A DNA stretch of 64,000 bases from Eledone cirrhosa (lineage: Eukaryota). A program made the position numbers and the translations under genes. Shown in pieces: positions 1-64,000 of the stretch (positions within the stretch are counted from its first letter, which is position 1; each line of letters opens with the position of its first letter). The stretch spans positions 235,848,001 to 235,912,000 of the forward strand of contig OZ024743.1 in NCBI GenBank assembly GCA_964016885.1, written 5' to 3'. The notes under the pieces are model-generated. The model searched no databases and was not told the DNA's origin. It worked only from the letters and a program-made list of their open reading frames with translations.

Positions 1-360
1 AAGCAAGTATGCTACATTGGATGTGCAATGTCAATGTGTGTGAACGACCCAGCATAGACGTGTTGAGAGAGAAACTGGGTATAAGAGGGATAAGTTGAGG
101 TGTGCAGGAGAGAAGGCTGAGATGGTATAGACATGTGATGCGCATGGAGGTTGACTGCTGGGTAAAGAAGTGCCAAGAAATCCCAGTAGAAGGAAGACGC
201 AGTAGAGGAAGACGATGAAAAAAATGGGCGGAGGTGGTGAGAACAGACCTCAGATCGCTGAAACTCACGAATGAGATGACGAAGGACCGTGACAAGTGGA
301 GAGATGCAGGGAAAAGCGGATGATGGTGATGGTGGTGGTGGTGATGGTGATGATTATGAT
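1..360 (+). mobile_element. RTE LINE family A, degraded 3' fragment (runs off window start)
   Basis: Translates as ASMLHWMC...REKLGIRGI...ERRLRWY.HVMRME...WAEVVRTDLRSLKL with stops; matches 38390-38770; ends in a degenerate (GAT)n tail. Confidence 0.9.
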
Positions 361-361
361 T

Positions 362-393
<32 letters not shown>

Positions 394-398
394 TATAT

Positions 399-593
399 CA
401 GACCTGTCAACTTTCCCTATCCCACGGCGAGATCTCCCACCCACTTTGGGGTTGGTGAGAGATGCCTTCTCTTGTTAAAATAGGTATAGCTTTCATTATG
501 TAAAATCTCCCCATTTTGTCTCATTTTTCCCTGTTTCCAGACACTTATTTTCATGGTACTCCCCGTTTGGGTTTTTAGAGGTTGGCAGGTCTG
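399..593. mobile_element. Putative hAT-like MITE (~195 bp)
   Basis: CAGACCTGTCAAC (399-411) and GTTGGCAGGTCTG (581-593) form a 12/13 terminal inverted repeat. No TSD is visible; the left flank is (TA)n. Confidence 0.5.
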
Positions 594-820
594 CCATTTC
601 ACAACAAAGGACCTTTATATTAAAATGAATGTTTCCCCTCATACACAGAATTACTTGACTTCCAGTGTAGAAAATAAACAACCAACAGAGATAAATGTTT
701 ATATTTTGAGAGAGGAACATATACAATAGTGTGTGTATAGAGAGAGGAACATATACACACTAGTGTGTATATAGAGAGGGACACATACATACTAGTGTAT
801 ATATAGAGAGAGGAACACTA

Positions 821-868
<48 letters not shown>

Positions 869-874
869 CGACTA

Positions 875-998
875 GAAGGAGCAATGTGAAATAAAGTGTC
901 TTGCTCAAGGACATAACGAATCACCTGATCCAGGAATCAACTCATAACTTCAAGATTGCGAATCCAATTCTCTAACTACTCAGCCACACGCCTTCACA
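875..998 (-). mobile_element. tRNA-derived CORE-like SINE, 5' part
   Basis: GGAGCAATGTGAAATAAAGTGTCTTGCTCAAGG core plus an antisense tRNA-like head, shared with the copies at 3466, 44986 and 59908. Confidence 0.75.
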
Positions 999-1401
<403 letters not shown>

Positions 1402-1600
1402 GGATACACAATACTACTTTATGTATATTTTGTTTATAACAAAATACTTGAAATTTTGTACTTGGCTCCCAGCTACTGGGTTAAGAACCGCTGACTATAT
1501 ATATAGAAATATGTGTGTGCATATATATATATATGTGTATGATTGTGCAGATGTATATATGTGTGTGTGTGTGTGCATATATATATATATATGTGTGTGT

Positions 1601-2007
1601 CATCATCATCATCATTTTACGTCCGCTTTTCCCTGCTTGCAAGGGTGGGACGGGTCTTATTCAGCACAGCATCTCTCCACTCGTCACGGTCCCTCGTCAT
1701 CTCCACCGTGAGCTTCAATGATCTGAGGTCTGTTCTCACCACCTCCGCCCATGTTTTTCGTGGTCTACCTCTACCACGTCTTCCCTCAACTGGCATTTCC
1801 TGGCACTTCTTCACCCATCGGTCATCCTCCATGCGCATCACATGTCCATACCACCTCAGTCTCCTCTCCCGTACACTACATTCTATCCCTCTCAGACACA
1901 GTTTCTCTCTCAACACATTTATGCTGGGTCGTTCACGCACATTTACACTGCACATCCAACGGAGCATGCTTGCCTCATTTCTCTCCAGCCGTCGCATATC
2001 CTCTGCG
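1601..2007 (-). mobile_element. RTE LINE family A, 5'-truncated 3' end
   Basis: ORF 1617-1997 ([15 protein letters not shown]...[12 protein letters not shown]...GRPRKTW) is nearly identical to 38365-38770; (CAT)n tail at the left. Confidence 0.95.
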
Positions 2008-2165
2008 GTGTGTGTATCATATCATATTATTTATGTTCATATACGGTAGAAAAGCATTAGCCAAGGTTTCAAGACCCAAATTTGATGATAGCACCAGAAT
2101 ACAAGAGGCATCAAATTTGTGACCTTTCTCCAGGTGTTTATATGATTTTATCAACACACACACAC

Positions 2166-2657
2166 ATCATCACCGTTTTACGTCTGTTCTTCCACGCTAG
2201 CATCGGTTAGACAGGTTGCCCTGTTGTGGGCAGTGTCCGGTCGGCTGACCTTGTCTTGCTCATACAGGAACTGATTCTGGCTTGATTTCTACAGCTGGAT
2301 GCCCTTCCTAACACCAACCTCATTTACAGTGAGTGCTGGGTGCTTTTGTTCCGTGGGGCCTACACGTCCACTTTACAGTGTGGGCTGGGTGCTTTTTTGC
2401 AGTGGCACCTCCACGACCACTTTTCAGTGGGAGGGGTGGGGGCATATTGTCTATATGTTTCAGCTTTGGCTTGTACCCTTGGGGGGTCGGGTCTTCTGTA
2501 TTACTGTGTGACACCAGAGGTCACGGTCGTGTGTCATCGCCCTTGAGAGGTGTAATTGGTTAAGGTCGGCTTTTATCACCTCATCCCAGGTCTCCCCACT
2601 CCGCGGCTTCCATCGACTTCTAGTGCTCTGCACCTTTTTAAACAGCTGTCATCTTTC
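2166..2657 (-). mobile_element. RTE LINE family C, 3' end and 3' UTR
   Basis: Reverse complement matches 48310-48810 (KRCRALEVDGSRGVGR...WDEVIKADL plus UTR); (CAT)n tail. Confidence 0.9.
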
Positions 2658-2674
2658 CATACATTATATATTCT

Positions 2675-2950
2675 AGGTGCCCGTCACTAATGGCTATGGA
2701 TTAACACCTAGAAAGCAGTCACTCCTGTATACCAGTCTCTCCCCACCACTGATGTTGTCCAAGGGAAAGGCAATGACTGATACAGCTTGGCACCAGTGAC
2801 GTCACAACACATTTCTATAGCTGACTGAACTGGAGCAATGTGAAATAAAGTGTCTTGCTCAAGGACACAACACACAGCCCGGTCCGAGAATTGAACTCAC
2901 AACCTTTCGATTGCACACCCAAAGCTCTAACCACTTGGCCATGCACCTTC
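2675..2950 (-). mobile_element. tRNA-derived CORE-like SINE with RTE-related body
   Basis: Antisense tRNA-like head and CORE-like block, plus body GATGTTGTCCAAGGGAAAGGCAATG...CAGCTTGGCACCAGTGACGTC shared with 6633-6828 and 20440-20655. Confidence 0.8.
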
Positions 2951-2959
2951 TCTCTCTCA

Positions 2960-3297
2960 CACATATGTATCTATGTGTGTGTACCTGTATGTATCAGTAT
3001 GTGTCTATATGTCTGTGTGTGTGTGTGTCTCTCTGTAAATATGTATATCTATATGTCTATGTGTTTCCCTGTAAATATGTATGTGTCTATATGTCTGTAT
3101 GAAAGTGTGTGTGTCTCCCTGTAAATATGTATGCGTCTATGTGTCTCTATGTGTTTCCCTGTAAATATGTATGTGTCTATATGTCTGTATGAAAGTGTGT
3201 GTGTGTGTGTCTCCCTGTAAATATGTATGTGTCTATATGTGTGTGTGTCCCTGTAAATATGTATGTGTCTATGTCTGTATGAAAGTGTATGTGTGTC
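2960..3297. repeat. Degenerate GT-rich minisatellite (CCCTGTAAATATGTATGTGTCTAT units)
   Basis: The unit recurs about 6 times. Confidence 0.8.
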
Positions 3298-3465
3298 CAG
3301 AACATAAAAGCTAGTGACTCTGTATCAACCCAGAAGGGGCCATCAGCAGGATTTGAACTCAGAATGTAAAGAGTCCCAATAAATAACAATGGCAGGCAGT
3401 TTAGTAATTAGTCCACTCTACACCGTCATCTCAGTATTTAGTCCACTGTTCACACTTTCATAAAT

Positions 3466-3852
3466 GGAGGCACATGGCTTAGTGGTTAGAACATTGGCCT
3501 TGCAATCGAAAGGTTGTGAGTTCAATTCTCAGACCGGGTGATGTGTTGTTTCCTTGAGCAAGACACTTTATTTCACATTGCTCCAGTTCACTCAGCTGTA
3601 GAAATGAGATGATAGGAACTGGGGTCCCTATCATTCCACTGCAAAATGGTCGTGGAGGTGCCACGGCAAAAAAGCACCCAGCCCACACTGTAAAATGGTC
3701 GTGTAGGTGCCACGGCAAAAAAAGCACCCAGTACTCACTGTAAATGAGGTTGGTGTTAGGAAGGGCATCCAGCTGTAGAAATCAAGCCAGAATCAGTTCC
3801 TGTCCCACTCTTGCAAGCAGGGAAAAGCGGACGTAAAATGATGATGATGATG
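3466..3852 (+). mobile_element. Full-length CORE-like SINE with RTE-derived 3' tail (family A terminus)
   Basis: A box TGGCTTAGTGG, B box GTTCAATTC, CORE-like TCCTTGAGCAAGACACTT, then a family C UTR segment, then CTTGCAAGCAGGGAAAAGCGGACGTAAAA(TGA)n. Confidence 0.9.
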
Positions 3853-4277
3853 TTCCACCGTCATCTCAGTATTTAGTCCACTGTTCCACCGTCATCTACC
3901 AGTCTATTAATAGATTTATTGATCTTCTGTACATTGTTGTTTAGTACTGTCTGTGTGTACATACATATGGAGAGGGAGGGACAGGGAGGAACATAGAGAG
4001 AGTATGTGTATGAAGAGAGAGAAAGAGAGAATGTGTATACTGGGGGGGGGGGGGCACTGTCATTCAATACATCTGATGAGGTTCTCTAATTAAATGAAGA
4101 TGTAAAACGATGAAACATGTTAATGATATATATACATATACACATATATATATGTATATATAGTGGTTTTGGCTGAACACACAAGCCAAAACTGCCTGGC
4201 ACCAGGGTTGGGATTTTACATATCTCTCTACCCACTCTATATCTCCACTTGTATTGAGTACTTCCAGGATTAGTGGT

Positions 4278-4496
4278 CTCCCTCTCTCTCTCTCACTATC
4301 TTCCTATCTCTCTCTCACACTACCCACCTCTCTCTCTCTCTCTCACACTATCTACCTCTCTCTATCTCTCTATCTACCTACCTCTCTCTCTCACACTATC
4401 TACCTCTCTATCTATCTCCCTATATACCTACCTCTCTCTCTCTCACACACTATCTACCTCTCTCCCTATCTACCTACCTCTCACACTATCTCCCTA

Positions 4497-4534
<38 letters not shown>

Positions 4535-4535
4535 G
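4278..4535. repeat. CT-rich low-complexity tract ending in (TA)n
   Basis: Visible. Confidence 0.9.
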
Positions 4536-4680
4536 ACAGTAGTTCTGATTAGATAATGATTTGGTTTGTGATGACTCGTGCAACACCTGCCAACATGGAA
4601 GACAGGCAATAATGATGATGATATAATACTAGTTTACACTAACTGGAATACAGTTATGATATCTTGATAGAGGTTTTAGT

Positions 4681-4840
4681 TTAAAGGTGTAGAGCGTTCA
4701 AAGTTGATGGAAGCTATGGAGTAGGAAGACCTAGGAAGACTAGTGATGAGGTAATAAAAGCTGACCTTGCACAATTGCACCTCTCTAAGTTGATGACACA
4801 GGAGCAACATCTCTGGTGTTATGCAGTAATACAGAAGAGC
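4681..4840 (+). mobile_element. Old RTE family C-like 3' ORF fragment
   Basis: Encodes RCRAFKVDGSYGVGRPRKT.DEVIKADLAQLHLSK, homologous to ORF 48226-48510. Confidence 0.8.
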
Positions 4841-5833
4841 TACCTTCTGTATTACTGCACGGGTTGAGGCATCCATCTAGTATGCACCACCTTCCATACA
4901 CCTCCCACTACAGTAGTATGAACAGTCTCAGGTGAGTTTATATTAAAAGACAGTAGACATTGTCCGGAAATTTAGAAAACTCCAAACTTCATCACATATT
5001 TTTACTGATCAACCAACCAAAACACATTATTTTTGCTGCACAGACTAATGGCTAATTTGACTTTCATTGGATAAAAGAAGGTAGGACTCACCTTAATTCA
5101 CTCATCTGGCAATGTACCAAGAAAATGGGATACAGAATCAACACTGCACCCTTGCACACATTAAGGGGTGGGGTGTATCCAAGGGAATCATGGCTGGGGA
5201 ACCAGAAGAAAAAAATATTGGTAGAAGCAATAAAACTGAAATTCTGCAAAGATTCTAATTAGAAAATTCTATTTTCTAGTTTGATGGAAGGTTGCTTAGA
5301 TCTCATCCTAGCCCCACTGTTTGTTAAATAACACCTATGGTGTACACCATTCTAGTTATTCCAGCTATGTCTATGAGAATATGTGATCTTTCTTTCCATT
5401 CTTCAGAGAAATAACTATAATAATATTAATGGGAGTAAAGACACTCATTTACAGAGTGTATATAGTCTATAAATCCCACTACTTCATAGCCACCTCATAC
5501 CACCTTACTTCCATAATAAACAACAGTTCACATTTTTCTGAATTCTTCAATAGAAATTCATTAATCACTTTGCTTTTTACCACTATTTTCTCACCTCAGC
5601 AAGACATACATCAACTCATAACATTTCTAAAAATGGGTTTGTTTTGTTAATTCAAAATAGTAAAAAAAACTCTCAGAAGAGCTGGACAGCAGAAGGTCTC
5701 CAGAGAAGAATCTGTGAGGAGAGCTGGATAGCAGAAGGTCTTCAAAGAAGAAACGCCAGCCTTTAAATATTTAGTGTCTTTACTAACAAACAGATTGTTG
5801 TGAAAATTTGCAGGATTAGTGTTGTTTATTTAA

Positions 5834-6035
5834 CCCTTTAGCATTTACTCTCTATATATTATTATATTTTAGAGGTAAAGGATTATCTCATATAATATTG
5901 AATCTATGAGATTTTGATATTATTTATTTTGAGAGCAATACCTTAACATAAGTACGAGTGGCTAGTTATAACCAGTTTAAACAGAAGGAGGTGAGAGAAT
6001 TCTTGCCAGATACGGCCGGTTTAAATGCTAAAGGG
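5834..6035. mobile_element. piggyBac-type MITE (~200 bp)
   Basis: Perfect 14-bp TIR CCCTTTAGCATTTA / TAAATGCTAAAGGG, flanked by TTAA on both sides. Confidence 0.9.
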
Positions 6036-6344
6036 TTAATGTGATACAATCATTGTATTGTTTTGTAGTTTTTAAGAATAAAAGAAGTTAAGTGCTACCT
6101 TAGTTTTAAGTAAACTCCTCATAGCTAGACCTTATCCAATGGGCCGTGTTCACATGTCTTCCCCACAGCTATTAGAGAAGTTTTAGCACAGAATTCAGTT
6201 CCAACTGAGAGAATTGAGCTATTCTCACTTCAGCTGATGTTTTTCTCACAAGAAAGCCTCTACATAGTTTCTCAGTCTGCTTTGAATAGCAGCCAAAACT
6301 TTGTAAGATATAAAGCTAAGATGCAAATTTTATATCTAAATATG

Positions 6345-6625
6345 CTGGTGCCAAGATGAAATACACACACTACACTCTGTAAAGTGTTAGTGATGGTGCC
6401 ACAATAAAATGCACCTAATATACTTTATAAAGTGGTAGGGGTGGCGTCATGATCAAATGCACCTAGTACACTCTGTGAAGTGGCTGGAATTAAAAAGGGC
6501 ATCCAGATGTAGAAACCATGCCAAAAATGCAATGTTTGAGTAAGATGTTCTCTGACCACATTTAGTTTTGAACCTTGACAACCAGTTCAAGCCAGCAGGG
6601 AAAGTGGACATAAAACAACGATCGT
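6345..6625 (+). mobile_element. Degraded RTE/SINE 3' UTR with three ~48-bp internal repeats
   Basis: GGTGCCAC...CAC..TACACTCTGTAAAG repeats followed by AAGGGCATCCAG...GGACATAAAAC. Confidence 0.65.
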
Positions 6626-6632
6626 GTAATAT

Positions 6633-6828
6633 AGACTCCCTTCGGTCAGAAATGACTAGGGTTTGCACCTAGAAAGTTCTCCTTCTGAGGCAAAAGCCTG
6701 GGTAAGGTGTGTTTGTGGAAGACCAGCAGTCGCCGAAACATTCCAGTTCCTCCTCTCCACACTACCGATGTTGTCCAGGGGGAAGGCAATGGCCTATACA
6801 GCTTGGCACCATTGACATCACAACTACA
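6633..6828 (-). mobile_element. SINE 3' part (RTE-related body)
   Basis: Homologous to 2700-2810. Confidence 0.7.
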
Positions 6829-6837
6829 TATACCTAT

Positions 6838-6883
6838 ATCATCATCATCGTTTAACGTCTATCTTCCACGCTAGCATGGGTTT
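6838..6883 (-). mobile_element. Very short RTE-type 3' tail
   Basis: (ATC)n GTTTAACGTC..TTCCACGCTAGCATGGGTTT. Confidence 0.8.
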
Positions 6884-8768
6884 ATATATATATATATGTG
6901 TATATACATATATAGATATGTATATATATATAGATATGTATATATATATATAGATATGTATATATATATAAATATGTATATATATATAAATATGTATATA
7001 TATATAAATATGTATATATATATAGATATGTATATATATATAGATATGTATATATATATAGATATGTATATATATATAGATATGTATATATATATATAGA
7101 TATGTATATATATATAGGATATGTATATATATATAGGATATGTATATATATATAGGATATGTATATATATATAGGATATGTATATATATATATATAGGAT
7201 ATGTATATATATATATATAGGATATGTATATATATATATATAGGATATGTATATATATATAGAATATGTATATATATATATAGGATATGTATATATATAT
7301 ATAGGATATGTATATATATATATAGGATATGTATATATATATATAGGATATGTATATATATATATAGGATATGTATATATATATATAGGATATGTATATA
7401 TATATATAGGATATGTATATATATATATAGGATATGTATATATATATATAGGATATGTATATATATATAGGATATGTATATATATATAGGATATGTATAT
7501 ATATATAGGATATGTATATATATATAGATATGTATATATATATAGATATGTATATATATATAGATATGTATATATATATAGATATGTATATATATATATA
7601 GATATGTATATATATCTATATAGATATGTATATATATATAGATATGTATATATATATAGATATGTATATATATATATAGATATGTATATATATCTATATA
7701 TATATATATATAGATATGTATATATATATAGATATGTATATATATATAGATATGTATATATATATAGATATGTATATATATATAGATATGTATATATATA
7801 TAGATATGTATATATATATAGATATGTATATAGATATGTATATATATATATATATATATAGATATGCATATATATAGATATGCATATATATAGATATGCA
7901 TATATATAGATATGTATATATATAGATATGTATATATATAGATATGTATATATATAGATATGTATATATATAGATATGTATATATATAGATATGTATATA
8001 TATAGGTATATATATATATAGGTATATATATATATCTATATCTATATACATATCCTATATCTATATACATATCCTATATCTATATACATATCCTATATCT
8101 ATATACATATCCTATATCTATATACATATCCTATATCTATATACATATCCTATATCTATATATATATCCTATATCTATATATATATCCTATATCTATATA
8201 TATATCCTATATCTATATATATATCCTATATCTATATATATATCCTATATCTATATATATATCCTATATCTATATACATATCCTATATCTATATACATAT
8301 CCTATATCTATATACATATCTATATATATATATACATATCTATATATATATACATATCTATATATATATACATATCTATATATACATATACATATCTATA
8401 TATATATATACATATCTATATATATATATATATATCTATATATATATATCTATATATATATATCTATATCTATATATCTATATATATATCTATATATATA
8501 TCTATATCTATATCTATATCTATATATATATCTATATATATATCTATATATATATCTATATATATATCTATATATATATCTATATATATATCTATATATA
8601 TATCTATATATATATCTATATATCTATATATCTATATATATATCTATATATCTATATATATATCTATATATATATATATATATCTATATATATATATATC
8701 TATATATATATATATCTATATATATATATATCTATATATCTATATCTATATATCTATATATATATCTA
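6884..8768. repeat. 1.9-kb complex (TA)n-derived array
   Basis: TATAGATATG and TATAGGATATG units switch near 8040 to reverse-complement units (CATATCCTATA, TATCTA). Confidence 0.97.
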
Positions 8769-11001
8769 TGGAGAATTCCCTGTACTGTGACCAAGGGCGT
8801 AGTCACGCTAGTGAGGAAGGACGAGAACAAGGGGGACGAAATAAGTAACTTCAGGCCCATAACACTGCTAAATACAGAGTTACAGATTTTGGCCAAGGTG
8901 CTAGCAAAGAGGTTGGCGCTTGTCGTGGGCAACCTGGTGGGAGATGCGCAGACATGCGCTATCCCGTCCAGGTCCATCCATGACAACCTCCACCTCATGC
9001 GATACATCATAGAGAGGGTTGGGAACGAACCCGGCTTTGGTGGGGCTCTGATCAACTTGGATCAATCTAAGGCGTTCGATAGGGTCGACCATGGTTACCT
9101 GGATGCGGTGCTAGCGGCGGCAGGCTTCGGACCCGTTTTCAGGGGCTGGATCACTGCTATGCACAGCAGCCGCATCTGCTCTAGGGTCAAGGTGAACGGC
9201 TACCTCTCGGAGCCGTTCAAAATCGCGCGGTCCATCCGACAAGGGTGCCCTCTCTCCTCCCTTCTGTATGTGTTGACTCTCGAGCCACTACTGCGGAAGT
9301 TGGAGTTGTTGCAGGGCATCCCTTTGGAACCGGGATTGCGGAAAGCGGTGTCGGCCTACACCGACGACGTAACAGTAATGGTGTCGACGGCCTCGGAAAT
9401 CGAGGCGGTCGGCACCTTACTGGAGGAGTACGAAAAGTTCACAGGGGCTAAGCTGAACCGGGACAAGTCGATCGGTTTGCAACTCGGCACGTGGAGGGGC
9501 AGACCGATGCCCTCCGATGGCGTCGTCGGACGCTGGACGGAGGGCCCGGTGAAGTTGCTCGGGGTCTGGTTCGGACCGGACCTCCAGGTGGAGAAAAACT
9601 GGGCGGAGGTTACGAACAGGGTGTTTGCACTGACCCAGAAGTGGGCCAGTTGCAAACTATCCCTGAAAGGTCGGGCGGAGGTGGCGAACACCTACATAGC
9701 GTCCGTCATCTACTACCGCCTGACCGTAGTGCCCTGCCCAAGGGAAACGCTCACCAAGATGGAGCGCGCGCTCTTCCAATTCCTTTGGAAGAGGCGGGCT
9801 CCTATGGTGAGGAGATCCATCTGCTGTCAACACCCTTCGAAAGGAGGGCTGGGGATGCCGTGGCTAATGATGCGTAAACACGCATTAAGGCTACGGCACC
9901 TCTACGTATTCCTCACCGGACAACCGGTGTGGGCCTCGTTTGTGAGACGAACCTTTCCCAGACTCGTCTCACTCACCGAGCTGCAATCCTGGGTCAAGCA
10001 AAGACCGAGAAAACTGGGCGCCTGGCACACTGAGTGTGCCCAGGCGCTCACCGCCCTCTGGCAGGCGGATCCGGTTATCAGTGGAGACTCCACCGCAACA
10101 TTCTATAGAGGGCTGGTGCGCAGCAGGTGCGACGACGCCCTCGGAGAAGCCCTAGACATGGAGGAGGACGAACTGGCCAGCCTGTTCGGTAGGACATTCA
10201 GCCCGGGACCTATGGACAACTTCCAGAAGTCCCTGGCCTGGCAGTGCTACCGAGGGGCTTTACCCGTTCGAGAAAGGCTCTACAGACACGGGCGCCCGGG
10301 TAGGGACCCCGCCAAAAAGATCTGTCCCAGATGCGTGTGCGACGAGGAAACCGTTGCACACGCATTAGTACACTGCTCGGGCGTAGCCGATCTGTGGGGC
10401 TATGTCGAACAACTGCTGTCAAGGGTGGGACCGATCCGGTTGACCACCGAGTCTATTGTAATGATCAAGCCGCCTCCCCCCTTCAAAGATGAAGCAGAGG
10501 CGGTGTTTCTGTGCGTAATAGCCATGGCGAAAGAGGTTGTATGGTGGACGCGTCTGAAAGGACTGAGGTCGGGCACCTTTCTCTCTGGCCAACAACTGGT
10601 CCGTTTCTTCCGATATCATTTCGGAAGAAGGATCAGGATGGAGAGAGAGGTGCTGCACCCCAGCCGTTTCTATGAAAGATGGGTGAAAGTGGCGAGAATG
10701 GCCCGTGTGAATGGGCCTTCACTCTACATCAGACTATAGGTGAGGAAGATGAAAGACCAAGGGAGCACCCCTTCTCTGTGCTCCTGAGGAGAAGGGTTGC
10801 ACACTTTTTTCGGGGGTGTGTGCGACCCCCCAAGGCGCCTCCTCTCTATTGAGGATTTTGTTAAAAATTTTATTTTTTGTTATATCTTATTTTATTTTTA
10901 GATTTTGTTATTGCCTCCTCCTTATTGAGGACGCCTTTTTGTGTAAACTCCCCCCTTTGTACTTGTCCCACTTTTGATGCCCTAGTGGCAAATAAAAGAA
11001 A
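8769..11001 (+). mobile_element. Tx1/L1-clade LINE, 5'-truncated
   Basis: Uninterrupted RT ORF, then a ~260-bp 3' UTR ending AATAAAAGAAA; (TA)n arrays on both sides. Confidence 0.93.
8787..10739 (+). CDS. Tx1-type ORF2 fragment: reverse transcriptase plus C-terminal CCHC zinc knuckle (endonuclease lost)
   Basis: [59 protein letters not shown]. Confidence 0.92.
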
Positions 11002-11028
11002 TATATATATCTATATATCTATATATCT

Positions 11029-11670
11029 ACGCATTAGTACACTGCTCGGGCGTAGCCGATCTGTGGGGCTATGTCGAACAACTGCTGTCAAGGGTGGGAC
11101 CGATCCGGTTGACCACCGAGTCTATTGTAATGATCAAGCCGCCTCCCCCCTTCAAAGATGAAGCAGAGGCGGTGTTTCTGTGCGTAATAGCCATGGCGAA
11201 AGAGGTTGTATGGTGGACGCGTCTGAAAGGACTGAGGTCGGGCACCTTTCTCTCTGGCCAACAACTGGTCCGTTTCTTCCGATATCATTTCGGAAGAAGG
11301 ATCAGGATGGAGAGAGAGGTGCTGCACCCCAGCCGTTTCTATGAAAGATGGGTGAAAGTGGCGAGAATGGCCCGTGTGAATGGGCCTTCACTCTACATCA
11401 GACTATAGGTGAGGAAGATGAAAGACCAAGGGAGCACCCCTTCTCTGTGCTCCTGAGGAGAAGGGTTGCACACTTTTTTCGGGGGTGTGTGCGACCCCCC
11501 AAGGCGCCTCCTCTCTATTGAGGATTTTGTTAAAAATTTTATTTTTTGTTATATCTTATTTTATTTTTATATTTTGTTATTGCCTCCTCCTTATTGAGGA
11601 CGCCTTTTTGTGTAAACTCCCCCCTTTGTACTTGTCCCACTTTTGATGCCCTAGTGGCAAATAAAAGAAA
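11029..11670 (+). mobile_element. Second, shorter Tx1 3' copy
   Basis: Copy of 10360-11001; only one substitution seen by eye; separated from the first by ~27 bp of TA/TCTA. Confidence 0.95.
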
Positions 11671-11671
11671 C

Positions 11672-11682
11672 TTATATATCTA

Positions 11683-11721
<39 letters not shown>

Positions 11722-12000
11722 ATATCTATATATATATATATATATCTATATCTATATATATATATATATATATATATCTATATCTATATATATATATATA
11801 TATATATATCTATATCTATATATATCTATATCTATATATATATATATCTATATATATATATCTATATATATATATATATCTATATATATATATCTATATA
11901 TATATATCTATATATATATATATATCTATATATATATATCTATATATATATATCTATATATATATATCTATATATATATATCTATATATATATATATCTA
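11672..12000. repeat. (TA)n/TATC array
   Basis: Visible. Confidence 0.95.
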
Positions 12001-13267
12001 TCATCATCATCATCATCAGCGTTTAACGTCCGTGTTCCACGCTTGCATGGGTTTGGACGGGGGTAGTCCCACTTGAGGCAAGAGTGATTGTCTTGCTCGC
12101 ATAGGACTGTCTGGCAGGTTTTCTACAGTTGGATGCCCTTCCTAACACCAACCACATTTACAGTGTGGGTCTGGGAGGTTTTTACCGTGTTGCCTACACG
12201 GCCACATTACAGCGTGGACTGTGTGTTTTTTTGTCGTGACACCTACACGATCTCATTTGTTTCGGCCTCGATGGCGCGGCACCAACATAACTTTACATAG
12301 AACGGGGTGGTGTGGATCGGGTGGGGGTGGTGGGACGGGGTGTATTTGTTAGAGATGCCTACTGGCTGGAGTAGGTTTTACTATATATTTAGGTAAGGCG
12401 GGTCTTCTCTGTTACTGAGTACCGCCAAAGGTCTCGGTCCAGTGACATTGTCTTGGAGAGGTGTAAGTGTGTGATGTCGGAGTTTATCAGCTCGTCCCAG
12501 GTTTTTCTAGGTCTGCCTATTCCGTGACTACCGTCTATCTTTATTGCCCTGCACTTTGTTATACAGCTATCGACTTTCATGCGCATCACGTGTCCATACC
12601 AACGTAGCCTTCTCTCGAGTAAACAACATCTGATCCCTCTTATCTCTAATTTATTCCTTAGTTCGTTTATGCTTTGCCGTTCACGTATATTACTGTTACA
12701 CATCCAGCGGAGCATGCAAGCTTCGTTCCTCTCTAGTCTGCGTATATCCTCTGCACACAATGCCCAGGTCTCACTGCCATGCAGCATTGCTGTTCGTATG
12801 CAGGCATCGTACAACCTGCCTTTCATTTTTAGTGAGAACCCTTTAGCAGCTAATAGTGGTATAAGCTCTCTGAACTTTTTCCAACCAGTTCTGACTCTAG
12901 CTACAGTACTTTCAGAGCACCCTCCCCCACTGCTGATTTTATCGCCCAGGTAACGGAAGCTGTCCACTATTTCTATAGAACCCTCTGCGCAATTGAAAGA
13001 GCTAGTAGTTTGTGGGCACTTGCTGCTACTTATTGCACCAGAGCACCGGCCACATGTAAAATCTATGTTCTTAGTTAGCCTACCTGTGATCCCACTACAT
13101 CTTTTATGCACCCATACTTTGCATTTAGGACATAAAATGGAGTTTCTACCTACGCCTTTCCTACACACCGAGCACGACCATTTCCCAGAAGGGACCGCCG
13201 CCTTGTTTTCTTTCCTACAAACTAGTACTTTGGTCTTAGCCAGGTTAATTTTAAGTCCTTTTGACTC
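12001..13267 (-). mobile_element. RTE LINE family B, 5'-truncated
   Basis: ORF 12389-13168 (PHD-like finger, [22 protein letters not shown]), ~390-bp 3' UTR and (CAT)n tail. Confidence 0.95.
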
Positions 13268-14073
13268 TATATATATATATCTATATATATATATCTATAT
13301 ATATATCTATATATATATATCTATATATATATATATATCTATATATATATATATCTATATATATCTATATATATATATATATCTATATATATCTATATAT
13401 CTATATATATCTATATATCTATATATATCTATATATATCTATATATATATATATATATCTATATATATCTATATATCTATATATATCTATATATATATAT
13501 ATATATCTATATATATCTATATATATATATATATATCTATATATATATATATATCTATATATATATATCTATATATATCTATATATCTATATATATATAT
13601 ATATATCTATATATATCTATATATATCTATATATATATATCTATATATATCTATATATATCTATATATATCTATATATATCTATATATATCTATATATAT
13701 CTATATATATCTATATATATATATCTATATATATCTATATATATCTATCTATATATATCTATATATATCTATCTATATCTATCTATATATATATATCTAT
13801 ATATATCTATATATATATATATCTATATATATCTATATCTATATATATCTATATATATATATCTATCTATATCTATATATCTATCTATATCTATCTATAT
13901 ATATCTATCTATATCTATCTATATATATCTATATATATCTATATATCTATATATATATATATATCTATATATATATATATATCTATATATATATATATAT
14001 CTATATATATATATATATCTATATATATCTATCTATATATATCTATCTATATATATATCTATATATATATATA

Positions 14074-14114
<41 letters not shown>

Positions 14115-14286
14115 ATATATATATATATCTATATCTATATATATCTATATCTATATCTATATATATCTATATCTATATATATCTATATCTATATATATCT
14201 ATATCTATATATATCTATATCTATATATATCTATATCTATATATATCTATATCTATATATATCTATATCTATATATATCTATATCT

Positions 14287-14317
<31 letters not shown>

Positions 14318-14401
14318 TATCTATATATATATCTATCTATATATATATATATATATATCTATCTATATATATATCTATATATATATCTATCTATATATAT
14401 A

Positions 14402-14476
<75 letters not shown>

Positions 14477-16107
14477 ATATATATATATATCTATATCTAT
14501 ATATATATATCTATATATATATATCTATATATATATATCTATATATATATATCTATATATATATATCTATATATATACATATATCTCTATATATACATAT
14601 CTCTATATATATATATCTATATATATACATATCTCTATATATATATATCTCTATATATACATATCTCTATATATACATATCTCTATATATACATATCTAT
14701 ATATATACATATCTATATATATATATATCTCTATATATATATATATCTCTATATATATATATATCTCTATATATATACATATCTCTATATATATACATAT
14801 CTCTATATATATACATATCTCTATATATATACATATCTCTATATATATACATATCTCTATATATATACATATCTCTATATATATACATATCTCTATATAT
14901 ATACATATCTCTATATATATACATATCTCTATATATATACATATCTCTATATATATACATATCTCTATATATATACATATCTCTATATATATACATATCT
15001 CTATATATATACATATCTCTATATATATACATATCTCTATATATATATATCTCTATATATATATATCTCTATATATATATATCTCTATATATACATATAT
15101 CTATATATATATCTATATATATACATATCTCTATATATATATATCTATATATATACATATCTCTCTATATATATATATACATATCTCTATATATATATAT
15201 ACATATCTCTATATATATATATACATATCTCTATATATATATATACATATCTCTATATATATATATACATATCTCTATATATATATATATATATACATAT
15301 CTCTATATATATATATATACATATCTCTCTATATATATATATACATATCTCTCTATATATATATATACATATCTCTCTATATATATATATACATCTCTAT
15401 ATATATATACATATCTATATATATCTATATACATATATATATATATATACATATCTATATATATACATATCTATATATATACATATCTATATATATACAT
15501 ATCTATATATATACATATCTATATATATACATATCTATATATATACATATCTATATATATACATATCTATATATATACATATCTATATATATACATATCT
15601 ATATATATACATATCTATATATATACATATCTATATATATACATATCTATATATATATATACATATCTATATATATACATATCTATATATATACATATCT
15701 ATATATATACATATCTATATATCTATATATCTATATATCTATATATCTATATATACATATATCTATATATATATACATATATCTATATATATATACATAT
15801 ATCTATATATATATACATATATCTATATATATATACATATATCTATATATATATACATATATCTATATATATATACATATATCTATATATATATACATAT
15901 ATCTATATATATATACATATATCTATATATATATACATATATCTATATATATATACATATATCTATATATATATACATATATCTATATATATATACATAT
16001 ATCTATATCTATATACATATCTATATATATATCTATATACATATCTATATACATATCTATATATATATATATATATACATATCTATATATATATATATAT
16101 ATACATA

Positions 16108-16144
<37 letters not shown>

Positions 16145-16159
16145 ATATATCTATATATC

Positions 16160-16192
<33 letters not shown>

Positions 16193-16252
16193 GTATATAC
16201 ACATATATATGTATATACACATATATATGTATATACACATATATATATATAT
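13268..16252. repeat. 3-kb complex (TA)n-derived array
   Basis: Blocks of TATC, TACATATCTC and TACATATC units. Confidence 0.97.
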
Positions 16253-16266
16253 AAACCCATGCCAAG

Positions 16267-17371
16267 GTGGTCAACTTCTTGGATGTTACCTTCAACCTTA
16301 ATAACGGTAATATAGAGCCATTTCACAAACTTAATGAAAATCTTAAGTATGTTAATGTAAAATCGAACCATCCTCATTCCATTATTATATCTATCCCTAA
16401 AAATATATCCATAAGGATCTCCCGACTGTCGTCTAATTTGCAAACCTTCAACGAGCATGCTGAATATTATAATGACGCACTTAGAAAAGCTGGTTACTGC
16501 GAGAAAATTGAATATCTAGACGATAACCACATAAGTACTAGGAATAAAACACATCTAAGTCGAACTAGTATTGCACCACACACACACATCAATAGGCATA
16601 CTAACAGGTGCAAACCAGCAAATAGAGTCAGACGTAGAGAGTACATATGGTATAACCCCGTGTACAATTCTTCTATTAGCACTAAGATTATCTCACAATT
16701 CTATACACTAATCAATAAACACTTTACAACTTCACATAAATACTATAAAATCTTTAACTCGCGCACCATTAGACTCTCATACTCCACTGCACCTAACATA
16801 GAACAACTAATTAGAAAACTCAACAATACTGAATAAGTACATCCCTAATGACTCAGCGCACCAGCATAGCAACATGCAACGCACTAACACGCAACCACAA
16901 CCCCACCAAACTATCCAGGATTCTACTGCAAAACATAAAAATAGTTGTAACTGCACCAAACCAGGTACGTGCCCACTGAATAACCAGTGCCTAGCACGCA
17001 ATATTGTCTACCGGTGTACAATAAATTCCGGGACCAACAAATGGTATTACGTCGGATGTACCGCAACTTCTTTCAAGGCTCGCCTATACCAACATCGATC
17101 TTCGATCAGGCACGAGAAAATGCGCTCCGTAACAACCCTCGCCGATAAAACCTGGCAGCTTCGGAGGAACAATCAAGCGTTCTCCCTTGATTGGCAAATT
17201 ATTGCAGCTGCGCCTGCATATCAGCAAAATCATCGATTCTGCAAGTTATGCAATTTAGAGATATACTGCATTTTAACGTCGGTAAACAAACTTTTGAACA
17301 GCAAAATTGAACGTTCTCTATACTGTAACCATCGTTTGAAAACGACTTTTTCTTTTTTTAAATGCATATAA
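16267..17371 (+). pseudogene. PLE RT C-terminus plus GIY-YIG endonuclease, one frameshift near 16826
   Basis: VNFLDVT, YVNVKSNHP, WYNP, LSYS; then CNC...CPL..QC, IVYRC...YVG, FKARLYQH, CKLC, LN..E...CNH. Confidence 0.88.
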
Positions 17372-17588
17372 TGTTACCTTTTTACACCAAGTTTGCAAAT
17401 TTCTGTCTTATATGTTTATACACTAGATATGGCTTTCTATAATAATAGTACTAAACACTGTTTTTCTGGACCCCTTTAGAAATAACCTGCTACTATAATA
17501 GCCCTAATAACTTGTCTGTGACATTGTACCACTTTGACCCCTCTAACTAACACACACACACACTTGTTGTGAAAGAGTCATTTCTCAA

Positions 17589-17817
17589 TCTTGGCGCAAA
17601 ACCAATTTTTTATCCACATGACCTCTACCGACCAATCAAAATTGTTTTGACCAAGAATTTTTGCTGGAGCCACTTTTTTTAACATAAAAACAGTCTTGGC
17701 GCAAAATTAACTTTTTACATTCACATGACCTCTACCGACCAATCAAAATTGTTTTGACCACAAGCATTTTTGCAACACAAAAATAACGCTGGAGCCACTT
17801 TTTTAACATAAAAACAG
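17589..17817 (+). repeat. Tandem ~105/124-bp duplication in the PLE 3' region, each unit with a CCAAT motif
   Basis: TCTTGGCGCAAAA...ACATGACCTCTACCGACCAATCAAAATTGTTTTGACCA...AACATAAAAACAG occurs twice. Confidence 0.85.
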
Positions 17818-18065
17818 GTAGAATTCCCAAAACTAATCAGATCAGAGCAAACAGCACGGACACTCTTTCTCAAAATTATTTTTGAAAAGCATTTAGAAAT
17901 GCGCAACCGGTAAAAACTTAAAAACTTAAAACCACAACTGAATACTAACCCATACAATCACTAATACTCTTTTATTCCTAATTAAACCATTTTTCAACTG
18001 TGAACAATTTGTCAGCATTTTCTATTCCGTTTACCAAGATATATATATATATATATATAGATATA

Positions 18066-20189
18066 TCATCATCATCGTTTAACGTCCATGTTCCACGCTT
18101 GCATGGGTTTGGACGGGAGTTTTCCCACTTGAGGCAAGAGTGGTTGTCATTGCTCGCATAGGACTGTCTGGCGGGTTTTCTACAGTTGGATGCCCTTCCT
18201 AACACCAACCACTTTTACCATGTTGCCTACACGGCCACATTACAGCGTGGACTGTCTGGCGGGTTTTCTACAGCTGGATGCTCTTCCTAACACCAACCAC
18301 ATTTACAGTGTGGGGCTGGGAGGTTTTTACCGTGTTGCCTACACGGCCACATTACAGCGTGGATTGTGTGTTTTTTTGTCGTGACACCTACACGATCTCA
18401 TTTGTTTCGGCCTGGATGTTGTGGCACCAACATAACTTTACATTGAAAGGGGCAGGGGTGTATTTTGTTAGAGATGCCTACTGACTGTAGTAGGTTTTAC
18501 TTTGTATTTAGGTAAGGCGGGTCTTCTCTATTACTGAGTACCGCCATAGGTCTCGGTCCAGTGACATTGTCTTGGAGAGGTGTAAGTGTGTGAGGTTGGA
18601 ATTTATCAGCTCGTCCCAGGTTTTTCTGGGTCTGCCTACTCCGTGGCTACCGTATATCTTTATTGCCCTGCACTTTGTTATACAGCTATCGTCTTTCATG
18701 CGCATCACGTGACCATACCAACATAGCCTTCTCTCGAGTAAACAACATCTGATCCCTCTTGTTTCTAATTTTTTCCTTAGTTCGTTTATGCTTAGCCGTT
18801 CACGTATATTACTATTGCACATCCAGCGGAGCATGCAAGCTTCGTTCCTCTCTAGTCTGCGTATATCCTCTGCACACAATGCCCAGGTCTCACTGCCATG
18901 CAACATTGCTGTTCGTATGCAGGCATCATACAACCTGCCTTTCATTTTTAGGGAGAACCCTTTAGCGGCTAATAGTGGTATAAGCTCTCTGAACTTTTTC
19001 CATCCAGTTCTGACTCTAGCTACTGTACTTTCAGAGCACCCTCCCCCCACTGCTGATTTTGTCACCCAGGTAACGGAAGCTGTCCACTATTTCTATAGAA
19101 CCCTCTGCGCAGTTGAAGGAGCTAGTATTCTGTGGGCACTTGCTGCTACTTATTGCACCAGAGCACCGGCCACATGTGAAATCTATGTTCTTAGTTAGCT
19201 TACCTGTGATCCCACTACATCTTTTATGCACCCATATTTTGCATTTGGGACATAAAATGGAGTTTCTACCTACGCCTTTCCTACACACTGAGCATGGCCA
19301 CTTCCCGGAAGGGACCGCCGCCTTATTTTCTTTCTTACAAACTAGAACTTTAGTCTTAGCCAGGTTAATTTTAAGGCCTTTTGATTCTAGGCTGTGCTTC
19401 CATGTTTGGAATTTCTTCTCTAGCTTGGCCATTGATTCAGCTATGAGTGTTAGGTCGTCTGCGTATAGGAGTTCCCATGGGCAGCCGGTCTTGAACTCCT
19501 CTGTTATAGCCTGAAGGGAAATAATAAATAGTAGGGGGCTAAGAACAGAGCCCTGATGGACACCAACTTTTACGCTAAACTCTTCACTATATTCGTTAAT
19601 TCTAACCTTGCTGACTGTTTCTTTATACAACATGGCTTGTATAGCTCTCACAAGCCATTCGTCAACACCTAGTTTTCTAAGAGCCCACCAGATAATGGAA
19701 TGGGGGACTCTGTCGAAGGCTTTCTCCAAGTCGACAAAAGCTAAGTATAGGGGTTTACTTTTAGCTAGGTACTTCTCCTGTAGTTGTCGTACAATGAAAA
19801 GAGCGTCTGTGGTACTTTTGCCTGACACAAACCCGAGCTGCATTTCATCTAGATCAATTCTCTCTCTGATTAGTTGCGCTATTACTTTTTCCGTGACCTT
19901 CATGACCTGGTCGATTAATTTAATGCCTCTATAGTTACTCCTATCTAGGGCATCTCCTTTACCCTTATAACAGTTAACGATGATGCTGCTACGCCAGTCC
20001 TTCGGAACAACCCCATTCTGTACGACTTGGTTAACTATCCGGGTGACCATGGTGTGTCCCACCATTCCAGATGCCTTCAGCATCTCAGCAACTATTTCCA
20101 AAGGCCCAGCCGCCTTACCCGTCTTCATATCTTTGATTGCCTTACTTATTATACTACCGTCGACTAACACTGCTGGTCCCTCTATTAGG

Positions 20190-20193
<4 letters not shown>
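18066..20193 (-). mobile_element. RTE LINE family B, 5'-truncated and frameshifted
   Basis: ORFs 19031-20170 (NYRGIKL, FVDLEKAFD, QGSVLSP, YADD) and 18508-19065; internal UTR duplication at about 18160-18360; (CAT)n tail. Confidence 0.95.
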
Positions 20194-20229
<36 letters not shown>

Positions 20230-20439
20230 TATATATATATAGAGAGAGAGACAGGGGGTAAAAATGGGAGCAGCATGAAAGTATATTTATAATCCAACAA
20301 AGTGATTATTGAAAACAAGAGAAAACATTTTTAAAAAAAAAGTTTTCATAAAATATATTTAAAAAATTACCAGTTTCGATGTTATCTATCTTACCAAATA
20401 TTAAAAGTTAAAAATTAAAAATCAGGAGTTGAAGAAGGT

Positions 20440-20655
20440 CTGCTCGTGTGTGAGGACACGTGATGTTGTGCAAGTGAAACGCAATGGCTGATACAGCTTG
20501 GCACCAGTGACGTCACAACTTATATATATAGCTGAGCGAATTAGAGCAACTTGAAGTAAAGTGTCTTACTCAAGGACACAACAGATCAGCCGTTCCAGGA
20601 TTCAAACTGACAACCTTACGATTGTAAGCTCGACACACTACCCACTAAGCCATGT
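20440..20655 (-). mobile_element. CORE-like SINE
   Basis: Homologous to 2740-2945. Confidence 0.75.
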
Positions 20656-20766
20656 GATGGTGATGATGGTGGTGATGATGACTGTGGTGGTGATGATGGT
20701 GATAGTGATGAAGACAATGATGATGGTGATGATTGTGATGATAATGATGGTGGTGATGGTGATGAC
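20655..20766. repeat. (GAT/GGT)n trinucleotide tract
   Basis: Visible. Confidence 0.9.
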
Positions 20767-20945
20767 TACCAAACCGTTTCCTGATATTTTACTGTTTTAC
20801 TAGAAAGAAATAGTTTATGCTGTGATGTATAATAAAGAGAGTTTATCACACCAGATGTAATTCTATCCAGAAAACAGTGAACTACTTCAATCAACCAATG
20901 TCAGATAGAAAACCTACTCTCATATAATCAGAGTACAATATGTCA

Positions 20946-21085
20946 TATCATCATCATTGTTTAATGTCCATTTTCCACGCTAGCATGGGTTTGACGGGTT
21001 GTCCCATTAGAGGCAAGTTGGGTCAAGTGACCATGTCTTGCTCATATAGAATTGTTTTTAGTTAGATTTCTATGGCTGGCTGCCT
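20946..21085 (-). mobile_element. Degraded RTE-type 3' tail
   Basis: (CAT)n, TTCCACGCTAGCATGGGTTT, TTCTATGGCTGG. Confidence 0.7.
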
Positions 21086-21168
21086 TTTGTTGTGATATTG
21101 TTCATCCTATGGCATAGGGAATACTTGTACCAGATGTCACACAGTGGGACTGAACCCAATCTCTTTAA

Positions 21169-21382
21169 CCCTTTAGCATTTAAACCAGCCATATCTGGCC
21201 AGAATTCTCTCACCTCTTTCTGTTCAAACTGGCTGTAACTGGCCACTCATACTGATGTTAAGGTATTGTTCTCAAAATAAATAATATCAAAATCTCATAG
21301 GTTTGATATTATGTGAGATAATTATGTGAGATAAAGCCTTTACTGTGAAAATACAATAGTATATATAGAGTAATGTAAATGC
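21169..21382. mobile_element. piggyBac-type MITE, right TIR truncated
   Basis: Starts TTAA-CCCTTTAGCATTTA; same family as 5834 (opposite orientation) and 58000. Confidence 0.85.
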
Positions 21383-21659
21383 ACACAGCAATGCCTTCAC
21401 TTTATATTTATTGTGCTCAGGGATTTATGTGTCAAGGGTCAGTGGCAGTTATTTAAAGATAGAATAGGCAGAAAGTGGTATTACTAGAAATACCAACCAA
21501 ATTTTCAAATCACACTCTAAAAAGCAGGACACATTAGATAACATAGCTCTAGATACATTAGACCTAAACAAAATGATGAGAAAATCATGACTGGAATAAC
21601 TTTAATAAGATTTCTATTACAAGGCTGACCTGGGATTATAAACAACAAGCATAGCACAT

Positions 21660-22125
21660 AATAGCTTCTTCTTCCACTTATTATTCGTGGGTGGAGAGTC
21701 CTCAAACACTCCTGCCCCCCAGGTCCTGCCAGAGTAACCATTTCCAACTGATCAGGCTGGACCCCCAAGTGTGTCCAGCCAAGTTCATGGATGTTATCCA
21801 ACCATCTTGCTTGGGGTCTACCCCTATGTCTCCTGCCAGTTAATTTAGCCTGTAAAATCTGTCCAGCGATTCTTTCCTGAGACATTCTAACCACATGTCC
21901 ATAGCATAGGAGCTGTGATCTCTCAATTTGGAGAAGTAATGACTCTACCTGGAGTGACTCTCTGGTCTCTAAGCTACGCACACTATCGCATGAAGTTACT
22001 CCAAGGACCTTCTGAGGAAGCTCTAACTAACCACATGTCTATAGTATCAGAGCTGTTGTGATTTCTCAATTCAGAGAAGTAGCAGCGCTACTTGCAGTGA
22101 CTCCAAGCTACAAACTATCATGTAA
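21660..22125 (-). mobile_element. Old RTE family D (Expander/Rex3-like) 3' fragment with partial local duplication
   Basis: VESLLLQIERSQL..YGHVVRM..ER......GRRHRGRPQARWLD; 22028-22120 repeats part of 21888-21990. Confidence 0.75.
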
Positions 22126-23794
22126 TGGTACATAAAAGCTAGTAGATGAAAATCTATTTATATCTGCTGTCATCTTGCCTGTTATAAGATATTGTTATTA
22201 AGGACAAATGACAAAGACATCCTGTCCAAATTATAAAGTAGTTTGGTCACTGATTATAAAACAGCTTAAAACATTATTATGAAACTAATTTTCAGCCGTT
22301 AATCTAACGAAAGACATCCAGACAATCAGTTGTTCTTTTTCTCACGCGAATAAAAAATTTATAACAATCTGGAGTTTTAATAACAAAATAACACACATCT
22401 TTCTCTCTCTATATATATAACAGAACAAAAAACACTAAACTATTGAATAAATCTATTTTTGGAGAGAAAAGTTCTTCTATCTAAGAATACTAAAGTGTTA
22501 AGTGATAATATCTAAGTAACTAGGCAGGACGACAGTTTGGTATATAATTATTGTGATGGCAAATATCCATTAGAGGACGGATAATATCAATAAGAGATTC
22601 TAGAGTTAACAGTTTGAGTAAATCAAAGAGAGAGCCACAGCAGTGACATGTTATGGCAGTAAGTGATAAATGGTAAGTGATTGTGTCATAGTATAATGGT
22701 GTGGTGTGGTGGTTGTGTCATAGTGTAATGGTGTGGTGGTTGTGTCATAGTGTAATGTTGTGGTGTGGTGGTTGTGTCATAGTATAATGGTGTGGTGTAG
22801 TGGTTGTGTCATAGTGTAATGTTGTGGTGTGGTGGTTGTGTCATAGTGTAATGTTGTGGTGTGGTGGTTGTGTCATAGTATAATGGAGTGGTGTGGTGGT
22901 TGTGTCATAGTATAATGGTGTGGTGTGGTGGTTATGTCATAGTATAATGGTGAATGGTGGTTGTGTCATAGTATAATGGTGTGGTGGTTATGTCATAGTA
23001 TAATGGTGTGGTGGTTATGTCATAGTATAATGGTGTGATGGTTATGTCATAGTATAATGGTGTGGTGTGGTGGTTGTGTCATAGTATAATGGTGTGGTGT
23101 GGTGGTTATGTCATAGTATAATGGTGTGGTGGTTGTGTCATAGTATAATGGTGTGGTGGTTGTGTCATAGTATAATGGTGTGATGGTTATGTAATAGTAT
23201 AATGGTGTGGTGTGGTGGTTGTGTCATAGTATAATGGTGTGGTGGTTGTGTCATAGTATAATGGTGTGGTGTGGTGGTTGTGTCATAGTGTAATGTTGTG
23301 GTGGTTGTGTCATAGTATAAGTGTGTGGTGTGGTGGTTGTGTCATAGTATAATGGTGTGGTGGTTATGTCATAGTATAATGGTGTGGTGGTTGTGTCATA
23401 GTGTAATGTTGTGGTGGTTGTGTCATAATATAATGGTGTGGTGTAGTGGCTGTGTCATAGTGTAATGTGGTGTGGTGGTTGTGTCCTAGTATAATGGTGT
23501 GGTGTGGTGGTTGTGTCATAGTATAATGGTGTGGTGGTTATATCATAGTATAATGATGTGGTGTGGTGGTTGTGTCATAGTATAATGGTGTGGTGTGGTG
23601 GTTGTGTCATAGTATAATTGTGTGGTGTGGTGGTTATGTCATAGCATAATGGTGTGGTGGTTATGTCATAGTATAATGGTGTGGTGGTTATGTCATAGTA
23701 TAATGGTGTGGTGTGGTGGTTGTGTCATAGTATAATGGTATGGTGTGGTGGTTGTGTCATAGTATAATGGTGTGGTGTGGTGGTTATATCATAG

Positions 23795-24312
23795 TGTAGT
23801 GAACTATATTCCGCGGGCTCACATTCTCTGTGCATGATTTGGCTCAGCTCAGCCAATGAGCGCCAGTAGAAGAGGATGTATCCCTATGCGTTCTGAGGGA
23901 GAAATAGCCCGCAAAGATTTGAGGATGCCACAACTTCCAGGCTAGACCACTTCCAGGCTTGACCATGCTAAGTAAACACCGCTTGTTCTTTTGCTCCGCC
24001 AGCGCAAACAATATGTAACGACAAAACATTCCTACGGAGCTGGCTAAACGCCTTCAGCCAGTTGACCGTATTTTCTCTTGTAATCTTAATTGAATTATTT
24101 CATTTCTCTCGGCATGCCAACTGAACTCACTTCTTAACTTCTGTTAATAAATAATGTAAAACCAAGCAAAAGTCGTTTTCGATATTCCTATCATATCTTT
24201 CTACCAAACCTGGTTCCTCGTGGCAACATTACAACTTCTGAAATATACTTCTCCGCTAAATTGGAATTTACATTTTCAACCAAATTGGTGACAACATATC
24301 TCTTACACCAAA
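23795..24312 (+). mobile_element. Solo LTR copy 1 (518 bp)
   Basis: TGTAGTG...TTACACCAAA, homologous to both LTRs of 26958-29402; contains CCAAT and AATAAA motifs. Confidence 0.85.
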
Positions 24313-25456
24313 ATACTATAATGGTGTGGTGGTTGTGTCATAGTATAATGGTGTGGTGTGGTGGTTGTGTCATAGTATAATGGTGTGGTGTGGTGGTTAT
24401 GCCATAGAATAATGGTGTGGTGGTTGTGTCATAGTATAATGGTGTGGTGTGGTATCATAGTATAATGGTGTGGTGTGGTGGTTGTGTCATAGTATAATGG
24501 CGTGGTGTGGTGGTTGTGTCATAGTATAATGGTGTGGTGTGGTGGTTATGTCATAGTATAATGGTGTGGTGGTTGTGTCATCGTTTAATGGTGAGGTGTG
24601 GTGGTTGTGTCAGTGTAATGTTGTGGTGGTTGTGTCATAGTATAATGGTGTGGTGGTTGTGTCATAGTGTAATGTTGTGGTGTGGTGGTTGTATCATAGT
24701 ATAATGTTGTGGTGTGGTGGTTGTGTCATAGTATAATGGTGTGGTGTGGTGGTTATGTCATAGTATAATGGTGTGGTGGTTGTGTCATAGTATAATGGTG
24801 TGGTGGTTATGTCATAGTATAATGGTGTGGTGGTTATGTCATAGTATAATGGTGTGGTGGTTATGTCATAGTATAATGGTGTGATGGTTATGTCATAGTA
24901 TAATGGTGTGGTGTGGTGGTTGTGTCATAGTATAATAGTGTTGTGGTTGTGTCATAGTATAATGGTGTGATGGTTGTGTCATAGTATAATGGTGTGGTGT
25001 GGTGGTTGTGTCATAGTATAATAGTGTGGTGGTTGTGTCATAGTGTAATGGTGTGGTGGTTGTGTCATAGTGTAATGTTGTGGTGGTTGTGTCATAGTAT
25101 AAGTGTGTGGTGTGGTGGTTGTGTCATAGTATAATGGTGTGGTGGTTATGTCATAGTATAATGGTGTGGTGGTTGTGTCATAGTATAATGGTGTGGTGGT
25201 TGTGTCATAATATAATGGTGTGGTGTAGTGGCTGTGTCATAGTGTAATGTTGTGGTGTGGTGGTTGTGTCATAGTATAATGGTGTGGTGTGGTGGTTGTG
25301 TCATAGTATAATGGTGTGGTGGTTGTGTCATAGTATAATGGTGTGGTGTGGTGGTTGTGTCATAGTATAATGGTGTGGTGGTTGTGTCATAGTATAATGG
25401 TGTGGTGTGGTGGTTGTGTCATAGTATAATGGTGTGGTGTGGTGGTTATATCATAG

Positions 25457-25974
25457 TGTAGTGAACTATATTCCGCGGGCTCACATTCTCTGTGCGTGAT
25501 TTGGCTCAGCTCAGCCAATGAGCGCCAGTAGAAGAGGATGTATCCCTATGCGTTCTGAGGGAGAAATAGCCCGCAAAGATTTGAGGACGCCACAACTTCC
25601 AGGCTAGACCACTTCCAGGCTTGACCATGCTAAGTAAACACCGCTTGTTCTTTTGCTCCGCCAGCGCAAACAATATGTAACGACAAAACATTCCTACGGA
25701 GCTGGCTAAACGCCTTCAGCCAGTTGACCGTATTTTCTCTTGTAATCTTAATTGAATTATTTCATTTCTCTCGGCATGCCAACTGAACTCACTTCTTAAC
25801 TTCTGTTAATAAATAATGTAAAACCAAGCAAAAGTCGTTTTCGATATTCCTATCATATCTTTCTACTAAACCTGGTTCCTCGTGGCAACATTACAACTTC
25901 TGAAATATACTTCTCCGCTAAATTGGAATTTACATTTTCAACCAAATTGGTGACAACATATCTCTTACACCAAA
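25457..25974 (+). mobile_element. Solo LTR copy 2 (518 bp)
   Basis: Near-identical to copy 1, 1662 bp downstream, with the same flanks. Confidence 0.85.
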
Positions 25975-26957
25975 ATACTATAATGGTGTGGTGGTTGTGT
26001 CATAGTATAATGGTGTGGTGTGGTGGTTGTGTCATAGTATAATGGTGTGGTGTGGTGGTTATGTCATAGTATAATGGTGTGGAGTGGTGGTTGTGTCAGA
26101 GTATAATGGTGTGGTGTGGTGGTTATGTCATAGTATTGTGGTGTGGTGGTTGTGTCATAGTGTAATGTTGTGGTGTGGTGGTTGTGTCATAGTATAATGG
26201 TGTGGTGGTTATGTCATAGTATAATGGTGTGGTGGTTGTGTCATAGTATAATGGTGTGGGGTGGTGGTTATGTCATAGTATAATGGTGTGGTGTGGTGGT
26301 TGTGTCATAGTATAATGGTGTGGTGGTTATGCCATAGAATAATGGTGTGGTGGTTGTGTCATAGTATAATGGTGTGGTGGTTGTGTCATAGCATAATGGT
26401 GTGGTGGTTGTGTCATAGTATAATGGTGTGGTGTGGTGGTTATGTCATAGTATAATGGTGTGGTGGTTGTGTCATAGTATAATGGTGTGGTGTGGTGGTT
26501 GTGTCATAGTATAATGGTGTGGTGTAGTGGTTGTGTCATAGTGTAATGTTGTGGTGTGGTGGTTGTGTCATAGTATAATGGTGTGGTGGTTGTGTCATAG
26601 TATAATGGTGTGTTGTGGTGGTTGTGTCATAGTATAATGGTGTGGTGGTTGTGTCATAGTATAATGGTGTGTTGTGGTGGTTGTGTCATAGTATAATGGT
26701 GTGGTGGTTGTGTCATAGTACAATGGTGTGGTGGTTGTCATAGTATAATGGTGTGGTGGTTGTGTCATAGTATAATGGTGTGGTGGTTGTGTCATAGTAT
26801 AATGGTGTGATGGGGTGGTCGTGTCATAGTATAATGGTGTGGTGTGGTGGTCGTGTCATAGTATAATGGTGTGGTGTGGTGGTTATGTCATAGTATAATG
26901 GTGTGGTGTGGTGGTTGTGTCATAGTATAATGGTGTGGTGTGGTGGTTATATCATAG

Positions 26958-29402
26958 TGTAGTGACCTACATACCGCGGGCTAACATACATTCTCTGTGC
27001 GTGATTCGGCTCAGCTCAGCCAATCAGCGCCATTAGAAGAGGATATATCCCTACGCGTTCTGAGGGAGAAATAGCCTGCAGAGATTTGATGACGCCGCCA
27101 CTTCCAGGCTTGACCATGCTAAGTAAACACCGCTTGTTCTTTTGCTCCGCTAGCGCAAACAATATGTAATGACAAAACATTCCTACGGAGCTGGCTAAAC
27201 GCCTTCAGCCAGTTGACCGTATTTTCTCTTGTAATCTTAATTGAATTATTTCATTTCTCTCGGCATGCCAACTGAACTCACTTCTTAACTTCTGTTAATA
27301 AATAATGTAAAACCAAGCAAAAGTCGTTTTCGATATTCCTATCATATCTTTCTACCAAACCTGGTTCCTCGTGGCAACATTACAACTTCTGAAATATACT
27401 TCTCCGCTAAATTGGAATTTACATTTTCAACCAAATTGGTGACAACACATCTCTTACACCAAATTGGTGACCCTTCGACGATAAAGAATTAAAACGCAGC
27501 CCATTTGAATTCGCCAATCGTTTTAACGACAATATGGAGTGGCTTAACATTTGGAATATTCGAATTGGGTTGCTAGACTCGCTTAGCGTAAGTCCAAATA
27601 ATTCATAATATTCCATTTGTTGAAGCACACGACCTGCACAATATTTCTGTCATAGCTTTCTGCTGACTCACGCATACAGACGAATACAGATTGAAAATTA
27701 TTATTGCGAGCATAGTTTGATAAAGACAGAAAAAAAAAAAAAGAATTTAAAAAAAAAAAGAATTTCTCTGGATATGGAATTTTGCTTTCAACGTTCTGTT
27801 GAAATTGCAAATGGAGACTCAAAAATTTTGTTTTCCCGCGTTCAGCTTGTCTGATTGGCTGCATCGTGCATTGTGCCACATGACGGCTTCTTCATCACCG
27901 ACACATTTTTCGATCGGCCATCATGGAAAATCATTTTTTTCTTTAGAATATTTTCAAATTTTCTTTAGAATTTTTTTAGAAAAAAAAAATAGCAGAATTT
28001 CCAAAACTTTACGCCACGAGATTTCAAAACGGCTACCACCAAGTAACAGCCATCAGCGGCTACACATGGCTATATTAACCAACACCAGGAAACGGCTTGT
28101 AACTTTACCGACGCAACCACCATACCTTGTCTCGTTACCACAAGGACTTGAGAAATTAAGACATTAGTTTTCTCACCATTATGGCTGCCATATCGGTGAC
28201 GCTAGGTTCTTCAACGCTCGAATTCGACTCTACAGAAGATTCATTGTGACTTTGCTTTAACAACAATTCTACTAGCTCCCTAGTAGGAACGTTCACAAAG
28301 AAAAAAGAAGCGAACTTTTTGTTAAAAGAAAAGAAATAATTCTTTCTTTCTTCCTTTTTTTTTTTCAGGCATTTATTTTGTACATTTATTTTTTTAAAAC
28401 TGTATTATATGAAATTCATTTCTCTCTATCATTATATATTGACCGCACGCACACATTTTCTTTGCTGTATTACATGGAACTGCAATTCACCTACAGATTC
28501 GACTTGCTTTTTTTTTTCCTTATCAAAGCAACAAGCCACTTTTTCCTGGCTCCATAGATGGGAGGCCATCATTCTCTTGCCAGCACTGGTAAACTACCAT
28601 AATAGCTTCGTTCACAGCTACTGGTACAACGCTTACAATTAACATTTAATGCAAGAACAGCAACTTCGCCCATGTCAGACTTTATCTGTTTTCTGGTAGA
28701 CCTTTGTTATCACGTATAAACTACAAAACAGCTAGTCATTTGACAGCGGCTCAACACGGCCCGTCGCGCCTATTTTTTTTTGTTCTTGCATGCATCTTTC
28801 TGCTCAATTATTTTTTCATTGAGGTGCTCTTTCAGCATTTGTTCTTGCTGATTCAATTATCTATGGGTACTCGGCTGAAAATCTGCTCGGAGGTGATATA
28901 GTGACCTACATTCCGCGGGCTCACATACATTCTCTGTGCGTGATTTGGCTCAGCTCAGCCAATCAGCGCCAGTAGAAGAGGATGTATCACTACGCGTTCT
29001 GAGGGAGAAATAGCCCGCAAAGATTTGAGGACGCCACCACTTCCAGGCTTGACCATGCTAAGTAAACACCGTTTGTTCTTTTGCTCCGCCAGCGCAAACA
29101 ATATGTAACGACAAAACATTCCTACGGAGTTGGCTAAACGCCTTCAGCCAGTTGACCATATTTTCTCTTGTAATCTTAATTGAATTATTTCATTTCTCTC
29201 GGCATGCCAACTTAACTCACTTCTTAACTTCTGTTAATAAATAATGTAAAACCAAGCAAAAGTCGTTTTCGATATTCCTATCATATCTTTCTACCAAACC
29301 TGGTTCCTCGTGGCAACATTACAACTTCTGAAATATACTTCTCCGCTAAATTGGAATTTACATTTTCAACCAAATTGGTGACAACACATCTCTTACACCA
29401 AA
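26958..29402 (+). mobile_element. Non-autonomous LTR retrotransposon (Gypsy-like, ~2.4 kb)
   Basis: 506-bp direct repeats at 26958-27463 and 28897-29402; PBS-like TGGTGACCC at 27465 (tRNA-Trp-like); weak purine-rich GGAGGTGA before the 3' LTR; 4-bp TSD ATAG; no intact internal ORF. Confidence 0.85.
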
Positions 29403-30485
29403 ATAGTATAATGGTGTGGTGGTTGTGTCATAGTATAATGGTGTGGTGTGGTGGTTGTGTCATAGTGTAATGGTGTGGTGGTTATGTCATAGCATAATGG
29501 TGTGGTGGTTATGTCATAGTATAATGGTGTGGTGTGGTGGTTGTGTCATAGTATAATGGTGTGGTGTGGTGGTTGTGTCATACTATAATGGTGTGGTGTG
29601 GTGGTTGTGTCATAGTATAATGGTGTGGTGTGGTGGTTGTGTCATAGTATAATGGTGTGGTGTGGTAGCAGAGCACAATGGTATGGCATAGTGACTTAGC
29701 ACATTGGTTATATAGTAACACTAGGTGATACATGGTAGTATAATGATTATAGAGTAGCAGCAATGGTATAGTGTGGTGACAGAGCACAATGGTATGGTGT
29801 GGTGCCATACCACAATGGTATAGAGCAGTTCCATACCACAATGGTATGGCAGGGTGTCATAATATAATGGTATGGTGTCATACCACAATGATATGGGGTA
29901 GAGTCATACGAATATGGTATTTTTTGGTGCCACAATACATTGGTTTACAGAGTGTACCGGGTGCATTTTATTGTGGCCCCAGCACAACCCTGAAGATTTC
30001 CCCTATGTCAGTTTGTTCAATACCAACTTACAGGGGCTACTGAGTGACTCCCATATGTGTGTCGAACCCATGCAAGCATGGAAAAACAGATGTACAACAG
30101 TGATGATATATGTATATGTGTGTCTGTGTGTGTGTGTGTGTATGTGTGTGTAATTAGCGACAACAGTGATGATATATGTATGTATATGTGTGTGTGTAAT
30201 TAGTTACAAGGTACTTAAGTTTTGTTGGGTTATACTCCCCAACTTATCCAGCCTGTCATATAAACCATATTTAACTCATCCTATGGACTAAGTGCTCTTA
30301 TCCTTGGATATTTATATCAAACTTGTACTACTGTATATATATATATATATATATGCAAAAGTTTTATTTGAAATTGTTGGGATACAACAAGTAAATATTT
30401 TATAACTGATATAAAACACTCGACAAGTTTTTGGAGTAGATATACGATATTAAATAAATGGAAATTATATTTATAAAACCATATT

Positions 30486-30550
30486 TATTTCATTATACAT
30501 ATTTCAGGGATACCAAATTAAAATATGGCATGCCTTCGTCAGATAAAATA
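30486..30550 (-). ncRNA. Type I hammerhead ribozyme motif (copy 1a)
   Basis: Exact reverse complement of 30626-30690. Confidence 0.75.
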
Positions 30551-30625
30551 CAAGACAGCTTCCAAAAATAATGGTTGCTTCTAATAGGGTACGTCAAAAT
30601 TATTTATAAAACTGTTTATATATTG

Positions 30626-30690
30626 TATTTTATCTGACGAAGGCATGCCATATTTTAATTTGGTATCCCTGAAATATGTATAATGAAATA
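30626..30690 (+). ncRNA. Type I hammerhead ribozyme motif (copy 1b)
   Basis: Helix I TATTTTAT/ATGAAATA; CTGACGA; helix II AGG.ATGCCA/TGGTAT.CCT; GAAA; short near-palindromic helix III TATGTA; TA cleavage site. Confidence 0.75.
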
Positions 30691-30800
30691 AATATGGTTT
30701 TATAAATATAGTTTCCATTTATTTAATACCATATATATATATATATATATATATATTTCGTTTCTGAATTCCTATTGGCAACATGACCCTCCCAAAGTAT

Positions 30801-30831
<31 letters not shown>

Positions 30832-30918
30832 GTCACTCTAACCTGTCTTACATCTACATACGGAAAGTGGTATTAATTGTGGATTATGGTGATGATGCTG
30901 CTGTATATATATATATGG

Positions 30919-30948
<30 letters not shown>

Positions 30949-30949
<1 letters not shown>

Positions 30950-31001
30950 AGATTCTACAGTACTAGAACTGTTTCATTCTTTAGAAATCATCAGGAATCT
31001 C
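30949..31001 (-). ncRNA. Type I hammerhead ribozyme motif (copy 2a)
   Basis: Minus strand reads AGATTC CTGATGA TTTCTAAAGAAT GAAA CAGT-TCTAGT-ACTG TA GAATCT. Confidence 0.8.
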
Positions 31002-31025
31002 TATATATATATATGGTATATATAT

Positions 31026-31132
31026 CATCATCATCATCATCATCATCATCAGGTTTAGCGTCCGTGTTCCACGCTTGCATGGGTTTGGACGGGGGTTTTC
31101 CCACTTGAGGCAAGAGTGGTTGTCTTGCTCGC
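31026..31132 (-). mobile_element. RTE family B 3' tail only (~105 bp)
   Basis: (CAT)n then CGTCCGTGTTCCACGCTTGCATGGG...GTCTTGCTCGC. Confidence 0.9.
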
Positions 31133-31170
31133 ATATATATATATATATATATATACCATATATATATAGA

Positions 31171-31223
31171 GAGATTCCTGATGATTTCTAAAGAATGAAA
31201 CAGTTCTAGTCCTGTAGAATCTC
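31171..31223 (+). ncRNA. Type I hammerhead ribozyme motif (copy 2b)
   Basis: Helix I GAGATTC/GAATCTC (7 bp); CTGATGA; helix II TTC/GAA with a U-U closing mismatch; GAAA; helix III CAG/CTG; TA. Confidence 0.8.
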
Positions 31224-31265
<42 letters not shown>

Positions 31266-31649
31266 ATATATATATATATATACAGCAGCATCATCACCAT
31301 AATCCATAATTAATACCACTTTTCGTATGTAGAGGTAAGACAGGTTTTGTCCACCCACAACATGTCAGATTAAGTTTTCAAATCTTCCAGTTCTAAACAG
31401 AAGAGAAAGTAAGGTGGTAGCATGCTGGTGGTGGGCAGTGGAGATTGTGTGTGGATAGTAGTGGTGGTGGTAGCAGGCAGTAAAGGCTGTCTGTCTGTGT
31501 AATCATTATTCACCTTACCATGATTGTGTTGGACAAGCCCTCTCCAGTCCTGGCTGCCTTCACAAATATTCCTTTGTCCTCTTCTCCCTGAGTTTCATTA
31601 AGATCAGTTCTAATCACCTGGCTCTATCTACAGTCACCTGTCATCTGGT

Positions 31650-34600
31650 TGGTACCTAGCTTCAGCCACTCTAACCATCAGTAAATCTAACCTGGTACTT
31701 AGCTCCAGACACTCTAACCATCAGTAAATCTAACCTGGTACCTAGATTCAGACACTTTAACCATCAGTAAATCTAACCTGGTACCTAGCTTCAGCCACTC
31801 TAACCATCAGTAAATCTAACCTGCTACCTAGCCCCAGCCTCTCTAACCATCAGTAAATCTAACCTGGTACCTAGATCCAGACACTCTAGCCATCAGTAAA
31901 TCTAACCTGGTACCTAGCTCCAGCCACTCTAACCATCAGTAAATCTAACCTGGTACCTAGATCCAGACACTCTAACCATCAGTAAATCTAAACTGGTACC
32001 TAGATTCAGACACTCTAACCATCAGTAAATCTAACCTGGTACCTAGATTCAGACACTTTAACCATCAGTAAATCTAACCTGGTACCTAGCTTCAGCCACT
32101 CTAACCATCAGTAAATCTAACCTGCTACCTAGCCCCAGCCTCTCTAACCATCAGTAAATCTAACCTGGTACCTAGATCCAGACACTCTAGCCATCAGTAA
32201 ATCTAACCTGGTACCTAGCTCCAGCCACTCTAACCATCAGTAAATCTAACCTGGTACCTAGATCCAGACACTCTAACCATCAGTAAATCTAAACTGGTAC
32301 CTAGATTCAGACACTCTAACCATCAGTAAATCTAACCTGGTACCTAGCTTCAGTCACTCTAACCATCAGTAAATCTAACCTGGTACCTAGCTCCAGCCAC
32401 TCTAACCATCAGGTCTAACCTGGTACCTAGCTCCAGCCACTCTAACCATCAGGTCTAACCTGGTACCTAGCTTCAGTCACTCTAACCATCAGTAAATCTA
32501 ACCTGGTACCTAGCTTCAGTCACTCTAGCCATCAGTAAATCTAACCTGGTACCTAGCTCCAGCCACTCTAACCATCAGGTCTAACCTGGTACCTAGCTTC
32601 AGTCACTCTAACCATCAGTAAATCTAACCTGGTACCTAGCTCCAGCCACTCTAACCATCAGTAAATCTAACCTGGTACCTAGCTTCAGTCACTCTAGCCA
32701 TCAGTAAATATAACCTGGTACCTAGCTCCAGCCACTCTAACCATCAGGTCAAACCTGGTACCTAGCTTCAACCACTCTAACCATCAGTAAATCTAACCTG
32801 GTACCTAGCTTCAGTCACTCTAACCATCAGTAAATCTAACCTGGTACCTAGCTCCAGCCACTCTAACCATCAGTAAATCTAACCTGGTACCTAGATTCAG
32901 TCACTCTAACCATCAGTAAATCTAACCTGGTACCTAGCTTCAGCCACTCTAGCCATCAGTAAATCTAACCTGGTACCTAGCTCCAGCCACTCTAACCATC
33001 AGGTCTAACCTGGTACCTAGCTTCAGTCACTCTAACCATCAGGTCTAACCTGGTACCTAGCTCCAGCCACTCTAACCATCAGTAAATCTAACCTGGTACC
33101 TAGCTTCAGACACTGTAACCATCAGCAAATCTAACCTGGTACCTAGCTCCAACCACTCTAACCATCAGTAAATCTAACCTGCTACCTAGCTTTAGTCACT
33201 CTAACCATCAGTAAATCTAACCTGGTACCTAGCTCCAGCCACTCTAACCATCAGTAAATCTAACCTGGTACCTAGCTTCAGACACTGTAACCATCAGCAA
33301 ATCTAACCTGGTACCTAGCTCCAACCACTCTAACCATCAGTAAATCTAACCTGCTACCTAGCTTTAGTCACTCTAACCATCAGTAAATCTAACCTGGTAC
33401 CTAGCTTCAGCCACTCTAGCCATCAGTAAATCGAACACGGTACCTAGCTCCAGCCACTCTAACCATCAGGTCTGACCTGGTACCTAGCTTCAGCCACTCT
33501 AACCATCAGTAAATCTAACCTGGTACCTCGCTTCAGTCACTCTAGCCATCAGTAAATCTAACCTGGTACCTAGATCCAGACACTCTAACCATCAGTAAAT
33601 CTAACCTGGTACCTAGCTTCAGAGACTCTAGCCATGAGTAAATCTAACCTGGTACCTAGCTCCAGCCACTCTAACCATCAGGTCTAACCTGGTACATAGC
33701 TTCAGCCACTCTAACCACCAGGTCTAACCTGGTACCTAGCTTCAGTCACTCTAACCATCAGTAAATCTAACCTGGTACCTAGCTCCAGCCACTCTAACCA
33801 TCAGTAAATCTAACCTGGTACCTAGCTTCAGTCACTCTAGCCATCAGTAAATATAACCTGGTACCTAGCTTCAGTCACTCTAGCCATCAGTAAATCTAAC
33901 CTGGTACCTAGATTCAGTCACTCTAACCATCAGTAAATCTAACCTGGTACCTAGCTTCAGCCACTCTAGCCATCAGTAAATCTAACCTGGTACCTAGCTC
34001 CAGCCACTCTAACCATCAGGTCTAACCTGGTACCTAGCTTCAGTCACTCTAACCATCAGGTCTAACCTGGTACCTAGCTCCAGCCACTCTAACCATCAGT
34101 AAATCTAACCTGGTACCTAGCTTCAGACACTGTAACCATCAGCAAATCTAACCTGGTACCTAGCTCCAACCACTCTAACCATCAGTAAATCTAACCTGGT
34201 ACCTAGCTTCAGACACTGTAACCATCAGCAAATCTAACCTGGTACCTAGCTCCAACCACTCTAACCATCAGTAAATCTAACCTGCTACCTAGCTTTAGTC
34301 ACTCTAACCATCAGTAAATCTAACCTGGTACCTAGCTTCAGCCACTCTAGCCATCAGTAAATCTAACACGGTACCTAGCTCCAGCCACTCTAACCATCAG
34401 GTCTGACCTGGTACCTAGCTTCAGCCACTCTAACCATCAGTAAATCTAACCTGGTACCTCGCTTCAGTCACTCTAGCCATCAGTAAATCTAACCTGGTAC
34501 CTAGATCCAGACACTCTAACCATCAGTAAATCTAACCTGGTACCTAGCTTCAGAGACTCTAGCCATGAGTAAATCTAACCTGGTACCTAGCTCCAGCCAC

Positions 34601-36101
34601 TCTAACCATCAGGTCTAACCTGGTACATAGCTTCAGCCACTCTAACCACCAGGTCTAACCTGGTACCTAGCTTCAGCCACTCTAACCATCAGTAAATATA
34701 ACCTGGTCCCTATCTTCAGTCACTCTAACCATCAGGTCTAACCTGGTACCTAGATTCAGACAATCTAACCATCAGTAAATCTAACCTGGTACCTAGCTTC
34801 AGCCACTCTAACCATCAGTAAATCTAACCCGGTACCTAGCTCCAGCCACTCTAACTATCAGTAAATCTAACCTGGTACCTAGCTTTAGTCACTCTAGCCA
34901 TCAGTAAATCTAACCTGGTACCTAGCTTCAGTCACTCTAACCATCAGGTCTAACCTGGTACCTAGCTCCAGCCACTCTAACCATCAGGTCTAACCTGGTA
35001 CATAGCTTCAGCCACTCTAACCATCAGGTCTAACCTGGTACCTAGCTCCAGCCACTCTAACCATCAGTAAATATAACCTGGTCCCTAGCTTCAGTCACTC
35101 TAACAGTCATGTCTAACCTGGTACCTAGATTCAGACACTCTAACCATCAGTAAATCTAACCTGGTACCTAGCTTCAGACACTCTAGCCATCAGTAAATCT
35201 AACCTGGTACCTAGCTCCAGCCACTCTAACCATCAGGTCTAACCTGGTACCTAGCTTCAGTCACTCTAACCATCAGGTCTAACCTGGTACCTAGCTCCAG
35301 CCACTCTAACCATCAGTAAATCTAATCTGGTACCTAGCTTCAGACACTCTAGCCATCAGTAAATCTAACCTGGTATCTAGCTTCAGTCACTCTAACCATC
35401 AGTAAATCTAACTTGGTATCTAGCCTCAGCCACTCTAACCATCAGTAAATCTAACCTGGTACCTAGATTCAGACACTCTAACCATCAGTAAATCTAATCT
35501 GGTACCTAGCTTCAGACACTCTAGCCATTAGTAAATCTAACCTGGTACCTAGCTCCAGCCACTCTAACCATCAGGTCTAACCTGGTACCTAGCTTCAGCC
35601 ACTCTAACCATCAGTAAATCTAACCTGGTACCTAGCTCCAGCTCCTCTAACCATCAGTAAATCTAACCTGGTAGCTAGCTCCAGCCACTCTAGCCATCAG
35701 TAAATCTAACCTGGTACCTAGCTTCAGCCACTCTAACCATCAGTAAATCTAACCTGGTACCTAGCTCCAGCCACTCTAACCATCAGGTCTAACCTGGTAC
35801 CTAGCTCTAGTCACTCTAACCATCAGTAAATCTAACCTGGTACCTAGCTTCAGTCACTCTAACCATCAGTAAATCTAACCTGGTACCCAGCTCCAGCCAC
35901 TCTAGCCATCAGTAAATCTAACCTGGTACCTAGCTTCAGTCACTCTAGCAATCAGTAAATCTAACCTGGTACCTAGCTTCAGACACTCTAGCAATCAGTA
36001 AATCTAACCTGGTACCTAGCTTCAGACACTCTAGCCATCAGTAAATCTAACCTGGTACCTAGCTCCAGCCACTCTAACCATCAGTAAATCTAACCTGGTA
36101 C
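31650..36101. repeat. 43/40-bp satellite array (~4.4 kb, roughly 100 units)
   Basis: Unit CTAACCATCAGTAAATCTAACCTGGTACCTAGCTCCAGCCACT; the short variant has CAGGTCTAACC. Confidence 0.97.
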
Positions 36102-38773
36102 ATCGTTATGCTAGCAGGAGACTTCAATGGTCATGTTGGACAGCTCCAGGATGGTTACACTGGGGTACATGGTGGGCACGGTTACGGTTCAAGAAATGAA
36201 GGAGTGAGACTTCTTGAATTTTGTGATGCAGGTACGTTGACTATTTGCAACACAAACTTCCAGAAACCTTCCAATCACCTAATAACCTACAAATCTGGTG
36301 AGCACATAAGCCAGATTGACTTCTTACTAGTTAGGCAGCGGGACAGGCAGATAGTGTCTAATACCAAGGCATACCCTGGGGAAGAATGTACCCCCACAGC
36401 ATAGGTTAGTTGTTAGTGATATCTCAGTAAGCAAAAGATGGAATGAGACATATAGGAAGGTGTGGAGAAGAAAGGTCTGGAAGCTAAAAGACCTTTCACT
36501 AAAATACAAATTTAGGAAAGCCCTTCAAGATGTATATGACAAAAAAGAAGACGATTTAGAGACGTATGACATAGATAATAACTGGAATTTCTTACGTGAC
36601 AATTTGCTGCAGGCTACTGATGAAAATTTGTGGCTGGAGCAGAGCTCCAACCAGACAGAGATTGACCTGGTGGTGGAACAGCACACTAGATAAGGCTATT
36701 AGAGACAAAAGACTAGCATGGAAGGCTCGGAAAAAGGGTGGGAGTAGGGAAGAATATACAGCCACTAAGAGAGAAGCTAGATGTCAGGTGTACTTAGCAC
36801 GCAGGGAGGCAGAGAGTAGGAGGTTTGCCAATGTTCTGCGACGGGAAGATCAGAGGCGTGTGGTGTTCCACATTGCAAGGCAGTGTGTCAATGCAAATCA
36901 GGATGTTGTTGGGGATAAATGTGTCCGGGATGATGCCGGTGTACTTAGTGTCACGAATGATCAGAAAAAGGAGGCCTGGAAATGTCATTATGAGAGACTG
37001 ATGAATGTGGAGAACAAATGGGAGAGAGAGAAATTGCCCTTGGTAGATCCGACAGAGGGACCAGCTATTGAGATTGACGAATATAGGGTCCAAGAGGCGA
37101 TTAGGGAAATGAAAAATGGTAAGGCTGCCGGACCATCGGGAATAGTTGCTGAGATGCTGAAGGCATCAGGGGACGTAGGCACTAAACTGGTTGCACGCAT
37201 CATCAATCAGGCTATATATAGTGGTGTCATACCCAAAGACTGGTGCAGCAGTATTCTTATAAATTACTACAAAGGTAAAGGGGATGCTTTGGAGAGGATC
37301 AATTATAGGGGTATAAAACTGATAGATCAGGTTATGAAAGTGGCAGAAAGGATTTTAGCACAACTAATTAGAGGAAGGGTCAAACTAGATGAGATGCAGT
37401 TTGGTTTTGTGCCTGGGAAGAGTACAACAGATGCCCTCTTCTTGGTGAGACAATTGCAAGAGAGGTTCTTAGAGAAGAATAAGCCACTATACTTAGCCTT
37501 TGTTGACCTAGAGAAGGCCTTTGATAGGGTACCCCGATCTGTCATCTGGTGGTCCCTAAGGAAGCTGGGTGTTGAGGAATGGCTTGTGAGGACAGTGCAA
37601 ACTTTGTACAGAGGTACTCTCAGTAAAGTCAGGGTAGGAATGGAGTTTAGTGAGGAATTCCAGATACAAGTAGGAGTACATCAGGGTTCGGTCCTCAGCC
37701 CGCTCTTGTTCATTATAGTCCTCCAAGCCATAACAGAGGAGTTTAAGACTGGCTGTCCATGGGAACTTCTCTATGCTGACAATCTGGTTCTTATAGCAGA
37801 ATCAGTAGAGGAGCTAGAGAATAAATTCTGGCTATGGAAACAGCAGTTGGAAGCAAGAGGACTGAGAGTGAATCTAGCTAAGACAAAAGTGTTGATGAGT
37901 AGAAAAGAGGACAAAACCCTGATTCCGTCAGGGAAATGGCCATGTTAGATATGCAGAAAAGGAACTGGCATAAATTCTATAAAATGCACACAATGCAGAT
38001 CCTGGGTACACAAGAGATGTAGCGGGATAGCAGGCAAACTAACAGGTAGGGAGAAATATGTATGCAGAAGATGTACAGGGAAATTAGACGGTAGAAGTTG
38101 CATTGATAGACACATTTTTCCAATGCAGGTGGGTTCTATAGAAGTGGTTGATAGCTTCCGGTACCTAGGTGATCAGATTAGCATGGGAGGGGGGTGTTTC
38201 GAGACCATAGTATCTAGAATAAGGATGGGCTGGAAGAAGTTTAGAGAGCTGCTTCCTCTGTTGACAAAGAAGGGTTTCTCCCTGCATACAAAAGGACGAT
38301 TATATGATGCCTGTGTGAGGAGCGCGATGCTGCATGGTAGTGAGACATGGGCAGCAACTGCAGAGGATATGCGACGGCTGGAGAGAAATGAGGCAAGCAT
38401 GCTCCGTTGGATGTGCAGTGTAAATGTGCGTGAACGACCCAGCATAAATGTGTTGAGAGAGAAACTGTGTCTGAGAGGGATAGAATGTAGTGTACGGGAG
38501 AGGAGACTGAGGTGGTATGGACATGTGATGCGCATGGAAGATGACCGATGGGTGAAGAAGTGCCAGGAATTGCCAGTTGAAGGAAGACGTGGTAGAGGTA
38601 GACCACAAAAAACATGGGCGGAGGTGGTGAGAACAGACCTCAGATCATTAAAGCTCACGGTGGAGATAACTAAGGACCGTGATGAGTGAAGAGATGCTGT
38701 GCTGAATAAGACCCGTCCCACCCTTGCAAGCAGGGAAAAGCAGACGTAAAATGATGATGATGATGATGATGAT
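36102..38773 (+). mobile_element. RTE LINE family A: partial AP endonuclease plus RT, disrupted
   Basis: AGDFNGHVG, SQIDF, NYRGIKL, DLEKAFD, QGSVLSP, YADN (mutated), FRYLG; contains stops and frameshifts; (GAT)n tail. Confidence 0.95.
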
Positions 38774-38782
38774 ACATACATA

Positions 38783-39078
38783 CATCATCATCATCATCGT
38801 TTAACGTCCATGTTCCACGCTTGCATGGGTATGGACGGGGGTTTTCCCACTTGAGGCAAGAGTGGTTGTCTTGCTCGCATAGGACTGTCTGGCGGGTTTT
38901 CTACAGCTGGATGCCCTTCCTAACACCAACCACATTTACAGTGTGGGGCTGGGAGGTTTTTACCGTGTTGCCTACACAGCCACATTTACAGCGTGGACTG
39001 TGTGTTTTTTTGTCGTGACACCTACACGATCTCATTTGTTTCGGCCTGGATGTTGTGGGACCAACATAACTTTACATT
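38783..39078 (-). mobile_element. RTE family B 3' UTR, tail-to-tail with the family A copy
   Basis: Matches 12001-12300. Confidence 0.9.
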
Positions 39079-39080
39079 AC

Positions 39081-39151
39081 TATATATATATACATACATA
39101 TATATATATATACATACATATATATATACATATATATATATATATACATAC

Positions 39152-39182
<31 letters not shown>

Positions 39183-39188
39183 CATACA

Positions 39189-39238
<50 letters not shown>

Positions 39239-39244
39239 CATACA

Positions 39245-39296
<52 letters not shown>

Positions 39297-39321
39297 CATA
39301 CATATATATATATATACATAC

Positions 39322-39352
<31 letters not shown>

Positions 39353-39357
39353 CATAC

Positions 39358-39408
<51 letters not shown>

Positions 39409-39452
39409 CATATATATATACATACATATATATATACATATATATATATATA

Positions 39453-39488
<36 letters not shown>

Positions 39489-39980
39489 TACATACATATA
39501 TATATATATACATACATATATATATACATACATATATATATACATACATATATATATATATACATACATATATATATATACATACATATATATATATACA
39601 TATATATATATATACATACATATATATATATATACATACATATATATATATACATACATATATATATAGACATACATATATATATATATTACATATATAT
39701 ATATATATACATACATACATACATACATATATATATATATATACATACATATATATATACATACATACATACATATATACATACATACATATATACATAC
39801 ATATATATATATATACATACATATATATATATACATACATATATATATATATACATACATATATATATACATACATATATATATATATATACATACATAT
39901 ATATATATATATACATCATATATATATATATATACATACATATATATATATATACATACATATATATATATATATACATC

Positions 39981-40011
<31 letters not shown>

Positions 40012-40023
40012 CATACATATATA
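39081..40023. repeat. (TA)n/(TACA)n array
   Basis: Visible. Confidence 0.97.
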
Positions 40024-42609
40024 TCATCATCATCATCAACGTTTAACGTCCGTGTTCCACGCTTGCATGGGTTTGGACGGGGGTAGTCCCACTTGAGGCA
40101 AGAGTGATTGTCTTGCTCGCATAAGACTGTCTGGCAGGTTTTCTACAGTTGGATGCCCTTCCTAACACCAACCACATTTACAGTGTGGGTCTGGGAGGTT
40201 TTTACCGTGTTGCCTACACGGACACATTACAGCGTGGACTGTGTGTTTTTTTGTCGTGACACCTACACGATCTCATTTGTTTCGGCCTGGATGGCGTGGC
40301 ACCGACATAACTTTACATAGAAGGGGGTGGTGTGGATGGGGTGGGGGTGGTGGGACGGGGTGTATTTTATTAGAGATGCCTACTGGCTGTAGTAGGTTTT
40401 ACTATGTATTTAGGTAAGGCGGGTCTTCTCTGTTACTGAGTACCGCCAAAGGTCTCGGTCCAGTGACATTGTCTTGGAGAGGTGTAAGTGTGTGAGGTCG
40501 GAGTTTATCAGCTCGTCCCAGGTTTTTCTAGGTCTGCCTATTCCGTGGCTACCGTCTATCTTTATTGCCCTGCACTTTGTTATACAGCTATCGACTTTCA
40601 TGCGCATCACGTGTCCATACCAACGTAGCCTTCTCTCGAGTAAACCATATCTGATCCCTCTTATTTCTAATTTTTTCCTTAGTTCGTTTATGCTTTGCCG
40701 TTCACGTATATTACTGTTACACATCCAGCGGAGCATGCAAGCTTCGTTCCTCTCTAGTCTGCGTATATCCTCTGCACACAATGCCCAGGTCTCACTGCCA
40801 TGCAACATTGCTGTTCGTATGCAGGCATCGTACAACCTGCCTTTCATTTTTAGGGAGAACCCTTTAGCAGCTAATAGTGGTATAAGCTCTCTGAACTTTT
40901 TCCAACCAGTTCTGACTCTAGCTACTGTACTTTCAGAGCACCCTCCCCCACTGCTGATTTTATCGCCCAGGTAACGGAAGCTGTCCACTATTTCTATAGA
41001 ACCCTCTGCGCAATTGAATGAGCTAGTATTTTGTGAGCACTTGCTGCTACTTATTACACCAGAGCACCGGCCACATGTAAAATCTATGTTCTTAGTTAGC
41101 TTACCTGTGATCCCACTACATTTTTATGCACCCATACTTTGCATTTAGGACATAAAATGGAGTTTCTACCTACGCCTTTCCTACACACCGAGCATGACCA
41201 TTTCCCAGAAGGGACCGCCGCCTTATTTTCTTTCCTACAAACTAGAACTTTAGTCTTAGCCAGGTTAATTTTAAGTCCTTTTGATTCTAGGCCGTGCTTC
41301 CATGTTTGGAATTTCTTCTCTAGCTCGGCCATTGATTCCGCTATGAGTGTTAGGTCGTCTGCGTATAGGAGTTCCCATGGGCAGCCGGTCTTGAACTCCT
41401 CTGTTATAGCCTGAAGGGCAATAATAAATAGTAGGGGGCTGAGAACAGAGCCCTGATGGACGCCAACTTTTACGCTAAACTCTTCACTATATTCGTTGTT
41501 AATTCTAACCTTGCTGACTGTTTCTTTATATATGGCTTGTATAGCTCTCACAAGACATTCGTCAACGCCTAGTTTTCTAAGAGCCCACCAGATAATGGAG
41601 TGGGGGGACTCTGTCGAAGGCTTTCTCCAAGTCGACAAAAGCTAAGTAGAGGGGTTTACCTTTAGCTAGGTACTTCTCCTGTAGTTGTCGTACAATGAAA
41701 AGAGCGTCTGTGGTACTTTTGCCTGACACAAACCCGAACTGCATTTCATCTAGGTCAATTCTCTCTCTGATTAGTTGCGCTATTACTTTTTCCGTGACCT
41801 TCATGACCTGGTCGATTAATTTAATGCCTCTATAGTTACTCCTATCTAGGGCATCTCCTTTACCCTTATAACAGTTAACGATGATGCTGCTATGCCAGTC
41901 CTTCGGAACAACCCCATTCTGTACGACTTGGTTAACTATGCGGGTGACCATGGTGTGTCCCACCGTGCCAGATGCCTTCAGCATCTCAGCAACTATTTCC
42001 GAAGGCCCAGCCGCCTTACCCGTCTTCATATCCTTGATTGCCTTACTTATTATACTCCCCTCGACTAACACTGCTGGTCCCTCTATTGGGTCGATATGGG
42101 GGAGACTGTCTTTCTCCCATTTATTCTCCTCATTTAGTAGCCTTTCATAGTGACACTTCCAAGCTACCTTCTTATCAGTGTCGGTGATGGCAAGTATGCC
42201 ATCATCGTTAAGTACACACTTCTCCCCGACAATATCACGGTTTTCCTTGCCGCATTGCCTAGCAATCTTGAACACCTCACGTTTTTGGTCATCGCGTTGT
42301 AGAACATGCTTGAACTTTCTTTCCTCAGCTTCCCTTCTTGCTAAGTACACTTCTCTCCTAGCTTCCCCCCTGGCCACTTGATAGTCTACTCTACTTCCCC
42401 CATCCCGCCATACTTTCCAAGCCTGCTTTTTGGCCTTAATTGACCCCTCCACCTTACTGTTCCACCACCATGTTACTCTCCTCCTGCCTACAGGCCTGCT
42501 CCAGCCACAGACTTCGTCTGTCGCCAACAGCAGGTTTGCTTTCAGAAATTCCCACTGTCCCTCTATATTGTCCGACTCTAGATGCTCTTCCTTACTGTCG
42601 AAAGCATCA
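40024..42609 (-). mobile_element. RTE LINE family B, 5'-truncated, RT with frameshifts
   Basis: ORF pieces 41577-42609, 41096-41638 (YADD) and 40410-40988; UTR and (CAT)n tail. Confidence 0.95.
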
Positions 42610-42702
42610 AGAGATGGGGTTATGTTAGCCATCCGCGGACGAAACAAAGAGGAGTGCTCGCATTCTCGTCCACGAGGTGAATTTGACTTTAACTTTGGCA
42701 TT

Positions 42703-42790
<88 letters not shown>

Positions 42791-42815
42791 ACATACATAT
42801 ATATATACATATATA

Positions 42816-44041
42816 TCATCATCATCATCATCATCATCAACGTTTAACGTCCGTGTTCCACGCTTGCATGGGTTTGGACGGGGGTAGTCCCACTTGAGGC
42901 AAGAGTGATTGTCTTGCTCGCATAGGACTGTCTGGCAGGTTTTCTACAGTTGGATGCCCTTCCTAACACCAACCACATTTACAGTGTGGGTCTGGGAGGT
43001 TTTTACCGTGTTGCCTACACGGCCACATTACAGCGTGGACTGTGTGTTTTTTTGTCGTGACACCTACACGATCTCATTTGTTTCGGCCCGGATGGCGCGG
43101 CACCAACATAACTTTACATAGGACGGGGTGGTGTGGATGGGGTGGGGGTGGTGGTGGTGGGACGGGGTGTATTTTGTTAGAGATGCCTACTGGCAAGGCG
43201 GGTCTTCTCTGTTACTGAGTACCGCCAAAGGTCTCGGTCCAGTGACATTGTCTTGGAGAGGTGTAAGTGTGTGAGGTCGGAGTTTATCAGCTCGTCCCAG
43301 GTTTTTCTAGGTCTGCCTATTCCGTGGCTACCGTCTATCTTTATTGCCCTGCACTTTGTTATACAGCTATCGACTTTCATGCGCATCACGTGTCCATACC
43401 AACGTAGCCTTCTCTCGAGTAAACAACATCTGATCCCTCTTATCTCTAATTTTTTCCTTAGTTCGTTTATGCTTTGCCGTTCACGTATATTACTGTTACA
43501 CATCCAGCGGAGCATGCAAGCTTCGTTCCTCTCTAGTCTGCGTATATCCTCTGCACACAATGCCCAGGTCTCACTGCCATGCAACATTGCTGTTCGTATG
43601 CAGGCATCGTACAACCTGCCTTTCATTTTTAGGGAGAACCCTTTAGCAGCTAATAGTGGTATAAGCTCTCTGAACTTTTTCCAACCAGTTCTGACTCTAG
43701 CTACAGTACTTTCAGAGCACCCTCCCCCACTGCTGATTTTATCGCCCAGGTAACGGAAGCTGTCCACTATTTCTATAGAACCCTCTGCGCAATTGAAAGA
43801 GCTAGTATTGTGTGGGCACTTGCTGCTACTTATTGCACCAGAACACCGGCCACATGTAAAATCTATGTTCTTAGTTAGCTTACCTGTGATCCCACTACAT
43901 CTTTTATGCACCCATACTTTGCATTTAGGACACAAAATGGAGTTTCTACCTACGCCTTTCCTACACACCGAGCACGACCATTTCCCAGAAGGGACCGCCG
44001 CCTTGTTTTCTTTCCTACAAACTAGAACTTTGGTCTTAGCC
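42816..44041 (-). mobile_element. RTE LINE family B, 5'-truncated
   Basis: AKTKVLV...PHD-like finger...FRYLG...RRLRWYGH; small deletion at the stop codon; (CAT)n tail. Confidence 0.95.
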
Positions 44042-44042
44042 T

Positions 44043-44372
44043 TATATATATATATATATATACATACATATATATATACATACATATATATATACATACA
44101 TATATATATATACATACATATATATATACATACATATATATATACATACATATATATATACATACATATATATATACATACATATATATATACATACATA
44201 TATATATATATATACATACATATATATATATACATACATACATACATATATATATATACATACATACATACATATATATATATATACATACATATATATA
44301 TATATACATACATATATATATATACATACATATATATATATACATACATATATATATATACATACATATATA
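44043..44372. repeat. (TA)n/(TACA)n array
   Basis: Visible; abuts the 3' end of the element at 44373. Confidence 0.95.
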
Positions 44373-44929
44373 TGGTGGCTGCCAACTCGTTTTCGAGTAC
44401 GGCCACTACTTTATATCCATATAGGAGAACCCCTACCGATGCGCCGAACGGGTGTGACTTTTTAGTCCAGCCAGCGACTTGAAAACTCTGGAACAAACAC
44501 TACACTTGTGACAATTATTGACACATAGTGCTGGGCCCATGGTACCATGTGACGACAAGTGCAGAGAGATCTCCAGATATAAAGCAATGCCTGTGCCGTG
44601 AAGCTTTTATAGTGAGCAAAGGCACTGCACAAAGCCAGTCCCACTCTCTTAACCAAGATGATATTTACCAAAAAGAAGAACAAGTCAACATCATTGGATA
44701 CCATCAGAGTCGCAGGTGTTATATCAGAGTTTTCCTTCTCCTAGAATTCTGCCTTGACAAAGGCTAAGGGGTCATCTCTCCCGGTGATTTTGGATGGCCA
44801 TTGACTCTTAAGAGCTCCTTTGCCCTTTGACAGGTTTTGTTTTTAGTCCTGCAGGATGTCCAAAGTCACCCTCCTCACCAAGAAACCTTGGTGGGGTTGC
44901 CAGTTTAGTCGCCAACGACCCGACCATGA
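44373..44929 (-). mobile_element. Bipartite RTE-derived non-autonomous retroelement, copy 1
   Basis: RTE 5'-UTR-like motif CTAGGAGAAGGAAAACTCTGA, a C2H2-coding 3' part, a terminal hairpin CTCGAAAACGAG and a TA/TATG tail; second copy at 55171. Confidence 0.75.
44433..44540 (-). CDS. 35-aa C2H2 zinc-finger micro-ORF (RTE C-terminus-derived; translation unproven)
   Basis: [35 protein letters not shown], with start context ACCATGG. Confidence 0.35.
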
Positions 44930-44985
44930 TACATATATATATATACATACATACATATACATACATACATACATACATATATATG

Positions 44986-45378
44986 TGAAGGAACATGGGT
45001 TAGTGGTTAGAGCATTGGGCTTGCAATCGAAAGGTTGTGAGTTCAATTCTCTGACCGGGTGGTGTGTTGTTTCCTTGAGCAAGACACTTTATTTCACATT
45101 GCTCCAGCTTACTCAGCTGTAGAAATGAGATGATAGGGACAGGGGTCCCTATCATTCCACTGCAAATTGGTCGTGGAGGTGCCTCGGCAAAAAAGCACTC
45201 AGCACTCACTGTAAATGACGTTGGTGTTAGGAAGGGCATCCAGCTGTAGAAATGAAGCCAGAATCAGTCCTCGTATGAGCAAGAGAAGGTCAGCTGACCG
45301 GACACTGCCCACAATAGGACAACCCGTCTAACCCATGCTAGCTTGGAAGAATGGACGTAAAATGATGATGATGATGAT
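44986..45378 (+). mobile_element. Full-length CORE-like SINE with RTE family C terminus
   Basis: Same head and body as 3466; the 3' end matches 48630-48810. Confidence 0.9.
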
Positions 45379-45402
45379 TTATATATATATATATATATAT
45401 AT

Positions 45403-48400
45403 CCAACTCTGAATCAATAGATGAAATATGAATCTGCGAGCTACCAAGCACTGATGTGAAGCGCCAATCCAGAGACCCTTCCCTACGAGTGTCGACAAAT
45501 GCCCAAAACTCCGAGTTGGTACCATCAATGTAGGCTCAATGAAAGGAAGAGCGGGAGAAATCGTAGAAATAATAGAGCGAAAGGAAATTGATGTATGCTG
45601 TGTGCAAGAGACTAGATGGAGAGGAGAGTCTGCCAGAGTCCTTGTCGGAAAAAGTCGGTGCTACAAATTTTTCTGGGTGGGAAATGACGATGGGATGGGT
45701 GGTGTAGGTATACTACTAGCTGACAAGTGGGTAGATAAAGTAATCTCAGTGTACAGGGTAAATGCAAGAATCATTAAACTCAGACTAGTCCTGAATAAAA
45801 CAATTACCACAATAATATCAGCTTACGCACCCCAATCGGGGCTGCCAGACGAACTTAAGGATAGGTTTTACGAGTCCCTAATGCACACTACTGCTCTAAC
45901 AGACGACAACGACTTCCTAATCATCGCAGGAGATTTTAACGGACACGTAGGTAAACACTGCGACGGCTTCAATAGAGTACATGGAGGCCATGGGGTTGGC
46001 ACAAGAAATGAGGAAGGATTCAGACTTCTAGAATTCTGCGACGCCAATGACATGTCGATATGTAACACAAACTTTAAAAAACCCGACAACCACCTGATCA
46101 CCTATAGATCAGGGGAGCACTCTAGTCAGATAGATTTTATCCTCATCAGAGGATGAGGCAGATGGACGGTTGTAAACACAAAAGCCTTCCCTAGTGAGGA
46201 ATGTACATCCAAACACAGCTTAGTTGTCAGCGACCTCACGGTCAGAACTAGACGAACCTGGAAACAGAGGCCAACCTGGAGAAGAAAGATCTGGAAGCTG
46301 AAAGACCCCTCAACCAGTAACTGATTTAAAGATATTTTACTCAATGCCTACGACAGTAAAGAAGAACAGATAGAGACATTCAATGTAGAAGAGTTCCTAA
46401 AAAATAATTTACTAGAGGCGACGGATGAGGTCTGTGGCTGGAGTAAGACCTCAAGCAGGAGGAGAGTGACTTGGTGGTGGAACAATAAGGTAGATGAAGC
46501 AGTTAAGGCCAAGAGACAGGCATTGAAAGAATGGAAGAACGGGGGGAGCAGGGTACATTACATAGAGACCAAGAGGGAAGCTAGGCGACAAGTATACTTA
46601 GCTAGGAGGGAAGCAGAGGATAGAAAATTCAAGCATGTTTTGCAACGTGAGGACCAGAAACAGGAGGTGTTCAAGATTGCGAGGCAGTGTGTCAGAGATA
46701 GTTGTGATGTCATTGGAGAGAAGTGTATCCGGAATGATAAAGGTGAGCTTGCCCTCACAAGTGCTGAGAAGAAAGATGCATGGAAGAGTCATTATGATAG
46801 ATTACTAAATGAGGAGAATGCATGGGAAGAAGAGACCCTACGCCAAGTAGACCCTATAGAGGGGCCAGCAGTACAAGTCAGCAGCAACGTAGTAAGTAAG
46901 GTAATCAAAGATATGAAGATGGGGAAGACAACCAGTCCATCGGGTATAGCTGCCGAGATGCTGAAGGCATCAGGGTCTGTAGGTCACACTATAACCACAC
47001 GTATTGTTAACCAGGTAATACTAGGTGTCATACCAAAAGATTGGTGCAGTAGCATCATTGTCAACTGCTACAAAGGTAAAGGTGATGCACTAGATAGAGG
47101 AAACTATAGAGGTATAAAGTTGATGGACCAGGTCATGAAAGTAACAGAAAGAGTTATAGCACAGTTGATTAGGGACCGGGTGAAAATAGACGAGATGCAA
47201 TTTGGGTTTGTACCAGGAAGAGGCACCACTGATGCCCTCTTCCTTGTGAGGCAGTTACAGGAAAAGTACCTAGCTAAAAGTAAGCCACTCTACTTGGCAT
47301 TTGTCGACCTTGAGAAAGCCTTTGACAGAGTTCCACGTGCTGTAATCTGGTGGGCTCTTAGAAAACTAGGAGTAGATGACTGGCTTGTGAAAGCGGTACA
47401 AACCATGTATAGGGGAGCAGTCAGCAAAGTTAGGATTAGCAATGACTATAGCGAGGAATTTAGTGTACAGGTTGGGGTCCACCAGGGCTCTGTTCTTAGC
47501 CCCCTCCTGTTCATCATAGTCCTGCAGGCAATAACGGAGGAGTTTAAGACCGGATGCCCATGGGGACTCATGTATGCTGAATCTATGGTAGAACTAGAGA
47601 ATAAATTCCAAACTTGGAAGCAGGGACTAGAAAGAAAGGGCCTCAAAGTCAACATGACAAAGACTAAGGTCCTTGTAAGTAGACGAGAAAACAGAACCCA
47701 GATCCCCTCAGGGAAATGGCCTTGCTCAGTATGTAGGAAAGGTGTAGGTAGGAACTCCATTCTCTGCCCCAAATGCAAACAATGGGTACACAAGAGATGT
47801 AGCGGGATCTCAGGAAGCTTAATTAAGAATGTAGGCTTCACATGCAGCAGCTGTGCTGGGACACAAAGCAGCAAACAGCCACAGGAAACAACTACCACCA
47901 ATCTCTGGGAGGGCTCTGTAGAAACAGTAGACAGCTTCTGCTACCTAGGTGACCGAATTAGCAGCGGAGGTGGGTGTTCAGAAAGTACAATAACTAGGGT
48001 AAGAACGGGATGGAAGAAGTTTAGGGAACTACTACCACTGCTAGCTGCAAAAGGCTTCTCCCTCAGAATGAAAGGCAGACTGTATGATGCGTGTATCCGA
48101 ACAGCGATGTTGCATGGTAGTGAGACCTGGGCGCTGAAGGTGGAAAACTTACGTAGATTAGAGAGAAACGAAGCCTGCATGCTCCGATGGATGTGTAACA
48201 GTAATATACGTGAACGACAAATGAATTGAGAGAGAGACTGAGCATAAGAGGAATCGAATGCTGTGTGCAGGAGAGGCGGTTGTGCTGGTATGGACATGTG
48301 ATGCGTATGAAGGATGACAGTTGCATAAAAAGGTGCAGAGCACTAGAAGTCGATGGAAACCGCGGAGTGGGGAAACCCAAGATGACCTGGGATGAGGTGA

Positions 48401-48810
48401 TAAAAGCCGACCTTACCCAATTACACCTCTCAAAGGCAATGACACATGACCATGACCTCTGGCGTCACGCAGTAATACAGAGTACCCGACCTCCCATGGG
48501 TATAAGCTGAAGCATATAGACAATATGCCCCGGCACCCCCCACCACAAGGTGGTCGTGGAGGTGCCACGGCAAAAAAGCACCCAGCCCACACTGTAAAGT
48601 GGACGTGTAGGCGCCACGAAAAAGCACCCAGCACTCACTGTAAATGAGGTTGGTGTTAGGAAGGGCATCCAGCTGTAGAAATCAAGCCAAATCAGCTCCT
48701 GTATGAGCAAGGCATGGTCAGCCGACCAGACACTGCCCACAACAGGACAATCCGTCTAACCCATGCTAGCGTGGAAGAACGGACGTAAAACGATGATGAT
48801 GATGATGATA
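45403..48810 (+). mobile_element. RTE LINE family C, near full-length, inactivated
   Basis: EN motifs GTINVGSM, VQETRW, SAYAPQ, GDFNGH, SQIDFI; RT at 46466-48229 with the DD motif deleted (MYA-ESM); stops; UTR and (GAT)n tail. Confidence 0.95.
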
Positions 48811-48832
48811 TATATATATATATATATATATA

Positions 48833-49003
48833 TCTGGCGTCACGTAGTAATACAGAAGACCCGACTTCCAGCTGTAGAAATCAAGCCAGAATCAGTTCCC
48901 GTATGAGCAAGACATAGTCAGCCAACCGGCTACTGCCCACAACAGGACAACCCGTCTAATCCATGCTAGTATGGAAGAACGGACGTAAAATGATGATGAT
49001 GAT
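48833..49003 (+). mobile_element. Internally deleted RTE family C 3' end
   Basis: Joins the equivalent of about 48458-48496 to about 48667-48805. Confidence 0.8.
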
Positions 49004-49664
49004 ATATACAAAGTATTTCCGTAGGAATGGTAAAAAAAAAATTTTAAAAAGAAGGCACTCTCCTTTCCTTTACTCTGCCTACGGAAATACTTCATGTAAA
49101 CAGTTCCCACCGAGAATGATCGAAGCAAATTCTACATCTTACATATGTGATTGGCATCTTCCAGCTCGACAAGTTGCGCACTCTACGGTTATAGGAAATT
49201 AAAATAATTAAATATATATATATATAGATAGCAATCATCTCTGAAGCTGGAGCAGTCTTTTGGTGATTCCTCTAATTCCACCACCATCAATACAGTACGC
49301 CAGCATGGCAAGACAAAGACACCATCTAACCCCAAGGCATTGACAACATTATAGCACAGGACATATACATTGGTGCCCTGCTAGAAGATTACTTCAAAAT
49401 GAAATAGTTTCGGGGCTCATTCCATTTGCACAGTATTTTAGTGTATTTTACTGAACTCAAGTTGACTAATGCCCTCAGAGTGGAATTTCAGAACAATCTT
49501 GTATAAATATATATCATCATCATCATAGTCATTGTCATTTTATGTCTGTTTTTCCATAGCTTGCATGGGTTGAATGGAATTTGAATAATATTTCTGTTGG
49601 TGAGAGATTGAGGGGGAGAGATAGAGAGAGAAGAGGCAGCAATGTTTTGACAGAAAGCACTTCA

Positions 49665-49838
49665 TTATTTTTAAGGGTCGGACACCATGCTTTCCAGCAT
49701 AGTTACGTCCCTTTACAATCTGAGTTCAAATCCCGCCGAGGTTGACTTTGCCTTTCATCCTTACGAGGTCGATAAAATAAAGTACCAGTAATGCACTGGG
49801 TAATTGCTGGCCTTGTGCCTAAAGTAGAAACAATTATT
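49665..49838 (+). mobile_element. Second SINE class (MetaSINE/Sauria-like central domain)
   Basis: B box GAGTTCAAATCCC followed by GACTTTGCCTTTCATCCTT.CG.GGTCGATAAAATAAAGTACCAG. The family name is from memory and unverified. Confidence 0.75.
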
Positions 49839-49970
49839 TTTAAGTAGAGAAAGTTTGACAAGATTATCAACTTGGAAGTCCTTCCTTTAAGCTTAATCTG
49901 AAAATTTAAATCACTCAAAAAATACTGTATATATATATATATGTGTGTGTGTGTGCGTGTGTGTTTGTAT

Positions 49971-50010
<40 letters not shown>

Positions 50011-50277
50011 ATGATGATAATAATAATAATAGGAGGAGGAGAACAACAACAATATTTAACTGAATCTGACATAGAATGTTGTGTTAAGCCTATAAAAATT
50101 GCTGAAGCTATAAAACAAAATTGCTTATTAACCGTTTCTCACAAATACTCCTCAAATATCGGTGATTATATTGTGTCGCGTGACACAGAATCTCAGGTGT
50201 ACAATGGTTTATTCTTATTAAGCTAGGCGGAAAAGACAGCCTCACACTGAGTTGTACAATGGTATATTACTGTTAAC

Positions 50278-50430
50278 GGCACAGAATTGGCAGAGACATT
50301 AGAAGATCGGATACAATGCTTTGTGATAGTTGTTCCAGCTCTCTGAGTTCAAATCCCGCCATAGTCAACTTCGTTTTTCATCCTTTTAAGGTAGATAATA
50401 TAAGTACCAGTCAAGTACTGGGGTCGATTA
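50278..50430 (+). mobile_element. SINE class 2 copy
   Basis: Same B box and central domain. Confidence 0.7.
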
Positions 50431-50704
50431 TTCTTCTCTATCTCATCATTTCCATTCTCTCACACTCTCTATCCTTCTCTTGAAGAAACCTGCTGTTTTC
50501 AAACCTGGAGAGTACTGGGCTCCTCCAGGTATAAAAATGACCTAGAAATGCTGTCAACATGGCACCCCTACGATACTTGCAGGAGGTTAACAGCTTCATC
50601 CTATTATGGGACATTTTGGTTTAATATTATTTACCAAATCTTGTATGTGAAACTGGCTGGTCAGAATCTACTGTACAAAAGTTTATTATTGCTAATCCAG
50701 TCCA

Positions 50705-51027
50705 TTCTGTAAAGTGGTAGTGCTGGTGACACAATAAAATACACCCAGTACACTCTGTAAAGTGAGTGTTGGTGCCACAATAAAATACACCCATTACACT
50801 CTGTAAAGTGATAGTGCTGGTGCCACAATAAAATACACCCAGTACACTCTGTAAAGTGAGAGTGTTGGTGCCACAATAAAATACATCCATTACACTCTGT
50901 AAAGTGATAGTGCTGGTGCCACAATAAAATACACCCAGTACACTCTGTAAAGTGATAGTGCTGGTGCCACAATAAAGTACACCCAGTACACTCTGTAAAG
51001 TGCTAGTGCTGGTGCCACAATAAAATG
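50705..51027. repeat. 48-bp tandem repeat (~6.5 units)
   Basis: CACAATAAAATACACCCAGTACACTCTGTAAAGTGATAGTGCTGGTGC. Confidence 0.92.
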
Positions 51028-51261
51028 AAGCCAGTCCAAACTTAAGCATTAGGAACCGTGCCAAAATGAAAGACATGACCAACACATAACCAAATTTAGT
51101 CTCAAAACACGACAACCTGTCACACTTACACCAACATGGAAAATGAATGAGAAATTATAATGATAAAAATATGAGAGAGAGACAGTCTTAAAAGACAAGA
51201 CAATTGTAGAGTTTTACCATAAACAGAAATTCCCAGAGCTTCAAATAAAACTTCACAGAAA

Positions 51262-51460
51262 CAATGGTTTCTTACATAGGCACAAAACCAGCAATTTTGG
51301 GGGAGGGGAAAGTCGATTAAATCGACCCCAGTGCGTGACTGGTACTTTATTTTATTGACCCCATAAGGATGAAAGGCAAAAATAACCTTGGCAAATGTAA
51401 AGGGCCGTAACACTATGCTGCAAAGCATGGTGTCCGACGCTCTACCAATTGCTGCCAATC
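51262..51460 (-). mobile_element. SINE class 2 copy
   Basis: CTGGTACTTTATTTTATTGACCCCATAAGGATGAAAGGCAAA. Confidence 0.7.
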
Positions 51461-52344
51461 AGTAGAAATAATGACATTTATTAAGAATGACCAGACAATA
51501 ATGAGCTGACATACAAACAATACCTGTTAACGAGACATGTAAATAATACCTGTTAATGAGATGTATTTAATTAATGATCACAGCTGATCCAGTTTCTGGT
51601 TCTTTTCTACAGAGATACAAAGACTTTGGTGTAAGAATGGATTAATGTTGTGTAAGAATGGTCTTCTGTGAATGGGCAGACATAAAGAATAGCAGTTACT
51701 GGGAACAAAATAATAGACACACTATATATAAACAGGGGGGGGTGGTGGTGAAAGAAAGACAAACAGACAGATGGACACAAAGACAAAGAATGAAAGAGAA
51801 AGAAAATAACAGAGACACTGAGATAGAGAAGACAAAAAGCAAAGAAAGAGAGAGAGAGAGAGAGACAGTCAGGGGAGAGAAAGAGAGAGAGACAGAGAAA
51901 GATAGAGAGAGACAGAGAAAGATAGAGAAAGACAGAGAAAGATAGAGAGAGAGAGAGACAAAGAAAGAGAGAGAGAGAGAGAGACATCTCTACACAATAA
52001 AACCATTCATTAAACAACTTGTTAATTAAATACCTACCATCATATATTTAATTATCAATAAAAAAGAATATTATGTCAAAGTATTTTTGGAGATCAGTTC
52101 AGCATCTTAATATGGTGGGTTCAATTCCCAAAGGTGAGCTGAAACCAGAGGATTACAAAGCTACATTCTTTACCACATACCAACATACCAATAATAGATT
52201 TATATTAATTGTATGTATGTGTGTGACAGCTCACAGCTATGTGTGTGTGTGACAGCTCACACCTATGTGTGTGACAGCTCACACCTATGCAGATTTAGCT
52301 GGCCTCCTCCAAGGTATATCTTGTTGGAGGTGTCTTGGGTAATT

Positions 52345-52517
52345 TAATGATAGGGACCCCAGCCCTATCATCTCATTTCTACAGCTAAGTAAACTGGAGC
52401 AACGTGAAATAAAGTCTCTTGCTCAAGGAAACAACACATCACCCGGTCTGAGAATTGAACTCACAACCTTTTGATTGCAAGCCCAATGCTCTAACCACAA
52501 AGCCATGCGCCTTCACA
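52345..52517 (-). mobile_element. CORE-like SINE, 5' part
   Basis: Reverse complement of about 3466-3635. Confidence 0.85.
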
Positions 52518-52726
52518 TATTAATTACCTCTGATTAATTATACAATATCGAGGAGAGAGAGAAGGAATGATGTCTTCAGATGTCTCAAGTTCTAAAGATA
52601 TTGGTTGGAACCAGAAGAAAACCAAATAAAAAAACTTCCTCATATCAAAGAAACACCAAACAATTATGGCTTCAATTTGACCAGACAGCAGGTTATACAC
52701 ATACATATATATATATACATACATAC

Positions 52727-52761
<35 letters not shown>

Positions 52762-53231
52762 CATACATATATATATCGTCACTAGCCCCGTTTTTTCCTC
52801 ATGTGCTTTTTCATAAATACACATGAAGGCGAACTAGCCAGTTTTAGAATTCCCTTTTTCGGATTATATTACTGTGAGAGCCCTGGTTTTCTGTTGAGCT
52901 CTGCTGATGAATGAAATTCCAACCGTGACCATCTCCACTGAAAGTTTTCATGAAATAGTCTTTTAAGACTATACAGAGCATTTGATGTTATTCCAAATTG
53001 AAGGATAAGTGTTTCAAACTTTATTTTATCATGAGTTAAAGGTCTATAGATTTTTCCCTGGATTTTACTAAATTCTGTGGATGAATTTATATCCTGATTC
53101 TCTTTTGAGATGAGTTTGAGTTATTTTTCCTAAATCTTTCGTTAACTACTTTTCCCATCTTGACGTTATAGTCGCATATATGTTATAGAATGCCGTTAGC
53201 TTCTTGCTAAAACAATCTCTATACCTCTCAT

Positions 53232-55170
<1,939 letters not shown>

Positions 55171-55737
55171 TGGTGGCTGCCAACTCGTTTTCGAGTACGG
55201 CCACTACTTTATATCCATGTAGGAGAACCCCTACCGATGCGCTGAACGAGTGTGACTTTTGAGTCCAGCCAGCGACTTGAAAACTCTGGTACAAACACTA
55301 CACCTGTGACAATTATTGACACACAGTGCTGGGCCCATGGTACCATGTGATGACAAGTGCAGAGAGATCTCCAGATATAAAGCAATGCCTGTGCCGTGAA
55401 GCTTTTATAGTGAGCAAAGGCATTGCACAAAGCCAGTCCCACTCTCTTAACCAAGATGATATTTACCAAAAAGAAGAACAAGTCAACATCATTGGATACC
55501 ATCAGGGTTGCAGGTGTTATATCAGAGTTTTCCTTCTCCTAGAATTCTGCCTTGACAAAGGCTAAGGGGTCATCTCTCCCGGTGATTTTGGAAGGCCATT
55601 GACTCTTAAGAGCTCCTTTGCCCTTTGACATGTATCCCAGTACAACCTGTCTCATGGTCGGGTCGTTGGCGACTAAACTGGCAACCCCACCAAGGTTTCT
55701 TGGTGAGGAGGGTGACTTTGGACATCCTGCAGGACTA
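55171..55737 (-). mobile_element. Bipartite RTE-derived element, copy 2, with inverted 5' segment
   Basis: 55171-55630 is colinear with 44373-44832; 55652-55737 is the reverse complement of 44844-44929. Confidence 0.8.
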
Positions 55738-56222
55738 TATATATATACACACATACATACATATACACACATACATACATACATATACATATATATACAC
55801 ACATACATACATACATATATATACACACATACATACATACATATATATACACACATACATACATATATATACACACATACATACATACATATATATACAC
55901 ACACACATACATACATACATATACACACATACATACATACATATACACACATACATACATACATATACACACATACATACATACATATACACACATACAT
56001 ACATACATATACACACATACATACATACATATACACACATACATACATACATATACACACATACATACATATATATACACACATACATACATACATATAC
56101 ACACATACATACATATATATACACACATACATATATATACACACATACATACATATATATACACACATACATACATATATATACACACATACATACATAT
56201 ACACACATACATACATATACAC

Positions 56223-56271
<49 letters not shown>

Positions 56272-56330
56272 CATACATATATATATATATATACACACAT
56301 ACATACAAATATATATATACACATACACAT
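55738..56330. repeat. (CATA)n/(CA)/(TA) array
   Basis: Visible. Confidence 0.95.
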
Positions 56331-56804
56331 GTATTTGTTCAACAGGACTACATGCTACTACTGCCACCTTAACTGTTACTATAAGTACTACTACCACTAC
56401 AGTCTTACTACTGTTACTGCACTGTAAATAGATATTTCTCTTCTAACTCTTCAGTAAATTGGTAATATAACATCATAATTTTACATCAGCTTACTATTAT
56501 GGCGTGGGTTGGAGTTAGTTTTGATTCAGGGTTACTGTATTTCTAGAGAGGCCTACGTTCTGAGTTCAAATCCCGCCAAAGTCAGCTTTGCTTTTCATCT
56601 TTACTGGGTCAATAAAACTAATTTTCTTATTTCATGGTCTACTTTCACTTGTAAAAGCCGGGGCCTGACTTTTTAGGCATGGAGTGGCTCCACAATGTGT
56701 GAACATAGTAGCTTTGTGATATTGTAGTTACTAGTTACCATATCTTGCTTTATAAGTTCCATTCTTGGAATAATCCGACAACTTGATGTCCTTCCTAATA
56801 CCAA

Positions 56805-57146
56805 TTTACAGAGTGTACTGAGTGTATTTATAAAGACACTAGGGTCCTCTCTATACTATATTGTCTGGCTAGTTCACTAAACACTTTACAGAGTGTACTG
56901 GGTGTATTTATAAAGACACTAGGGTCCTCTCTGTACTACATTGTCTGGCTAGTTCACTAAATACTTTACAGAGTGTACTGGGTGTATTTATAAAAACACT
57001 AGCGTCCTCTCTGTACTATATTGTCTGGCTAGTTCACTAAACACTGTACAGAGTGTACTGGGTGTATTTATAAAGTCACTAGGGTCCTCTCTATACTATA
57101 TTGTCTGGCTAGTTCACTAAACACTGTACAGAGTGTACCAGGTGTA
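56805..57146. repeat. 80-bp tandem repeat (~4.3 units)
   Basis: TTTACAGAGTGTACTGGGTGTATTTATAAAGACACTAGGG... starting at 56805, 56885, 56965, 57045 and 57125. Confidence 0.92.
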
Positions 57147-57244
57147 TCATGGCAACAGCACTAAAGAAGTTATTGTACCTAAGTTGTCATGGCAACAGCA
57201 CAAAAGATGTTATGTCTTTGGCCACACTACATTATTATTATTAT

Positions 57245-57432
57245 TGGATTGGCAGTATCGGTAGAGGGTTGGATGTTATGCTTTGCAGCATAGAGTTACG
57301 GCCCTTTACAGTATGAGTTCAAATCCCGTCAAGGTTAACTTTGCCTTTCATCCTTACGGGGGTCGATAAAATAAAGTACCAGTAATGCACTGGGATAATT
57401 GGTGGCCTTGTGCCAAAAGTAGAAACAATTAT
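57245..57432 (+). mobile_element. SINE class 2 copy
   Basis: Matches 49665-49838. Confidence 0.75.
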
Positions 57433-57444
57433 TATCATCATTAT

Positions 57445-57995
57445 TAAAACCGTCCTCCATGCACTTGTCCACAATGTCTGAGTATTACTGACTTATGAAC
57501 TTATATTGAACTCCTGTCACCTGTAGGACCTATCTGGCTATCAACTGAGTCCTTGGTGAAGATCAACCCACTGTTTTAACCAAGAAGGACAGTTAGTTGT
57601 TATCTGTTTGACACTCATGACAAAGAGGTGAAGACAAACACTTGCATCTTTGGTGAAACACTGATTAACCTTTTCAGGATGAAGAGGGAAGTGTTGCTTT
57701 CCAACCAGTTTCAAAGGTGGGTCAGAGCTGAACATAACCTAGGTGAATGGGCCTGCTCTGAGTTTGCACCTTTAGATTGGAGGGGGACAATTGGGAGGGA
57801 GTTATTTGTTGTAGTGGGCAGTGTTACCATGTCTTTTTGTAGGATCTCTCTATGAGTGACCATCAGATATCTACCCCCCCCCCCTCTCATTGGGGAACTA
57901 AATTTTAGAATTTTTTCATGATTTTTTTTGTTTTCATTAGTTTTTTTTTTAATACAAGCCCCCCCCCCTCCCCATTGTATTGTACTCCCCCATCC
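57445..57995 (+). mobile_element. Old degenerate Tx1 3' end
   Basis: TVLHALVH, GPIWLSTESLVKI and RMKREVL...FQRWV align with the C-terminus of ORF 8787-10739; T-rich UTR follows. Confidence 0.7.
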
Positions 57996-57999
57996 TTAA

Positions 58000-58216
58000 C
58001 CCTTTAGCATTTAAACCGGCTGTATCTGGTCAGAATTTTCTCAACCCTTTCTGTTCAAACTGGCCATAGCCAGCTACTCATACTGATGTTAAGGTATTGT
58101 TTTCAAAATAAATATTAAAATCTCATAGTTTCGATATTATGTGAGATATTATGTAAAATAAAGTGTTTACCATGAAAATATAATAGTAAATCTAGAGTAA
58201 TGTGAATGCTAAAGGG
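58000..58216. mobile_element. piggyBac-type MITE
   Basis: TTAA-CCCTTTAGCATT...AATGCTAAAGGG-TTAA. Confidence 0.9.
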
Positions 58217-58227
58217 TTAAACCATAT

Positions 58228-58340
58228 CTGTAAGGATGAAAGACACAGCTAACCTCAGCAGGATTTAAACTCAGAGCATAAAGGGCTGTAACTCAATGCC
58301 ACAAGACACATCCGACGCTCTACCGATCCTGCCAACAATG
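58228..58340 (-). mobile_element. SINE class 2, 5' fragment
   Basis: AAGGATGAAAG...GGATTTAAACTCAG. Confidence 0.6.
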
Positions 58341-58497
58341 AACCAACCACCTGTACTATTATTATTATTATTATATAACAAAGAAAACAAATTATTCTCT
58401 ACAAATTTCTGTTTCTTAACTAAAACTGTAAACATTCTCGAAATAACAGTTTTGTTTATATTTAAATATTCTCGCTCTAATTAACCTTTTGAGATCT

Positions 58498-59010
58498 GAG
58501 GTGGGTGTGTTGGGAATATAAGGTTGGTGGTTGTTTTAGTGTGTAGTGGGGTGGGGGGTGGGGAGAGTGGGGAGTGTAAGAGAGGTGGTAGAGGGTGGTG
58601 GGTGTCAGCGAGGTGGGGAGAGATTGAGGAGATGGGGGACAGGTGGGGAAGATTGGGGAGAGTGGTGGGTGTGAGGGAGGTGTGGGAGTAGGAGAGGGGG
58701 AGTGAGAATGGTGGCAGAGAGGTGGGTGAGAGGGGGAGATGGAGGTGGGTGAGGGGGAGAGTGGGATAAGGAGGTGAGAGAGGTGGAAGAGGGGGATATG
58801 GGGGTGAGAGAGAGGACATAGAGGGGAGGGAATATAGGAGTATGAAAGAGAGAGAGTGAGAGCAGAAAGGATATGAGAGAGGGTGAATGTGGGAGGGAGT
58901 GTTTGAGGGAGGGAGGTGGTATGAGAGAAAGGGAAACAGTGTGTAAGAGAGATAGATGGGGAGGGAGAGAGAGAGAGATGGGGGATGGGGATGTTGATGT
59001 AGAGGGAGAT
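58498..59010. repeat. G/purine-rich low-complexity tract
   Basis: Many GG/GGG runs with GA repeats. Confidence 0.85.
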
Positions 59011-59101
59011 ATGTGTGATTTTAGTGGCTCTTTAATCTGGGATATATATATAGTTGTGTATGTGTCTGTGTGTCTGTACAGATGTATTTTTATGTGTAAT
59101 T

Positions 59102-59221
59102 TAATTGTTTCTACTTTTGGCACAAGGCCAGCAATTACCCAGAGCATTACTGGTACTTTATTTTATCGACCCCGTAAGGATGAAAGGCAAAGTTAACCTC
59201 GGCGGGATTTGAACTCAGAAT
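59102..59221 (-). mobile_element. SINE class 2 copy
   Basis: Reverse complement of about 49718-49836. Confidence 0.8.
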
Positions 59222-59766
59222 GGAGGGACATATCTAAGATTGTGTTGGGTATGTCCCATATTTATGAATGAAGACAATAAGCCTTATGTCCACCATACCT
59301 AGACATCAGATGTTATATACACACACAGACAGATATATATATACACACACACAGACATAAATATATACACACACAGACAGATATATATACATACACACTG
59401 ACATAAATATATACACACACTGAAATAGATATACACACACAAACACTGACATAAATACACACACACACACAGACAGATATGTACACACACACAAATATAT
59501 AGACACACAGACATAAATATATACATACACCCACACACACACACTGGCATATATATATACACACAGACATATATATATATATATATATTAAAATAACAGA
59601 TTAAAGTTTAAGCAAAGAACCGCTGCTTTCACTCTTAACGGGATCTTCTGAAACTTATCGAGACCTCTTTGAATTTTAGTCTTCACATAACAAAGGAATT
59701 GTGGTAAGGAACCAGATGGACCATAACGCACCAGAGTGCTCAATACTTAGGGCAGTAGAGTGGGAA

Positions 59767-59872
59767 ATAGGAAAAAGTATGACCCCGACGGCAGAGCTCA
59801 AGCCGTTTCTGAGTCCAGAAATAGCCGTCGAAACGGCTTGAGCTCTGCCGTCGGGGTCGTACTTTTTCCTAT
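59767..59872. repeat. GC-rich hairpin, 43-bp arms with a 20-nt spacer
   Basis: ATAGGAAAAAGTATGACCCCGACGGCAGAGCTCAAGCCGTTTC and its reverse complement, with one mismatch. Confidence 0.9.
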
Positions 59873-59907
59873 ATATATATATATATATATAAAGAGAGAG
59901 AGAGAGA

Positions 59908-60240
59908 CACATGGCTTAGTGGTTAGAGCATTGGCTTTGCAATCGAAAGATTGTGAGTTCAATTCTCAGACCAGGTGATGTGCTGTTTCCTTGAGCAAGA
60001 CACTTTATTTCACATTGCTCCAGTTTACTCAGCTGTAAAAATGAGATGATAGGACTGGGGTCCATATCATTCTAATGCAAAGTGGACGTGTTGGTGCCAC
60101 GGCAAAAAAAAGCACCCATCACTCACTGTAAATGAGATTGGTGTTAGGAAGGGCATCCAGCTGTAGAAATCAAGCCAGAATCAGTTCCCGTCCCACCCTT
60201 GCAAGCAGGGAAAAGCAGACGTAAAATGATGATGATGATG
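59908..60240 (+). mobile_element. Full-length CORE-like SINE with RTE family A terminus
   Basis: Same architecture as 3466-3852. Confidence 0.9.
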
Positions 60241-60650
60241 ATATATACACCAACATGTATACATGTGTCCTACTCATGCAAGCATGGTATAACAGAAGTG
60301 GTGGTGGTGGTGATGATGAATGGTTGTAGTAATAACACACACACCTGATGACAACACTGCGATATTCTGTAAATGTAAACAGTTACAATATCCCTGTAAA
60401 GTAAGGAGGTACTTAGAAATATACACATAGTTTTATACACACACACAAACCTACATACACGTACACACAATACTGTACATATGAAATGAACAATTTAATG
60501 AGGTTTATGTCATGTGATATGTAGAAATAAAAATAAAATATATTTAAATATAATAAAAATAAAACAGTAAGACAAAAACTGAAAATATTAGCAGAAATTA
60601 GTCACATATCTTGTTACTAATACTACTGATAATGTGTTGAGGATAAGTTA

Positions 60651-61272
60651 CCGTATTTCTGGTATATAATACCATCCCTATTTCTGAAGCTAAAATAAAT
60701 AACAGGAATAAAGTACACCTTGTGTATAATATGACCTCTGTTTCATAAGCTTAAATAAATACAGGAATAAAGTACATTCTTGTGTATAATATCAGCTCTG
60801 TTTCTGAAGCTAAAAAATGGAATAGACTATATTCTTGAGTATAATACAACTTTTGTTTCTAAAACTAAAAAAAAGAGAGAAAATCAAGAATAAATTACAT
60901 TCTTGTGTATAATATACCTCCAGAGTACAGTCATGGCTCTATAATTATCTTTTGTAAGCTGGTACCAAGTTATCCATCAACATCTCAACCACACACCTAT
61001 TTCACAATACTCAGTTTCTCATGAATATGAGATATTAAAGAATATAAAACAACAGGATTTTAACATTTAGTATAGAGTTAACTTATCCTACTTCCTGTTT
61101 CAAAAAAAGTTTTTAAATTTTCGGGGAAATATTTAAGGTATTAGACTTTTCTGTTTGAAAAGATATCATCTCTCTATATCAGTTATGGAAATAAAAATTT
61201 AGAAAACATACACTTGTGTATAAGACTCCCTTTTTAAAACTTAATTCTTGTATTATACATTAGAAAATACGG
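60651..61272. mobile_element. Tc1/mariner (Tc2/pogo-like) MITE with ~60-bp subterminal repeats
   Basis: TA-CCGTATTTCTGGTATATAATAC ... GTATTATACATTAGAAAATACGG-TA gives an imperfect ~22-bp TIR and a TA TSD; 4-5 internal repeats at about 60661-60918. Confidence 0.75.
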
Positions 61273-61450
61273 TAAATAATCTAAGATTCTAGAAGGAGCT
61301 GTTAATAAGACATACATGCTGTCTTGAAGACCATCAGTAATTACTAAGTAAAAGATAGAAATGAAATATAATTATAATTAATAAATAAATAAGAAATGTG
61401 GTTAAGAGTGGAAACACCTAGTATATCTCGTATATAATGTTTGTCTAGGA

Positions 61451-61800
61451 CAGGGGTCAGCAACATGTGGACCTTTGATGTGTTCGGAGGACCTCACACC
61501 TTTTTAACTGGCTCTTTTTGTATAGAAGATAATATACATGTCAGTTTACCATGGGCAAAACTATATATATATATAGGTGATTCAGTAAATTACTGGTACC
61601 AATTCGAGTACTTGGTGCACAGGCAGAGTTTATAGTAAGAAAAAAACATTGAAGTTTTGTTTACATATTTTTAATGATTATCAACCTGGGCTATTGTGGT
61701 GTATGCTGTGGGCCTCAGATTTTTCAAGTGTGTAAATATAAGCTATAACATATGGGCCTTTGAGGTGTTCTCTGTGGGCCTCAGACCTTTTCAAATTCTT
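61451..61800. mobile_element. Possible hAT/Charlie-like relic
   Basis: CAGGGGTCAGCAAC follows GTCTAGGA, and GTGGGCCTCAGA recurs internally; no right TIR found. Confidence 0.35.
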
Positions 61801-61816
61801 TACATGTAATCTCTGA

Positions 61817-62060
61817 ACACACGTGGCCTATTGATTAGGGTGTTGAGCTGATAATTGTAATGTAAACTCCCAGAGTGGGTGGCATATTGTATTCTTGAGC
61901 AAAACAAAAACATTTCATCTTGCTCCAGTACACACAGCTGAAAATGAGCATCAGCAATAACTGGGGGTAAAACCTACATGGAACATTGTTCTCATGGAGG
62001 AGGGGGGAACATTGTACTGTTAGTTGCTGAACGCCAATGAAACCAAGATAAAGACTGGCC
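61817..62060 (+). mobile_element. Old CORE-like SINE
   Basis: Degenerate head, then TTCTTGAGCAA...TTGCTCCAGT..ACAGCTGAAAATGAG. Confidence 0.6.
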
Positions 62061-64000
62061 TAATGACATTCCAGATTTGGAACAGACTTTTTTTTTTCAA
62101 TGAAAGAGGATAAAATATATATGGGCTGTGGACAAAAGCTAAAGTAAATTTTAAAAAGCCTTGAAAACTTGTCAATTACACTGAGTCGCTGATCTAGGAG
62201 ATTCAATAGGAAAGATGGCAAGATAAAAACAAATAAATCACATGATGGGTGAGTAGACCTACTTGTCCGGGTTTGTTCAGGAGTTTCCATAGCGGAATGA
62301 TTGGGGAGGATTCTTGTTTCCAGGCCTATTGTAACTATCTTAAAACTGGATCTCAGCCAAAATTTACAGAGAATATTTTTTTTTTGTTTTTTGTTTTTAT
62401 TTTGTTTTCTGTCTTAGAGGTCACCTAGGGTAAAAAACAAAAAAAAATGGGAGAAGAATAAAATATTTATATATATGTATATATATGTATGGACATCAAT
62501 ATTGGAGATTTAGGTTGGATAATTTTCATAAAGTAAGAAACTAGGAGTAATGAAACTTTGAAAACATTGCATGATATATATATACATATATATAAAAAAC
62601 AAAGAAAAAGTCACCAAGTTCAAGAGTTAATACATTATATATTTGATCTACATGTGTGTCTTTCCCTTCAGATATTGCTCACAATCTAAACTATAATAAA
62701 GTAAGGAGTGCGGGACTGTGTCCAGAATATATTTTTTTATCCCGTTTGTAAAATAAGTTGGATTACTTTGAATAAATAATGAATGAATATTACATAATTT
62801 ATCTACTAGATTTCGTGGCTGTTGATTAAATATAAATAATTTTGTGGGTTATTTTAAGATTCACTTCTTTAAAATTTTCAAATGTCAACACTTCCGGTCA
62901 GAGATCGCTTAAATAAACATTCATATATTTCCGTCACTAATTTTCTCCTAATGCAGTATATATATAATATCGCCTTTTTTTTAATGTATCATGGATTACG
63001 TTACTGATTACATAAAACAATGTAACGCAGTCTTCGTTCAATTTCTGTGTATATTGTCAATTACGATTTTATTTGATATATCATATCTACATGTATATAT
63101 ACTTGTGTATAATATCAATATGCACACTACACATGCTAGTATCCCTATAAACTTTCTAGAGTATTGTGCGTTTGAAAAAGATGAACTTATTGAGGTATTT
63201 ATATATTGGTTAATTCCGAGAAGTCCCATGAGGATGAAACATATGTAAATTAAATGATGATATAAATAACAGTGTTTGGTTATATATTTTCATGTAAAAG
63301 TTTGCACTACATGTGAATAGGCTTGCACATTAGGATTTGAATTGTATGTAGCTATGTGTACTGTTTATTGTAATAAATTATAGTATTTTGATGATATAAC
63401 TGTTTTACCTACATCTTTCCAGTTTTTATATTTGAAAACAAATTTCTTTATATATATATATATATTTAGGGTTAAATGACAAACTCCCAGGTCTTGATAA
63501 TTGTGCCATTAAAACAACAGGGATACATGGAATCTTATGTGAAACTGTTAAACTGCAGGACGTAAACAAATGGCTCCCCTTGTTTAAACAGTGTCAATGT
63601 GAAACAGGCACACACATAGATATACACATATTTATATATATATACATGATGGGTTGGTTTTAACACAGTATGTACAAACACATATGGTTGCTCCTCTGAT
63701 TTTCCCCCCTGTCATTTATCTTTCTTTTTCTTCTCTCTCCAACACCTCCCTCTCACCCATGTATTTATATTCCTCTCTATCTATCTTCAGTCTATCTATC
63801 TTTCCTCTCTATATTCCAATGAAGGACAACTTACAAAATGTTAAAATACTTTTCAAACTACAACTTTTAAACTAGTATACCATTACTGTAATGTACAGCA
63901 ATACTCATCTTTTTCCATTTCTTAGAGGGTTCTAAACCCCACTATCAGGCTAAAATTTCTTTAGAATACGGTGAAAGTTTCTATTTCTAATTTGCTCGCT

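Follow-up and report, generated by a model that had tools for sequence, protein, structure and literature searches.

A 507-bp palindrome in the genome of Eledone cirrhosa probably arose through break repair, by a fold-back at a (TA)n tract, and acquired a LINE in its central TA only later; we put the probability of this reading at about 0.6. The window (the whole stretch of DNA that was analysed, 64,000 nucleotides of contig OZ024743.1) contains a left arm at 30840-31025 and a right arm at 31133-31346 that are reverse complements, as confirmed by alignment. BLAST of arm against arm gave 90% identity over 200 columns (E 9e-76), with gaps confined to TA tracts and six substitutions in 123 compared positions (about 125). 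The inverted duplication noticed in an earlier sequence-only reading, with few substitutions and some differences in TA length, is therefore real. Three of the substitutions (30852, 30863 and 30879) fall within the unique 64 bp of the left arm and three (30949, 30961 and 31003) in or beside its repeat part, while the TA tracts of the left and right arms measure 13/17, 28/38, 13/(TC+11) and 9/23. From left to right, the locus is composed as follows:

30805-30831: TA tract, 27 bp; likely break site that received the inverted copy
30832-30839, plus strand: 8-bp filler that separates the left arm from the TA tract; probable templated insertion
30840-30903, plus strand: unique 64 bp of the left arm, with 3 differences from the right copy; probable new copy
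30904-30946: TA13-GG-TA28, mirrored in the right arm
30947-31001, minus strand: left hammerhead-motif repeat end, high-copy, Penelope-like by resemblance
31002-31025: TA13-GG-TA9, left half of the fold axis
31026-31132, minus strand: LINE 3' end, 5'-truncated, with a 26-bp (ATG)n tail plus 81 bp
31133-31170: TA23-CC-TA11-GA, right half of the fold axis
31171-31225, plus strand: right hammerhead-motif repeat end, carrying the family's commonest body sequence
31226-31282: TA38-CC-TA17, between the right repeat copy and the unique 64 bp
31283-31346, minus strand: unique 64 bp of the right arm, continuous with the unique right flank; probable original
31650-36101, plus strand: 43-bp satellite; putative template of the filler

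Each arm thus has three components: genome-unique sequence (64 bp), a TA tract with interruptions, and the end of a high-copy repeat (55 bp). The unique 64 bp had two matches in the whole genome (3.0 Gb), both at the palindrome. What had been described as an inverted copy of about 190 bp of target is indeed a copy, though the unique target is limited to 64 bp in each arm, with TA and repeat end making up the remainder; likewise, the spacer is LINE tail only, as had been proposed, but its length is 107 bp rather than 105 bp. We rejected an interpretation of the whole 507 bp as one MITE, as the outer 64 bp is single-locus and the flanks share no target duplication. The window contains a second inverted pair (30437-30553 and 30623-30739; 117 bp, 4 differences, 69-bp spacer), which belongs to another very high-copy family and is one of several inserts in the TA cluster at 30335-31282.

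Probable fold-back at a TA tract and the direction of copying

An adjacent inverted copy of locus-specific DNA, as a local fold-back would leave, is present here, as is inverted microhomology at the fold axis, in the form of self-complementary TA9 and TA23 inside mirrored GG and CC. The GG/CC interruptions of the TA tracts are mirrored between the arms and the hammerhead repeat copies terminate at identical bases in both, which indicates that the hammerhead pair resulted from local duplication of one copy. The mirrored interruptions, the identical repeat junctions and the copying of unique DNA all bear out the earlier suggestion of fold-back or template-switch synthesis at self-complementary (TA)n.

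The locus would have started as a TA tract with a CC interruption and one short hammerhead repeat, with unique DNA on its right. A break may have occurred in the leftmost TA, whose 3' end would have annealed to itself, since (TA)n is its own reverse complement, and synthesis from this end back along some 186 bp of the right flank would account for what the left arm now contains, namely both CC marks, the repeat and the 64 unique bases. The displaced strand may then have taken up eight satellite bases via microhomologies of 2 bp and 4 bp and joined the left TA end, after which the arms would have diverged to their present state. A young LINE that frequents TA may later have entered the TA at the centre, its truncation point being an internal ATA in agreement with the sequence there.

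The left junction carries much of the information on polarity. The filler, together with 2 and 4 flanking bases (30830-30843), gives a 14-bp exact match to 43-bp satellite units at 33193, 33365, 34296 and 35808, 2.4-5 kb downstream. Satellite 13-mers occur outside the array at a background of 1.4e-5 per position, and the score of the junction against a slightly longer satellite stretch (30) was reached by 1 of 300 random 78-mers. The left breakpoint falls within the satellite match, as a templated filler would give, and we suggest that the satellite templated the filler. Satellite similarity continues in register for 7 of 8 further bases, and the filler region is possibly an old native satellite remnant, which would imply the opposite polarity. 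The array itself (31650-36101) comprises about 105 copies with higher-order periods of 301 and 126 bp.

The left arm, on the primer side of the LINE, looks like the new copy (odds of about 3 to 1). It is wedged in TA, as the new copy of the C7 control fold-back (L183, below) sits between two TA tracts. A fold-back coupled to the insertion of the LINE would make the right arm the new copy, because target-primed reverse transcription extends the plus strand from the left flank.

Small fold-backs centred on TA also occur without a LINE. Sampling of six contigs (1.564 Mb) yielded 152 inverted repeats with spacers up to 400 bp, 24 of them with at least 30 bases absent elsewhere in the sample, and three LINE-free fold-backs among 1,770 TA clusters:

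L183, C7:40083326-40083439: LINE-free TA-centred fold-back, genome-unique
L156, C1:300011263-300011376: LINE-free TA-centred fold-back, genome-unique
L083, C4:236093498-236093631: LINE-free TA-centred fold-back, 51-bp, partly repeat end

The arms of the two genome-unique cases are 41-43 bp long and 95-98% identical. Two other candidates were set aside, one at C1:150086140 as a repeat family with 1,404 candidates and the other (C1b 66003) as weak. The census left out a 100-kb stretch that begins as a 19-bp satellite (C5:60000001-60100000), in which neither TA-type low-complexity DNA nor inverted repeats were found. If three cases in 1.564 Mb are extrapolated to about 5,700, TA palindromes may number several thousand genome-wide.

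The LINE and its age relative to the arms

The spacer is made up of minus-strand LINE sequence, namely 81 bp of 3' UTR and a (CAT)n tail of 26 bp, and the ATA at the LINE 5' junction is common to the TA tract. The tail is 93-95% identical to other copies in the window and matches four other genomic copies at 100%; a pattern search for the subfamily found 3,964 exact 28-mer matches genome-wide. L254, a long member of this subfamily, codes for an AP endonuclease domain (PF03372, E 1.8e-10) and a reverse transcriptase domain (PF00078, E 1.4e-32), and its LINE protein (1191-3602, minus strand) has a PHD finger (PF00628, E 1.4e-5) directly after the latter. The element therefore has the features of an AP-endonuclease LINE, with both domains in the parent, a short-repeat 3' tail and 5' truncation, and its C-terminal motifs suggest a provisional place in the RTE clade. 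TA stands at the 3' junction in 15 of 35 subfamily copies. Among loci chosen by query (L003-L020), a frequent truncation point of the LINE lies 83-84 bp from the 3' end, at an internal ATA that agrees with the TA target. This frequency is biased by the choice of loci; in the unselected stretches the window copy alone has this truncation point. At L004, L008 and L013, two LINE 3' ends face each other tail to tail on either side of one TA tract.

Divergence suggests that the arms predate the LINE. The first 30 copies by position, of the 3,964 matches, differ from the subfamily majority at 147 of 24,223 positions (0.61%, range 0-2.4%), whereas the arms differ by ~4.8%, or about 2.4% per arm, a level reached by one of the 30 copies; the subfamily is about four times younger than the arms. 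If the arms had been made at insertion, ~1.5 differing sites would be expected against the six observed (P for at least 6 differences 0.005 pooled, 0.02-0.04 with per-copy rates), and the unique 64 bp alone gave P 0.044, so that the arms are not as young as the element (P 0.005-0.044), as coupling to target-primed reverse transcription would have them. The LINE tail alone is uninformative for dating (0 of 81 differences vs 6 of 250, P 0.19). Two of the six arm variants, in the left copy, recur in other members of the hammerhead family, and arm divergence could have been inflated by error-prone synthesis or by faster mutation of a hairpin. The arms of the TA-centred control fold-backs are likewise 2-5% apart.

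The sequence-only reading had taken the LINE insertion itself to be the cause of the inverted copy. In such an event, an 83-nt cDNA ending in ATA would anneal to the TA of the primer strand, copy the left flank backwards and join the right flank. The position of the LINE exactly at the axis and the ATA/TA microhomology at its 5' junction favour this mechanism, and L1 insertions in cultured human cells offer precedents (PMC11702581, consulted in part). We nonetheless consider it unlikely: the subfamily is some four times younger than the arms, the filler makes the left junction look new, and comparable fold-backs exist without a LINE.

The sequence-only reading had also suggested a count of LINE tails with inverted flanks. 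A near-identical local inverted flank was found at 1 of 117 other LINE ends (76 from unselected stretches, 34 subfamily copies and 7 more) and was lacking at 116; its rate (95% range 0.02-4.7%) was no different from that of TA tracts without a LINE (3 of 1,770; Fisher P 0.23), the two tests being not identical. LINE ends left out for want of flank numbered 3 of 80 in the unselected stretches and 7 of 41 in the subfamily, and the 5' boundary of older, diverged ends in the unselected stretches is uncertain. Six further inverted flank matches (75-91%) were rejected as dispersed repeats or microsatellite mixes, comprising C4 279170, L014 and four at 75-84% (L218, L230, L261 and L267).

The one case, L260 (C1:31135123-31136154), is an 806-bp copy from the same young subfamily, 99.5% identical to L254, and carries on its 5' side a 56/57 inverted copy of its own 3' flank that is unique to the locus. 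This copy speaks for a coupled event. The TA tract that holds the LINE is enclosed by a 19-bp inverted pair unique to the locus, and the 5' side of the LINE also bears a partial direct copy and a 24-bp inverted copy of downstream DNA. The LINE lies off the axis of the 57-bp pair, within a multi-switch cluster that may be older than the LINE, which leaves L260 ambiguous. An existing palindrome at whose axis the LINE landed, named as an alternative in the sequence-only reading, fits our data better than the causal version; since no empty allele or orthologue was found in runs X1, X2, X21 and X22, this order of events is inferred.

The reverse order, in which the LINE was already in place and its 107 nt looped out between the two TA runs as a later break on the left folded back, is quite improbable. 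It agrees with a derived left arm and explains the central position without chance, and TA9 and TA23 around the tail do pair in a DNA fold (-21.4 kcal/mol). It needs a LINE at least as old as the arms, however, at 2.4% per arm, while the subfamily stands at 0.61% with 1 of 30 copies at 2.4%, and the probability of 0 differences in 81 is 0.14.

The hammerhead family and the reads

The 55-bp repeat end, of which the genome holds 1,375 candidate copies, reads as a predicted type I hammerhead motif. Both arm copies satisfy a descriptor of the type I core with helices I-III closing on the cleavage triplet (6 matches in 964 kb, 0 in 3 shuffles), and helix I is altered on both sides in 3 of 40 motifs of the family. 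The minimum-energy structure from free folding is not the hammerhead, and of the 26 weak matches from an Rfam search none reached gathering level and none was a hammerhead. Since type I hammerhead motifs are described as typical of Penelope-like repeats (PMC4209133, in part), we call the family Penelope-like by resemblance. A Penelope-like element would carry a telomerase-like reverse transcriptase linked to a GIY-YIG endonuclease; the copies examined were all short, up to about 314 bp. TA13-GG-TA9 (31002-31025) is a direct repeat of the start of 30904-30946, possibly a target duplication of the hammerhead element. Elsewhere, inserts of the 135-bp hammerhead-bearing family in TA (L025-L052) occupy both strands asymmetrically, and in some of them a long arm is paired with a short one.

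Could such an element have made the palindrome by its usual inverted insertion, capturing flank on the way? Its habits lend the idea some appeal, as pieces lie on both strands at 17 of 28 loci and an inverted hammerhead pair is present at 8 of 28, and inverted 5' copies are a known feature of Penelope-like elements (PMC8557442, in part). Unique flank, on the other hand, was copied at 0 of 28 loci (an inverted flank match of 75% at L032 proved to be another repeat), and native pairs are mostly asymmetric and meet at few bases, whereas here the ends are the same and GG/CC is mirrored. We therefore regard this origin as highly improbable, though a nick by a Penelope-like element could have supplied the break, which is compatible with fold-back repair.

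Read data cover the right side of the locus, with no single read or assembled contig crossing all of it. The right arm and flank are unchanged in contigs of three runs from one sample (X17, X18 and X19) and in 15 RAD reads (9 and 6) of two other samples; in RAD runs X21 and X22 coverage is confined to the right arm, and in X1 and X2, from other organisms, to repeats. Neither left-arm alleles nor the left junction appeared in contigs or reads of 4/4 runs, in a contig search that skipped the TA-rich middle. The right-arm contigs stop at 31277 (X17, X19) and 31270 (X18), and these stops lend the left arm indirect support from this one sample, because a 31-mer graph must branch there if both arms exist. 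The RAD reads break off at an AATT site; the left arm is contained in an AATT fragment of 108 bp, which could have been lost from RAD data. Of the structure whose confirmation in raw long reads the sequence-only reading had called for, RAD reads and contigs show the right arm and flank, with contig stops that fit two arms. An assembly or read fold-back artefact, with no left arm in reality, is the least probable of the explanations weighed here: the silence of 4/4 runs on the left side would follow from it, but the substitutions and TA-length differences between the arms, the presence of the filler, the contig stops at predicted branch points and the possible loss of the RAD fragment all speak against it.

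Relation to known systems

Taken as a single locus, the palindrome shows no sign of function and counts as junk DNA. What makes it useful is its well-marked record, through TA interruptions, repeat junction and filler, of how (TA)n can seed small palindromes. AT/TA repeats are reported to be fragile and to form hairpins and cruciforms (PMC12972899, in part).

A more speculative and rather doubtful proposal is that a TA-frequenting LINE routinely copies its own flank in inverted form, in ~1% of germline insertions, with this locus and L260 as two cases. The conjectured route, to which we attach equally little confidence, is that truncated cDNA anneals to the TA of the primer strand and is extended backwards over tens to hundreds of bases. 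If true, this would be an inverted counterpart to direct target-site duplication, and the 3,964 young copies, being countable, would provide a natural germline data set on the resolution of LINE 5' junctions.

The closest LINE parallels come from L1 in cultured human cells, where three insertions with genomic inversions and three with locally templated DNA are reported, along with fold-back junctions bridged by cDNA, for which self-annealing of the cDNA end was proposed (PMC11702581). Our locus resembles these in having retro-element sequence at a fold-back junction; those fold-backs delimit large copy-number changes, whereas it is a short and resolved palindrome whose dating and polarity oppose a single event. 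In the literature, as far as it was covered, no germline case came up in which a LINE occupies the axis of so short and resolved an inverted duplication, though Figs S9-S10 of PMC11702581 may show one.

The repeat ends resemble the pLTRs of Penelope-like elements in their hammerhead core, three helices, TA insertion and frequent inverted pairs (see the covered parts of PMC4209133, PMC8557442, PMC11167929 and bioRxiv 10.64898/2026.07.22.740005). They differ in that local duplication gave rise to the mirrored pair here and that the family is known here from short copies. Short-range template-switch events are mostly short replacements, and at this palindrome a template switch at a replication fork would look the same as break repair. 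The likeness to such events is that a polymerase switch makes a local inverted copy (PMC5453318 and PMC7954356, both in part).

The nearest counterpart is break repair in yeast, where an end folds back on inverted microhomology, uses its own flank as template and is end-joined, so that a longer inverted repeat results; such fold-back inverted duplications reach about 150 bp (Yu et al. 2024, PMC11724301, in part). The palindrome has the same geometry. It differs from the yeast cases, as far as that source describes them, in coming from an animal genome assembly, in its length of 186 bp, in being primed by (TA)n, and in its satellite-matching filler and the LINE at its axis. Overall, it matches a local fold-back inverted duplication in those features that are open to testing, and fails the age test for coupling to target-primed reverse transcription.
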